Positions 1 to 51,237 of a stretch of DNA of 51,237 nt are shown one piece after another. This DNA is from Gemmatimonadales bacterium. Lineage in GTDB: Bacteria; Gemmatimonadota; Gemmatimonadetes; Gemmatimonadales; GWC2-71-9. The DNA lies in assembly GCA_039794085.1 (NCBI GenBank), contig JBDIWC010000031.1:1-51237 (forward strand). Direction: 5' to 3'. The notes below the pieces were generated by a model. It searched no databases, was not told the origin of the DNA, and saw nothing but the letters and a program-made list of their open reading frames with translations. The position numbers and the translations under genes were made by a program. Numbering within the stretch: position 1 is the stretch's first letter; each line of letters opens with the position of its first letter.

Positions 1-302
1 ACGCGAGGCTGGACCCCGGTGGACGCGGTAGCCCTCAATCCACCCAAGCAGGAATCAACCCACGCGGCCACTCCCGAAGCGGCCGCATGAAGGCTCATGC
101 GACAACTATCTTGACATTTACCGGAGGGCCCCGTGCGGACTAATACTTTCACTAATACTTTGCCCTCGAAAAGTCCCGGATATTCCCGGGTCACGGAGCC
201 CCAAAGTTACGGGAACTTCCGGGTCAGGTGTCGGGTGAAAGCCTTGTCGGGTAACGGGTTCCGCTGGCCTAGCATGGACTTGGCTGATCCGGGTCTTTTG
301 TT

Positions 303-346
303 AATGGGGTTCAGGGGGTCGCGGGTTCGAATCCCGCCGTCCCGAC
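303..346 (+). tRNA. 3' half of a tRNA-Pro(GGG) gene (partial; probable att core), not a functional tRNA
   Basis: ATGGGGT anticodon loop, TCAGG 3' anticodon stem, GGGTC variable loop, GCGGG-TTCGAAT-CCCGC T arm, CGTCCCG-A acceptor 3' strand. The upstream sequence cannot supply the 5' acceptor strand or D arm. Confidence 0.85.
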
Positions 347-348
347 TG

Positions 349-378
349 GAAAAGGCGAGCCAATTGGCTCGCCTTTTC
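349..378. terminator. Rho-independent, probably bidirectional terminator
   Basis: Perfect 30-bp palindrome GAAAAGGCGAGCCAATTGGCTCGCCTTTTC with A/T tracts at the ends, right after the tRNA fragment. Confidence 0.8.
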
Positions 379-425
379 TGTGTCGGGACGCCGGGCTGGG
401 CGATCCCCCCGCAGTCCCCATCCCC

Positions 426-519
426 GGGTTCTGGGTTCTGGGTTCTGGGTTCTGGGTATTGGGTATTGGGTATTGGGTATTGGGTTCTGGGTGTTGGGTG
501 TTGGGTATTGGGTATTGGG
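426..519. repeat. Heptamer tandem repeat (GGGTTCT/GGGTATT/GGGTGTT) x13
   Basis: Read directly: 13 full units plus a final GGG. Confidence 0.95.
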
Positions 520-603
520 CCCGGCCACGCAGTTCCCAGTATTCAGTACCCAGCACCCACCACCCAACACCCCTTCAAACGTCGAACTTCATCCGCAAGG
601 GCA

Positions 604-1473
604 TCAGTCCGGATATCGAGTCGAATTGGACAGAGCCTTGTAGAGATCCTTCATCTGCGACAGGGTCATCACGGTGGCGGGCATCGAAGTCCCAAGCTGG
701 CCGAACCGGATCTTGTGGGAGTCCTCATTGGGCTTGGATCGGAGATGCCGCCCCACCGTGAAGGCGCCGCCATCCACCAGGAGGGAGCGACCGTCGAATC
801 CATGACAGAAGCTGCAGTTCTGACTGAAGAACGCATCGCCCCGGCCGGCATCCCCATCCTTTCCGATATTCAAGAAGGCTATTGTGCCGGTGGGATAGGT
901 CCCCGAGACCTGGGAGTCGTAGAGGTCGCGGGTGTCGAACGCCTCGATCTTGAGGAACTTGACCAGCTCCCAGATTTGCCCATCGGTCAGGATCTGCCCG
1001 TAGTCCGGCATCTGGTCACCAACCGTGAAGTTAGTTGCCGGGTCATAGGAACTGAGGTCGACCGTGGGTGCGCGCCGGCCCGGGCCCGATTTGATCGCGT
1101 CGAAGAGCTGTTCGGGGGACGCTGACGCGGTAAAGCCCGCCAGATTGAAGGAGGAGATGTTGGGACGAGAACTGGTCGGGCGTCGGCTGATGTAGGCCCC
1201 GGTCGAGCCCAAGCGATCCCACCCATGGCACTGTTTGCAGCGGAAGAAGTCACTGCGGGCCTTGAAGCTGGCAATGTTGGGGTCTGCCTGGTTGAATCGG
1301 GTGTCTGCCGCCCAGAACTTGTCGTAGAGCCGACCTCCGTTGACTCCATTTGCCGCCAGGAACTCGGGAGGAGACTCCGTGGGTCCCGTGGCATCGTCGG
1401 AGCACGCGCTCCCGCTCACGATCGCCAGGGCGACGAGGAGCATCCCGCGATGGCGAGGGGACGTTTTCAGCAT
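604..1473 (-). CDS. Diheme c-type cytochrome, probable lipoprotein
   Basis: CKQCH and CSFCH motifs; hydrophobic signal ending SGSAC; GGAG RBS before ATG 1473. Confidence 0.8.
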   Translation of the reverse strand: MLKTSPRHRGMLLVALAIVSGSACSDDATGPTESPPEFLAANGVNGGRLYDKFWAADTRFNQADPNIASFKARSDFFRCKQCHGWDRLGSTGAYISRRPTSSRPNISSFNLAGFTASASPEQLFDAIKSGPGRRAPTVDLSSYDPATNFTVGDQMPDYGQILTDGQIWELVKFLKIEAFDTRDLYDSQVSGTYPTGTIAFLNIGKDGDAGRGDAFFSQNCSFCHGFDGRSLLVDGGAFTVGRHLRSKPNEDSHKIRFGQLGTSMPATVMTLSQMKDLYKALSNSTRYPD

Positions 1474-1694
1474 AGGGCAACTCCGGATCTGTGGTCGCAT
1501 GCGACCGGGTAAACGGCCATGTCGATCTCTCCACATGACCGACGGTACACCCGCCATGGTACCGGAGGCCGGTTGAGAGGCACTCGAAATGAAGATGAAG
1601 GTTCGTTCAGGGTGGGGACCGGCCGCCCCGGCTGAGTATCATTCATGCAGGTCTCATGTCCGAAGGTTCCGATTCCTTCCAGCGGGTGCTCTCC

Positions 1695-2807
1695 ATGGCA
1701 ACGACACGACGCGACTTTCTCAAGGGAATGGCCGCCACCGGCGGGCTCGCCGCGGCCGGTGCTCCCTCCTTTCTCCTCCGCGGGATCCGTCCCCCCGCGG
1801 CTCCCAAGCGGATCCTGATCCTGGGGGGCACGGGCTTCATCGGCCCGTACCAGGTGCAGTATGCCGTGGCGCGCGGACACCAGGTCACCGTGTTCAACCG
1901 CGGCCGCACCGAGGGAGAGGTTCCGGACGGCGTCGAACGGCTCTACGGGGATCGCAACGGGGACCTGGAGTCGCTGAAGGGGAGAACCTGGGACGTCGTG
2001 ATCGACAACCCGACCACGCTGCCGCGGTGGGTCCGGGACGCGGGACAGATCCTCCAGGGGAACACCTCCCAGTACATCTTCATCTCCACCCTCTCCGTGT
2101 ATGCCAGCTGGGCCACGCCTGACATGAAGGAAACGGCTGCCCTCGCCACCATGGACGATCCGACCAATGAGGACACCCGCCGGTTCTACGGCCCCCTCAA
2201 GGCCCTTTCGGAACAGGAGGTGGAACGGTGGTACCCGGGCCGCGCCACCATCATCCGTCCCGGACTGATCGTGGGACCGGGGGACGGGACCGACCGGTTC
2301 ACCTACTGGCCGATGCGCATCCATCGGGGCGGGGAGATCCTCGCCCCGGGGGCCCCCTCGGATCCGGTGCAGATCATCGACGCGCGCGACCTTTCCGAGT
2401 TCATCATCCGGATGGCGGAGGAGGGACACAGGGGGACCTACAACGCGGTCGGTCCCCGGTCCCCCCTCACACTGGGGGAGATGCTCGCCGGGATCCGGGC
2501 CACCGTGAGCGGCAGCACCGAGATCCGGATGACCTGGGTCGATGCGGAGTTCCTCGCCTCCCAGGAGGTTCGGCCCTGGTCCGACATGCCGGTCTGGATT
2601 CCGCCCGGGACCGACCGCCGCGGCTGGTCTCGGGTCAACATCGCGCGGGCGCTGGCGCGGGGGCTCACCTTCCGACCGTTGGCCGACACCACCCGGGACA
2701 CGATCGCCTGGTTCACCTCGCTGCCCGCCGAGCGGCAGGCGACGATGCGGGCCGGGCTCAGCGCGGATCGGGAGAGGGAAGTCCTGGCTGCCTGGCACGC
2801 CCGCTAG
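1695..2807 (+). CDS. NAD-dependent epimerase/dehydratase family (atypical SDR) protein with Tat signal
   Basis: TRRDFLK Tat motif, ILILGGTGFIG Rossmann motif, YGPLK (YxxxK), IIRPGLIVGP. Confidence 0.85.
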   Translation: MATTRRDFLKGMAATGGLAAAGAPSFLLRGIRPPAAPKRILILGGTGFIGPYQVQYAVARGHQVTVFNRGRTEGEVPDGVERLYGDRNGDLESLKGRTWDVVIDNPTTLPRWVRDAGQILQGNTSQYIFISTLSVYASWATPDMKETAALATMDDPTNEDTRRFYGPLKALSEQEVERWYPGRATIIRPGLIVGPGDGTDRFTYWPMRIHRGGEILAPGAPSDPVQIIDARDLSEFIIRMAEEGHRGTYNAVGPRSPLTLGEMLAGIRATVSGSTEIRMTWVDAEFLASQEVRPWSDMPVWIPPGTDRRGWSRVNIARALARGLTFRPLADTTRDTIAWFTSLPAERQATMRAGLSADREREVLAAWHAR

Positions 2808-2855
2808 AGCGATCCCTGTGTCGTCTCAGCGCCCCCCCCCCTCACCCCGGATTGA

Positions 2856-2977
2856 ACCACAGAGAACACGGAGGACGCAGAGGGTGGACGGCTCCCCCGA
2901 CAGGTTCCCGATCTTGCGCTCCCGGCATCGGCAATGATCATGCGGAGACCCTCTGTGGCCTCCGTGTTCTCTGCGGT
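2856..2977. repeat. 30-bp imperfect inverted repeat between convergent genes
   Basis: 2856-2885 and 2948-2977 are reverse complements with 3 mismatches. Confidence 0.8.
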
Positions 2978-2993
2978 GATCCCTTCCTCAGGC

Positions 2994-3425
2994 TCAGGAC
3001 CCGGGCAGGACCACGAAGGGATTCTCTGAAACAGTGCGATAGGTGGTGAACCCCCGGCGGTCGAGGGTGAACACCTGGTCTGTCCCGAGCCACGCCGCGG
3101 CCACCACCAGCGTGGCATCGGCGTAGTCCATCGGTGTATCGCGATACCGGCGCATCAGCCCCGCCGCGAGCCGATGCCCCTCATCGTCAAGGCCGAGAAT
3201 CGGAACCTCCAGATCCAGAAGGAACTCCACCACCACGCTGGGTGATCCTCCCCCTCGACTGACGAAGTGGGTGGCTTCGGTGACCACCGCCTCGGTGGTG
3301 ACGCAGCGGGGCGCAAGGTCCGGCCAGTTGCGGGTGGACACGCTGTGCCACTGATCGTTCCGGTCCAGGAGGGCCACCAGCGGCCCCGTGTCGAAGAGCA
3401 GGGTCCGCCGGCGCCGGGGACTCAC
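2994..3425 (-). CDS. PIN-domain (VapC-like) toxin
   Basis: LLFDTGPLVALL, VVTEA, MDYADATLV, FTLDRRGF PIN motifs; GTG start overlaps the antitoxin stop. Confidence 0.85.
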   Translation of the reverse strand: MSPRRRRTLLFDTGPLVALLDRNDQWHSVSTRNWPDLAPRCVTTEAVVTEATHFVSRGGGSPSVVVEFLLDLEVPILGLDDEGHRLAAGLMRRYRDTPMDYADATLVVAAAWLGTDQVFTLDRRGFTTYRTVSENPFVVLPGS

Positions 3426-3679
3426 GGGCGCCAGTTGCGTTCCCGGATCAGTCGGGCAGAAGGGTCGGTGACGGCCCGGCACTCATCCAACTTCAGAGCA
3501 CCGAGGTAAGGGGCCGATCGCTCCCGTACCTGGCCGGTGGGGAGAGGCTCCCCCTCCGCCAGATACTGCTCCAGCGCCTCCCGTACCACCTGGGACTTGG
3601 GGATCCCCCGTGTCTCGGCGGCCCGTGCGAGCGCCCGGGCCAGAGTGTCCGGCAGACGGAACGATGTCTGATCAGCCAT
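3422..3679 (-). CDS. Ribbon-helix-helix (CopG/VapB-like) antitoxin
   Basis: TSFRLPDTLARALARAAETRGIPKSQVVREALEQYL RHH pattern, directly upstream of the PIN gene. Confidence 0.85.
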   Translation of the reverse strand: MADQTSFRLPDTLARALARAAETRGIPKSQVVREALEQYLAEGEPLPTGQVRERSAPYLGALKLDECRAVTDPSARLIRERNWRP

Positions 3680-3844
3680 GGGATGCAAAAGTAATGCATA
3701 TGCATTCCAGATGCCAGGGGCTGATGACCGCCCTGCGGCGCGGTGAAGAACTCTTCAAGGCCCCTTCACCACAACTCCACCAGGATGCCCCTAAGGTAGG
3801 TATGAAATCGTGTTCATCTTCACAAACCGCAACGCGGAGTGTCC

Positions 3845-6082
3845 ATGAGTGGTCTCGACCGACGGGCTTTCCTGAGGGGGTTGGCCGTGGCTGCGGCGGG
3901 GTCGGCGGCCGCGACCACTCTGGCGGGAGGATCGATCGAAGCGGCTCCGGGGGCCCTCCGCCAGGACCCCGCGGGTGAGGGATGGAAGAAGGTGGCGTGC
4001 CCCCTCTGTCCGGTCGGTTGCGGCCTCCTGGTGCGGATTCAGGCGGGGCGGGCCACCGCGGCCAAGGGGGATCCGGCCTCTCCGGTCAGCTCCGGGCTCG
4101 CCTGCGCCCGGGGTTACTACGCGGTCCAGGCGCTGTATGGACGGGATCGCCTCAGATACCCCTTGATCCGTCGCCACGGGACGCCGGGCCGCGCCTCGAT
4201 GCCGGAGGCCCTGGACCTGGTGGCGGAGCGACTGCGGGATGTCATCGCGAGGCATGGTCCGTCAAGCGTGGCCTGGTGTGGTTCGTCGGAATCCTCCCTC
4301 ACCAGCTCCTACCTCGCCGCCAAACTGTTCACGGGTGCCCTCGGGACCCCCCATGTCGACACCGATGCCCGCCTCCGTTCGGCGAGCGCGGAGGCCGGTC
4401 TCGTGAGCAGCTTCGGACTCGACGGGACCCCGGGCTGCTTCGAGGACGTGGACCACGCCGATGTCTTCATTCTGTGGGACGAGAACCTGGCGGAGACGGC
4501 GCCGGTGCTCTTCTCCCGGATGCTGGCGAGGCGGCGCACCCACCCCGGTGTCCGCATCATCGATCTGGCGACCCGGACGACACGAACGAGCTACGCCGCG
4601 GACCGCTCCTTTCTTCACGCACCGCAGTCACAACTTGCCCTCGCCCATGCGATCTGTCAGGAGATCGTCGCGCGAGGCGCCGCGAACCGCGACTTTCTCG
4701 ATCACCATGTCGGGTTCCGGAAAGGAAAGACCGACATCGGATGGGGATTGGGCGAGGACATCGTGATCGACGACGACCCCCGTACCTCCACCTGGAACGA
4801 GTTCGCCGCGTTCCTCACGGAATATTCACCCGAGCGGGTGCAACCGATCACCGGGCTCTCGCCGGCGGACACCCGGTGGATCGCCTCGCTCTATGCGGAC
4901 CGTTCGCGACACGTGTTGTCGGTCTGGGGCGCCGGGGTGAATCGTCAGGTGCGGGGAACGTGGGTCAACAACGCTCTTCACAATATTCACCTGCTGGTCG
5001 GCAAGATCGCCGAGCGGGGGAACGGCGGCCTCTGTGTGACGGGAGGCACGAGGGCTGCGGGGACACGGGTGCCCTCCGCGCTCCCGCGCGGGCGGAGTCT
5101 CGTCAGCATGTTCCGGGCCCTGGAGCGGGGAGACATCCGATTCCTGTGGGTCCAGTCGTCGGATCTCCTGGCGAGCCTCCCCAATCTGAACCGCTATCGG
5201 CGGGCCGCAGTCCGGGAGGATCGCTTCCTGGTCGTGTCCGATGCGTACCCGACTCCCACGACCGACCTCGCCGACGTGGTCCTGCCGAGCGCCTGGTGGC
5301 TCGAGACGGATGCGGTGCGGGAGAATGCGGGCCGCCGCCTGCAGTATCATCCGCAGTTGGTGTCTCCTCCGGGGGAGGCGATGGATGACGGATGGCAGGT
5401 GATGGAGGTCGCGCGGCGCCTCGGGCATGGGGACCAGATGCCCTGGCCTCGCGGAGCGCAGGGCGCCGGCGCATGGGAGGAGTACCGGGGTCTCCGAAAC
5501 GCGCCTGATGCACGGCTTCCCTCCGTCGAGATGTTGCGGACCACTCCCGGTGTTCTGTGGCCTCTCGTGGACGGCCAGGAGACGCGCTGGAGGTACAACA
5601 CCCGTCACGATCCCGCGGCCGATTCCGCCCGCGGGGACTTCGACTTTTACGGCCACGAGGATCACAGGGCCTGGATCTGGTTGCGTCCCCACGAGGCGGC
5701 TCCCGAGGTCCCGGATCGAGGGTATCCCTTCACGCTGGTGACGGGGGAGATCCTGGAGCACGGGGGGACCGGTGTCCTCACCCGCCGGATTCCGACCCTG
5801 CACCGCGCTGCGCCCCATGGATATGTCGAGCTGAACGGGGAGGATGCCCGCGCGCTCGGGATTCGCGCCGACGACCTCGTGCGCCTGATCAGCCGACGCG
5901 GCGCCCTGGAACTCCCCGCACGGATCGACCATCGCTCTCAGCCGCCCCGGGGACAGGTGTTCGTGCCGGCCTTTGACGAGAGCCATCCCGTCAATCTCCT
6001 GACCCTCGATGCCTGCTGTCCCCTTTCAGGTGAGCCGTCGTACACCTCTGCCGTGCGGGTGGAGCGGGCTGTGTCTCGATGA
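3845..6082 (+). CDS. NapA-like molybdopterin oxidoreductase family subunit (divergent; Mo ligand apparently absent)
   Basis: Tat motif DRRAFL; N-terminal CPLCPVGC...C 4Fe-4S motif; NapA-like segments (LYGRDRLRYPLIR, RGTWVNN..HNIHLLVGKI, DVVLPSAWWLE, ETRWRY). Confidence 0.8.
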   Translation: MSGLDRRAFLRGLAVAAAGSAAATTLAGGSIEAAPGALRQDPAGEGWKKVACPLCPVGCGLLVRIQAGRATAAKGDPASPVSSGLACARGYYAVQALYGRDRLRYPLIRRHGTPGRASMPEALDLVAERLRDVIARHGPSSVAWCGSSESSLTSSYLAAKLFTGALGTPHVDTDARLRSASAEAGLVSSFGLDGTPGCFEDVDHADVFILWDENLAETAPVLFSRMLARRRTHPGVRIIDLATRTTRTSYAADRSFLHAPQSQLALAHAICQEIVARGAANRDFLDHHVGFRKGKTDIGWGLGEDIVIDDDPRTSTWNEFAAFLTEYSPERVQPITGLSPADTRWIASLYADRSRHVLSVWGAGVNRQVRGTWVNNALHNIHLLVGKIAERGNGGLCVTGGTRAAGTRVPSALPRGRSLVSMFRALERGDIRFLWVQSSDLLASLPNLNRYRRAAVREDRFLVVSDAYPTPTTDLADVVLPSAWWLETDAVRENAGRRLQYHPQLVSPPGEAMDDGWQVMEVARRLGHGDQMPWPRGAQGAGAWEEYRGLRNAPDARLPSVEMLRTTPGVLWPLVDGQETRWRYNTRHDPAADSARGDFDFYGHEDHRAWIWLRPHEAAPEVPDRGYPFTLVTGEILEHGGTGVLTRRIPTLHRAAPHGYVELNGEDARALGIRADDLVRLISRRGALELPARIDHRSQPPRGQVFVPAFDESHPVNLLTLDACCPLSGEPSYTSAVRVERAVSR

Positions 6083-6912
6083 CCGATCGGCGCGAACCGA
6101 CCTCGACGGGTCCTCTCACCCGGCTTCTCCTCATCGGCCTCGCCGTCGCGGCGATGGTCGGGCTTATCGCCGGCCTGGCCATCACCCCATGGCCCCGCCT
6201 GGAGGAGAAGCATCCGGGTGAGAGCATCGTGATCGTGGCGTCGCCAACCCCCATTCCGGCAGAGGCCGGCGTCTTTCAGACGGCCAGGGGGCCGGGCGGC
6301 GCAGAGGATCCGCCCCGACGGGTGACCGCGCGCCCGCGAACCCTGTCCCGATTCCGGGCCAACCGGGCCTATCCCGGCGCGCCGCCTCGGATTCCGCATG
6401 CTCTCACGAGTACGGAGTTGCGGACGACAACCTGTCTGGTGTGCCACGAACGGGGCGGGTACTCGCCGCGCTTCCTGGCCTACGTCCCTCGCACTCCCCA
6501 TCCCGAACTCACCGACTGTCTCCAGTGTCACACGCCCGATGCCCACCTGGCTGGCGTGGCGCTCCCCACCAACGAGGCCAACGACATCTGTCGCCAGTGC
6601 CATGCCCTGGGAGCCTCTCGGAACCAACCCGCCACCCACCGGGCCTGGGGCGACGTCGACTGGCGTCCCGCACCGTGGCCTCCGCTGGACCCGGTTCGGG
6701 CCTCGGGCACTCCCCCGCCCATCCCGCACGATCTGGCCCTGCGGGGGAACTGCGGAACCTGTCATGTCGGTGAGTCGGCGATCTCGGAGATCCGCACGGC
6801 CCATCCCGAGCGATCCAACTGCCGTCAATGCCACCTGACCCTCGCCGCCACCGATTCCGTCTACGCCCGCCCGCCCCGGGCTCCGGTGGACACCATGACG
6901 GGAAGCCCATGA
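6079..6912 (+). CDS. NapB-like multiheme cytochrome c (5 CxxCH)
   Basis: RAYPGAPPRIPH NapB-type motif and a second GTPPPIPH; CLVCH, CLQCH, CRQCH, CGTCH, CRQCH; N-terminal hydrophobic helix; ATGA overlap. Confidence 0.8.
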   Translation: MTDRREPTSTGPLTRLLLIGLAVAAMVGLIAGLAITPWPRLEEKHPGESIVIVASPTPIPAEAGVFQTARGPGGAEDPPRRVTARPRTLSRFRANRAYPGAPPRIPHALTSTELRTTTCLVCHERGGYSPRFLAYVPRTPHPELTDCLQCHTPDAHLAGVALPTNEANDICRQCHALGASRNQPATHRAWGDVDWRPAPWPPLDPVRASGTPPPIPHDLALRGNCGTCHVGESAISEIRTAHPERSNCRQCHLTLAATDSVYARPPRAPVDTMTGSP

Positions 6913-7631
6913 TTCGCGCCGCCGCCCTTCTCCTCCTGCTCCTCCTGGTCACCGCCGTGGCCGGTCTCGGCTGTCCTGGGAAGGCACAGCCCGACGCGGG
7001 GGCTTCCCCGGGCGACGCATCGATGCGTCAGGATTCGACGCTGCGGGATTCGCTGGCACGGCGGGAGCCGGGCGTCCTTGCCTCGGTCGAGGCGGTGCCG
7101 GTGACGGGTCGCGCCGGACCGGGAGACCATCCGTTCGAGGTGGGCCGGCGTACGCCGGACGCGGTCGGTGGCCGCATCCGCCGGTTCGGCACCCGTCCGC
7201 TTCCGATACAGCTGCGGCTCCGGTCGCCCGATCTCTCGCGGTATCCGTGTACGTCGTGCCATCAGGGAATCCGACTGGTCATGGCCGACGAGCGGATACC
7301 CGACGCGCATACCGACCTTCGGGTGGTTCATCCCACCGCGACAGGCTCCACCTGCGCCACCTGCCACGCGCCGGAGAACCCCGAACTCCTTGTGCTCGGA
7401 ACCCGCGAACGCGCGACGCTGGACCATGCCTACCAGTTGTGTGCGACCTGTCACTTCAGCCAGGTGGAATCCTGGACCGGGGGCGCGCACGGGAAGCGGT
7501 TCGACGGCTGGCAGGGTCGGCGTGTGGTCATGGGATGCGCCGACTGTCACGATCCTCACGCCCCCGCCCTGGAGACTCGCATGCCCTTCCGTCCACCCCG
7601 GCTGCATCGTCCCGGGACCCGCACGCCATGA
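6909..7631 (+). CDS. Tetraheme cytochrome c, probable lipoprotein
   Basis: CTSCH, CATCH, CATCH, CADCH; signal ending AGLGC; ATGA overlaps at both ends. Confidence 0.8.
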   Translation: MIRAAALLLLLLLVTAVAGLGCPGKAQPDAGASPGDASMRQDSTLRDSLARREPGVLASVEAVPVTGRAGPGDHPFEVGRRTPDAVGGRIRRFGTRPLPIQLRLRSPDLSRYPCTSCHQGIRLVMADERIPDAHTDLRVVHPTATGSTCATCHAPENPELLVLGTRERATLDHAYQLCATCHFSQVESWTGGAHGKRFDGWQGRRVVMGCADCHDPHAPALETRMPFRPPRLHRPGTRTP

Positions 7632-8587
7632 TCCCGCATCCCGGGTCCGTACCCACGACGGGCGCCGCCCCGTCCGCGGGAACCCCGATCACGCGGCGCA
7701 CGGCGTTGACCACCCTGGCCGTCGGTGTGGCGGGGGCGGCCGCCTGCTCCTCTCAGGAGGTGACGGAAGAGACTGCGGAGGCGCGGGGTCTGGAGTGGCG
7801 GGAGCAGATCAAACGCAACTACCGCCTCATGACGGAGGAGGAACGGGCGGAGACGATCGCTCGTCTGGAACGTCTGGCTCTTCTTCGGCGTGGGGAGGAG
7901 GTCTCGATCGCCTCCTCCTCCGCCCAACCGGGGGTGACGTTCGGCTATGCGTTCAATATCTCGAAGTGCAAGGGATTCCGGAGCTGCGTCGAGGCGTGCA
8001 TCAACGAGAACAACCTCGATCGTCGTGCGGAAACCCAGTACATCCGGATCTTCGAAATGGAGGAAGGAGGAGGGGTCGACCTGGATCACGCCACCGCCAC
8101 CTTTCAGCACGACGTACCGGCCGAGGGTCACTTTTACCTCGGCACCCAGTGTTTCCAGTGCGCCAACCCTCCGTGCGTCCAGGTCTGCCCCGTTGGGGCG
8201 ACATGGCAGGAGCCGGATGGCATTACGGTGATCGATTACGACTGGTGCATCGGATGCCGTTATTGCATGGCGGCGTGCCCCTACTGGGCGCGGCGCTTCA
8301 ACTGGAGTGAGCCCGAGGTTCCCACCGACGAGGTGAACCCCAATCAGCACTATCTCGGCAACCGGGCGCGCAAGAAGGGGGTGGTGGAAAAATGCACCTT
8401 CTGCATTCATCGCACGCGGGAGGGGCGGCTACCGGCCTGCGCCGAGGCGTGTCCGACGGGTGCGCGCGTGTTCGGAAACCTGCTCGACCCGGACTCGGAG
8501 ATCCGTTGGGTGCTCGAGCACAAGAAGGTTTTCCGATTGAAGGAGGACCTGAACACCGAACCACGGTTCTGGTACTTCACAGACTGA
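7628..8587 (+). CDS. NrfC/DsrO-like 4Fe-4S dicluster protein
   Basis: Tat-like TRRTAL; CFQCANPPCVQVCP, CIGCRYCMAACPY, KCTFC...PACAEACP motifs. Confidence 0.9.
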   Translation: MIPHPGSVPTTGAAPSAGTPITRRTALTTLAVGVAGAAACSSQEVTEETAEARGLEWREQIKRNYRLMTEEERAETIARLERLALLRRGEEVSIASSSAQPGVTFGYAFNISKCKGFRSCVEACINENNLDRRAETQYIRIFEMEEGGGVDLDHATATFQHDVPAEGHFYLGTQCFQCANPPCVQVCPVGATWQEPDGITVIDYDWCIGCRYCMAACPYWARRFNWSEPEVPTDEVNPNQHYLGNRARKKGVVEKCTFCIHRTREGRLPACAEACPTGARVFGNLLDPDSEIRWVLEHKKVFRLKEDLNTEPRFWYFTD

Positions 8588-8605
8588 CCACGAGACGAGG
8601 CGACG

Positions 8606-9934
8606 ATGCACCTGAAGGCGTTTCTGTTGGTGGGTCTGGACTCCGCAACCAATGGGGGTCGTCGTTACCACGTGTGGATGGGAGCGCTCACCCTGATCAT
8701 GCTGATCGGCGGGTACGCCTATGCGGTGCAGCTCCGGGACGGACTCGGGGTCACCGGCATGAGCGATCATGTCAGCTGGGGTTTCTACATCGCCAATTTC
8801 ACGTTCCTGGTGGGACTGGCCGCGGCTGCGATGATGCTGGTCCTGCCGGCGTATGTGCTCAAGGATGTGGATTTCGCCAAGGCCGTTCTGATGGCGGAGG
8901 CGGTGGCCGTCGCGGCGATCGTGATGTGCCTCCTCTTCGTGGTGGTGGACATCGGCAATCCGCTCGCGAGCTGGCACCTGATGCCGTTCGTCGGCACCCT
9001 CAACTGGCCTCGCTCCCTGCTCGCGTGGGACGTGGTCGTGCTGAACGGCTATCTCGTGCTGAATCTGGGAATTCCGTTCTACATCCTGTACAGCCGGTTC
9101 GCCGGTCGCCAGCCCGACAAGCGGAAGTACCTGCCCTGGATCTACCTCGCCGTGGTCTGGGCCGTCAGCATCCACCTGGTGACGGCGTTTCTGCTGGCCG
9201 GATTGCCCGCCCGCCCGTTCTGGAACACCGCGCTGCTCGGTCCCCGCTTTCTCGCATCCGCCTTCACGGCCGGTCCGGCCTTCGTGATCGTGTTGCTCTG
9301 GTTCATTCGGAGCCAGACCGCCTACGAGATCGCCGAGGGGGCGTTCACGAAGCTCGCGCTCATTGTCACGGTGGCGGCGCAGATCAACCTGATCATGCTT
9401 CTCTCCGAGCTGTTCTACAAGTTTTACGCGCCGACCCACCATGGGATCAATGCACGGTATCTCTTCCTCGGGCTCGACGAGCACAACGCCCTTGTCCCGT
9501 GGATATGGGTCTCCGTGGGTCTCAATGTGCTGGCCACGGTCGCCTTGTCCATCCATCCGGTGCGTCGCAACATCCGGGCGTTGATCCCCCTGTGTGTGGT
9601 GTTGTTCGGGGCCGTCTGGATCGAGAAGGGGATCGGACTGGTGATCCCGGGATTCGTGCCCTCTCCCCTGGGCGAGATCGTCGAATACGTTCCGAGCGCG
9701 ATCGAACTGGCCGTGGCGGCCGGGATCTGGGCCCTGGGGCTCTTTGTTCTCACGGTGCTGGTCCGGGTCGCCCTGCCCATCGAGCTGGGCCTGGTCCGCA
9801 GCCCGCATCTCCTCCCTCCAGGGCCGGCCCGTGCGGGACGGTCCCCGGGGGACGCCCGCCCGGACGAGCGGGTGATCCGTCCGCGCAGTGCCCCCGAGAG
9901 CGGTCCGCGCGGGCGACCGGTTCGGTATCGCTGA
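8606..9934 (+). CDS. NrfD/PsrC/DsrP family membrane subunit
   Basis: TGMSDHVSWGFYIANFTFLVGLAA, DIGNP, many TM helices; follows the NrfC-like gene. Confidence 0.9.
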   Translation: MHLKAFLLVGLDSATNGGRRYHVWMGALTLIMLIGGYAYAVQLRDGLGVTGMSDHVSWGFYIANFTFLVGLAAAAMMLVLPAYVLKDVDFAKAVLMAEAVAVAAIVMCLLFVVVDIGNPLASWHLMPFVGTLNWPRSLLAWDVVVLNGYLVLNLGIPFYILYSRFAGRQPDKRKYLPWIYLAVVWAVSIHLVTAFLLAGLPARPFWNTALLGPRFLASAFTAGPAFVIVLLWFIRSQTAYEIAEGAFTKLALIVTVAAQINLIMLLSELFYKFYAPTHHGINARYLFLGLDEHNALVPWIWVSVGLNVLATVALSIHPVRRNIRALIPLCVVLFGAVWIEKGIGLVIPGFVPSPLGEIVEYVPSAIELAVAAGIWALGLFVLTVLVRVALPIELGLVRSPHLLPPGPARAGRSPGDARPDERVIRPRSAPESGPRGRPVRYR

Positions 9935-9987
9935 CGCACCCTGTCCGTGCCGGCTCCGTGCCGGCCACACTTTGAGGAGGCAGATCC

Positions 9988-10938
9988 ATGTCCAGACACA
10001 TGCCAAACGACACACGGTATTCGTTCGCCGCGGTGGTCGCGGGGCTCAGCGCGGCGATCCTTCTGGGTGCCATCCTGGTTGCCGTGGGGTTGCCTCTGAT
10101 CGTGGCGGGGGCGGCGGGCGTGGCGCTCGGGTTGTTTCTCGCCGCGTCCATCAAGTACACCGATCAGTGGGAGCGGGCCGTTCTGCTGCGCTTGGGGAGA
10201 TATCGCGGGCTCCGAGGCCCCGGGTACTTCACGGTCGTCCCTATCCTCGATCGGGTCAGCGACCACATCGACCAGCGGATCCGGACCACGGCCTTCGGGG
10301 CCGAATCGTGCCTCACGCGGGACACGGTGCCCGTCAACGTCGACGCCATCGCCTTCTGGATCGTGTACGACGCCGAGCGAGCCGCTCTGGAGGTGCAGGA
10401 CTACGATGAGGCCGTCATCCTGTCGGCTCAGACGGCGTTGCGGGATGCCATCGGCAAGCATGACCTGGCCGAGTTGATCCAGTCCCGGGTCGAACTGGGG
10501 CACGGGCTGCGGGACGCGCTCGAGCGGAAGATGGAGAACTGGGGCATCCGGGTGCAGTCGGTCGAAATCCGCGACGTGATCATTCCCCCCGCCCTCGAGG
10601 ATGCGATGTCACGCCAGGCCCAGGCCGAACGGGAACGGCAGGCCCGCATCATTCTGGGAACGGCCGAAACCGAGATCGCCTCCAAGTTCGTCGAGGCGGC
10701 GAACAGCTATCGGCACAACCCCGTGGCGATGAACCTGCGCGCGATGAACATGCTCTATGAGAGCATCGTGAAGCGCGGATCGCTGATGGTGGTGCCCTCG
10801 GGTCTGGCCGATTCCCTCAACCTCCCCGGCATGGTGGGGATGCTCGGCGCCAGGGGCATGGTGCCCCACGCGGGTGAGTTGGCGGATGGTGAGAGCGCCA
10901 CGGACGAGGATGGCACAGCTCTGCCCTCACGCGACTGA
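9988..10938 (+). CDS. SPFH/band-7 (stomatin-like) protein
   Basis: WERAVLLRLGRY...GPG, LTRDTVPVNVDA, AQTALRDAIG, AMSRQAQAERERQA. Confidence 0.9.
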   Translation: MSRHMPNDTRYSFAAVVAGLSAAILLGAILVAVGLPLIVAGAAGVALGLFLAASIKYTDQWERAVLLRLGRYRGLRGPGYFTVVPILDRVSDHIDQRIRTTAFGAESCLTRDTVPVNVDAIAFWIVYDAERAALEVQDYDEAVILSAQTALRDAIGKHDLAELIQSRVELGHGLRDALERKMENWGIRVQSVEIRDVIIPPALEDAMSRQAQAERERQARIILGTAETEIASKFVEAANSYRHNPVAMNLRAMNMLYESIVKRGSLMVVPSGLADSLNLPGMVGMLGARGMVPHAGELADGESATDEDGTALPSRD

Positions 10939-10996
10939 GGGCCGGACCGGTCGCACAATGGGCCTGCCTGGGCGAACGGGCGCGGCCCTGCGGTCG

Positions 10997-11518
10997 TCAA
11001 GCGCGTCGAGAGGTCCCTTCGTTCTCTGGGGCGCCGGTTCCAAGGGGCTTGGACATGAGGAGAAAGAGCGCGGGCTGGAGGAGTTTGCCAGGTTCGGAAA
11101 AGGGGGCGGTGCCGGTGATCCGGTAGCCCAGGGCCTCGTAGAACGGGGGAAGTTCGGTGCGGAGGTCGACCACGCGGATCTCCATCGTGATGCACCCCCG
11201 TCCTCGTGCGAGGTCTTCCGCCGCGCCGATGAGCCTCCGTCCGACACCCCGTCCCTGCCGGTCCGGAGCGATGGCGAGCATGCCAAAGTACCCGTGGGTT
11301 CCCTCGACCCGGACCACTACCGTCCCCACGATGTCTTCACCCCGCGGGTGGGTGGCCGTGGCGACGAGAATCGTGGTCCCCTCCTCGGTCAGGTCACGGG
11401 CGCACTCCTCCTCGGTGATCCGGGGCCCGGTGACGAAGAACCGCTCGACTCGAAAGGCCGCGTTGATCAGGCGAGCGATCGCGGGCACGTCACCGGGCGT
11501 GGCAGGGCGAACGATCAT
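10997..11518 (-). CDS. GNAT family N-acetyltransferase
   Basis: LAIAPDRQGRGVGRRL acetyl-CoA motif; FYEALGY. Confidence 0.9.
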   Translation of the reverse strand: MIVRPATPGDVPAIARLINAAFRVERFFVTGPRITEEECARDLTEEGTTILVATATHPRGEDIVGTVVVRVEGTHGYFGMLAIAPDRQGRGVGRRLIGAAEDLARGRGCITMEIRVVDLRTELPPFYEALGYRITGTAPFSEPGKLLQPALFLLMSKPLGTGAPENEGTSRRA

Positions 11519-11572
11519 GTGCCTTCCTCAACGGCCTGATGAACAACGAATGATGAAAAACAATGGGTACAT

Positions 11573-11597
11573 GGATTCCCGCTTTCGCGGGAATGAC
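11573..11597. repeat. REP-like palindrome GGATTCCCGCTTTCGCGGGAATGAC
   Basis: ATTCCCGC/GCGGGAAT hairpin; same architecture as the GTCA-hairpin-TCCA repeats at 43687 and 49152. Confidence 0.7.
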
Positions 11598-11697
11598 GGC
11601 CCCCCGGGGATACGACGCCCCATTCGCCATTCCCCATTTCCTGCCGCCTGCTACACATACATCATTCTCCATCTTCCAAGGCGGCCCACGGGCCGCC

Positions 11698-14055
<2,358 letters not shown>

Positions 14056-14059
<4 letters not shown>

Positions 14060-15201
14060 GGGGTCCCGGTCCTCGGACAGACCCGTCCATCTTCCACGCT
14101 CAGCACCGGCAGATTCAGCCCGGGAGGCAGTTCATCGGCCCGGGGGGCGGTGATGAAGATCTGTCGCCCCTCGGTCCGCTGTTCCAGTCGCGCGGCCAGC
14201 CGGCGCTGCCGCTCCCCGTCCAGCTCGGCGAAGATGTCGTCGAGCAGCAGGGCCGGGTCCTGCTGGCGATCGTGTGCGAGGGTCTCGAGCTCGCACAGCT
14301 TCAAGGCGATCGCCGCCGACCGATGCTGGCCCCGCGATCCGAAATCGCGGAACGACCGCCGGTCTCCCAGGAGAAGGAGGAGGTCGTCGCGATGGGGCCC
14401 TGTCATGGTCGCGCGACGGGCCAGATCCCGGGGGAGAGACCGGGCGAGTGCGGCGGGCCATGCTTCCCGGTGAGCCAGTTCGTCCGTCCCCCGATATTCC
14501 ATCGCGACTGACATCCGTTCTCCCAGCGCACCGCACTCGTCCGCGAACCGGGCCTGGATGGAGTCGATCCAAGCCAGCCGTCTCGCCACAAGCGGGGCCC
14601 CGTGGTCCGCCAGGGCCCCGTCAAAGGCACAGGCCACCTCTCGCTGGCCGGCCCGGAGTGCGGCGTTTCGCTGGGCCAGCGCCACCCGGTACCGCGCCAG
14701 GGTCCGCAGATACGACGGGTCGGCCAGTGCGAGGACCCGGTCGAGATACTGGCGACGTCCGGCGGCGGCTCCCTGCACCAGCCCCAGGTCAGCCGGGACA
14801 AATGCGACCGCCAGCCACTGCCCGATGGCGTCGCGCTGCCGCTCGCACGGAACGCCGTCCCTCGCGATGCGCTTGCGACGGGCCGCCCGCTGGAACGTCG
14901 CGGTGAAGACCGCTTCCCTCGGGGTCTCCCTCTCCCCGGGAGCGGACGGGGACTCATCGTTTTCCACAGTGAGCGACAGGTGGAAGCCCTCTCCCGGACC
15001 GTCCTCCGTGTTCCACCGGACCAGATCGGTGTCGGGCGCTCCCCGGAAGGACCGATACAGCACCGGGTAGTAGAGCGCCTCCAGAAGGTTGGTCTTGCCA
15101 TGGCCGTTGGGCCCGAGGAACACCGCCCCCGGACCCGGGAGAGAGAGGTCGAGATCGACCAGATTTCGGAACCCTCGCGCCACGATCCGGATCGCCCGCA
15201 T
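14056..15201 (-). CDS. recF: DNA replication and repair protein RecF
   Basis: GFRNL, Walker A GPNGHGKTNLLEAL, GPHRDDL, GSRGQHR, LLLDDIFAELD. Confidence 0.95.
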
Positions 15202-15254
15202 CCCCGGAAAAATAGCCGGATCAGGGGGGGAATGGCAGTCTCGGATGTCGGCGG

Positions 15255-16037
15255 TCACACGCCCCGGAACCGGGCCGTTCGCTTCTCCAGAAAGGCGGTC
15301 ATTCCCTCCCGCATGTCCTCGGTGGCGGAGAGGAGTCCGAAGAGGTTGGCTTCCTGTCTCAGGGCGGTTTCCCGGTCCACCTCGGTGCTGGAATCAACCA
15401 GTTCGAGGCAGGCGGCCACCGCCAGGGGTCCGTTGGCGAGAATCTCCCGCAGCAGGCGCATGGCTTCGGTGAGGAGTTGTTCCGCGGGCACCACCCGGTT
15501 CACCAGTCCGATCCGGAAGGCTTCGGCCGCGTCGATGGGGGCGCCGGTGAGGAGCAGCTCCAAGGCCCGCCCGGTGCCGACCAGCCGCGGGAGGCGAACT
15601 GTACCGCCATACCCGGGGCCGATGCCGAGCTTCACTTCCGGTTGGCCGAACCGGGCCGAGTCGGAGGCGACGCGCAGGTGGCACGCCATCGCGAGTTCGC
15701 ACCCGCCCCCGAGGGCAAATCCGTTGACTGCGGCGATGACCGGCTTGCCGGCCTGTTCCCAGCTCCGGAACACCCTCTGTCCGGCGAGCGACCGGGCCTT
15801 TCCTTCCAGCGGGGTCTGACTGGCCAGTTCCTCGATGTCCGCCCCCGCGACGAAGGCCCGGGTACCCGCCCCAGTCAGAATGGCGCCCTGGATCGCGGGA
15901 TCGGTGGTGATGCGCTCGGCGGCGAGTCCCAGCTCGCGGATGACCGCCCCGTTGAGGGCGTTGAGCTTGTCGGGACGATTGACGGTGACGGTCGCGATGC
16001 CGTCGGCGACTTCGAAAAGGAGGGTCTCGTAGGACAT
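15255..16037 (-). CDS. Enoyl-CoA hydratase/crotonase
   Basis: AFVAGADI, PVIAAVNGFALGGGCELAMAC, GQPEVKLGI. Confidence 0.95.
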   Translation of the reverse strand: MSYETLLFEVADGIATVTVNRPDKLNALNGAVIRELGLAAERITTDPAIQGAILTGAGTRAFVAGADIEELASQTPLEGKARSLAGQRVFRSWEQAGKPVIAAVNGFALGGGCELAMACHLRVASDSARFGQPEVKLGIGPGYGGTVRLPRLVGTGRALELLLTGAPIDAAEAFRIGLVNRVVPAEQLLTEAMRLLREILANGPLAVAACLELVDSSTEVDRETALRQEANLFGLLSATEDMREGMTAFLEKRTARFRGV

Positions 16038-16234
16038 GGGGGACCAGGTTGGATGAGGAAGGAACGGACGGGGGAAGATACACTCGGTGTAGGGGGTAGG
16101 GAGTCGGGAGTCGGGGGTAGGGAAGAATGTCGGCGGTAGGCGGTTGGTGGTGGGCTGTAGGGAGGGGCCGGGGGTAGGGCTTCACACTTCCACCTCCGAA
16201 CTTCAACCTTCGTTCCATGGATTACCTTGCAGGG

Positions 16235-17272
16235 ATGGAATTTCCCGAACCCGTGGCCTGGGCAGCGGACGACGCCATCCGGATTCTGGACCAGACCGAC
16301 CTTCCAGGCCGTGAAACGTATCGCACCCTGGAAACGGTGGCCGATGTGGTGGAGGCCATCCGCCAGCTGCGGATCCGCGGGGCGCCGCTCATCGGCGTGG
16401 CGGCCGCGATGGGGATGGTCGTGGCTCTCCGGAGCGCCGGCAGGGGAAACGGCCACGCGGAGCTGATCGAGGCGGGACACCAGCTCAAGGCCTCCCGCCC
16501 CACCGCGGTGAACCTGGCGTGGGCCGTGGACCGGATGCTGGAGGTCGCGGGGCGCGTGCCGTCTGGGGACGCGCTGCGGGACGTGGTGCGGCGCGAGGCC
16601 GAGCGGATTCTGGAGGAGGAGCGGGAGAGTTGTGACCGGATCGGGGAGGCGGGCCTGTCGCTCATTCCGGACGGAGCCACGGTCATGACGATCTGCAACG
16701 CGGGGGTGCTGGCCACGGGAGGGATCGGAACGGCCACGGCGCCGATCTATCGCGCCCATGCCGCGGGACGTCGACCCACGGTGCTGGTGCCGGAGACCCG
16801 CCCCCTGCTGCAGGGCGCCCGGCTCACGGCGTGGGAACTGAGCCGGGCCGGGGTGGCGGTGATCCTCCTGCCGGATGGCGCGATCGCCTCGCGATTGAGA
16901 CAGGGGGACGTCTCCCGCATCTTCACCGGGGCGGACCGGATCGCGCGGAACGGCGATGTGGCCAACAAGGTGGGGACGCTGGGTCTGGCGCTGGCGGCCC
17001 GGCATGCCGGCGTCCCTCTCTATGTGGCGGCTCCGGGCTCCACGTTCGATCCGCTCTGTGCGGAGGGAACCGCGATACCGATTGAGATGCGGGGACCGGA
17101 GGAGGTGCGCGCCGTCGGGGGAGTGGCCACCTCGCCGTCCGGAGTGCCGGTCTGGAATCCCGCCTTTGATGTGACGCCCGCGGAGTTCGTTGCCGGGTAC
17201 CTCACGCCCTCCGGCCTGCTCCACCGGGGTGACCTTGAGGGCTTCTTCAACGCGAGGAGACCCACGCCATGA
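16235..17272 (+). CDS. mtnA: S-methyl-5-thioribose-1-phosphate isomerase (start 16217 or 16235)
   Basis: LDQTDLP, IRGAPLIG, RPTAVNL, TICNAGVLAT, ETRPLLQGARLTAWEL, ANKVGT, NPAFDVTP. Confidence 0.95.
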   Translation: MEFPEPVAWAADDAIRILDQTDLPGRETYRTLETVADVVEAIRQLRIRGAPLIGVAAAMGMVVALRSAGRGNGHAELIEAGHQLKASRPTAVNLAWAVDRMLEVAGRVPSGDALRDVVRREAERILEEERESCDRIGEAGLSLIPDGATVMTICNAGVLATGGIGTATAPIYRAHAAGRRPTVLVPETRPLLQGARLTAWELSRAGVAVILLPDGAIASRLRQGDVSRIFTGADRIARNGDVANKVGTLGLALAARHAGVPLYVAAPGSTFDPLCAEGTAIPIEMRGPEEVRAVGGVATSPSGVPVWNPAFDVTPAEFVAGYLTPSGLLHRGDLEGFFNARRPTP

Positions 17273-18762
17273 GCTGCATCCTGGCACTCGACCAGGGAAC
17301 CACCGGAAGCACCGCCCTGGTGCTGGACCAGGACGGGACGGTGCTGGGCCGAGGGTACCGGGAGGTGCCGCAGTCCTTCCCCGAGCCGGGGTGGGTCGAA
17401 CACGATCCCGAGGCGTTGTTCACCACGGTGTGTGAGGCGGCCCGGGACGCCATGACAGCAGCCGGGGCTCGCCCCGCCGCCGTGGGGATCACGAATCAGC
17501 GGGAGACGGTCGTGTTGTGGGAAAGGGATACGCTCCGGCCGGTGGCACCCGCCATCGTCTGGCAGGATCGCCGCACCGCGGAGCGCTGCCGGGCGCTGCG
17601 GAGCGACGGGAGCGCGGACGGGATCCGGCGCCGGACCGGGCTCATGGTCGATCCCTACTTCAGCGCCACCAAGATTGAGTGGCTGCTCCGGGGCCCGGGG
17701 CTCCTCCGCCGGGCGGCACGAGGGGAACTGGCCGTCGGGACGGTCGACGCCTGGCTCGTGGCGAAGCTCACCAACGGCACGGTGCACGTGACCGATCACA
17801 CCAATGCCTCGCGCACCATGCTCTACCGGCTCGACCGGAAGGAGTGGGATCCGGAACTGCTTTCGCTCTTTGGCGTTCCGGCGGAGCTCCTCCCCCGGGT
17901 GGTGCCGTCCTCCGGGGTGGTGGGAGAGGCGGCCTCGGAACATCTGGGCCATGCGATACCGATCGCGGGGCTGGTGGGAGACCAACAAGGTGCCATGGTG
18001 GGGCAGGGGTGTGTCACGAAGGGATCGGCCAAGAACACGTACGGCACCGGGGCCTTTCTGCTGGTCCATGCCGGCGACGCCCTGCCCCGGCCCGGGGAGG
18101 GTCTCCTGGCCACCGTTGTGTGTGATTCGCAGGGCCGGCCTTCGTATGGTCTGGAGGGGAGTCTCTTCATCGCCGGGGCCGCGGTGCAGTGGCTGCGCGA
18201 CGGACTCGGGATCATCCAGACCGCGGCGGAAACCGATGCCCTGGCTCGGAGCGTACCGGATTCAGGAGGAGTTGCCTTTGTCCCCGCCTTCGTGGGGCTT
18301 GGATCTCCTCACTGGGAACCGGAGGCCCGGGGCACCATCACCGGTCTCACGCGGGGAACCACCCGGGCGCATGTCGCCCGGGCGACGCTCGAGTCGATGG
18401 CATTTGGCAGCCGGGACCTCTTGCACGCCATGACCGGGCGGGGGAAGCAGCTTCGGCCCACGGCGTTTCGGGTGGATGGGGGGGCGTCGGCCAACGACTG
18501 GCTGATGCAGTTCCAGGCCGACATCCTCGATCTCGTGGTGGAGCGGCCGGCCAACATCGAGACCACGGCGGTCGGGGCAGGGGTGCTGGCCGGCCTGGCG
18601 GTAGGCCTCTGGCCCTCGGTCGAGGAGTTTGCCCGGGACGTCCCGCTCGATCGGTTCGAGCCCCGGATGGAGCCCGCGGAGCGGGAACGCCGCCTGGCCG
18701 AGTGGCACCGGGCAGTCGAGGCGGCGCTGGCGTGGGCTCGAGGAGGGGAGCGGGGTGTGTGA
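17269..18762 (+). CDS. glpK: Glycerol kinase (FGGY family)
   Basis: LDQGTTGS, GITNQRET, IVWQDRRT, DPYFSATK, GDQQ, KNTYGTG, VDGGASAND. Confidence 0.9.
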   Translation: MSCILALDQGTTGSTALVLDQDGTVLGRGYREVPQSFPEPGWVEHDPEALFTTVCEAARDAMTAAGARPAAVGITNQRETVVLWERDTLRPVAPAIVWQDRRTAERCRALRSDGSADGIRRRTGLMVDPYFSATKIEWLLRGPGLLRRAARGELAVGTVDAWLVAKLTNGTVHVTDHTNASRTMLYRLDRKEWDPELLSLFGVPAELLPRVVPSSGVVGEAASEHLGHAIPIAGLVGDQQGAMVGQGCVTKGSAKNTYGTGAFLLVHAGDALPRPGEGLLATVVCDSQGRPSYGLEGSLFIAGAAVQWLRDGLGIIQTAAETDALARSVPDSGGVAFVPAFVGLGSPHWEPEARGTITGLTRGTTRAHVARATLESMAFGSRDLLHAMTGRGKQLRPTAFRVDGGASANDWLMQFQADILDLVVERPANIETTAVGAGVLAGLAVGLWPSVEEFARDVPLDRFEPRMEPAERERRLAEWHRAVEAALAWARGGERGV

Positions 18763-18851
18763 TTGACCTGGCGTCGAACGTCTCAGTCTACGTAGGTATC
18801 GCAGAGAGATGTGTCGGGCTGTTGCCAATCACCCGGAACCGGAGGCGTCAG

Positions 18852-19257
18852 ATGCGTTTATGGACCATTTCCACCACAATTCTGCTGGGGGTGTCCGCCT
18901 GCTCGACCAACAGGACTTCGGTCGCGGCGGCCCCGGCGCCTTCGGGAGGATCTCCGTGCGGGTCGAGCATCGCGTGCACTCCAGGCGGCGAGGCCGGGGC
19001 CGCCGCAGCGTGCCCGGGTCCGTGGCTCGCGACCGTTGACAACAACGGCCCGGACGACGCCGAGGCCTACATCTGGCGGGGGGGGAAAGGTTCTTCTCGG
19101 GATCGTCCCGCCGGGAACCACTCGGGAGTACCTGACCACCGAGCGTAGCGTCCTGGCCGGTAGTGCGTCCGGGGGATCAACCTACCGCAGAAGCGGTCGA
19201 ACCGGAGTGACCAACAAGAACATCGTGATCAAGGTCACCTGCGCGGACAAGGCATGA
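18852..19257 (+). pseudogene. Small lipoprotein gene with an apparent extra base in a G8 tract
   Basis: GGAGG RBS, signal ending LLGVSAC; removing one G at 19078-19085 gives a continuous 134-aa ORF ending KVTCADKA. Confidence 0.6.
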
Positions 19258-19347
19258 CCGCCGCTTCGTGACCGTGTAAGTTTCCGGCTCATCCTTTGTC
19301 TTCGTCCCTCCTCGTCCGAGGAGGGACGGGGCCACCAGGGAGTGCCG

Positions 19348-20130
19348 ATGAACGAGAACCCGGGAGCCCGGGGCCAGGAATGCCCCCAGTGCCACGCGAC
19401 GGGGCAGGGCCACTTCTGTACCTCATGTGGAACAGCTCTTGCCGGGGGAGCCTCCTGCCGAGCGTGTGGGGCGACCATGCCGCCGGGCATGCGTTTCTGC
19501 GGCATTTGCGGCGTCCCCGCCCACGGGGGACCGGGAGTCGCTCCAGCCGTCCCCGGCTCGTCCCCGGGCTGGTATCTCGCCGGGACCGCCTTGGTGGTGG
19601 TGGCGGTGGCCTTCGTTCTGGTGCTGCGGTCACAGGGTGGTCCGCCCCCTCCGGCGGCGGCCCCTGGTGCGACCCCGGCGGCGGCTCCCCCCCCCCTCCC
19701 CGACCTGAGTACGATGACGCCGCGGGAACGCTTCGACCGGCTGTATGAACGGGTCATGACGGCGTCGCAGACCGGGGACCAGGCCACGGTGACCACGTTC
19801 ACACCGATGGCGCTCGGGGCCTACGCCCAGTTGGACACCATCGATGCGGATGCGCGTTATCACCTCTCCATGCTGGAACTCCACCAGGGAGGGGTGGAGG
19901 TGGCGCGAGCCCAGGCCGACACCATCCTCCGGACGGACCCGGGGCACCTCCTGGGCTACGTCGTGGCCGCCGCGGTGGCACGGTGGACACAGAACGACGC
20001 GGAACTCGCGCGGATCTACCGCGACTTCCTGTCCCGGTACGACGCGGAGATCGCGGTGGGGCGGCCGGGATACGTGGAACATGCGGCCATGCTGGCGGAT
20101 GTGAAGCGGACCGCCGAGGAGAACCGGTGA
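19348..20130 (+). CDS. Double zinc-ribbon / TM / helical-repeat protein (paralogue 1)
   Basis: CPQC, CTSCG, CRACG, FCGICG; one TM helix; C-terminal helical domain shared with 26833..27627. Confidence 0.8.
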   Translation: MNENPGARGQECPQCHATGQGHFCTSCGTALAGGASCRACGATMPPGMRFCGICGVPAHGGPGVAPAVPGSSPGWYLAGTALVVVAVAFVLVLRSQGGPPPPAAAPGATPAAAPPPLPDLSTMTPRERFDRLYERVMTASQTGDQATVTTFTPMALGAYAQLDTIDADARYHLSMLELHQGGVEVARAQADTILRTDPGHLLGYVVAAAVARWTQNDAELARIYRDFLSRYDAEIAVGRPGYVEHAAMLADVKRTAEENR

Positions 20131-21591
20131 TTACCTCCTCGGAATGTTGGTCCCATGGCACGCCACGCACATTTCCGGGTTCTTGCGCCGCAGCCGTTCG
20201 GGATCGAAGCCGGGTCCGTGGGGATTGAACCGGCGCCCACCCAGGGCCGAATGGCAGGTCAGGCAGTCCCGTTCCACATGGCACCCCACGCAGGTTTCGA
20301 GTGACTGCCGAGCGGCCTGTCCGTGACCGGCGATGAAGAACCTCTTCCCGTCGTGATAGCTTGCCGTTCCGAGAGCCCCGGTGGCCACCAGGCCCGCCTG
20401 CCGATGACACGACGCACAGAACTGCCCGGTGTTGTGGCAATCGGCGCAGGTGGACTCCCGCTGATAGGCCTGGATCGGATGCCGCGTCAGGTAATCCGAT
20501 GGGTGGAAACCGGCCTGCCGGGTGGCATCGGGACGGTGGCACGACAGGCAGTCGTTGCGCACGTGACAGGTGAGGCAGGTGGTGGGTGACGCCGTGGCGA
20601 GAGGTCCGTGGCCCTCCACCCACCGCTCCCCGTGCGTTACGGGTCGCAGCCGCTCGGTCTGAGCGCCCTCCGCCCGTCCGGGGCCGGCCTTATGCTGGGA
20701 CTGGACGGCGGCGACGGCCGGGGGCACATGGCAGGTCAGGCAACTCTGCTGCGTGTGACAGGTGGCACAGGACGTGGGAGTTCGAGCAGCCTCACGGCCG
20801 TGGCGCTCCACCCATGTGGATCGACCGTGAGAGGCGGGAGCTTCCAGCGTGGCCTCGATGGCAAGCGACCGGGGATCCGGGGCGAGGGCCTGGATGGTTG
20901 GCTGCTCGGGCGCGTCCACGTGACAGTTGAGGCAGAAGTTCTGCGCGTGACAGGTGGCACAGCTGGCGCTCACACCGTTCTCTCCGCCGGCGTGCGAGGC
21001 GAGGTCGCCATGGCTCCGGGCGCCGCGGAGCAGGAAGGAAGGCTCCGCGTGGCTCGGCGGAGCGGCGAATCCCGCGATGCGCTCCTCGGTCAGCGTGGGG
21101 GCATTGGCCAGGGGAAGGTGACAGTTTGCGCAGGCGCTGTCCGGGGCCGCCAGGTGTTCCCCCGTGATGGTGTGGCAATCGAGGCACTGAGCCGAGATCG
21201 TGCGCCGCACGGTCATCGGGACCGAGTCGGTGGGCGTGTGACAGTTGGTGCAGGAGGTCACCGCCACCCGATTGGCGGGAGGGGTGACCTGGGCGTCGCG
21301 GTGGACCGCGTGCTCGAACCGGAGGTTCGTCGGGGGTGGTGTGTCTCGCGGCCGCCAGTCCACCGAGTCCTGCACCGTTCCATCATGACAGGAGGCGCAC
21401 CCCTCGGCCGAGGGCCAGATCGACTGTCCGGTTTCTGCGGCGCCCAGGTGGCAGGTGGTGCAGGTGGGGAACAGCTCGGCGTGCTTCCGGTGGTCGAAGG
21501 TGTCCCCGGAACGTACACTCCACCCCCACGCGGTGCCGACTGCGAGGACGAGCAGGGGTGGGAGCACCCGGACGACCGATCGGCGGCTCAT
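20131..21591 (-). CDS. 16-heme periplasmic cytochrome c
   Basis: 16 CxxCH motifs counted, including five closely spaced CxxCH-x4/5-CxxCH pairs; signal peptide. Confidence 0.9.
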   Translation of the reverse strand: MSRRSVVRVLPPLLVLAVGTAWGWSVRSGDTFDHRKHAELFPTCTTCHLGAAETGQSIWPSAEGCASCHDGTVQDSVDWRPRDTPPPTNLRFEHAVHRDAQVTPPANRVAVTSCTNCHTPTDSVPMTVRRTISAQCLDCHTITGEHLAAPDSACANCHLPLANAPTLTEERIAGFAAPPSHAEPSFLLRGARSHGDLASHAGGENGVSASCATCHAQNFCLNCHVDAPEQPTIQALAPDPRSLAIEATLEAPASHGRSTWVERHGREAARTPTSCATCHTQQSCLTCHVPPAVAAVQSQHKAGPGRAEGAQTERLRPVTHGERWVEGHGPLATASPTTCLTCHVRNDCLSCHRPDATRQAGFHPSDYLTRHPIQAYQRESTCADCHNTGQFCASCHRQAGLVATGALGTASYHDGKRFFIAGHGQAARQSLETCVGCHVERDCLTCHSALGGRRFNPHGPGFDPERLRRKNPEMCVACHGTNIPRR

Positions 21592-23081
21592 CGGCGGCCT
21601 CCCCGTCCGATGCGGGGGGGCAACCAGGCCCGGTCGGTCTCGGACCCGAGCTGCACGCTGATGCGGGCATTGAGCCGAACCTGGTTCCAGTCGAATGCGG
21701 CGGCGTCGGGCCGGTCGCGTGACTCGTTGTAGCGCGCCACCTGCACGGTGAAGCGCCACCGGTCGGCGAGGCGGGCCTCGGCATCGGCCCCCACCCAGTA
21801 GACGGTGGCTTCGTCGAAGCGGAATTCGAGGGGACGTTCCAGGCGACCCCCCTCGACGGAGAGGTGCATGCCGGACCCGAACCGGCGCGTGGCGCGCGCA
21901 TCGAATCCCCGGGAGGAGGCGCCGGGGCCGAGTTCGGCGTGGATCCCTCCGGCCAGGTCCCAGTCGGTCGTGGGGGACCAGGTGGCGCGGGCATTCCAGC
22001 GCCAGCCATCATCCTGGACATCGGTCAGACCGGTTTCCGCGTCGGCATTCTCGAAGGCATAGCGCTCGCCACGACCGGACAGGGTCACGCCGGGGAGGGG
22101 ACTCACGGTGAGGTTCGCCGAGTACGCGTGATAGGGAACCGGGCTGAAGGCGCCCCAGATGGTCCACAGGTCGAAGAAGGGGCGATAGCGGCGGACCATC
22201 GCGGTGACCGTGGCCCAGTCGTGGACCCAGGTGGCGGAAGCCTCGGCGGAGCCGCTCTGGCCCATGGCAATGTCGTACTCTCCGCCGGCCGTCAGGATCA
22301 GGCGGCTCAGGGGGCGTGCCGAGGTGCTGAGCGCCACGCGCTCGGAGACGAAGAAATCAGTTGCCGGATCCACTTCCCGGCGGTATTCGCCCCGGATGTC
22401 CACGAACCCCGGGCGCCATCCCACTTCCGCGCCGGCCACGATCTGCCGGTCGCGGGGCTGGAAATCATCGAGCGGGTTGAGTGCGTCGCTGGTGACGGGC
22501 AGGGCGGTGGCGCGGGCGAGGCCCCAGCCGCCGTAGATCGCCGCATCCAGCCCGGTGCCCGGTATCCGGACCACGGCCCATCCCCCGTCGAATCCATAGG
22601 ATCCGAGCCGGCCGTCGATCACCTGGCGGCCTCCGCGGACGGTGAGGGGACCCCGGACATATTCGGCGAGCCCCTCGATGAGCTGCAGCTCGGGAGTGAC
22701 GGCGGGCCAGACGTCGTTGGACGCGAGGTCGGTGGCATGCCGGACACTGGCTCGAACCGTGAGGCCGGGAATCCCGAGGCCCCACCCCAGGAGGTCGACT
22801 CGGGTGACGAGGGGACCTCCGCGTTGAATGGGTCCTGGCCGGAAGAACCGGCAGATCTCGCTGAGGCAGGTCACGGCAATGCCATCGGGTGTCACGAGAC
22901 CCCCGGTCGGGCCGGCCAGCGCCTGCGAGGGGAGAATGCTGTCGGGTGTCACCCCGCGGAACGCGGCGGACTGGACCCGGGTCTCGATCCGGATCCGGTA
23001 TCCCTGGGCGGTCGCGGCGTCCGGGAGCAGGAGGAGCGCGCCGCAGGCGAGCCCGAGGGTGGCCCATCGCACCGGTCTCAT
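21588..23081 (-). CDS. Putative outer-membrane beta-barrel (porin) protein
   Basis: Signal peptide ending ATA-Q; alternating amphipathic aromatic-rich strands; no heme motif; lies between multiheme genes with 4-nt overlaps. Confidence 0.7.
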   Translation of the reverse strand: MRPVRWATLGLACGALLLLPDAATAQGYRIRIETRVQSAAFRGVTPDSILPSQALAGPTGGLVTPDGIAVTCLSEICRFFRPGPIQRGGPLVTRVDLLGWGLGIPGLTVRASVRHATDLASNDVWPAVTPELQLIEGLAEYVRGPLTVRGGRQVIDGRLGSYGFDGGWAVVRIPGTGLDAAIYGGWGLARATALPVTSDALNPLDDFQPRDRQIVAGAEVGWRPGFVDIRGEYRREVDPATDFFVSERVALSTSARPLSRLILTAGGEYDIAMGQSGSAEASATWVHDWATVTAMVRRYRPFFDLWTIWGAFSPVPYHAYSANLTVSPLPGVTLSGRGERYAFENADAETGLTDVQDDGWRWNARATWSPTTDWDLAGGIHAELGPGASSRGFDARATRRFGSGMHLSVEGGRLERPLEFRFDEATVYWVGADAEARLADRWRFTVQVARYNESRDRPDAAAFDWNQVRLNARISVQLGSETDRAWLPPRIGRGGRR

Positions 23082-25024
23082 CCCGTCTTTCTCCGCAAAT
23101 GGCTCCGGTAGGACTCGGGCGAGGTCAGGAAGTGGCAGGTGGCACACTCCTTCGCCGGGTAGTGCTCCCGGGCCTTGTCCTGGTGACAGGTGGCACAAAG
23201 CGGCCTCGTGGGGACCAGGAGGGCCACCGTGGCGGGAGTGTGGCAGGCGTCACATCCCCCATGGGATGTTTCCGGCGGGCGGTGGGCGTCGGTGAGGACG
23301 GCGATCGGGACCGTGTGACAGGTGGCGCAGGTGGGCCCGTCGGCGTGGTGGTCCTCGTGACACGTGGCACACTGGAGCACCTCGTCTCGGGGGGCCAGGG
23401 ACACCGGTGTGGTGTGGCAGACGGTGCACTCCTTGGCGGTGTGGACCTCGTGACGGAACACCGCCTCCCGGGGTCGAGGGGCGTGGTCACGCGTCGTGAC
23501 CGAGACGGTCCTGGGAAGGGCCTGGGGTACCGTGCCGTCGGCGTGGCAGACCGAGCAGTCGCGGGTTGCGGGTTGCTGGTGATGGCAGATCTGACAGCCG
23601 CGGGGGCGTTCAAACGTGAGACCTCCATGCCGTTCGGAGGCAACATGACAGGTCAGGCAGGCAAGGGATGTGTGACGGGGATGGGGAAAGGTGTCCTGGG
23701 GGGTCGCCTGGTCCACCCGTGGCCATGGCACCGGGGGAGGGCGGCCCTCGTCGTCGCTGGCATCTCCCTTGCCGGTTGGGGAGGACACCGGGGCCTCGGT
23801 TCGGGAGGGAGGTGGTGTGGCCCTGAGGGCCGCGGTGGTATCGAAGGGGAGGGGCGGGCGACGGGCTGTCCGCACTCGGATCGACTCGTGGCACCCGGCA
23901 CAGTCGCTGGCATCCACCTTGGCCCGATGCGGGATGTGACAGGTCGTGCACTCCTGCCGGACCGACCGGTGATCCCGGCCGGTATGGAACGGCTCGGTCT
24001 CGGTGTTGTCATGGCACCCGGCGCTGGTACAGGTGGCCTTGGCGTCGGAGGGCTGTTCCTGGGTGTGCGGATTGTGGCACATGCCGCAGGTGCCCTGGTG
24101 CGGGTCCAACTCCGGGACAAAGTCGGCCAGGACCTCCCGCATCTCATGGCATCCCAGGCACTGGGTGTTGTTGGGTCGCAGGGTGCCGGCGGCACTGTCC
24201 CGGGTGGCCAGGGCGGGAACGTCGAGGGTGAACTCGTGGCAGGTGGCGCAGTGGAGCGACGTCTGATCGGCCATGCCTCCAAGCGTGATCTCGGTGTTCT
24301 CGTGGCAGCCCGATTGCCCACAGGTCTTGTCGACCGGCACGAACTTATGCACCTCCAGCCCGTGACAGGTGACGCACATGACGTCCTTAAGGTCGGTGGA
24401 GTCGGACTCGAGGTGGGTCCGGTGGCCGGCCGTGCTGGCGATCCGCTGCCACTTCTCCGGATCACCGGTGACGTGGCACCCGGCGCAAATCGCTGTGGGA
24501 ACGGGACTGTGCGCCTGGATCTCCACCGGGCGCTCCGCCACCCAGAGGTAGAGCTCCCTCATGCTGGCAAAGATCGATTGCTGGTGACAGTCGTGGCAGG
24601 AGAGGGAGTCGTGCTTTCCCGCACCCTCCTGAAAGCGACTGAACGGAGATTCCATGATGTGGCAGCCGGTGCAGAACGAATTGTCGTGCTGCATGTAGTT
24701 CCAGCTCACCCGCCCGAAACCGGCTCCCACGAGGACGAAGAGGAGGGCGCCCCCGGCCAGCGACGCCTGCACCCCACGAGGCCTCGTGAGCAGCCATATC
24801 TGGATCTCCTGGCGGCGTCGCCACAGCACGACCAGGACGACGATCCCCAGGAGCACCCCCGCCACGGCCCCGGCAATCTGGGCCCACTGGGGGAAGTTGA
24901 AGAGGAACCGGACGACCTCGGCTATTCCCCCCGGCAGCGGGGAGGGCGGCACGAGGACCGTATCAGCTGTGGCCGCGGCCCCGAGTTGCGTCGGGGCCGC
25001 GGCCTGAAAGGGTAGGGGAAGCAC
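23078..25024 (-). CDS. Membrane-anchored ~20-heme cytochrome c with NapC/NirT-like N-terminal tetraheme region
   Basis: Two N-terminal TM helices, then DNSFCTGCHIM; 18 CxxCH plus 2 CxxxxCH (CGQSGCH, CTSAGCH). Confidence 0.85.
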   Translation of the reverse strand: MLPLPFQAAAPTQLGAAATADTVLVPPSPLPGGIAEVVRFLFNFPQWAQIAGAVAGVLLGIVVLVVLWRRRQEIQIWLLTRPRGVQASLAGGALLFVLVGAGFGRVSWNYMQHDNSFCTGCHIMESPFSRFQEGAGKHDSLSCHDCHQQSIFASMRELYLWVAERPVEIQAHSPVPTAICAGCHVTGDPEKWQRIASTAGHRTHLESDSTDLKDVMCVTCHGLEVHKFVPVDKTCGQSGCHENTEITLGGMADQTSLHCATCHEFTLDVPALATRDSAAGTLRPNNTQCLGCHEMREVLADFVPELDPHQGTCGMCHNPHTQEQPSDAKATCTSAGCHDNTETEPFHTGRDHRSVRQECTTCHIPHRAKVDASDCAGCHESIRVRTARRPPLPFDTTAALRATPPPSRTEAPVSSPTGKGDASDDEGRPPPVPWPRVDQATPQDTFPHPRHTSLACLTCHVASERHGGLTFERPRGCQICHHQQPATRDCSVCHADGTVPQALPRTVSVTTRDHAPRPREAVFRHEVHTAKECTVCHTTPVSLAPRDEVLQCATCHEDHHADGPTCATCHTVPIAVLTDAHRPPETSHGGCDACHTPATVALLVPTRPLCATCHQDKAREHYPAKECATCHFLTSPESYRSHLRRKTG

Positions 25025-25036
25025 CGTGGTCCGAAC

Positions 25037-26578
25037 TTACTTCGTACCCTGGGTCGCCGCCACTGGTTGCCGTGCCTGGACCGCCGCCAGCGAGGCGTCG
25101 ATCAGTTGCAGTACCTGGGTCGGCGGGGCCGGCAGGTTGTAGAACGTTCGCACCTCGTTGATGCTCGCGCTGACCAGGGCCCGGAGCAGGAAGGGATTGT
25201 GCACCCCCTTCGAGTTGTCGCTGTTGCTCTGGTTCCTTTCCCCGGCGAGCCGGGCGTTGAACTCCGCACCCTTGGCCGGGGTGACCGAACTGGCAGTGAA
25301 CTCACCAGGGAGCATCGCCTTCACGGTGGGGAGCATCCCTTGATCGATCGGGGCGGCGTCGATCGACCTGTTGCCGTTGACGTCGACCCAAAGCGTGCTG
25401 ACGAGTGTCTCCATCTCGGCCCGGATCTGGGTGAAGCGCTGAGCCGCGATGGCCTCCGAGGCGTGGCATCCTGATGCGGTGCAGGTCTTGAACGACCGCG
25501 CGGTTTCGGTGAACGCACAGGTCTTGTCCCCGGTGGGCCTGCCTTGGGCATCGAGGCACGGAATGGGACGGAAGAGGTGGCCGGTAGCCTGGAACACGAA
25601 CCCACCCGTGGCAGGATCGGTGACTTCAAACCGTCCCACGTGGCACCCTGCACAAAGCTTGGGATTCCGATCCGAGCCATGCGAGGTCAGGATGGCGGTG
25701 GAATCGAAGAGGAAGTTCTGGGGCCGATACCCCGCCGTGCCCAGCAGAACGGCGCCCTGCGGAGCATGAGGCGAGCTGCTGCCGGACTGTGTGTCGGCGC
25801 GGCGCAGGTGGCACTTCATGCAGAGATTCACCTCAGGATCCGGGGAGTTAATGGGGAACCGAAGCTGTTTCGAGTTGGGCGACCCGTGGGGGTCGTGGCA
25901 GACCGTGCAGGTGACCGGGAAAAAGCCCGGGTCACCCTTTTCCACATAATTTGCCTGCTCACCCCACGCCACCAGTGTTGCCTTCCCGTTGTGACAGGAC
26001 TCACAATCGGCCCTCCCTGCGGCGAACGTCACGACTCCCGCGTGTCCCGACTGGGCCCATTCCTCAGCGAAGGGAGTGTGGGCCCCACTGTGACACTCCG
26101 CGCAGGCGATCGCGGCATCCGCCCCGATGCTCGCGCGCGCCAGGGGAACGTTGGACCTGTTGTCGGGCTCGACCACATGGTTGAGCCCGGGGCCGTGGCA
26201 GCTTTCGCACTGCACGTCATGGTATACCGAGTCCTGGACGGCGTCCCACCCGGCCGGACCGGACACGTCGTTCCCCTTGGCGGTGACGGTATGGCAGCTG
26301 AAGCAGAATGGTTGCGCATTCGACCCGAGGTCGGCCAGGGTCTGAAAGGCGTTGGCGTGTCGCGTCTGTTTCCAATCCCTCTGGGTTCCGACGTGACAGT
26401 TGCCGCAGGTTGTGGTCCGGGTGCCCACATTGAAGTAGCCGAGGAAGCCCAACGCCGCATCCTGGGGTGGGTTGAAGGGCTCCCGGTCCCGGAACACGAT
26501 CTCGGTATCCGTACAGGAGACCACGAACGTGAGGAGAGGGAGGAGCGAGAGGAGTCGGAGGAGGCGTGAGCGCGACAT
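25037..26578 (-). CDS. Multiheme cytochrome c lipoprotein (c554/c552-like N-terminus)
   Basis: Lipobox-like FVVSC; CGNCH..W..TRHANAF, VQCESCHGPG; 8 CxxCH plus CTASGCH. Confidence 0.85.
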   Translation of the reverse strand: MSRSRLLRLLSLLPLLTFVVSCTDTEIVFRDREPFNPPQDAALGFLGYFNVGTRTTTCGNCHVGTQRDWKQTRHANAFQTLADLGSNAQPFCFSCHTVTAKGNDVSGPAGWDAVQDSVYHDVQCESCHGPGLNHVVEPDNRSNVPLARASIGADAAIACAECHSGAHTPFAEEWAQSGHAGVVTFAAGRADCESCHNGKATLVAWGEQANYVEKGDPGFFPVTCTVCHDPHGSPNSKQLRFPINSPDPEVNLCMKCHLRRADTQSGSSSPHAPQGAVLLGTAGYRPQNFLFDSTAILTSHGSDRNPKLCAGCHVGRFEVTDPATGGFVFQATGHLFRPIPCLDAQGRPTGDKTCAFTETARSFKTCTASGCHASEAIAAQRFTQIRAEMETLVSTLWVDVNGNRSIDAAPIDQGMLPTVKAMLPGEFTASSVTPAKGAEFNARLAGERNQSNSDNSKGVHNPFLLRALVSASINEVRTFYNLPAPPTQVLQLIDASLAAVQARQPVAATQGTK

Positions 26579-26832
26579 CGGGAGCTCCCTGCAACGAGCG
26601 GTGGTGAGTCCAGAGTGACCGTCTCGCGGCTATTCGGCCGCTACGGTAGTACTACGGTAAAATCCTTCTTGAAGGCGAGCAAGGGGGTTTGTCTAACATG
26701 AAGGAGGTTTCACTTTCGTCTCATACTGGCCTCGCCTCGGCGTGCCTGATTAGGCTTGTACACAATAGGAACACCCCGGAATGACAGGAAGTCCGGGTTT
26801 TCCTCCCGACCCTGTGAAGGAGTGCCCGTACC

Positions 26833-27627
26833 ATGAAGGACCCAGGCCGTTACTGTCCCTCGTGCGGCACCGCCGCCCCCGGCGCGTTCTGCACTTCCTG
26901 TGGAACGGCGGTGGGGACCAGGCCCTGTTCACAGTGCGGCGCGCCGGTGGTTCCGGGCGCCCGGTTCTGCGGCTCCTGCGGAGGAACAACGGGACCTGGG
27001 GCTGGCGGATCGGGCTTCCGGGCCCTGGGGGACCCATCGCGGAGGCATTCTCCTGTTCCACTCCCCTGGATCGTGGCGGGGGTGGCGGGACTCGTCACCC
27101 TTGTCCTCCTCCTCGTGCTGTTGCGTCGTCCCGCCATGCCTCCTGCGGCGGCGTCGCTTGGAACGGGGGCCGTGTCGGGAGGAGCACCACCCGACCTCTC
27201 GACCATGACCCCCCTGGAGCAGTTCGACCGACTCTTCGAACGGGTGATGCGGGCGTCCGAGCAGGGGGACACGACCACGGTGGTCTCCTTCCTGCCCATG
27301 GCGCTGCAGGCCTACCAGCAATTGGGTGTGGTCGATGCCGATGCCCGCTACCATGCGGGGCTGCTTCAGCTCCGGGCCGGGAACGAGGCAGGGGCGCTGG
27401 CCCTGGCTGATACGATCCTGGCGGGTGCCCCGGACCACCTCTTCGCGCTCGCCCTTCGGGTCGCGGTGGAGGATGGCCGCGGAGGCGCCGGGGCCTCCTC
27501 CGCCCTTGCGGCCTTCGCGGAGGCCTACGCCAGGGAGATGGTCTCGCCGAAGCCGGAGTACGCCGGTCACCAGACCTTGCTGGACGGGATGAAAGACCGT
27601 GCCGCCAGCTTGCCGAAGAGCCGATGA
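26833..27627 (+). CDS. Double zinc-ribbon / TM / helical-repeat protein (paralogue 2)
   Basis: CPSCG, FCTSCG, CSQCG, FCGSCG; PDLSTMTP..FDRL.ERVM, DADARYH and ADTIL shared with 19348..20130. Confidence 0.8.
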   Translation: MKDPGRYCPSCGTAAPGAFCTSCGTAVGTRPCSQCGAPVVPGARFCGSCGGTTGPGAGGSGFRALGDPSRRHSPVPLPWIVAGVAGLVTLVLLLVLLRRPAMPPAAASLGTGAVSGGAPPDLSTMTPLEQFDRLFERVMRASEQGDTTTVVSFLPMALQAYQQLGVVDADARYHAGLLQLRAGNEAGALALADTILAGAPDHLFALALRVAVEDGRGGAGASSALAAFAEAYAREMVSPKPEYAGHQTLLDGMKDRAASLPKSR

Positions 27628-27653
27628 CACGGGCGCGCGGCATGCGCTATAAT
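27624..27653 (+). promoter_or_regulatory. Putative sigma70 promoter for the ccm operon
   Basis: TATAAT at 27648-27653 with ATGACA 18 bp upstream, ~60 bp before ccmE. Confidence 0.45.
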
Positions 27654-27715
27654 GCAGTGCACTGGATCCCCGGCTGGCTGTCGCTGGCGGACCACCGATC
27701 TGACCGGAGGACATC

Positions 27716-28135
27716 ATGAAAGCTGGGCACAAGTTCTTTCTCGGGGCCACCGTTATCGTGGTGGGGGTGGGGCTCCTGATCACCGAGGGCGTCCGCTCCA
27801 CCGGGGTCTATTTCTTCACGCCCACAGAGCTGGTGGCCCGGACGACTCAGGATCCCTCCTTTCACGACGTCGGGCTCAAGGTGGGGGCCAAGGTGGTTCC
27901 CGGGACGATCCGTCGGAACGACGAGACGATGCAGATTGACTTCGAGATGAGCGACGGGGTCACCGGGGTGCCGGTGCGGTATCGCGGTCTCGTCCCCGAC
28001 ACCTTCACCGATGCCAATGACATCGAGGTCATCGTGGAAGGGAAGCTTGGCCGCGATGGCATCTTCCACGCCACCGAGGTCCTGGCCAAGTGCGGATCGC
28101 GGTATGAGTCGGAACTGGCCGAGGCGAAGGCCTGA
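27716..28135 (+). CDS. ccmE: Cytochrome c maturation heme chaperone CcmE (Cys type, CxxxY)
   Basis: YFFTPTEL, VRYRGLVPDTF, VIVEGKL, FHATEVLAKCGSRY. Confidence 0.92.
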   Translation: MKAGHKFFLGATVIVVGVGLLITEGVRSTGVYFFTPTELVARTTQDPSFHDVGLKVGAKVVPGTIRRNDETMQIDFEMSDGVTGVPVRYRGLVPDTFTDANDIEVIVEGKLGRDGIFHATEVLAKCGSRYESELAEAKA

Positions 28136-28138
28136 TCC

Positions 28139-30172
28139 ATGACTCTGCTTGGAGAGTTCGCCCTCTGGATGGCGCTGCTGGCCGGCCTCTGGGGGGCGGT
28201 GATCGGGTTTTCCGGAGCGTGGCGCCGCCGTCCCGAACTCGGGACCACGACGATCCGCTCCGCCTATGCGGTGTGTGCCGCGATGATCGTGGCCTCGATC
28301 GCCCTCTGGAAGGGGATCCTCACCCACGACTTCAACATCGAGTACGTGGCGAGCTACACCTCCCGGAATCTTCCGGACTCCTATCTCATCACGGCGTTCT
28401 GGGCGGGCCAGAAGGGGAGCCTCCTCTTCTGGGGCACGGTGCTGGGCATCTTCGGTGCGTTGGCCCAGACGCTGACCTCCCGGCGGTATCGGGACCTGAT
28501 GCCCACGGTCGCCGCCGTGACGGGGACCGTCGTGGTCTTCTTCGTGGCCACCATGCTGTTCTCGGCCAACCCGTTCGAGCGTCTCTCCTTCACACCGGCC
28601 GATGGGAACGGTCTCAATCCCCAGCTGCAGAATCCCGGGATGGTGATCCATCCCCCGATGCTCTACCTCGGGTACATCAGCATCACCATCCCGTTCGCCT
28701 TTGCCATCGCCGCGCTGCTGTCCCGGCGCCTCGACAGCGGGTGGATCATTGCGATCCGGAAGTGGACCCTCCTCTCCTGGTTCTTCCTGTCGATCGGGAT
28801 CACCCTCGGGATGTGGTGGGCGTACGTGGAACTCGGCTGGGGTGGATACTGGGCCTGGGATCCCGTGGAGAACGCGAGCCTGCTCCCGTGGCTCACCATG
28901 ACGGCCTTCCTCCACTCCGTCATGATCCAGGAAAAGCGGGGGATGCTGAAGCGATGGAACCTCGGGCTCATCATCGCCACCTTCATGCTGAGCATCTTCG
29001 GGACCTTCATCACCCGGTCGGGCGTGATCGCCAGCGTCCACAGCTTTGCCCAGTCGAACGTGGGGTACTTCTTCCTCTTCTTCCTGGTGCTGATCGGCGT
29101 CGTCTCCTTCACGCTGCTCTACACCCGCTGGCCCGATCTCGAGCCGGAGGCCAAGCTCGAGTCCGTCGCGAGCCGGGAGGCCGCCTTCCTCTTCAACAAT
29201 CTGGTGCTGGTCGGAATCGCTTTCTCGGTGCTGTGGGGGACGCTCTTTCCCATCCTCACCGAGGCGGTCCGCGGGGTGAAGATCACGGTGGGCCCCCCCT
29301 TCTTCAATCGGGTCAATGTGCCCCTCGGCATCCTGCTCCTCGCGCTCACCGGCATCGGTCCGCTGATCGCCTGGCGGAAGAGCTCCATCGCCAATCTCAA
29401 ACGCCAGTTCATCTGGCCGGTGGCGACCGGGGTCGCGACGGCGGGCACCCTCATCGCCCTCGGCATGCGGGACGGCATGGCTCTCCTGGCGCTGGGCCTC
29501 GTCGGGTTCGTGGCAGGGACGATCTGGCAGGAGTTCCATCGGGGCGTGCGGGCCCGCATGCGCATGCATGGCGAGGCGATTCCCATGGCTCTGGCCTATC
29601 TGGTGGGCCGGAATCGGCGGCGCTACGGGGGATACATCGTGCACGCCGGCATTCTTATCTACTTCGCCGCGTTCGCCGGCTCGGCCTTCAAGGTGACCCG
29701 GGAGGCGACACTGGCCCCGGGTGAAACCGCCGAGATCCGGAGCCCCTTTGGTCACGTGTACCGACTGACGCATCTGGGAGTCTCCCAGTATCAGGCGCTG
29801 AACCGGTTCGTCTCGGCTGCCACTCTGCAGGTGGAGATCGATGGCCGACCCGCCGGCGTGATCTCCTCCGAGAAGCGCCAGCACGTTGACAGCTTCGGCC
29901 GGAAGACCTTCGAGCCCTCCACCGAGGTAGGCATCCGGAGCAGCCTGCGGGAGGACCTCTATGTCGTCTACGCCGGATCGATCGGGGGCACCGAGCGCGC
30001 CAATTTTGCGATCAGTGTGAACCCCCTCATCTGGTGGCTCTGGTTCGGGGGCGGGGTGCTCGTGGTTGGGGGACTCATCACCATGTGGCCGGGCGGGGGT
30101 CGCACCGCCACCCGGACGATCCGGGGGCAGGTGCGGGTCCAGCCCCCGGTCGAGGAGGCAGTACCGGCATGA
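28139..30172 (+). CDS. ccmF: Heme lyase CcmF/NrfE
   Basis: WAGQKGSLLFW, GLNPQLQNPGMVIHPPMLYLGY, WAYVELGWGGYWAWDPVENASLLPWL, SVHSFA. Confidence 0.97.
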   Translation: MTLLGEFALWMALLAGLWGAVIGFSGAWRRRPELGTTTIRSAYAVCAAMIVASIALWKGILTHDFNIEYVASYTSRNLPDSYLITAFWAGQKGSLLFWGTVLGIFGALAQTLTSRRYRDLMPTVAAVTGTVVVFFVATMLFSANPFERLSFTPADGNGLNPQLQNPGMVIHPPMLYLGYISITIPFAFAIAALLSRRLDSGWIIAIRKWTLLSWFFLSIGITLGMWWAYVELGWGGYWAWDPVENASLLPWLTMTAFLHSVMIQEKRGMLKRWNLGLIIATFMLSIFGTFITRSGVIASVHSFAQSNVGYFFLFFLVLIGVVSFTLLYTRWPDLEPEAKLESVASREAAFLFNNLVLVGIAFSVLWGTLFPILTEAVRGVKITVGPPFFNRVNVPLGILLLALTGIGPLIAWRKSSIANLKRQFIWPVATGVATAGTLIALGMRDGMALLALGLVGFVAGTIWQEFHRGVRARMRMHGEAIPMALAYLVGRNRRRYGGYIVHAGILIYFAAFAGSAFKVTREATLAPGETAEIRSPFGHVYRLTHLGVSQYQALNRFVSAATLQVEIDGRPAGVISSEKRQHVDSFGRKTFEPSTEVGIRSSLREDLYVVYAGSIGGTERANFAISVNPLIWWLWFGGGVLVVGGLITMWPGGGRTATRTIRGQVRVQPPVEEAVPA

Positions 30173-30744
30173 TTTCACGACGGACGTTTCTGACCGTGGC
30201 TGGCGGCGCCTTGCTGTCCCGTAGCGCCTTCGCCCAGGATCCCTCCGGCGAGGCTCCGGCGGACCGGTTGCAGTTCCAAGGCATTGTGCAGCCCCGCACC
30301 GCGGTGACCGTCGGTGACAACGACCGGACCATTCAGGCCCTGGAGCGGCGTCTCAAATGCACCTGCGGGTGCAATCTGGATGTCTTCACCTGTCGTACCA
30401 CGGACTTCACCTGCACCACCTCACCGGCGATGCACCGGGAAGTCATGACGCTGTACGATGCGGGGAAGACGCCGGAGGAGATCATCGCCGTATTCGTCGA
30501 GGAGAACGGGGAATCGATCCTGATGGCCCCCCCGCCCCAGGGCTTCAACCTGGCGGGATATCTGGTTCCAGGGCTGGCCCTCGCGGCGGCGGGCACGCTC
30601 CTGGCGGCCATTCTGGTGCGTCGCCAGCGGTTGGAGCCCGCTCCAGTCGTGGGGCAGGGGGCCCGCACCGCTCCTTCGATTCCGGGGGCCTCGGCGGATG
30701 ACCTGGCCGCGCTCGATCGCGCCCTTTCCGACGTGGCGGACTGA
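30169..30744 (+). CDS. ccmH: CcmH/CycL-like maturation protein
   Basis: LERRLKCTCGC, GKTPEEIIAVFVEENGESILMAPP, C-terminal TM; follows ccmF with ATGA overlap. Confidence 0.8.
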   Translation: MISRRTFLTVAGGALLSRSAFAQDPSGEAPADRLQFQGIVQPRTAVTVGDNDRTIQALERRLKCTCGCNLDVFTCRTTDFTCTTSPAMHREVMTLYDAGKTPEEIIAVFVEENGESILMAPPPQGFNLAGYLVPGLALAAAGTLLAAILVRRQRLEPAPVVGQGARTAPSIPGASADDLAALDRALSDVAD

Positions 30745-30747
30745 TCT

Positions 30748-31311
30748 ATGCTCGCCGAGGCCCTGGCCTCTGTTCTGGTGGCCCTCGCCATCCTCTGGCT
30801 ACTCTTCGCCCCGCTCCTCGGAGCGGCATCCCCTGAACCGGCATGGGAGGAGCCCGAGGATCCCGACGAGACACCACGCGGAGTCGCGTTGATCGCACTC
30901 AAGGACCTGGAACTCGATCGCGCCACCGGGAAGCTCTCGGACGAGGACTACGAGATGCTGAAGGGTCGGTACGCCGCGGAAGCAATCACGGCGCTCCGCG
31001 AGGAGGGGGCCCGCCCGGCCGCACACAGGGGCGGAGCGGTGGATGTGGAGGCGCTGGTGGCTGGCCGGCGCCGTGCGGCGACGAATGCGGGGGGAGGGCC
31101 ACAGGGGAAGGCACTCTCATGCCCCCGCTGTGGCCCGCGCCCCGAGCCCGATGCACGGTGTTGTTCGGGTTGCGGGGCGACCCTGGTGATCGAGGGCGAT
31201 TGCGGGATGTGTGGCGCCGCAGTGGAGGCGGGCCAACGGTTCTGCGGGTCCTGTGGGCGTACTCTCGCCACGCGGGGTGAGGAACCCGAGCCGGTCGTCG
31301 CCCACGCCTGA
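30748..31311 (+). CDS. CcmI-like N-terminal domain plus zinc ribbons
   Basis: N-terminal TM; ALKDLELDRATGKLSDEDYEMLKGRY; C-terminal CPRCG, CSGCG, CGMCG, FCGSCG. Confidence 0.7.
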   Translation: MLAEALASVLVALAILWLLFAPLLGAASPEPAWEEPEDPDETPRGVALIALKDLELDRATGKLSDEDYEMLKGRYAAEAITALREEGARPAAHRGGAVDVEALVAGRRRAATNAGGGPQGKALSCPRCGPRPEPDARCCSGCGATLVIEGDCGMCGAAVEAGQRFCGSCGRTLATRGEEPEPVVAHA

Positions 31312-31513
31312 GGGACGTGCGGAGTGTGAAGTTTGAAGAGCGACGGTTCCCAAGCCGGCAGAGCCGGAACCCAACTGGGTGTCTTCAGGCTTGACGTGGG
31401 TTCATGTTCAGCTGGAGCGCCTCTCCTACTCCCCGACAGCCAGCCACAAGAAGCACAGAAGGCACAAGACCACCACCCCGAGCGCCCACGCCCACCGCGC
31501 CCCCGGAAGCAGA

Positions 31514-31610
31514 CCGCAGGTGACACAGATGACCCAGAGGAGTCCTCCCCAGACCGGTCCCGCGTCGAGTCGGTGGGGGGGGCTCGGTGTCATCTGCGTC
31601 ATCGGTGGTT
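31514..31610. repeat. Imperfect inverted repeat of 9-nt-periodic units between convergent operons
   Basis: CCGCAGGTGACACAGATGACCCAGAG versus CTCGGTGTCATCTGCGTCATCGGTGG. Confidence 0.6.
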
Positions 31611-31693
31611 CCGCCCCTTTCGCGACGGCGAGACCCCTTCCGGGCGTCGCCCAAGATATTGTTGCGATGGGGTTCACACTTGTTCGTAAGGGA

Positions 31694-32398
31694 CTACCAC
31701 GCCATGGACCCTGTCATGGGTTGGTACCTCTCCAGCCCCTCCCGCAGCATCCGGTATCCCACCAGAGCCACCCCCGCGCTTGCCAGGATAAGGGCCACTT
31801 CGACCGTCATCGCCGCCTCCGGGCGGGAAAGGAACTCGACGATGCGAGTCTGGGCCGGAAGGAAGGGGGTGACCAGGGGGTCGAGAATAAACAGGAGCCC
31901 GAGAAAGACCAGGAAGGGGATGGCACTGATCTGATCGAGCCGGAACCGCACCAGAAGGGAGGAGAGGAGGATGGAGAGGGCCGTCATGGCACTCCACGAT
32001 ACCAGGGCCACTCCCACCAATCCCGGCCGGGTGAGTCCGGGCGGGAAGAGGGCCGGGGCAGCAAGGGACCAGGCCACGACGGGGAAGAGCGCTCCGGGGA
32101 CCATGACGACGCCGGTGGCGATGCACCGGGCCAAGGCCAAAGTGGAGCGGTCCACAGGCAGGGTCAGGAGAAAGGACATGCTGCCATCGAGCTTGTCCCG
32201 CAGTTGGTTCGGAGGGAGCAACAGGACGAACGCCAGGCCCATTCCCATCAGGATGAGGACGGCGATCTCGCCGGTGGCGCGACCGGTGAGGGCCAGCAGG
32301 CCGAAGATCACGGCCAGCATGAGCACGCTGCGCCCGAGTTGGGGCCGTACTCTTCGGAGATCAAGCAGGGTCAGTCGGCGCAATGGGGACGATGTCAT
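31694..32398 (-). CDS. ABC-2 type permease
   Basis: About 6 TM helices; DGSMSFLLTLPVDRSTLALAR motif. Confidence 0.8.
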   Translation of the reverse strand: MTSSPLRRLTLLDLRRVRPQLGRSVLMLAVIFGLLALTGRATGEIAVLILMGMGLAFVLLLPPNQLRDKLDGSMSFLLTLPVDRSTLALARCIATGVVMVPGALFPVVAWSLAAPALFPPGLTRPGLVGVALVSWSAMTALSILLSSLLVRFRLDQISAIPFLVFLGLLFILDPLVTPFLPAQTRIVEFLSRPEAAMTVEVALILASAGVALVGYRMLREGLERYQPMTGSMAW

Positions 32399-33116
32399 GG
32401 TCCTCCAGCAGGGAGCGGATGGCGGCGATCCCGGTCAGGCCGGGGTACCGTGCGGCGAGAGCGTGACGTGACACATCGTGGACCAGGCCGCCTCCACGGA
32501 GGACGAGGATCCGGGTGGCGAGAAGGTCGACATCCTCGACCAGGTGGGTGGAATACACCAGGAGACGGTTTCCCTCGGCGGGGCAGACCGTCTCCAACAA
32601 CCGAACCAGATCGCCCCGGACCACTGGGTCGAGTCCCGTGGTCGGTTCGTCGAGGAGGAGAATCGGAGGACGGCACGCTTCCGCGCAGCAGAATCCGAGC
32701 TTGACCCGCATCCCCCGGGAGAGGGCGGCAAGCGGGGTGTCCCAGGGGAGGCCCATCCGGGTGCGCAGCTGATCCATCCATTGAGGGTCCCAGGTGGGAT
32801 AGAATCCCGCAAGGAACTCGCTGTGCTCCCGGACCGTCATCCACCCGAACCCGGGCATCTGGTCCGGGAGAAATCCCACACCGTGCCGGTCGGCCCGGGC
32901 GATGCTGCCCACGGGGCGACCGCTCCAGTACACCGTGCCCTGGTGCCGGGGGAGATGCCCCGCCATTCCGAGCAACATCGTGCTCTTGCCGGCCCCATTG
33001 GCGCCGAGCAACGCGACACGCTCCCCCGGGGCGAACGCGAGTGTCACGGGGCCCAGGGTGAAGGACCCTCGCGTGACGGTGAACTGATCGAGGGCGAGGA
33101 GGGGGGTCCGGGTCAT
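32361..33116 (-). CDS. ABC transporter ATP-binding protein
   Basis: [30 protein letters not shown]. Confidence 0.93.
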   Translation of the reverse strand: MTRTPLLALDQFTVTRGSFTLGPVTLAFAPGERVALLGANGAGKSTMLLGMAGHLPRHQGTVYWSGRPVGSIARADRHGVGFLPDQMPGFGWMTVREHSEFLAGFYPTWDPQWMDQLRTRMGLPWDTPLAALSRGMRVKLGFCCAEACRPPILLLDEPTTGLDPVVRGDLVRLLETVCPAEGNRLLVYSTHLVEDVDLLATRILVLRGGGLVHDVSRHALAARYPGLTGIAAIRSLLEDHDIVPIAPTDPA

Positions 33117-33781
33117 GTGCCAGCCAGGCTCCGAAGAAGACCGACGCCGAGGGAGAGAATCCAGAGCAGGAGGGCCACCGCCACCCCGGCCCGCCGGGAC
33201 GTGTTCGTCACGATGGGGATCCCCGTACTCAGGAGAAGAAACCACGCCAGATGGAAAAGCGAAAGATGGGAGACCAACGTCTGCATGAGGGGACCGTCCG
33301 GTGTGATCAGGAGATCGAGTCCCGTCGGGATCAGGAGATCCCGCGGGGAGTGCAGTCGAGCGGGCCCCAGGATGCGGGCGGTCACTGCGATCACCGCCCC
33401 CTGGAGGGCCAGGATGATCTCACCATAGAGAAGCAGGGAGAAGACGCCACGGGTCCTGACCGGATGGCCGCCGAGGGTCAGGACGCTCCAGACCACCCCG
33501 GTGGCCAGCCCGGCCCGGAGGAGAGCCAGGATCGGCGAGAGAAGGCCCAGAATCAGAAACCAGGTGCGCAGGCCGGCCACCACCGCCGGGGGACTTTCCC
33601 GGAAGGCGTACGGAATGAGAGTTCCGGTGAGGAGGGCGGCGCCGGTGAGCAGAACCGCGACCAGGAGGAGGGGCAGCCCCACGGGCCGGATGGTTCCGAT
33701 CTCCTCCAGCGTCGGGGCGCAGAGCTGGGCCTGGCGGTGCCACCAGCCTGGAGGGGGGGGAGGACGATGGACCTCGGTCAT
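33113..33781 (-). CDS. Multi-pass membrane protein, Yip1-like
   Basis: About 5 hydrophobic helices with a C-terminal LSLFHLAWFLLLSTGI pattern; GGAG RBS; 4-nt overlaps on both sides. Confidence 0.6.
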   Translation of the reverse strand: MTEVHRPPPPPGWWHRQAQLCAPTLEEIGTIRPVGLPLLLVAVLLTGAALLTGTLIPYAFRESPPAVVAGLRTWFLILGLLSPILALLRAGLATGVVWSVLTLGGHPVRTRGVFSLLLYGEIILALQGAVIAVTARILGPARLHSPRDLLIPTGLDLLITPDGPLMQTLVSHLSLFHLAWFLLLSTGIPIVTNTSRRAGVAVALLLWILSLGVGLLRSLAGT

Positions 33782-34371
33782 CGAAGGGCTCCTTCGGGTA
33801 AGGGTGACAGGGAGGGACGAGGTGAGGGATCGTCGAGGAGATGGAGCAGGGAATCGAGTCGGCCCCTTCCCGACACGCCGTAGAACAGATGGGTGACTCC
33901 ACGAGGAGTCATCACCGCGATCGCGGGGACCCCTCGCAATCGGAGGCCCCGGGCGATCCTTCCGGTCCGGTCGTGAACCAGGACGCGGGCCAACGGGGGC
34001 GGGACAAACCCGGGATCCGATCGCCGGGATGCCACCACCACGGGGACACGCGCTGGTGTCCGTCTCACCAGTTCGGTCCAGGTGCGGAGTTCCGCCTTGC
34101 ACCAGGAACACCGTTCATCCACGTAGAGCAGGAGGGTGGGCTGTCGCAGATCCTCCGCACGCCACAGGCCCCCCGAGACCAGAACTCCGGTGAGGGAATC
34201 CGCCGGTAGGGGAACCGGCAGCTCGGGAGCGCCGGGGCGGGGTGATCTCCGCGTGAGTGTCAACACCCCTCCCACGAGCACGAGACCCAGCACTCCCAGG
34301 GCCAGGATCCGGAGAAGGGTGGAGGGGGCAGAACCCCCTCCACCGCGTGAGACCAGGGCGTCAGAACGCAC
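33778..34371 (-). CDS. Membrane-anchored thioredoxin-like (TlpA/ResA-type) protein
   Basis: N-terminal TM; LLLYVDERCSWCKAEL; DRTGRIARGLRLRGVP. Confidence 0.75.
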   Translation of the reverse strand: MRSDALVSRGGGGSAPSTLLRILALGVLGLVLVGGVLTLTRRSPRPGAPELPVPLPADSLTGVLVSGGLWRAEDLRQPTLLLYVDERCSWCKAELRTWTELVRRTPARVPVVVASRRSDPGFVPPPLARVLVHDRTGRIARGLRLRGVPAIAVMTPRGVTHLFYGVSGRGRLDSLLHLLDDPSPRPSLSPLPEGALR

Positions 34372-34645
34372 CGACGCAGATTCCTCCGCAGGCGAACGCC
34401 AGCTCGGGGTTGAACAAGGCGGTCACGATCACGGCGGCGACCGACGTTCCTCCGCTCAGAAGGAGGCCCAGGCAGACGAGGCAGACAGCCTTGTCCAGAG
34501 GTCCCGCTCCCACGGTCTCGGGAGTGCGTTCCTGGGTGATGCCCGGTCTCGCCACGGCATGGACCGGGGCTGGTGGTCGGGCCAGGGGAGAGGACATCCC
34601 GAGAACGAGGGCGAGCATCCCGGCCTGGACAACAGTGTGAATCAT
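34361..34645 (-). CDS. Small secreted-type peptide precursor 2 (CxxC-x27-CxGxC hydrophobic core)
   Basis: GGGAGG RBS; hydrophobic N-terminus, Pro-rich linker, TVGAG-P, CLVC...CGGIC. Confidence 0.7.
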   Translation of the reverse strand: MIHTVVQAGMLALVLGMSSPLARPPAPVHAVARPGITQERTPETVGAGPLDKAVCLVCLGLLLSGGTSVAAVIVTALFNPELAFACGGICVGAF

Positions 34646-34697
34646 GATGAACCTCCCGGATGGAGTAAAGTTGTGGTTGGCGGACAAAAGGTGGTAA

Positions 34698-34970
34698 TCA
34701 TGTGATCGCAGCCCAGCACATTCCAACGCACCCGGCCACCGCCAGCGCCGAGCCTTCGGTAAATGCGGCCACCAGGAGGGTCGCCCAGCCACCGAGGGCG
34801 AGGATCACCCCTCCTCCGATGCAGGCCGCACATCCCAGAGCTTCCGGTCCCTGGCCCTCGACCGATTCGGCGACGGGGGCGGAGGGAGCCGGGTCCTTCG
34901 AGTCGTTCGGAAGCGTGGCCAGGTAGGCGGCCAACGCGAGTGCCATGGCAATGGCCCAGTAGTTCAACAT
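34698..34970 (-). CDS. Small secreted-type peptide precursor 1 (CxxC-x30-CxGxC hydrophobic core)
   Basis: GGAGG RBS; hydrophobic N-terminus, Pro-rich linker, VEGQG-P, CAAC...CVGMC. Confidence 0.75.
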   Translation of the reverse strand: MLNYWAIAMALALAAYLATLPNDSKDPAPSAPVAESVEGQGPEALGCAACIGGGVILALGGWATLLVAAFTEGSALAVAGCVGMCWAAIT

Positions 34971-34981
34971 GTGATCCTCCG

Positions 34982-35104
34982 TCAGTGAGGGGTGGTGGAT
35001 GTGACCGGGGCGGGCTCATGGAGAAAGTCCGTGGTCCCATCCGGGAGGGTGAGGGCGAGGATGGCCAGATACACGGCCACCGCGAGTCGCACGAGATCGA
35101 ACAT
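34982..35104 (-). CDS. 40-aa small protein (not in ORF track)
   Basis: Strong AAAGGAGGT RBS; MFDLVRLAVAVYLAILALTLPDGTTDFLHEPAPVTSTTPH; fills the gap between the peptidase and precursor 1. Confidence 0.65.
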   Translation of the reverse strand: MFDLVRLAVAVYLAILALTLPDGTTDFLHEPAPVTSTTPH

Positions 35105-35116
35105 GGGAACCTCCTT

Positions 35117-35788
35117 TCAACGGGGGAGATCCTCTCCCGGAATGGGAGAGGAGGAGATGCACCCGCGACATCCTGCGTCGGCGGGGTGCATGACAACGCC
35201 GTTCCAACGGCGGGAGAAGAGTGACCAGGGGAGGAGTTGGCGACCTCGCAGGGGATCGAGCACATCCACCGAGTCGCCGGGGGTGAGGGCCGCCACCGTG
35301 ACGAAGTGCCCGGGCCGCATCCACACGAGGAGCGGAGTGCGATACCGCGCCAGAACCTGGGGCCCCGCGGTCGGGTTCAGAGTCTTCAGGCCGACCGGTG
35401 CGTGGAGTGTGGCAGCCGTCTCGGCGAGGCGCCCAAGCCGGGTTCCCCGGGGGCCAAGACCGGTCAGGCGGGACAGGGTGTCGAGGGAGGGTGGAACCTG
35501 CCCGGACAGCCGGAGCCAGTTGGCGAGCGCCGCGGGACCACAGTCCGTCCACCCCTGCTGCCAGATCATGCCGTCCGAGGGAAGGGGGCGGGCGCCGGCC
35601 GCGAGGTCGGCGGTGGGGAGGCTGGATCGCGCCCGGGCGAGAATCCGGTCCGGGTGGAGCAGGGGGATGGCCGCTCCAAGCGCGCAGGTTCCGGCCAGGA
35701 GCGCCGCCCCCGCGAGCCGCTGCCACGGGCGAATCGGGGTGCCGAGCGGGGCGGAATGGGTGCCGTGCTGAGGATCTGAACGAGACAA
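35117..35788 (-). CDS. Stand-alone C39-family cysteine peptidase with N-terminal membrane segment
   Basis: QQGWTDCGPAAL (Gln/Cys), GHFV (His), VLDP (Asp), FSRRWNGVV; TTG start after GGAGGG. Confidence 0.85.
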   Translation of the reverse strand: MSRSDPQHGTHSAPLGTPIRPWQRLAGAALLAGTCALGAAIPLLHPDRILARARSSLPTADLAAGARPLPSDGMIWQQGWTDCGPAALANWLRLSGQVPPSLDTLSRLTGLGPRGTRLGRLAETAATLHAPVGLKTLNPTAGPQVLARYRTPLLVWMRPGHFVTVAALTPGDSVDVLDPLRGRQLLPWSLFSRRWNGVVMHPADAGCRGCISSSPIPGEDLPR

Positions 35789-35934
35789 CGTGCCCTCCGG
35801 GTGGGCGGCGCAACGCACCGCGTCAACTCGGGGGCAATGTCACGAAAGAGAGGGTGGGGAGCGGGATCCGGGAAACGCGGGGCAGGGCTCTTTCTATGCG
35901 GGCCCCCCGGCGGACCAGTCCGGGGGGCGTCCGG

Positions 35935-37677
35935 TCAGGCTTCCAAGGATTCGAGGCGGCGGAGTCCAAGGCGGAGGGGAATGAGGGTGGCGAGGGAGCA
36001 GACCGCGGTGACCAGGAGCAGAGCGATCCCGATCTCGCCGGTCAGGCCCGGGTTCTGGCCGGCCTGGCGGGCCCGGAGCCAGGAGGAGAGGGGAGCGGCC
36101 TCGATCACGATGATCGCCGCGAGCACGCTGATCGCGGTCATCATGAACATCAACCCCCCGAAACTGGTGGGAATCTGGGCCGCATTCTCGGTGTCAAATT
36201 GAGGGTAGAGCACGCCGAAGCCCACCGCCATCGCTCCGAGGGCGATCGTGAATGCGATCGTGGTGAACAGGCTGAGACCCAGCATGAACGGACTGGCACG
36301 CAGGAGGACGTTGGTCACCCCGGTGATCAGGACCGCCAGCACGAGAAGCGGGACGGTGCCTATCCAGTACTTGCTCCAGAGCATTCCCCGCATGTCCAGA
36401 GGGCTCGACCGCAGGAGCCAGAGCTGCCGGCCCTCGAGTGAGATCGACGGAAACACGAACCGGGCGGCGATGGCCGCGAGCACGAACCCCGAGAGCCCCA
36501 GGTTGAGGAAGGACACCAGCGTGATCAGGGCGAACGGCACCCGCTCGCCGGTAAACAGGGGAAGGGCCCGGATGTTGAAGATGTAGACGATGAGAAGGAC
36601 CGCCAGCAGAATGAGCTGACTCCACTGCGTGGTGTCCCGGAAGAAGAGCCGGAGGTCCTTGAGCAGGAACTCCCGCCGGGTGGGCGGGAGCCAGGCGAGG
36701 AGTCGCCCGACGATGCGGGACATGGTCCGCCCCCGCACGAAGTTATCCGCCCCCTCCTGTGCCTTGGAAAATCCGGTGAGGTAGAGCCGGCGATGCAGGG
36801 TGGCCCCCATGACCACGAAGGCCGCCGCGGTGCTCCAGAGCACCGCGAGCGGGAGGGGATCGGCCACCCGGAGCAGCCAGTTCATGATGGCCTGGCTGGC
36901 CCATTCACTGGGGAGAAACGGATTGGTCGGAGCCCGGAGAACCACCAGGAAATCCACCAGATTGCTGAATCCCTCCGGTCGCACGAGTTGCTCGGGCCGG
37001 GCGATCCGGAGGAGGAGAACGATGCCCCCCACCGCCCCGAGAGCGACGAGGCTCAGGAGATCCCGGGTGCGCCGGGCAGGAAACACGTTGACGAGCACCA
37101 GGGTGATCGCCGATCCGACCACCGTGGGGAGCACAAGAAAGGGAGCCAGGGAGGCGAAGGCCACGAAAGGGAAGAGCCACCCTCCCCCGTACACGACCCC
37201 ATAGGCGGTCAGGATGGGAAGCACGAGCAGGGCCACCATCCACGAACTGTGCACCAGCGTCTCCGCGAGCTTGGCCAGGTAGACCCGGAGCCAGTCCACC
37301 GGGGCCGCGACGAGGGTGTCGAGGTCCTTGGCCAGAAAGAAGGTGGAGAGGGCGGTCACCAGGTTGGACAGCAGGAGGACACCGCTGAACGCCAGCAGGA
37401 TCAGGCCGAGCACCTTCCCCGCCAGGAGGCTTCCGATCTCCTCCACGGTCCGGAAGTAGTGGACCACCCGCCAGGACACGCCGAAAACGGCCGCCCAGAA
37501 CACGAGGCCGATGAGACCCAGAACCACCACGCGGAGAATGCTTCGATCCTGCCGCCCCCGGGCCAGCATGCCCTGCCACTTGGGAACCAGAATGGTCCAC
37601 AGATGGGGTTGCTTCGGGGGAACCGGGATGGCGGGGGGCCCCACCGCACCGGGTAGAGGAGCGGTCACGTCAGTCAC
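35935..37677 (-). CDS. Putative ABC exporter permease
   Basis: More than 10 TM helices; SISLEGRQLWLLRSSPL; follows an ABC ATPase. Confidence 0.85.
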   Translation of the reverse strand: MTDVTAPLPGAVGPPAIPVPPKQPHLWTILVPKWQGMLARGRQDRSILRVVVLGLIGLVFWAAVFGVSWRVVHYFRTVEEIGSLLAGKVLGLILLAFSGVLLLSNLVTALSTFFLAKDLDTLVAAPVDWLRVYLAKLAETLVHSSWMVALLVLPILTAYGVVYGGGWLFPFVAFASLAPFLVLPTVVGSAITLVLVNVFPARRTRDLLSLVALGAVGGIVLLLRIARPEQLVRPEGFSNLVDFLVVLRAPTNPFLPSEWASQAIMNWLLRVADPLPLAVLWSTAAAFVVMGATLHRRLYLTGFSKAQEGADNFVRGRTMSRIVGRLLAWLPPTRREFLLKDLRLFFRDTTQWSQLILLAVLLIVYIFNIRALPLFTGERVPFALITLVSFLNLGLSGFVLAAIAARFVFPSISLEGRQLWLLRSSPLDMRGMLWSKYWIGTVPLLVLAVLITGVTNVLLRASPFMLGLSLFTTIAFTIALGAMAVGFGVLYPQFDTENAAQIPTSFGGLMFMMTAISVLAAIIVIEAAPLSSWLRARQAGQNPGLTGEIGIALLLVTAVCSLATLIPLRLGLRRLESLEA

Positions 37678-38425
37678 CCAGAATCGCTCCCAACTCCCGT
37701 TCGGTGACCCCGCCGGTGAGCTTGAGGAAGAGCTGCTCCAGCGAGCCCGTCGCATCGTGGTCCCGGCGAAGCTCCTCCATCGTCCCCTCCGCGATGATGC
37801 GCCCGTTCCGGATGATGCCGATGCGGTCGCACATCGCCTCGGCGATCTCCAGGGTGTGCGTGCTCATCAGCACGGTGCCGCCCAGGCTCGTGAAGTGACG
37901 GAAGATGTCCTTCAGCAGGCGACTGCTCTTCGGATCGAGCCCCACCATCGGTTCATCCACCACGATCACCTCGGGCTGGTGGACCAGCGCGCTGGAGATG
38001 ATGAGCTTCTGGCGCATGCCATGGCTGTAGGACTCGGTCAGCTCGTCCTTCCATCGCGTGAGTTCGAAGAGGTCGAGCAGCTCGTCGATCCGGCGCTCCA
38101 GCGCCTCCCCTTCCTGGCCGTACAGGGCCGCGACGAACCGCATGAATTCGGCCCCGGTCAGCTTGTCATACACGTAGGGCCGGTCCGGGATGAACCCCAG
38201 TCGGGCCTTGGCCGCCATCGGGAACCGTGTGATGTCGAGACCCGCCACCTCGATGCGGCCGCTGGTGGGCTGCAGGATCCCGGCGATCATGCGCATCGTC
38301 GTGGTCTTGCCGGCTCCATTCGGACCGAGAAATCCGAACAGCTGCCCCGCGGGGATGGCGAGATTGATGTGGTCCACCGCGGTGAACGACCCATACTTCT
38401 TGGTGAGGTCCGTGATCTGAATCAT
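37670..38425 (-). CDS. ABC transporter ATP-binding protein
   Basis: GPNGAGKTT, YSHGMRQK, VVDEPMVGLDP, STH. Confidence 0.95.
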   Translation of the reverse strand: MIQITDLTKKYGSFTAVDHINLAIPAGQLFGFLGPNGAGKTTTMRMIAGILQPTSGRIEVAGLDITRFPMAAKARLGFIPDRPYVYDKLTGAEFMRFVAALYGQEGEALERRIDELLDLFELTRWKDELTESYSHGMRQKLIISSALVHQPEVIVVDEPMVGLDPKSSRLLKDIFRHFTSLGGTVLMSTHTLEIAEAMCDRIGIIRNGRIIAEGTMEELRRDHDATGSLEQLFLKLTGGVTERELGAILGD

Positions 38426-39963
38426 GGAGTGGTCCGGAGGGGGACGATCTCGTGACCCAGCGCTCCCAGGAGGGAAACGAGGTCGGCGGGGCGGCTCCGG
38501 CCCCCTTCACGAAACCGGAGCAGGGCGGGGCTGGCGGGAACGACACCGGTGGCCGGATCGGCGGCGACCCATCCGTCGATCCAGACCTCGGTCCAGGCAT
38601 GACCCAGGAGCCCGGCGGAGGTCACGGCGACGCCGGTCACCACCCGCGCCGGAATGTCCAGATGCCGTGCGAGAGTCATGAGCAGCCGGGCCTTTCCATC
38701 CGCCCCGGCCCGGCCGGCCGAGAGCACGCGCTCCGCCTCCAACGGGGCCTCGAAGGAGGTGTCGGTGGTGATCGCGGTGGAGACGTGACGGGCCAGGGCC
38801 CGGACCTGTGCCAGGCGGTCCCGGGTTTGGCCCGCCACGCCGAGGGCCAGGGCCCGGAGAGCCGAATCCCCCGCCGCGCCCGGCGAGGGGTAGTGGACGG
38901 AATAGCCAACAGGAGAGGCCTCCGCATCGGCGGGGGGCGTGGTGCGCGTGATGTGAAGGACACCCCTTACCAGGCGTTGACGCCCTCCCTCCAGGGACCG
39001 GGTGAGGGCGGGGAACATCGGCACCAGGGAGCGTCCCCGGGTGATCCCGAGGAGGACCGCCACGGTGTCCCCCGGGGTGAGAGAAGCGCCGGACCCGAGC
39101 CAGGAGCGGCTTCCCGCCGGATCGTGGACCACGGGACCGGTCTCCGCAATGTCGCGCTGGTAGTTGTTGCGCGCGATCTCGAACGTCGTGCGCTCCCATG
39201 ACATCCCGAAGCCGTGCTGGATGGCCAGCGGATTGCCCCGATCATCCACCCAGGTGGTCATCGGGAGCCCGTGGGCCGCGTGATCAAGACGCCAGCCGCG
39301 GATGGTCACTCGGGTGGCGGGGATCCAGGTGCCCTGTGGGTCCCGGTCGGCGCTGTCCACCACCACGAAGGAGGACTCCGCCGCCACCGTCACCCGGTCG
39401 AGGCGGAAGCTCCGGTCCGCCGGGTCGAACACGAGGCGGGACATCGAACGCCCAAGGGAGAGTCGGTCGGTGAGCACCATCTGATGAGGCAGGGCGGAGG
39501 CGGGAGTGAACGGCTCGGGAGAGGTGAGGGTCACCGGGGGGCCGGCGGAGGCGTCCATCGGAGCGGCCACCGTGACCACCAGATCCGAACCGACCGAATC
39601 CGTGGCGGCAAAATACCGGACTGACTGACCTGCCTGACTCTGCGTGGCCTCCACCGTCTCGATCATCAGGGTACGGCTGAATCCGCTCGATCCCCGGTAG
39701 CCCAGACGGATCGGTATGCCGGCCACTTGCAGATCGAGGGACAGGGTTTCGTTGAGATGCCAGGTATGCTCCGTCGTGTCCGCCGAGAGTGACCCGATCC
39801 CAACCTGACGGGCCCCCAGCATCACCGTGTAGAACCCGCTGAACGGGGCCAGTCGTTGCCCGGCCGCCTCGAGGTTCTGACGGGAGTTCATGCTGCGCAC
39901 TCCGAGCCACCCCAGAGAGAGGGCCCAGGCCAGCAGGATCAGGGCTCCGGTCACCTGCCTCAT
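38422..39963 (-). CDS. Transglutaminase-like domain protein (catalytic Cys absent)
   Basis: LARHLDIPARVVTG, GHAWTEVWIDGWVAADP; N-terminal hydrophobic segment. Confidence 0.8.
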   Translation of the reverse strand: MRQVTGALILLAWALSLGWLGVRSMNSRQNLEAAGQRLAPFSGFYTVMLGARQVGIGSLSADTTEHTWHLNETLSLDLQVAGIPIRLGYRGSSGFSRTLMIETVEATQSQAGQSVRYFAATDSVGSDLVVTVAAPMDASAGPPVTLTSPEPFTPASALPHQMVLTDRLSLGRSMSRLVFDPADRSFRLDRVTVAAESSFVVVDSADRDPQGTWIPATRVTIRGWRLDHAAHGLPMTTWVDDRGNPLAIQHGFGMSWERTTFEIARNNYQRDIAETGPVVHDPAGSRSWLGSGASLTPGDTVAVLLGITRGRSLVPMFPALTRSLEGGRQRLVRGVLHITRTTPPADAEASPVGYSVHYPSPGAAGDSALRALALGVAGQTRDRLAQVRALARHVSTAITTDTSFEAPLEAERVLSAGRAGADGKARLLMTLARHLDIPARVVTGVAVTSAGLLGHAWTEVWIDGWVAADPATGVVPASPALLRFREGGRSRPADLVSLLGALGHEIVPLRTTP

Positions 39964-40748
39964 GGCAGCGACACCTCCCGGGCCTTCCGGTACATCGCCA
40001 TCGCATCCTCCGTCCGTCCGAGTCGGTCGAGCAAGCGGCCCATCTGTTGCCAGATCCGTGCCTCGAGGGGCGAAAGCACCGACGCCCGATGGAACGCCTG
40101 GAGGGCCTCGGCATGTTGCTCGGCCCGGACCAAGGCCTCCCCCAGGTGGAAATGAACCTCCCCGCGATCGGGCATGAGTTCCACGGCCCGCCGCAAATGG
40201 CCTACCGCCTCGGATCCCCGACCACGCCTCAGGGCGGCAATCCCCATCCGCAGCCGGGCCTCCGGGTGATCCGGATGGCGCGTGAGCACGACACGAAGGT
40301 CCGCCTCCGCCATCTCCGGCCGACTGTCCGCAATGTGCAACGTCGCGCGGGCGATGCGCGCGCCCTGATGGTCAGGGTCCCGTGCCACGATCCGGTCCAG
40401 CTCATCCATCGCCTCGCGGCGGTCGCCGTTCGCCTCGAGACACGCGGCCAGCCGAAGCCGGCAGAGCTGGTCGTCGGGATCGTCCGCGAGCATCGTCCGG
40501 AGGACATGCAGTGCGTCGAGCCGGCGGCCCAGACGCATCAGCTCCTCGGCTCGCTCCAGGGGGCCCGCATCGGCCGTGGGAGTGGTGGAGAGATGGGCCA
40601 CCGGGACGTTGCTCGCCCCGGGGTGCAGCGCCCATCCCTCATCTCCCGACACCTCCAGCAGGTCTCCCTGCAGCGGAAGGGGCATCGAGCCGTCGAGGTC
40701 GGCAGCGGGGCCGAGCCGGGGGGCACGGTCATTGTGGAGGAAACGCAT
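39960..40748 (-). CDS. Tetratricopeptide repeat protein
   Basis: Repeated TPR-like helices (AVELMPDRGEVHFHLGEAL, IWQQMGRLLDRLGRTEDAMAMYRKA). Confidence 0.85.
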   Translation of the reverse strand: MRFLHNDRAPRLGPAADLDGSMPLPLQGDLLEVSGDEGWALHPGASNVPVAHLSTTPTADAGPLERAEELMRLGRRLDALHVLRTMLADDPDDQLCRLRLAACLEANGDRREAMDELDRIVARDPDHQGARIARATLHIADSRPEMAEADLRVVLTRHPDHPEARLRMGIAALRRGRGSEAVGHLRRAVELMPDRGEVHFHLGEALVRAEQHAEALQAFHRASVLSPLEARIWQQMGRLLDRLGRTEDAMAMYRKAREVSLP

Positions 40749-40825
40749 GAGCCGGAAGATAACGCGGCTCCCCCGCAGGGGCCGCCTTGTTTCCCGGACC
40801 GGAATGCCCCTAGCTTTCCAGGCTT

Positions 40826-43672
40826 ATGGAAGAATTCCTGAGGATCCGGGGGGCGCGAGAGCACAACCTCCAGAACATTTCGGTCGACATCCCCCGCAAC
40901 CGGCTCACCGTCATCACCGGGCTCTCGGGATCGGGCAAGTCCTCACTCGCGTTCGACACCATCTATGCAGAGGGCCAGCGGCGCTACGTCGAGTCGCTGA
41001 GCGCCTATGCCCGCCAGTTCCTCGGGCTCATGGAAAAGCCCGATGTGGACGCCATCGAGGGCCTCTCCCCCGCCATCTCCATTGAGCAGAAGACGACGGG
41101 GCACAACCCCCGGTCCACGGTGGGAACCGTCACCGAGATCTACGACTACCTGCGCCTCCTCTGGGCCCGGGTCGGAGTGCCCCACTGCCCCAACGACGGG
41201 AGCCCCGTGCAGCGCCAGAGCCCGGCCCAGATCACCGATACGGTGCTGGCCTGGCCCGCGGAAACCCGGATCGAGGTGCTGGGGCCCGTGGTGCGGGGCC
41301 GGAAGGGGGAGTTCCGGGAGCTGTTCGAGGACATGCGGAAGCGGGGTTTCGTGCGGGTCCGGGTGGACGGGGCCACGGTCGAGCTGGATGCGGTCCCGAA
41401 GTTGAATCGCCGCCAGAACCACGATGTGGCGGTCGTGGTGGACCGGCTGGTGGTCCGGGCCGACGATCGGAGCCGACTGCACGATTCGATCGAGACCGCG
41501 CTGGCGGTGGCCGACGGTGTGGTCGAGGTGGTGCGCCATGGGGAAGGAGAGGGAGAGACCGAGTCGATGCTCTTTTCCGAGCGGTTCGGATGCCCGGTCT
41601 GCGGCCTCTCGCTCCCCGAGTTGGAGCCGCGGCAGTTCTCCTTCAACTCCCCGTTCGGCGTCTGCCCCGACTGCCACGGGCTCGGCACCCGCCGGGAGGT
41701 GAACGATGCCCTCGTCCTGGGCGACGGGCAGATCTCGATCCTGGAGGGGGTCATCCTGCCCTGGGGCGAACCGACCGGATACCTGCGAACCACGATTCTT
41801 CCGGCCCTGGCCAAGCACCTCGGCTTCGACCTGAACGCGCCGTGGGACAAGCTGCCCTACGCGGCCCAGCACGCGATGCTCCACGGCCTCCCGGGCAAGA
41901 CCTTCACGTTCCGGGGTGAAGGTCGCGGACGGGCGGAACATGCCGCCGAATGGGAGGGGGTGGTGCGGCACACCGCGCGTCGCTATCAGGAAACCACCAG
42001 CGACGCGGTGCGCAACACGCTGGCCGAGTTCATGGTGGAGGTTCCCTGTCCCACCTGCGGGGGACGACGGCTGCGGCCCGAAAGCCTGTCGGTCCATGTC
42101 GGGGGGCGAAACATCGGCGAGATCGTGGACCTCCCGGTGGATCAGGCCCGGGCGTTCTTCGATGGGTTGCCGGTGGGGCGCGGTGCCGGCGCCGTGGACG
42201 CCGACATCGCGGCCCCGATCCTGAAGGAGGTGTGCGAGCGGCTTCGCTTCCTCCAGGACGTGGGACTTGAATACCTGACGCTCGGTCGCAGCGCGGGGAG
42301 TCTCTCCGGCGGCGAGGCCCAGCGGATTCGCCTCGCCACGCAGATCGGATCCCGGCTGGTCGGAGTGCTGTACATTCTCGACGAGCCGAGCATCGGCCTC
42401 CACCAGCGGGACAACGCGCGCCTCCTGGCCACTCTGGAGGGGCTCCGCGATCTCGGCAACACGGTGATCGTGGTGGAACACGACGAGGAGACGATCCGGG
42501 CGGCCGATCATGTGATCGACCTGGGACCGCGGGCGGGACGCCACGGGGGGCGCGTCGTGGCTGAGGGGACGCTGGAGCAGATTCTCGCCGTCCCCGAATC
42601 GCTCACCGCGCGCTATCTCCGCGGGGAACTGCGGGTGCGGGTGCCGTCGGTGCGCCGCACTCCCGTCAAGGGGCAACGACTCCGGCTGGTCGGCGCCCGG
42701 GCCAACAATCTCCGGAACATCACGGTGGACTTTCCGCTCGGCGTCTTCACCTGCGTCACCGGGGTGTCGGGGTCGGGCAAGTCCACCCTGGTGACCGACA
42801 TTCTCTATCATGCCCTGGCCCGCCACCTCTACCGGGCCCGCGTGGTCCCCGGCGAGCACACCCGTCTCGAGGGTCTCGAGAAGGTCGACAAGGTGATCGA
42901 GATCGACCAGAGCCCGATCGGCCGGACGCCGCGGTCCAATCCGGCCACCTACACCGGGCTCTTCACCCCGATCCGGGAGCTCTTCACCCAGCTGCCCGAG
43001 GCCAAGCTCCGGGGATACGGGCCGGGGCGCTTCTCCTTCAACGTCAAGGGCGGGCGCTGTGAGGCATGTCAGGGAGACGGGCTCGTCAAGATCGAGATGC
43101 ACTTTCTTCCCGACGTCTACGTGCCGTGCGAGGTATGCAAGGGGAGACGGTACAACCGTGAAACCCTCGAGGTCCGCTACAAGGGCAAGTCGATCGCCGA
43201 CGTCCTCGGCCTCACCGTGGCCGATGCGCTGGATTTCTTCCGCGCCCAGCGGCGCATCGCCGAGCGGCTCGAACTCCTCAACGACGTGGGGTTGGGCTAT
43301 CTCCATCTGGGCCAGGCGGCCACCACCCTGTCGGGCGGGGAGGCCCAGCGGGTCAAGCTCGCCACCGAACTCGCCAAGCGGGACACCGGACGGACCCTGT
43401 ACATCCTCGACGAGCCGACCACGGGCCTCCACTTCGAGGACGTGCGGCTCCTTCTGGAAGTGCTCCACCGCCTGGTGGACAAGGGGAACACCGTGCTGGT
43501 GATCGAACACAATCTTGACGTGATCAAGACCGCCGACTGGATCATCGACATGGGGCCGGAGGGAGGGGCGCGCGGGGGGGAGATCGTGGTGTCGGGAGCG
43601 CCGGAGGCGGTGGCGGGGTGCGAGGCGAGCCATACCGGGCGGTTCCTGGCGCGGGTGCTTCCCGGGGCGTGA
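40826..43672 (+). CDS. uvrA: Excinuclease ABC subunit A
   Basis: [44 protein letters not shown], second Walker [10 protein letters not shown], zinc fingers. Confidence 0.98.
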
Positions 43673-43680
43673 GGGCACCT

Positions 43681-43995
43681 CGGAGCGTCACCCCGGCGCA
43701 GGCCGGGGTCCATGGTTGAGCGAACAGGGATTTCTCACGCGAAGACGCGAAGACGCGAAGGCAAGAAGGAAAGCGGGGCAGGGGCGCACATCGGGGCGTC
43801 ACCCCGGCGCACGCCGGGGTCCATTGCCGTGTGAGGTGTGACGTAGGGGCGGAATACCTTTGCGCCCGTGACGGTGAATGGATCAAACGAAGACACGAAG
43901 ACACGAAGGAGAGCGCGATCTCGATCGTTCCCCGGAGTGTCATCCCGTGCCTGCGAGGGGATCTGAGAACGCCGCGGGCGTACTTCCCGTCGTCC
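43681..43995. repeat. Mosaic of REP-like hairpins and 8-nt tandem units (copy A)
   Basis: GTCACCCCGGCGCA(G/C)GCCGGGGTCCA at 43687 and 43798; ACGCGAAG and ACACGAAG tandems; GTCATCCCG...GGGATCT at 43939. Confidence 0.85.
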
Positions 43996-44130
43996 GGACA
44001 CCAGTACCGGACCTTGCATCCTACAACGCTCCTCCCCCGGGACCCTGCACGAGCATGCAGGGGCACATCGCAACGGCACAGCCCCACGGGGCTGCGACGG
44101 CTCCCGCTCATCAAGACGCGTTCCGCCACT

Positions 44131-44148
44131 TTGTGAAATATTTCACAA
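44131..44148. promoter_or_regulatory. Perfect palindrome TTGTGAAATATTTCACAA (Rex-operator-like)
   Basis: Matches TTGTGAA-N4-TTCACAA; degenerate copy at 49848-49865. Confidence 0.55.
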
Positions 44149-44396
44149 GCTACCCACCCGATCTCCTGTTTGATCGTCGTCCCCGCGTGCGTGGGAAACA
44201 GGAGCCAAGTCCGGGGGCACCTGCCCATGGCTCTTGGGCGCTACCGCAAGTGCATGCCGCACAGTGTGTTAAGAGATAGTTCAAGGTTCGATCCCATCTT
44301 TCTGTCGTGCCACTCCGGAGAGATGATGCTGTCAGAGCCCTCCGGGGGACGGCGGACGCGCAAGTCCAGGATGGACCGATCCGGAGAGGGAGAATC

Positions 44397-44855
44397 ATGC
44401 CCGCATGCTGGGATCAGGTGGTACAGGCGGTTCAAAACCTGTGGCCAATGCTCACGGAGTGCCGGTTGGGGTTCTCGCGGGCGGCCGCGGCACGGATCCT
44501 GGGGTGTGCTTCAGGTCAGGCACTCGATCGTGACTTCAGGGAGCGCCGCCTGCCGCCGTTCCGGGTTCTGCGGGACTGGATCTACCTGGTGCTCCTCCTG
44601 GAGCAGGATGCGAAGGGAATCTCCTTGTCGGGGTGGGTGAAGCAGCAAAATGGGAATCGGTCGATGTATTATCGCTTTGTGCGCGACCTGACGGGACGTA
44701 CCTGGGGGGAGGTCAAGAAACTCGGCGTGGCGTGGGCTCGGGCGGAAGCATGCCGCCATTGGGGCCCATATCTTGCCCCTCCCTCCCTCCCTCCCTCCCT
44801 CCCTCCCTCCCTCCCTCCTGACCCTCTGGGAGAATATGACTCCACCAAGTCATAA
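44397..44855 (+). CDS. AraC-like helix-turn-helix protein (DNA-binding domain only)
   Basis: GGAG-rich RBS; AAAARILGCASGQALDRDF and MYYRFVRDLTGRTWGEV resemble the two AraC HTHs. Confidence 0.55.
   Translation: MPACWDQVVQAVQNLWPMLTECRLGFSRAAAARILGCASGQALDRDFRERRLPPFRVLRDWIYLVLLLEQDAKGISLSGWVKQQNGNRSMYYRFVRDLTGRTWGEVKKLGVAWARAEACRHWGPYLAPPSLPPSLPPSLPPDPLGEYDSTKS
44777..44816. repeat. (CCCT)10 simple sequence repeat
   Basis: Read directly; lies inside the 3' end of the regulator ORF. Confidence 0.95.
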
Positions 44856-44972
44856 CACTTCTCCGGGCAATTACCGATCTTGGGGTACCTTGATTGACAA
44901 GGCGGGCACAATCGGGAACTTGGCGACGAGTGCTCTGAGTGCCGCATCATTCTCGTGGAAAGGAGTCCTCGC

Positions 44973-45173
44973 ATGACAAGAACACGCTTCATTCGGTCCG
45001 TTGCCTTGGCACTTCTCGTCATCCCCGCCACCGTGGTCCTCGCTCCGGCCCAGATCGTGATCGATCCCGATGCGCCCTACACCGCATGGCGCGACCTTGG
45101 AGGATGGTGTGTGTCGGAATGTCCGAGGGACTGTCCCTGTACTATCCTGCCAGAAATAATCGTGCCGGGCTAG
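44973..45173 (+). CDS. Small secreted Cys-rich peptide A
   Basis: AAGGAG RBS; signal ending APA-Q; WRDLGGWCVSECPRDCPC. Confidence 0.75.
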   Translation: MTRTRFIRSVALALLVIPATVVLAPAQIVIDPDAPYTAWRDLGGWCVSECPRDCPCTILPEIIVPG

Positions 45174-45180
45174 TCTCGTG

Positions 45181-45669
45181 ATGAGGACGCCACTGCGTGG
45201 GTGCCAGGTGAGTGTGATAGCCTCGTTGCTGGTACTCACCGCATGCGGCAGGGAGGGCGGGGATGGGTGGAGAGGGCTGAAACCCGAGAGCCCGTTGGTG
45301 GATGGGAGAACCGTAGCGGATCTGATTCAGGGCGATGACTCGGTCCTGCTCGTAGTCTTCCGGCCGGAGGACTGTTTCGTGTGCAGCAGCACCTTGTATG
45401 AGGCCGTTCAACGCAGGCAGGTTGATTCGACGAGGATGCGATTCCTCCTCACGGAAGCTCCCTCACTGGAGCAGCAACGCATGCTGGCGAGGTTCAGGAT
45501 CCGCTGGGATGGGGCGTTGAAGGGGTGGGGAGAGAGGAACCATGAGTCACAGCCAGGGCCATGGGTTATAACGGTGATCAACGGGCGCACGATGCTTCCA
45601 CGGCGCTCGCTAGGCCGTCTCAACACTGGTTCCGGTGGGCCGGTAACCAGGTCCGACACGACAGGGTAG
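45181..45669 (+). CDS. Thioredoxin-fold-like lipoprotein (CxxC)
   Basis: Lipobox LTAC; LLVVFRPEDCFVC. Confidence 0.65.
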   Translation: MRTPLRGCQVSVIASLLVLTACGREGGDGWRGLKPESPLVDGRTVADLIQGDDSVLLVVFRPEDCFVCSSTLYEAVQRRQVDSTRMRFLLTEAPSLEQQRMLARFRIRWDGALKGWGERNHESQPGPWVITVINGRTMLPRRSLGRLNTGSGGPVTRSDTTG

Positions 45670-45720
45670 GGCATTGTTGACTCAGCGACATGTCATCAAC
45701 CTCAACGAGGGGCATCTCCA

Positions 45721-45903
45721 ATGAAAGCAAGAACTATCCTCGGGCTCGCCACCATCGCCCTCCTCACCCTGCCTGGCACGAGAGCCAATGGATCGCCACC
45801 CCCTGTCCCGCGCTGGATCGACTACTTCGGGGCGTGTGTCAGTGTGTGCCAGACCGACGAGGGTTACTGCCCGTGTCTCGATTTCGGCTACAAGCTCGTG
45901 TAG
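45721..45903 (+). CDS. Small secreted Cys-rich peptide B
   Basis: GAGG RBS; signal peptide; WIDYFGACVSVCQTDEGYCPC. Confidence 0.75.
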   Translation: MKARTILGLATIALLTLPGTRANGSPPPVPRWIDYFGACVSVCQTDEGYCPCLDFGYKLV

Positions 45904-45983
45904 TGCACAGACAGCATCCGGTGAAACGATGCGAGTGTGAGGGTGCCGGGCTTGGTCGTTGTGCATGCGAGAAAACGGTGAGG

Positions 45984-47105
45984 GTGAGCCTATACGAGTA
46001 CCGTCGCCGGGTGGCGCTGCATGTCCTTGTGACTGCGCTCGCGGCTCTGGCAGGATGTGCGGGCCACGGCCGGGAGGACAGGGGTGTACCCGGACCTGAA
46101 CTGACACCTGTGTATACGGTGGCGCTGCAGGAGACCGACTCGCTCTTCCTCGCGGATCCGAGAGTGATGGCCCTCGATTCCCGTGGGCGGCTCTATGTGG
46201 GTGATGCGTTTCACCGGCGGGTCGTCCGGTTCAGCCGCTCGGGGGCACTCGACCGGGTCTTCGGGCGGCATGGCCGGGGGCCGGGAGAGTTCGTGGCACC
46301 TGCCACCATCTTTTTCCCTGACGATACGACCGTTGCCATCGGCGACGCCAATCTGTTCCGGATCGCCTTGTTTCACTCCGAGACCGGGGACGTGCTGCGT
46401 ACCGTGCCGATGTCCGGACATGTGCGGACCGCACAGGTGGCAATGGGTCAGGTATGGCTTGGTGCCCTGAACGTGACGGATGGACGTGCAGTGACGCGTT
46501 GGGACTATCGCCGGGACACTGCTGTGCGCTTGGTGGCACTCCCGGACTTCATGAGGGACGGAACCCCGGTGGCGGGCATCTTTACGGGGGTCAGTACGAC
46601 CCCTCTCAAGGACGGAACGCTGCTCGTCGGGATCCAGGCGCTCCCAGGACTCCTCCACATCACGCTGGAAGGCGATGTACTGGACACAGTGGACCTGCCC
46701 ACCGTGCGCAGGCGCGGGGTTCCGGAAGACCTCGCACGCCGGCTGGAGCAGAGCGGCTCGTTCGAAGAGATGTTCCGGATGGCCAGCGCCCTGTTTGATC
46801 TTGAAGCCCGTTCCGATGGCTCCGTCGTGCTTGTGCATTACGATCAGGAATTCAGGAACAACGCGATTTCTGCTCAGCCGTATGTCTCAGTGCTGTCCGC
46901 CGATCGCTCCCGGCTGTGCGCCGATGCGCCGATCCCTTCGAGTGGAGAGATGCGCCCGGTGACCGCGTTTGCCGGGGACACCCTGGTCGTACTGGATCAA
47001 GCGGTTGTGGGAGAGGGCCGGCTTGTGACCACCGTGACTGGGTATCTCCTCGGTACCGAGCGCTGCGACTGGCTTTCCACCGAATCAGCAGCGAGGGATG
47101 GATGA
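45984..47105 (+). CDS. 6-bladed beta-propeller (NHL-like) lipoprotein; start uncertain (45978-46011)
   Basis: Lipobox LAGC; ALDSRGRLYVGD, FGRHGRGPGEFVAP NHL-type motifs. Confidence 0.8.
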   Translation: MSLYEYRRRVALHVLVTALAALAGCAGHGREDRGVPGPELTPVYTVALQETDSLFLADPRVMALDSRGRLYVGDAFHRRVVRFSRSGALDRVFGRHGRGPGEFVAPATIFFPDDTTVAIGDANLFRIALFHSETGDVLRTVPMSGHVRTAQVAMGQVWLGALNVTDGRAVTRWDYRRDTAVRLVALPDFMRDGTPVAGIFTGVSTTPLKDGTLLVGIQALPGLLHITLEGDVLDTVDLPTVRRRGVPEDLARRLEQSGSFEEMFRMASALFDLEARSDGSVVLVHYDQEFRNNAISAQPYVSVLSADRSRLCADAPIPSSGEMRPVTAFAGDTLVVLDQAVVGEGRLVTTVTGYLLGTERCDWLSTESAARDG

Positions 47106-47539
47106 TGAACCCCCGGGTGTTGCTCCTCCTCATCTCCGTCCCCCCATCTGTGCCCGATCCGACGGAGCGACTCACGCCGGTGCTGATGGCGACCCAGGCA
47201 ACCCAGGAACCGATGGACACGGCGGGGACGCTGAAATACCTGGCCTGCCGCCTCCTCGACGTCGTGCCGTCAGATTTCCACATGCCTCCACTCGCGGGAG
47301 CAGCCGTGTTTCTGGACGACAGGTTCTTTGGCGATTTGCCCGATCCCCACAAGGCCTGCCCGGCGGCAAAGCCCTCCGGAGTCGCGCTGCTGGTGCAGTC
47401 CTATCTCCGTCCGGAGGCTTCGGCACGATACGGAGTGCACGGGCGGAAGGGGGTAATTCGGGTGCAGAGGCTCCGCAACGAATCCGTGGACTCCACACCC
47501 CCGCAGACTGGAGTCCCTTCCAAGAAACCAGGCCGCTAA
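47102..47539 (+). CDS. Hypothetical protein with TonB-plug-like C-terminal motif
   Basis: ATGA overlap with the propeller gene; ASARYGVHGRKGVIRV resembles the A.YG..G..GVI plug motif. Confidence 0.5.
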   Translation: MMNPRVLLLLISVPPSVPDPTERLTPVLMATQATQEPMDTAGTLKYLACRLLDVVPSDFHMPPLAGAAVFLDDRFFGDLPDPHKACPAAKPSGVALLVQSYLRPEASARYGVHGRKGVIRVQRLRNESVDSTPPQTGVPSKKPGR

Positions 47540-48836
47540 GGGCCTGTGACATAATAACTGATTGCTCTCGGAATCGAGGGCGTGTAGATTGGTGGTATGG
47601 ACGTGGCCACGGTTCGCCGGAAGTACCGCGCGCTCTCGGGCACGCTGACCGAACGGTCGCGGCGCTTGTGGGCGGCGACGGAAGCGCGGGAACTCGGCCA
47701 CGGTGGGATCGCGGTGGTCGAACGCGCGACGGGGATCTCCCGCTCGACGATTACGCGGGGCCTCCGCGAGATCGCGTCGGGGACCAGCGACGCCCTGCCT
47801 CCCGCGCGGGCGCGCCGCCCCGGCGCGGGGCGGAAGCAGGTGATCGAGAAGGACCCGACGCTCCTCGACCATCTCGATGCCTTGATCGCTCCCGTGACGC
47901 GGGGGGACCCGGAAACGCCGCTGCGGTGGACGGCGAAGAGCGTCCGCCACCTGGAAGCAGAACTCCAGGCGCGCGGGCACGCGGTGAGCTACCGGACGAT
48001 CGCCCGGGTCCTCACCGAGGCGGGATTCAGCTTGCAGGCCAATCGCAAGACACGCGAAGGCGAGCAGCACGTCGACCGGGACGCGCAGTTCCGCTACATC
48101 GATCGGCTGGTGCGGGCCCAGCTGCGCCGGGGAGCGCCCGCCGTCTCGGTGGATACGAAGAAGAAGGAACTGGTCGGGAACTTCAAGAATCCCGGGCGGG
48201 AATGGAGACCGCAGGGAGAGCCCGAGCACGTCCGGGTCCACGACTTCCTCGTGCCGGATCAAGGCAAGGCGATCCCCTACGGGGTCTACGACCTGAGCCG
48301 CGATGAAGGGTGGGTCAGTGTGGGCATCGATCATGACACCGCCAGCTTCGCCGTGAATACGCTGCGGCAGTGGTGGAAGGTCATGGGCCGATCCGCCTAT
48401 CCCCGGACCGACTCGCTTCTGGTCACCGCCGATGCCGGGGGAAGCAATGGGTCCCGCGTGCACCTCTGGAAATGGGAGTTGCAGCGGTTCGCGAATCGCA
48501 CAGGCCTGTCGATTACGGTCTGCCACTTCCCGCCGGGAACCAGCAAGTGGAACAAGATCGAGCACCGGCTCTTCTCGTATATCGCCATGAACTGGCGCGG
48601 CCAGCCGCTCGTGAACCTCGCCACCATTGTGAGCCTCATCGGATCCACCCAGACTTCGTCCGGCCTCCGGATCCGCTCCGAGATCGATCACGGGTCGTAT
48701 CCGCTCGGGGTCAAGGTCAGCGACGAGCAGATGGCCAGGGTCCGGCTGGAACCCCACCGATTCCATGGGGATTGGAACTACACGATCCGCCCGGGACGTC
48801 CCCGTCGATAAGGGTCAGTTATTATGTCACATGCCC
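47540..48836 (+). mobile_element. ISAzo13-family insertion sequence (1297 bp)
   Basis: 22-bp terminal inverted repeats GGGC(C/A)TGTGACATAATAACTGA with 1 mismatch; TAA direct repeats at 47537-47539 and 48837-48839. Confidence 0.92.
47597..48811 (+). CDS. ISAzo13-family DDE transposase
   Basis: ERSRRLWAATEA, SVDTKKKELVGNFKN, TADAGGSNG, HFPPGTSKWNKIEHRLFS, HGDWNYTI. Confidence 0.95.
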   Translation: MDVATVRRKYRALSGTLTERSRRLWAATEARELGHGGIAVVERATGISRSTITRGLREIASGTSDALPPARARRPGAGRKQVIEKDPTLLDHLDALIAPVTRGDPETPLRWTAKSVRHLEAELQARGHAVSYRTIARVLTEAGFSLQANRKTREGEQHVDRDAQFRYIDRLVRAQLRRGAPAVSVDTKKKELVGNFKNPGREWRPQGEPEHVRVHDFLVPDQGKAIPYGVYDLSRDEGWVSVGIDHDTASFAVNTLRQWWKVMGRSAYPRTDSLLVTADAGGSNGSRVHLWKWELQRFANRTGLSITVCHFPPGTSKWNKIEHRLFSYIAMNWRGQPLVNLATIVSLIGSTQTSSGLRIRSEIDHGSYPLGVKVSDEQMARVRLEPHRFHGDWNYTIRPGRPRR

Positions 48837-48870
48837 TAACTTACCCACTCGATCAGGGGAAGAGCCCCTT

Positions 48871-49730
48871 TTTGCGCCCGTGACGGTGAATGGATCACAC
48901 GAAGACACGAAGACACGAAGGAGAGCGCGATCTCGATCGTTCCCCGGAGTGTCATCCCGTGCCTGCGAGGGGATCTGAGAACGCCGCGGGTGTACTTCCC
49001 GTTGGTTGCGTGCACGGGACAGGAACGTAACGCAAAGGCCCATGGAGTCGAAGCAGGGATCACAGCCCTTGAAGATGTCGGTAGGGCTCACGCGAAGACG
49101 CGAAGGCGCGAAGGCGCGAAGGAAATCGGGGCACGGGGCGCACATCGGAGCGTCACCCCGGCGCACGCCGGGGTCCATGGGGGGTGTGAAGGAGTATCGT
49201 TCACCTTTCACACTTCAAACTTCGAACTTCGAACTTCGAACTTCCCAGGGGTCACGCGAAGACGCGAAGACGCGAAGGAAATCGGGATGTCGGGTCTGCA
49301 TCGGAGCGTCACTCCGGCACGCCGGGGTCCATGGTTGGGCGAACCGGGATGTGTCACGCGAAGATGCGAAGGCGCGAAGGAAATCGGGGTACGGAGCGCC
49401 CAACGGAGCGTCACCCCGGCGCACGCCGGGGTCCATGGGGGGTGTGAAGGAGTATCGTTCACCTTTCACACTTCAAACTTCGAACTTCGAACTTCGAACT
49501 TCCCAGGGGTCACGCGAAGACGCGAAGACGCGAAGGAAATCGGGATGTCGGGTCTGCATCGGAGCGTCACTCCGGCACGCCGGGGTCCATGGTTGGGCGA
49601 ACCGGGATGTGTCACGCGAAGATGCGAAGGCAAGAAGGAAAGCGGCGCATGGGGCCCACATCGGAGCGTCATCCCGAGCGGAAGCGAGGGATCTGAGAAC
49701 GCCGCTGGTGTACTTCCCGTCGTCCGGACT
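48871..49730. repeat. Mosaic repeat region (copy B) with an internal tandem duplication of 258-bp period
   Basis: 48871-49002 repeats 43859-43990; 49146-49373 matches 49404-49631; REP hairpins, ACGCGAAG and TTCGAAC tandems. Confidence 0.9.
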
Positions 49731-50117
49731 CCAGTGGCAGGACGTTCCTTCCAAGGAATCGCTGATCACACCCCATGTCCGCGAAAGCGGGGTGCGTTGG
49801 AGGTGGGTTAGGAGGAGGGTTCTCTCCGCGAGTCGCATCACCCTACTTTGTAAAATCTTTCACAAGCGACCTTCCCAAGTCCCTGCTTAAATAATCGTCG
49901 TCCCCGCGTGCGTGGGAACCACGAGCCAAGTCCGGGGGCACCTGCCCATGGCTCTTGGGCGCTACCGCAAGTGCATGCCGCACAGTGTGTTAAGAGATAG
50001 TTCAAGGTTCGATCCCATCTTTCTGTCGTGCCACTCCGGAGAGATGATGCTGTCAGAGCCCTCCGGGGGACGGCGGACGCGCAAGTCCAGGATGGACCGA
50101 TCCGGAGAGGGAGAATC

Positions 50118-50351
50118 ATGCCCGCATGCTGGGATCAGGTGGTACAGGCGGTTCAAAACCTGTGGCCAATGTTCGCGGAGTGCCGATTGGGGTTCTCCCG
50201 GGCAGCCGCTGCACGGATCCTGGGGTTTTCCTCCGGTTCGGCTCTCGATCGTGACTTCAGGGAGCGCCGTCTGCCGCCGTTCCGGGTTCTGCGGGACTGG
50301 ATCTACCTGGTGCTCCTGCTGGAGCAGGAAGACTCTGCACGTAGGTTATGA
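50118..50351 (+). pseudogene. Truncated duplicate of the AraC-like regulator
   Basis: Near-identical to 44397-44608 up to LLLEQ, then unrelated sequence and an early stop. Confidence 0.7.
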
Positions 50352-50506
50352 GGAGCAGAGTTCGTGCCAGGTGGGAGCTTTGGACAGTTGCGGATAGGTC
50401 CAATCATCCAGTACGTTCAGTAAGATTCGGAGTAACACCCCCTGTGTTGGTGGATACCGGGCTGTGTAACTCTTGCTGATGCGACCTCACACTGGGAGTT
50501 GCCCTG

Positions 50507-50767
50507 GTGCCCAACCGAAGCGTTCTTGTGCTACAGCTCGCGGCGCTCTTTGCACTGGGTCTTGCGCTGTTCATGGACAGGAAGGAACGTGTCGGCACAG
50601 CGATTCGGATCTGGCAAGGGTTGTTCTTTGCGTCCCTTGTTCTTGGGCTGATCGGATCTCTCGATATAGGTGGTGTTCTCACCCTTGTCGTGAACATTCT
50701 GTCCTTTGTGCTTGCCGTGGTTGCGCTCGTGGCGGTCGTGGTTGCCGTGAAGCAGCGGCTACGGTGA
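50507..50767 (+). CDS. Small hydrophobic membrane protein (about 3 TM)
   Basis: GGGAG RBS before GTG; strongly hydrophobic 86 aa; visibly lower GC. Confidence 0.55.
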   Translation: MPNRSVLVLQLAALFALGLALFMDRKERVGTAIRIWQGLFFASLVLGLIGSLDIGGVLTLVVNILSFVLAVVALVAVVVAVKQRLR

Positions 50768-50839
50768 GGCAGTGCAGGCAGTGTGATGAGCGGGATCGTG
50801 TCCGCGGGAAACCATGTGTGGGCTAACGGAAGGATAGGA

Positions 50840-51139
50840 ATGCAAGTTCTACGTGGGGTTCTACCGATTCTTGCGTCCTGCATGTTCGGTCTACCCCTTG
50901 CCGCACAGGAGATCTCTCCTTCAGATTCTGCGACACTGGAGACGATCGAACGGTTCTTCGTCGCCTCGCGCGTTGAGCAAGTGTTCGCGAGCAGTCGCGA
51001 GCTTATGTTTGGATCGGTGCCTGCCCCTGAACCAATCGCGGGGAGATGGAGAGAATTGATGGCGAAGTACTTGCCGTATGACTCGGTGAAGGTGGACCTC
51101 TTCAGGATATCGGTAAATGTCAAGATAGTTGTCGCATGA
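50840..51139 (+). CDS. Hypothetical secreted protein, possibly truncated
   Basis: Signal-like MQVLRGVLPILASCMFGLPLAA-Q followed by a helical segment. Confidence 0.4.
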   Translation: MQVLRGVLPILASCMFGLPLAAQEISPSDSATLETIERFFVASRVEQVFASSRELMFGSVPAPEPIAGRWRELMAKYLPYDSVKVDLFRISVNVKIVVA

Positions 51140-51237
51140 GCCTTCATGCGGCCGCTTCGGGAGTGGCCGCGTGGGTTGATTCCTGCTTGGGTGGATTGAG
51201 GGCTACCGCGTCCACCGGGGTCCAGCCTCGCGTCCGG

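Follow-up and report, generated by a model that had tools for sequence, protein, structure and literature searches.

The window, by which we mean the whole stretch of 51,237 nucleotides analysed, contains a compact cluster of eight open reading frames (ORFs), all on the minus strand within 31694..35788, as a preliminary description had reported. A GGAGG site precedes each of the three small ORFs, and stop-to-start overlaps link the last five genes. The features are as follows.

35117..35788, minus strand: stand-alone C39 peptidase (PF03412 E 7e-9, above cut-off), membrane-anchored through N-terminal residues ~25-45; a GTG at 35818 is an alternative start
34982..35104, minus strand: 40-aa ORF, a probable leader-only truncated duplicate of precursor A (protein and DNA alignment)
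34698..34970, minus strand: precursor A, 90 aa, with signal-like residues 1-20, a pro-segment to VEGQ40 and a CxxC-x30-CxxxC core
34701..34850, minus strand: predicted mature core A, residues 41-90, 50 aa, net charge -2, predicted helical hairpin
34361..34645, minus strand: precursor B, 94 aa, with signal-like residues 1-17, a pro-segment to TVGA47, a CxxC-x27-CxxxC core and a B-type P-E motif
34364..34504, minus strand: mature core B predicted from the family motif, residues 48-94, 47 aa, net charge -1
33778..34371, minus strand: membrane-anchored thiol-disulfide oxidoreductase of TlpA/ResA fold (C88-S-W-C91, V148-P149), assigned by family profile
33113..33781, minus strand: Yip1/YknW-like multi-pass membrane protein; NF052650 (YknW) E 9e-11, below cut-off
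32361..33116, minus strand: ABC ATPase; PF00005; best NCBIfam match PmtA, far below cut-off
31694..32398, minus strand: ABC-2 type permease; PF13346 E 1e-5, at cut-off; seven hydrophobic segments by hydropathy

The two precursors carry the four-cysteine cores described for them, CAAC-x30-CVGMC in A and CLVC-x27-CGGIC in B. A loose six-frame scan of the whole genome for CxxC-x20..36-CxxxC gave eight matches, among which precursors A and B were the only hydrophobic ones (fraction 0.72-0.80 vs 0.28-0.51). The two are paralogous (hhalign 98%, E 1e-13) and, by sequence, match no curated family tested: NCBIfam and Pfam returned no precursor family for the window copies or for 38 members, only scattered weak matches, and no PDB sequence matched at E < 0.19. 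This agrees with the initial view that they belong to no known family; the family they define comprises 145 clusters at 50% identity. The best ESM Atlas match (0.79) is a lead only, and the system is not described in the literature searched, subscription papers lying mostly outside that search.

Across the family the core follows CxxC-x26..32-CxxxC, and the A and B spacings of 30 and 28 are fixed across the phylum. The middle glycine of CxGxC holds in the window cores and in 38/144 precursors, so this part of the proposed motif is not a family feature. Core charge is close to neutral (median net charge 0; within +/-1 in 194/271) and hydrophobicity is very high (GRAVY 1.31); the C-terminal tails vary from 2 to 13 residues. 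The suggested helical hairpin was recovered as a prediction by AlphaFold, which placed helices at 42-59, 62-69 and 74-89 of precursor A (pLDDT 82-85); a fold search with the core retrieved generic helix pairs only (best Z 5.7, rmsd 2.6, 52 aligned residues). Among the 148 distinct locus precursors, 25 have a single cysteine per side, 17-21 residues apart, a pattern that would fit an inter-helix staple and not a four-cysteine metal site. The predicted disulfide pairing is nested (C1-C4/C2-C3); the cysteine pair kept by two-cysteine accessory precursors could not be assigned.

The N-termini, previously called signal-like, have the character of Sec-type signals, with a net positive N-region in 257/271 precursors, a hydrophobic h-region in 248/271 and a twin-arginine motif in none. 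We rejected the Tat route (0/271 precursors fit) and the lipoprotein route (3/271). A precursor would accordingly consist of a Sec-type signal, a pro-segment ending in [VIL]-x-G-x, the two making a leader of 40-47 aa, and a hydrophobic helical-hairpin core. The motif [VIL]-x-G-x|[G/Q] occurs in 238/279 precursors, as against a mean of 27 and a maximum of 39 in shuffles, and accessory precursors have the canonical V-x-G-G|Q, with glycine at P1 in 42/53. Cleavage at G|P (VEGQG-P), as first proposed, did not hold up as a family rule: GxGP is found in 49/279, proline follows the glycine motif in just 49/271, and V-x-G-x|G is the more likely scissile bond. In precursor A this probably puts the cut one residue before the proposed site, at VEGQ|GP. 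The C39 rule asks for a hydrophobic residue at -4 and for GG, GA or GS (PMC10885120). Here Arg, Gln, Thr and Ser are frequent at P1, which is unusual for C39, and the site has no -7/-12 helix; the true register might therefore be another.

The 40-aa ORF had been counted as a component of the system, an assignment that we withdraw. It aligns to the N-terminus of precursor A in protein and DNA, ribosome-binding site included, and holds the signal and part of the pro-segment without cleavage motif or core. Elsewhere it was found in one other genome only (two overlapping loci, 97 searched). It is probably a remnant duplicate of precursor A, and we rejected it as an immunity protein or third peptide.

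The peptidase retains the catalytic residues Q77, C83, H161 and D178, invariant in 13 homologues, and all three catalytic motifs are present in 44/45 C39 proteins; PF03412 and the structure model agree on a papain-like fold with Gln, Cys, His and Asp. The model resembles the LahT and PCAT1 peptidase domains (E 1e-8, rmsd 2.1), and the C39 profile matches PCAT1 at E 2e-17. TIGR03796 matches 13/13 members (best 3e-15), the FapD model 5/13 (7e-7) and the FilB model 8/13 (2e-4); the best member reaches E 0.05 with the PA2778 model, the window copy scores 10.8 bits against NF058616 (cut-off 330), and the window family lies far below the cut-offs of the FapD, FilB and PA2778 models. By these profile scores, the enzyme is closer to bacteriocin-exporter peptidase domains than to FapD or FilB. 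The claim that it is stand-alone and membrane-anchored was borne out: in the mapped loci the ORF (~200-220 aa) stops short of the precursors, with no fused transporter, and a transmembrane segment is predicted in 45/45 proteins, positive-inside in 42/45. Given this predicted N-in anchor, the C39 domain should face the periplasm.

The oxidoreductase family profile matches the structures of YkuV, StoA, ResA and DsbF; AhpC-TSA is found in 8/12 members, the window copy having no match. Its active-site cysteines are invariant, and the x-H or x-Y dipeptide (29/37) and V-cisPro (37/39) are features that we take to be oxidase-like. PF04893 matches 1/12 Yip1-like members weakly. YknW modulates the transporter protecting against SDP (PMC4887032), and Yip1 and ABC genes are common in circular-bacteriocin clusters (PMC8659200).

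A scan with C39 alone gave 45 Gemmatimonadota loci with strong matches. Precursors occur at 45/45, the oxidoreductase, Yip1-like and ABC genes in conserved order at 43/45 and the permease at 41/45, and 14/16 of the strongest metagenomic loci likewise show synteny; the genes therefore co-occur elsewhere, as the preliminary description had predicted. Five genomes with weak C39 matches gave no precursor match with the precursor alignment. Precursor A is followed directly by B at 39/45 loci, many of these loci having also supplied the sequences for the A and B class profiles. The two-peptide idea stands for this adjacent pair and needs widening for the rest: arrays hold 2-6 members, many loci adding 1-4 variable accessory precursors. 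Since arrays reach six precursors, the system is, as read from gene content, a fixed A and B pair plus variable accessories.

The precursor cores are under purifying selection, with dN/dS of 0.26 for core A (vs G001) and 0.23 for core B. Strong Yip matches occur in 19/401 genomes, and the weak Yip1 matches inspected (2/16) were both stand-alone genes. The flanks of the locus differ between two genomes of one genus (G002 and G000), precursor A has a dS of 0.55 vs 0.10-0.19 in larger neighbouring genes (binomial P 7e-7), and one locus (L048) carries an insertion in precursor A. Together with the arrays and the 19/401 distribution, these three features are conflict-like. About 24 Longimicrobiales-group loci share one fixed chromosomal site, and two genomes of the Acidobacteriota group carry related cassettes. 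We claim no transfer between lineages from the C39 and ABC tree, because its branches are long and its deep support weak.

Among the flanking ORF clusters, annotated through their representatives, no outer-membrane channel or adaptor and no secretin, usher or FapF-like gene recurs; no receptor or regulator is common to the loci, and no small immunity gene is conserved. Regulators lie next to some loci (BTAD/AAA at L053 and L059, a histidine kinase at L017). Cytochrome c maturation (ccm) genes adjoin the operon in G000 and G001 and were not found at other loci examined; we rejected a functional tie as local synteny.

On balance, we consider a two-component, bacteriocin-like peptide pair, acting together on membranes, the likely product of this conserved seven-gene Gemmatimonadota cassette. 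Observed directly are the genes and their order, their conservation, the purifying selection, the complete catalytic residues and the enriched motif; membrane topology, the position of the cut, the disulfides, cooperation of A with B, protection of the producer and killing are the parts we infer, as follows. Sec would carry precursors A and B across the inner membrane, the stand-alone, probably periplasm-facing C39 would cut after V-x-G-x, and the dedicated oxidoreductase would staple the cores into two-disulfide helical hairpins. Mature A and B would jointly damage competitors' membranes, while the Yip1-like protein and ABC-2 transporter would probably clear the peptides from the producer's own. 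The cores may get across the outer membrane in vesicles, by contact or through a generic channel whose gene lies elsewhere, and accessory precursors may be variable extra payloads on the same leader.

The near-neutral, very hydrophobic cores, unlike cationic class II peptides, count against this reading, as does the lack of a recurrent outer-membrane exit gene and a small immunity gene. So does FapD, a periplasmic C39 with tested function that serves amyloid (fibre) secretion (PMC5557850). The fixed Longimicrobiales site and A/B spacing also fit a structural role, in which A and B would be subunits of a pilin-like filament or a producer-membrane hetero-oligomer, C39 a prepilin-type maturase, the accessories minor subunits and Yip1 plus ABC the platform. 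Neutral hydrophobic hairpins, purifying selection and the extracytoplasmic stand-alone C39 precedents tied to fibres (FapD, and FilB by its NCBIfam name only) speak for such subunits; we nevertheless find them unlikely, given a C39 nearer to bacteriocin exporters, flanking ORF clusters in which neither a secretin nor an usher or FapF-like gene recurs, no amyloid repeats, a patchy distribution and a Yip1 and ABC-2 pairing known from peptide protection. Equally doubtful to us is a wider version, in which Sec export and a periplasmic stand-alone C39 acting on a shortened double-glycine site build A/B into a new kind of hetero-oligomer, either a pore in the membrane or a filament on the surface, whose accessory subunits can be exchanged; this route would recur in the Acidobacteriota group and also on unrelated Cys-rich and RHS-type substrates.

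The peptides might instead target the producer itself, as membrane modulators or signals in envelope stress, kin recognition or programmed lysis like SDP cannibalism, and not be interspecies weapons. The lack of an exit route past the periplasm, the regulators beside some loci and polymorphic accessories that could encode identity are consistent with this, but no receptor or regulator is conserved and 50-aa hairpins are long for pheromones, making it quite improbable. It seems very improbable that the four cysteines bind metal or buffer periplasmic thiols, kept reduced by the TlpA-fold protein: CxxC and CxxxC could ligate metal, TlpA/ResA-fold proteins are often reductants and ccm genes abut the operon in two genomes, yet the one-cysteine-per-side precursors, the presumably oxidase-like dipeptides and the absence of ccm neighbours elsewhere argue against it.

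The bacteriocin-like pair would, if confirmed, uncouple double-glycine processing from ABC export and move it to the periplasm, and would be a candidate means by which Gemmatimonadota from soil, sediment and hosts antagonise competitors. The precursor family, which has no curated model, spans at least 145 sequence clusters in a little-cultured phylum; the cassette is compact enough to be expressed whole. Its C39 appears to accept a wide range of P1 residues and strongly differing cores; stand-alone double-glycine peptidases are named as a wanted tool in a 2023 review (PMC10885120).

Among known systems, class IIb bacteriocins and class II microcins share with the cassette two adjacent, co-inherited small precursors, Gly/Ala-rich hydrophobic cores, an exporter-type C39 with hydrophobic -4 and Gly -2 (PMC10885120) and an accessory thiol oxidoreductase. 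Unlike them, it has a Sec-type signal before a short pro-segment in place of a short double-glycine leader removed by a PCAT, a C39 that is unfused, predicted to be anchored N-in and relaxed at P1, and neutral four-cysteine cores that are not cationic and amphipathic; neither PCAT nor membrane-fusion protein is among the eight cluster genes, and adaptor, TolC and small immunity gene are absent. The SdpC precursor of Bacillus has a signal plus propeptide, as predicted for A and B. In SDP with YknWXYZ, as proposed here, the toxin is a small disulfide peptide and a Yip1-family protein belongs to the ABC system that protects against it (PMC4887032), whereas here there are a dedicated C39, two paralogous four-cysteine peptides, an ABC-2 and not MacB-type transporter and a diderm host, and no cluster protein or any of 38 precursors matches SdpA, SdpB, SdpI or the SdpC family in Pfam or NCBIfam. 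Circular bacteriocins share hydrophobic helical cores, Yip1 and ABC genes and sometimes several precursor copies (PMC8659200); the cassette differs in its four cysteines, C39 and variable tails, which would argue against head-to-tail cyclisation, and no cluster protein matches SpoIIM/DUF95. Pseudomonas FapD is likewise a stand-alone C39 outside the cytoplasm with Sec-exported substrates (PMC5557850), an arrangement predicted here; Acinetobacter FilB is like it in being stand-alone, judging from its NCBIfam name only. The Gemmatimonadota cassette departs from the Fap, Fil and PA2778 systems in its unrelated substrates, its lack of an outer-membrane channel and its oxidoreductase, Yip1 and ABC-2 genes, and shares with PA2778/PA2779 what we take to be a stand-alone C39 with a Sec-exported substrate. 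Glycosyltransferase and PCAT, both glycocin traits, are absent from the cluster, and its precursors have a Sec signal and no family match; the likeness to glycocins of the sublancin type lies in their helix-loop-helix with two disulfides and their C39 and thiol-disulfide oxidoreductase.

All eight minus-strand open reading frames (ORFs) listed in the preliminary description were recovered at the same positions within 31694..35788 of the window, and GGAGG sites precede the small ones. The stand-alone C39 peptidase matched PF03412 above the cut-off, the ABC ATPase PF00005 and the permease PF13346; the Yip1-like protein matched YknW below the cut-off, and the thioredoxin-like protein (Trx) had no match itself, its family profile fitting TlpA/ResA-fold structures. 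A loose motif scan of the whole genome gave eight matches, of which precursors A and B were the sole hydrophobic ones, and a search of that genome for a further precursor or C39 copy found none. Core dN/dS against a congeneric genome (G001) was 0.26 and 0.23, so A and B are constrained genes. The 40-aa ORF originally counted in the cluster is present but is not a cassette-wide member: it looks like the initial half of precursor A, ribosome-binding site included, and was found in just one other genome. The surroundings comprise:

27716-31311, plus strand: cytochrome c maturation (ccm) genes (ccmE, ccmF and ccmH-like by eye) and a double zinc-ribbon protein, converging on the cassette
31385-31677: short element resembling a repeat, lying between the ccm genes and the permease
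35935-38425, minus strand: second ABC pair (PF16949 permease and ATPase), upstream and on the same strand as the cassette
47597-48811, plus strand: 404-aa ORF, transposase-like by eye

Similar translated text on contigs C41, C71 and C74 suggests that the short element is a dispersed repeat. The second ABC pair has a housekeeping-level dN/dS (0.06-0.07) and is absent from the cassette elsewhere. Multiheme-like genes lie upstream in the ccm neighbourhood, whose adjacency to the cassette is local to this genome and G001.

Among 60 relatives, the precursor A query identified true homologues in three, each with identical gene order. Of 401 Gemmatimonadota genomes, 16 gave matches to a precursor alignment of 12 rows and 19 contained strong Yip1 orthologues, at E 1e-24 or lower. 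All 13 further loci keep the order C39, precursors, Trx, Yip1 and ABC, and 12 of them also have a permease match. GTDB genomes were scanned with the C39 alignment alone, so that selection was not on the precursors, giving 52 loci. All of the 45 strongest bear Gemmatimonadota titles and, as the preliminary description anticipated, precursors co-occur with the cassette genes there (precursors in 45, Trx, Yip1 and ABC in 43, a permease match in 41); 15 of these loci had themselves supplied sequence to the profiles, and the precursor profile took in cluster representatives possibly derived from others. The two loci without full Trx, Yip1 and ABC stop at a contig edge, and the precursor profile matched none of the 7 weakest loci. 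By C39, the nearest titled locus is L051 (93% identity). Metagenomes yielded 29 loci, precursors being present in 14 of the strongest 16. When 1.84 billion representatives were searched with a profile, 145 precursor clusters were returned, 144 with CxxC-x26..32-CxxxC, a pattern partly built into the query.

Several loci show individual features. A 2.4-kb mobile-element-like insertion interrupts precursor A at L048:8540-11362, precursor A of L049 has an apparent frameshift, and L115 and L122 resemble deleted cassettes. Directly upstream of three related cassettes (L074:5387-6550, L090 and L091:218-1717) lies an MprF-like lysyl-phosphatidylglycerol synthase gene, with PF09924 found in both of the loci scanned. 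A divergent large BTAD/AAA-type regulator lies upstream at L053:4116-6398, L059:267-3374, L072:3041-6166 and L115:368-3790 (Pfam check covering L053 and L059).

Each of the 45 loci has 2-6 candidate precursors (155 calls, 5 removed as false or broken ahead of later counts). Two paralogous types stand next to each other, A then B, in 39 of 45 loci: type A mostly has a spacer of 30 and carries a G-S motif, and type B mostly has one of 28 and carries a P-E motif. Among the six exceptions are cases with a contig edge, an insertion and what look like frameshifts. The accessory precursors vary widely; just two core Cys, 17-21 residues apart, are present in 25 of 148 (two mis-parsed rows set aside). 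The precursor array of L049 additionally encodes, at 7036-7606, a tandem pair of aromatic peptides of 73-75 aa, each with a signal and five Cys but lacking the Gly site.

The signal-like N-termini described initially recur across the family, the N-region being net positive in 257 of 271 precursors and an h-region present in 248; twin-Arg occurred in 0 and a lipobox in 3 of the 271. Ahead of the first Cys, 271 of 279 distinct precursors carry G-x-[GQ], with P4 hydrophobic (V/I/L) in 238. The strict form [VIL]xGx[GQ] is present in 238 of the 279, whereas 200 shuffles averaged 27. Accessories with P1' Gln read V/I-x-G-G|Q in 42 of 53 cases, a canonical double-Gly site by the rule in the available text of PMC10885120, which points to the likely register. 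The predicted window sites are thus likely VEGQ|GP (A) and TVGA|GP (B): the Gly motif stands as the probable cut region, but the predicted bond lies one residue before the G|P bond first assumed. P1 residues vary unusually widely (R 53, G 53, A 46, Q 30, S 27, T 22), and the site therefore stays a prediction. The precursor A core forms a helical hairpin in an AlphaFold model.

Trx has a transmembrane (TM) segment in all 37 parsed members. Its active-site dipeptide is x-H/x-Y in 29 of 37, and of 39 members 37 have Val ahead of the presumed cis-Pro. Judged from these residues the cassette Trx would be oxidase-like, though its TlpA/ResA fold class is often reducing and the window copy carries S-W. 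The C39 peptidase keeps its Q, C, H and D motifs in 44 of 45 loci and is closest to PCAT peptidase domains by sequence and fold. Its proposed membrane anchor was supported by an N-terminal TM predicted in 45 of 45 loci; since positive charge is also greater before it in 42, the catalytic domain is predicted to be periplasmic. FapD offers a precedent, as a C39 peptidase active in the periplasm and required for amyloid secretion (available text of PMC5557850).

Related cassettes occur beyond Gemmatimonadota. That of L120 (353-5662; also L119 and the Acidobacteriota-titled L096, whose C39 is 99% identical) encodes Trx, a C39 with a TM anchor, two precursors that bear signals, permease, ABC and a membrane protein of 225 aa that matched no family. 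Its precursors have x-x-G-x-G sites, a Cys pattern unlike that of the Gemmatimonadota precursors and no significant alignment to that family. G526, one of 301 genomes searched from the phylum of L096, has a TM-anchored C39, then a precursor, then permease and ABC (L134:5030-8845), with no Trx or Yip1 found near the C39. This precursor has a signal, a canonical L-G-G leader end and a two-Cys hydrophobic core, and scored 19.1 bits on the precursor profile versus at most 12.4 in 500 shuffles. The proposed maturation route is therefore not unique to Gemmatimonadota; the four-Cys A/B pair was seen in Gemmatimonadota only. Elsewhere, a stand-alone C39 precedes a 196-aa protein that matched nothing in Pfam and has a signal peptide, a leader of canonical double-Gly type and a core very rich in Cys (L128:834-1874). 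At L123:5629-9812 and L125:5656-7187, a C39 protein whose N-terminal region is long immediately precedes a protein that looks RHS-like by eye and bears a signal and a double-Gly-like leader at its N-terminus.

On balance, we lean slightly towards a two-component bacteriocin-like system. This is favoured by the exporter-type C39 with a double-Gly site; by Yip1 and ABC, as in SDP protection (available text of PMC4887032) and circular-bacteriocin clusters (available text of PMC8659200); and by patchy occurrence and variable, expanding precursor arrays. Silent sites of precursor A have also diverged three times as much as those of neighbouring genes (dS 0.55 versus 0.10-0.19), which suggests allele exchange and counts for the same reading. 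Against it, the cores are neutral and very hydrophobic, the annotated representatives of flanking ORF clusters include no recurring outer-membrane exit or immunity gene, and about 24 related loci share a fixed chromosomal site. A and B might instead be structural subunits, which we consider unlikely; a self-directed modulator or signal is more doubtful still, and a metal or thiol binder quite improbable.

The precursors matched no family in Pfam, NCBIfam or PDB, and the few source names existing for them read 'hypothetical protein'. The literature searched holds no description of the cassette: the available text of PMC8692599 has nothing on it, and that of PMC11316326, on marine Gemmatimonadota, mentions Nif11-type bacteriocins, microcins and lasso peptides and never C39, although its antiSMASH supplements could carry such loci as generic bacteriocin clusters. 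The cassette is real, conserved and, within the literature and databases searched, undescribed. The early view that it is not a named class holds: while falling outside class IIb, microcin, circular bacteriocin, glycocin, SDP and Fap-type systems, it combines parts of them.
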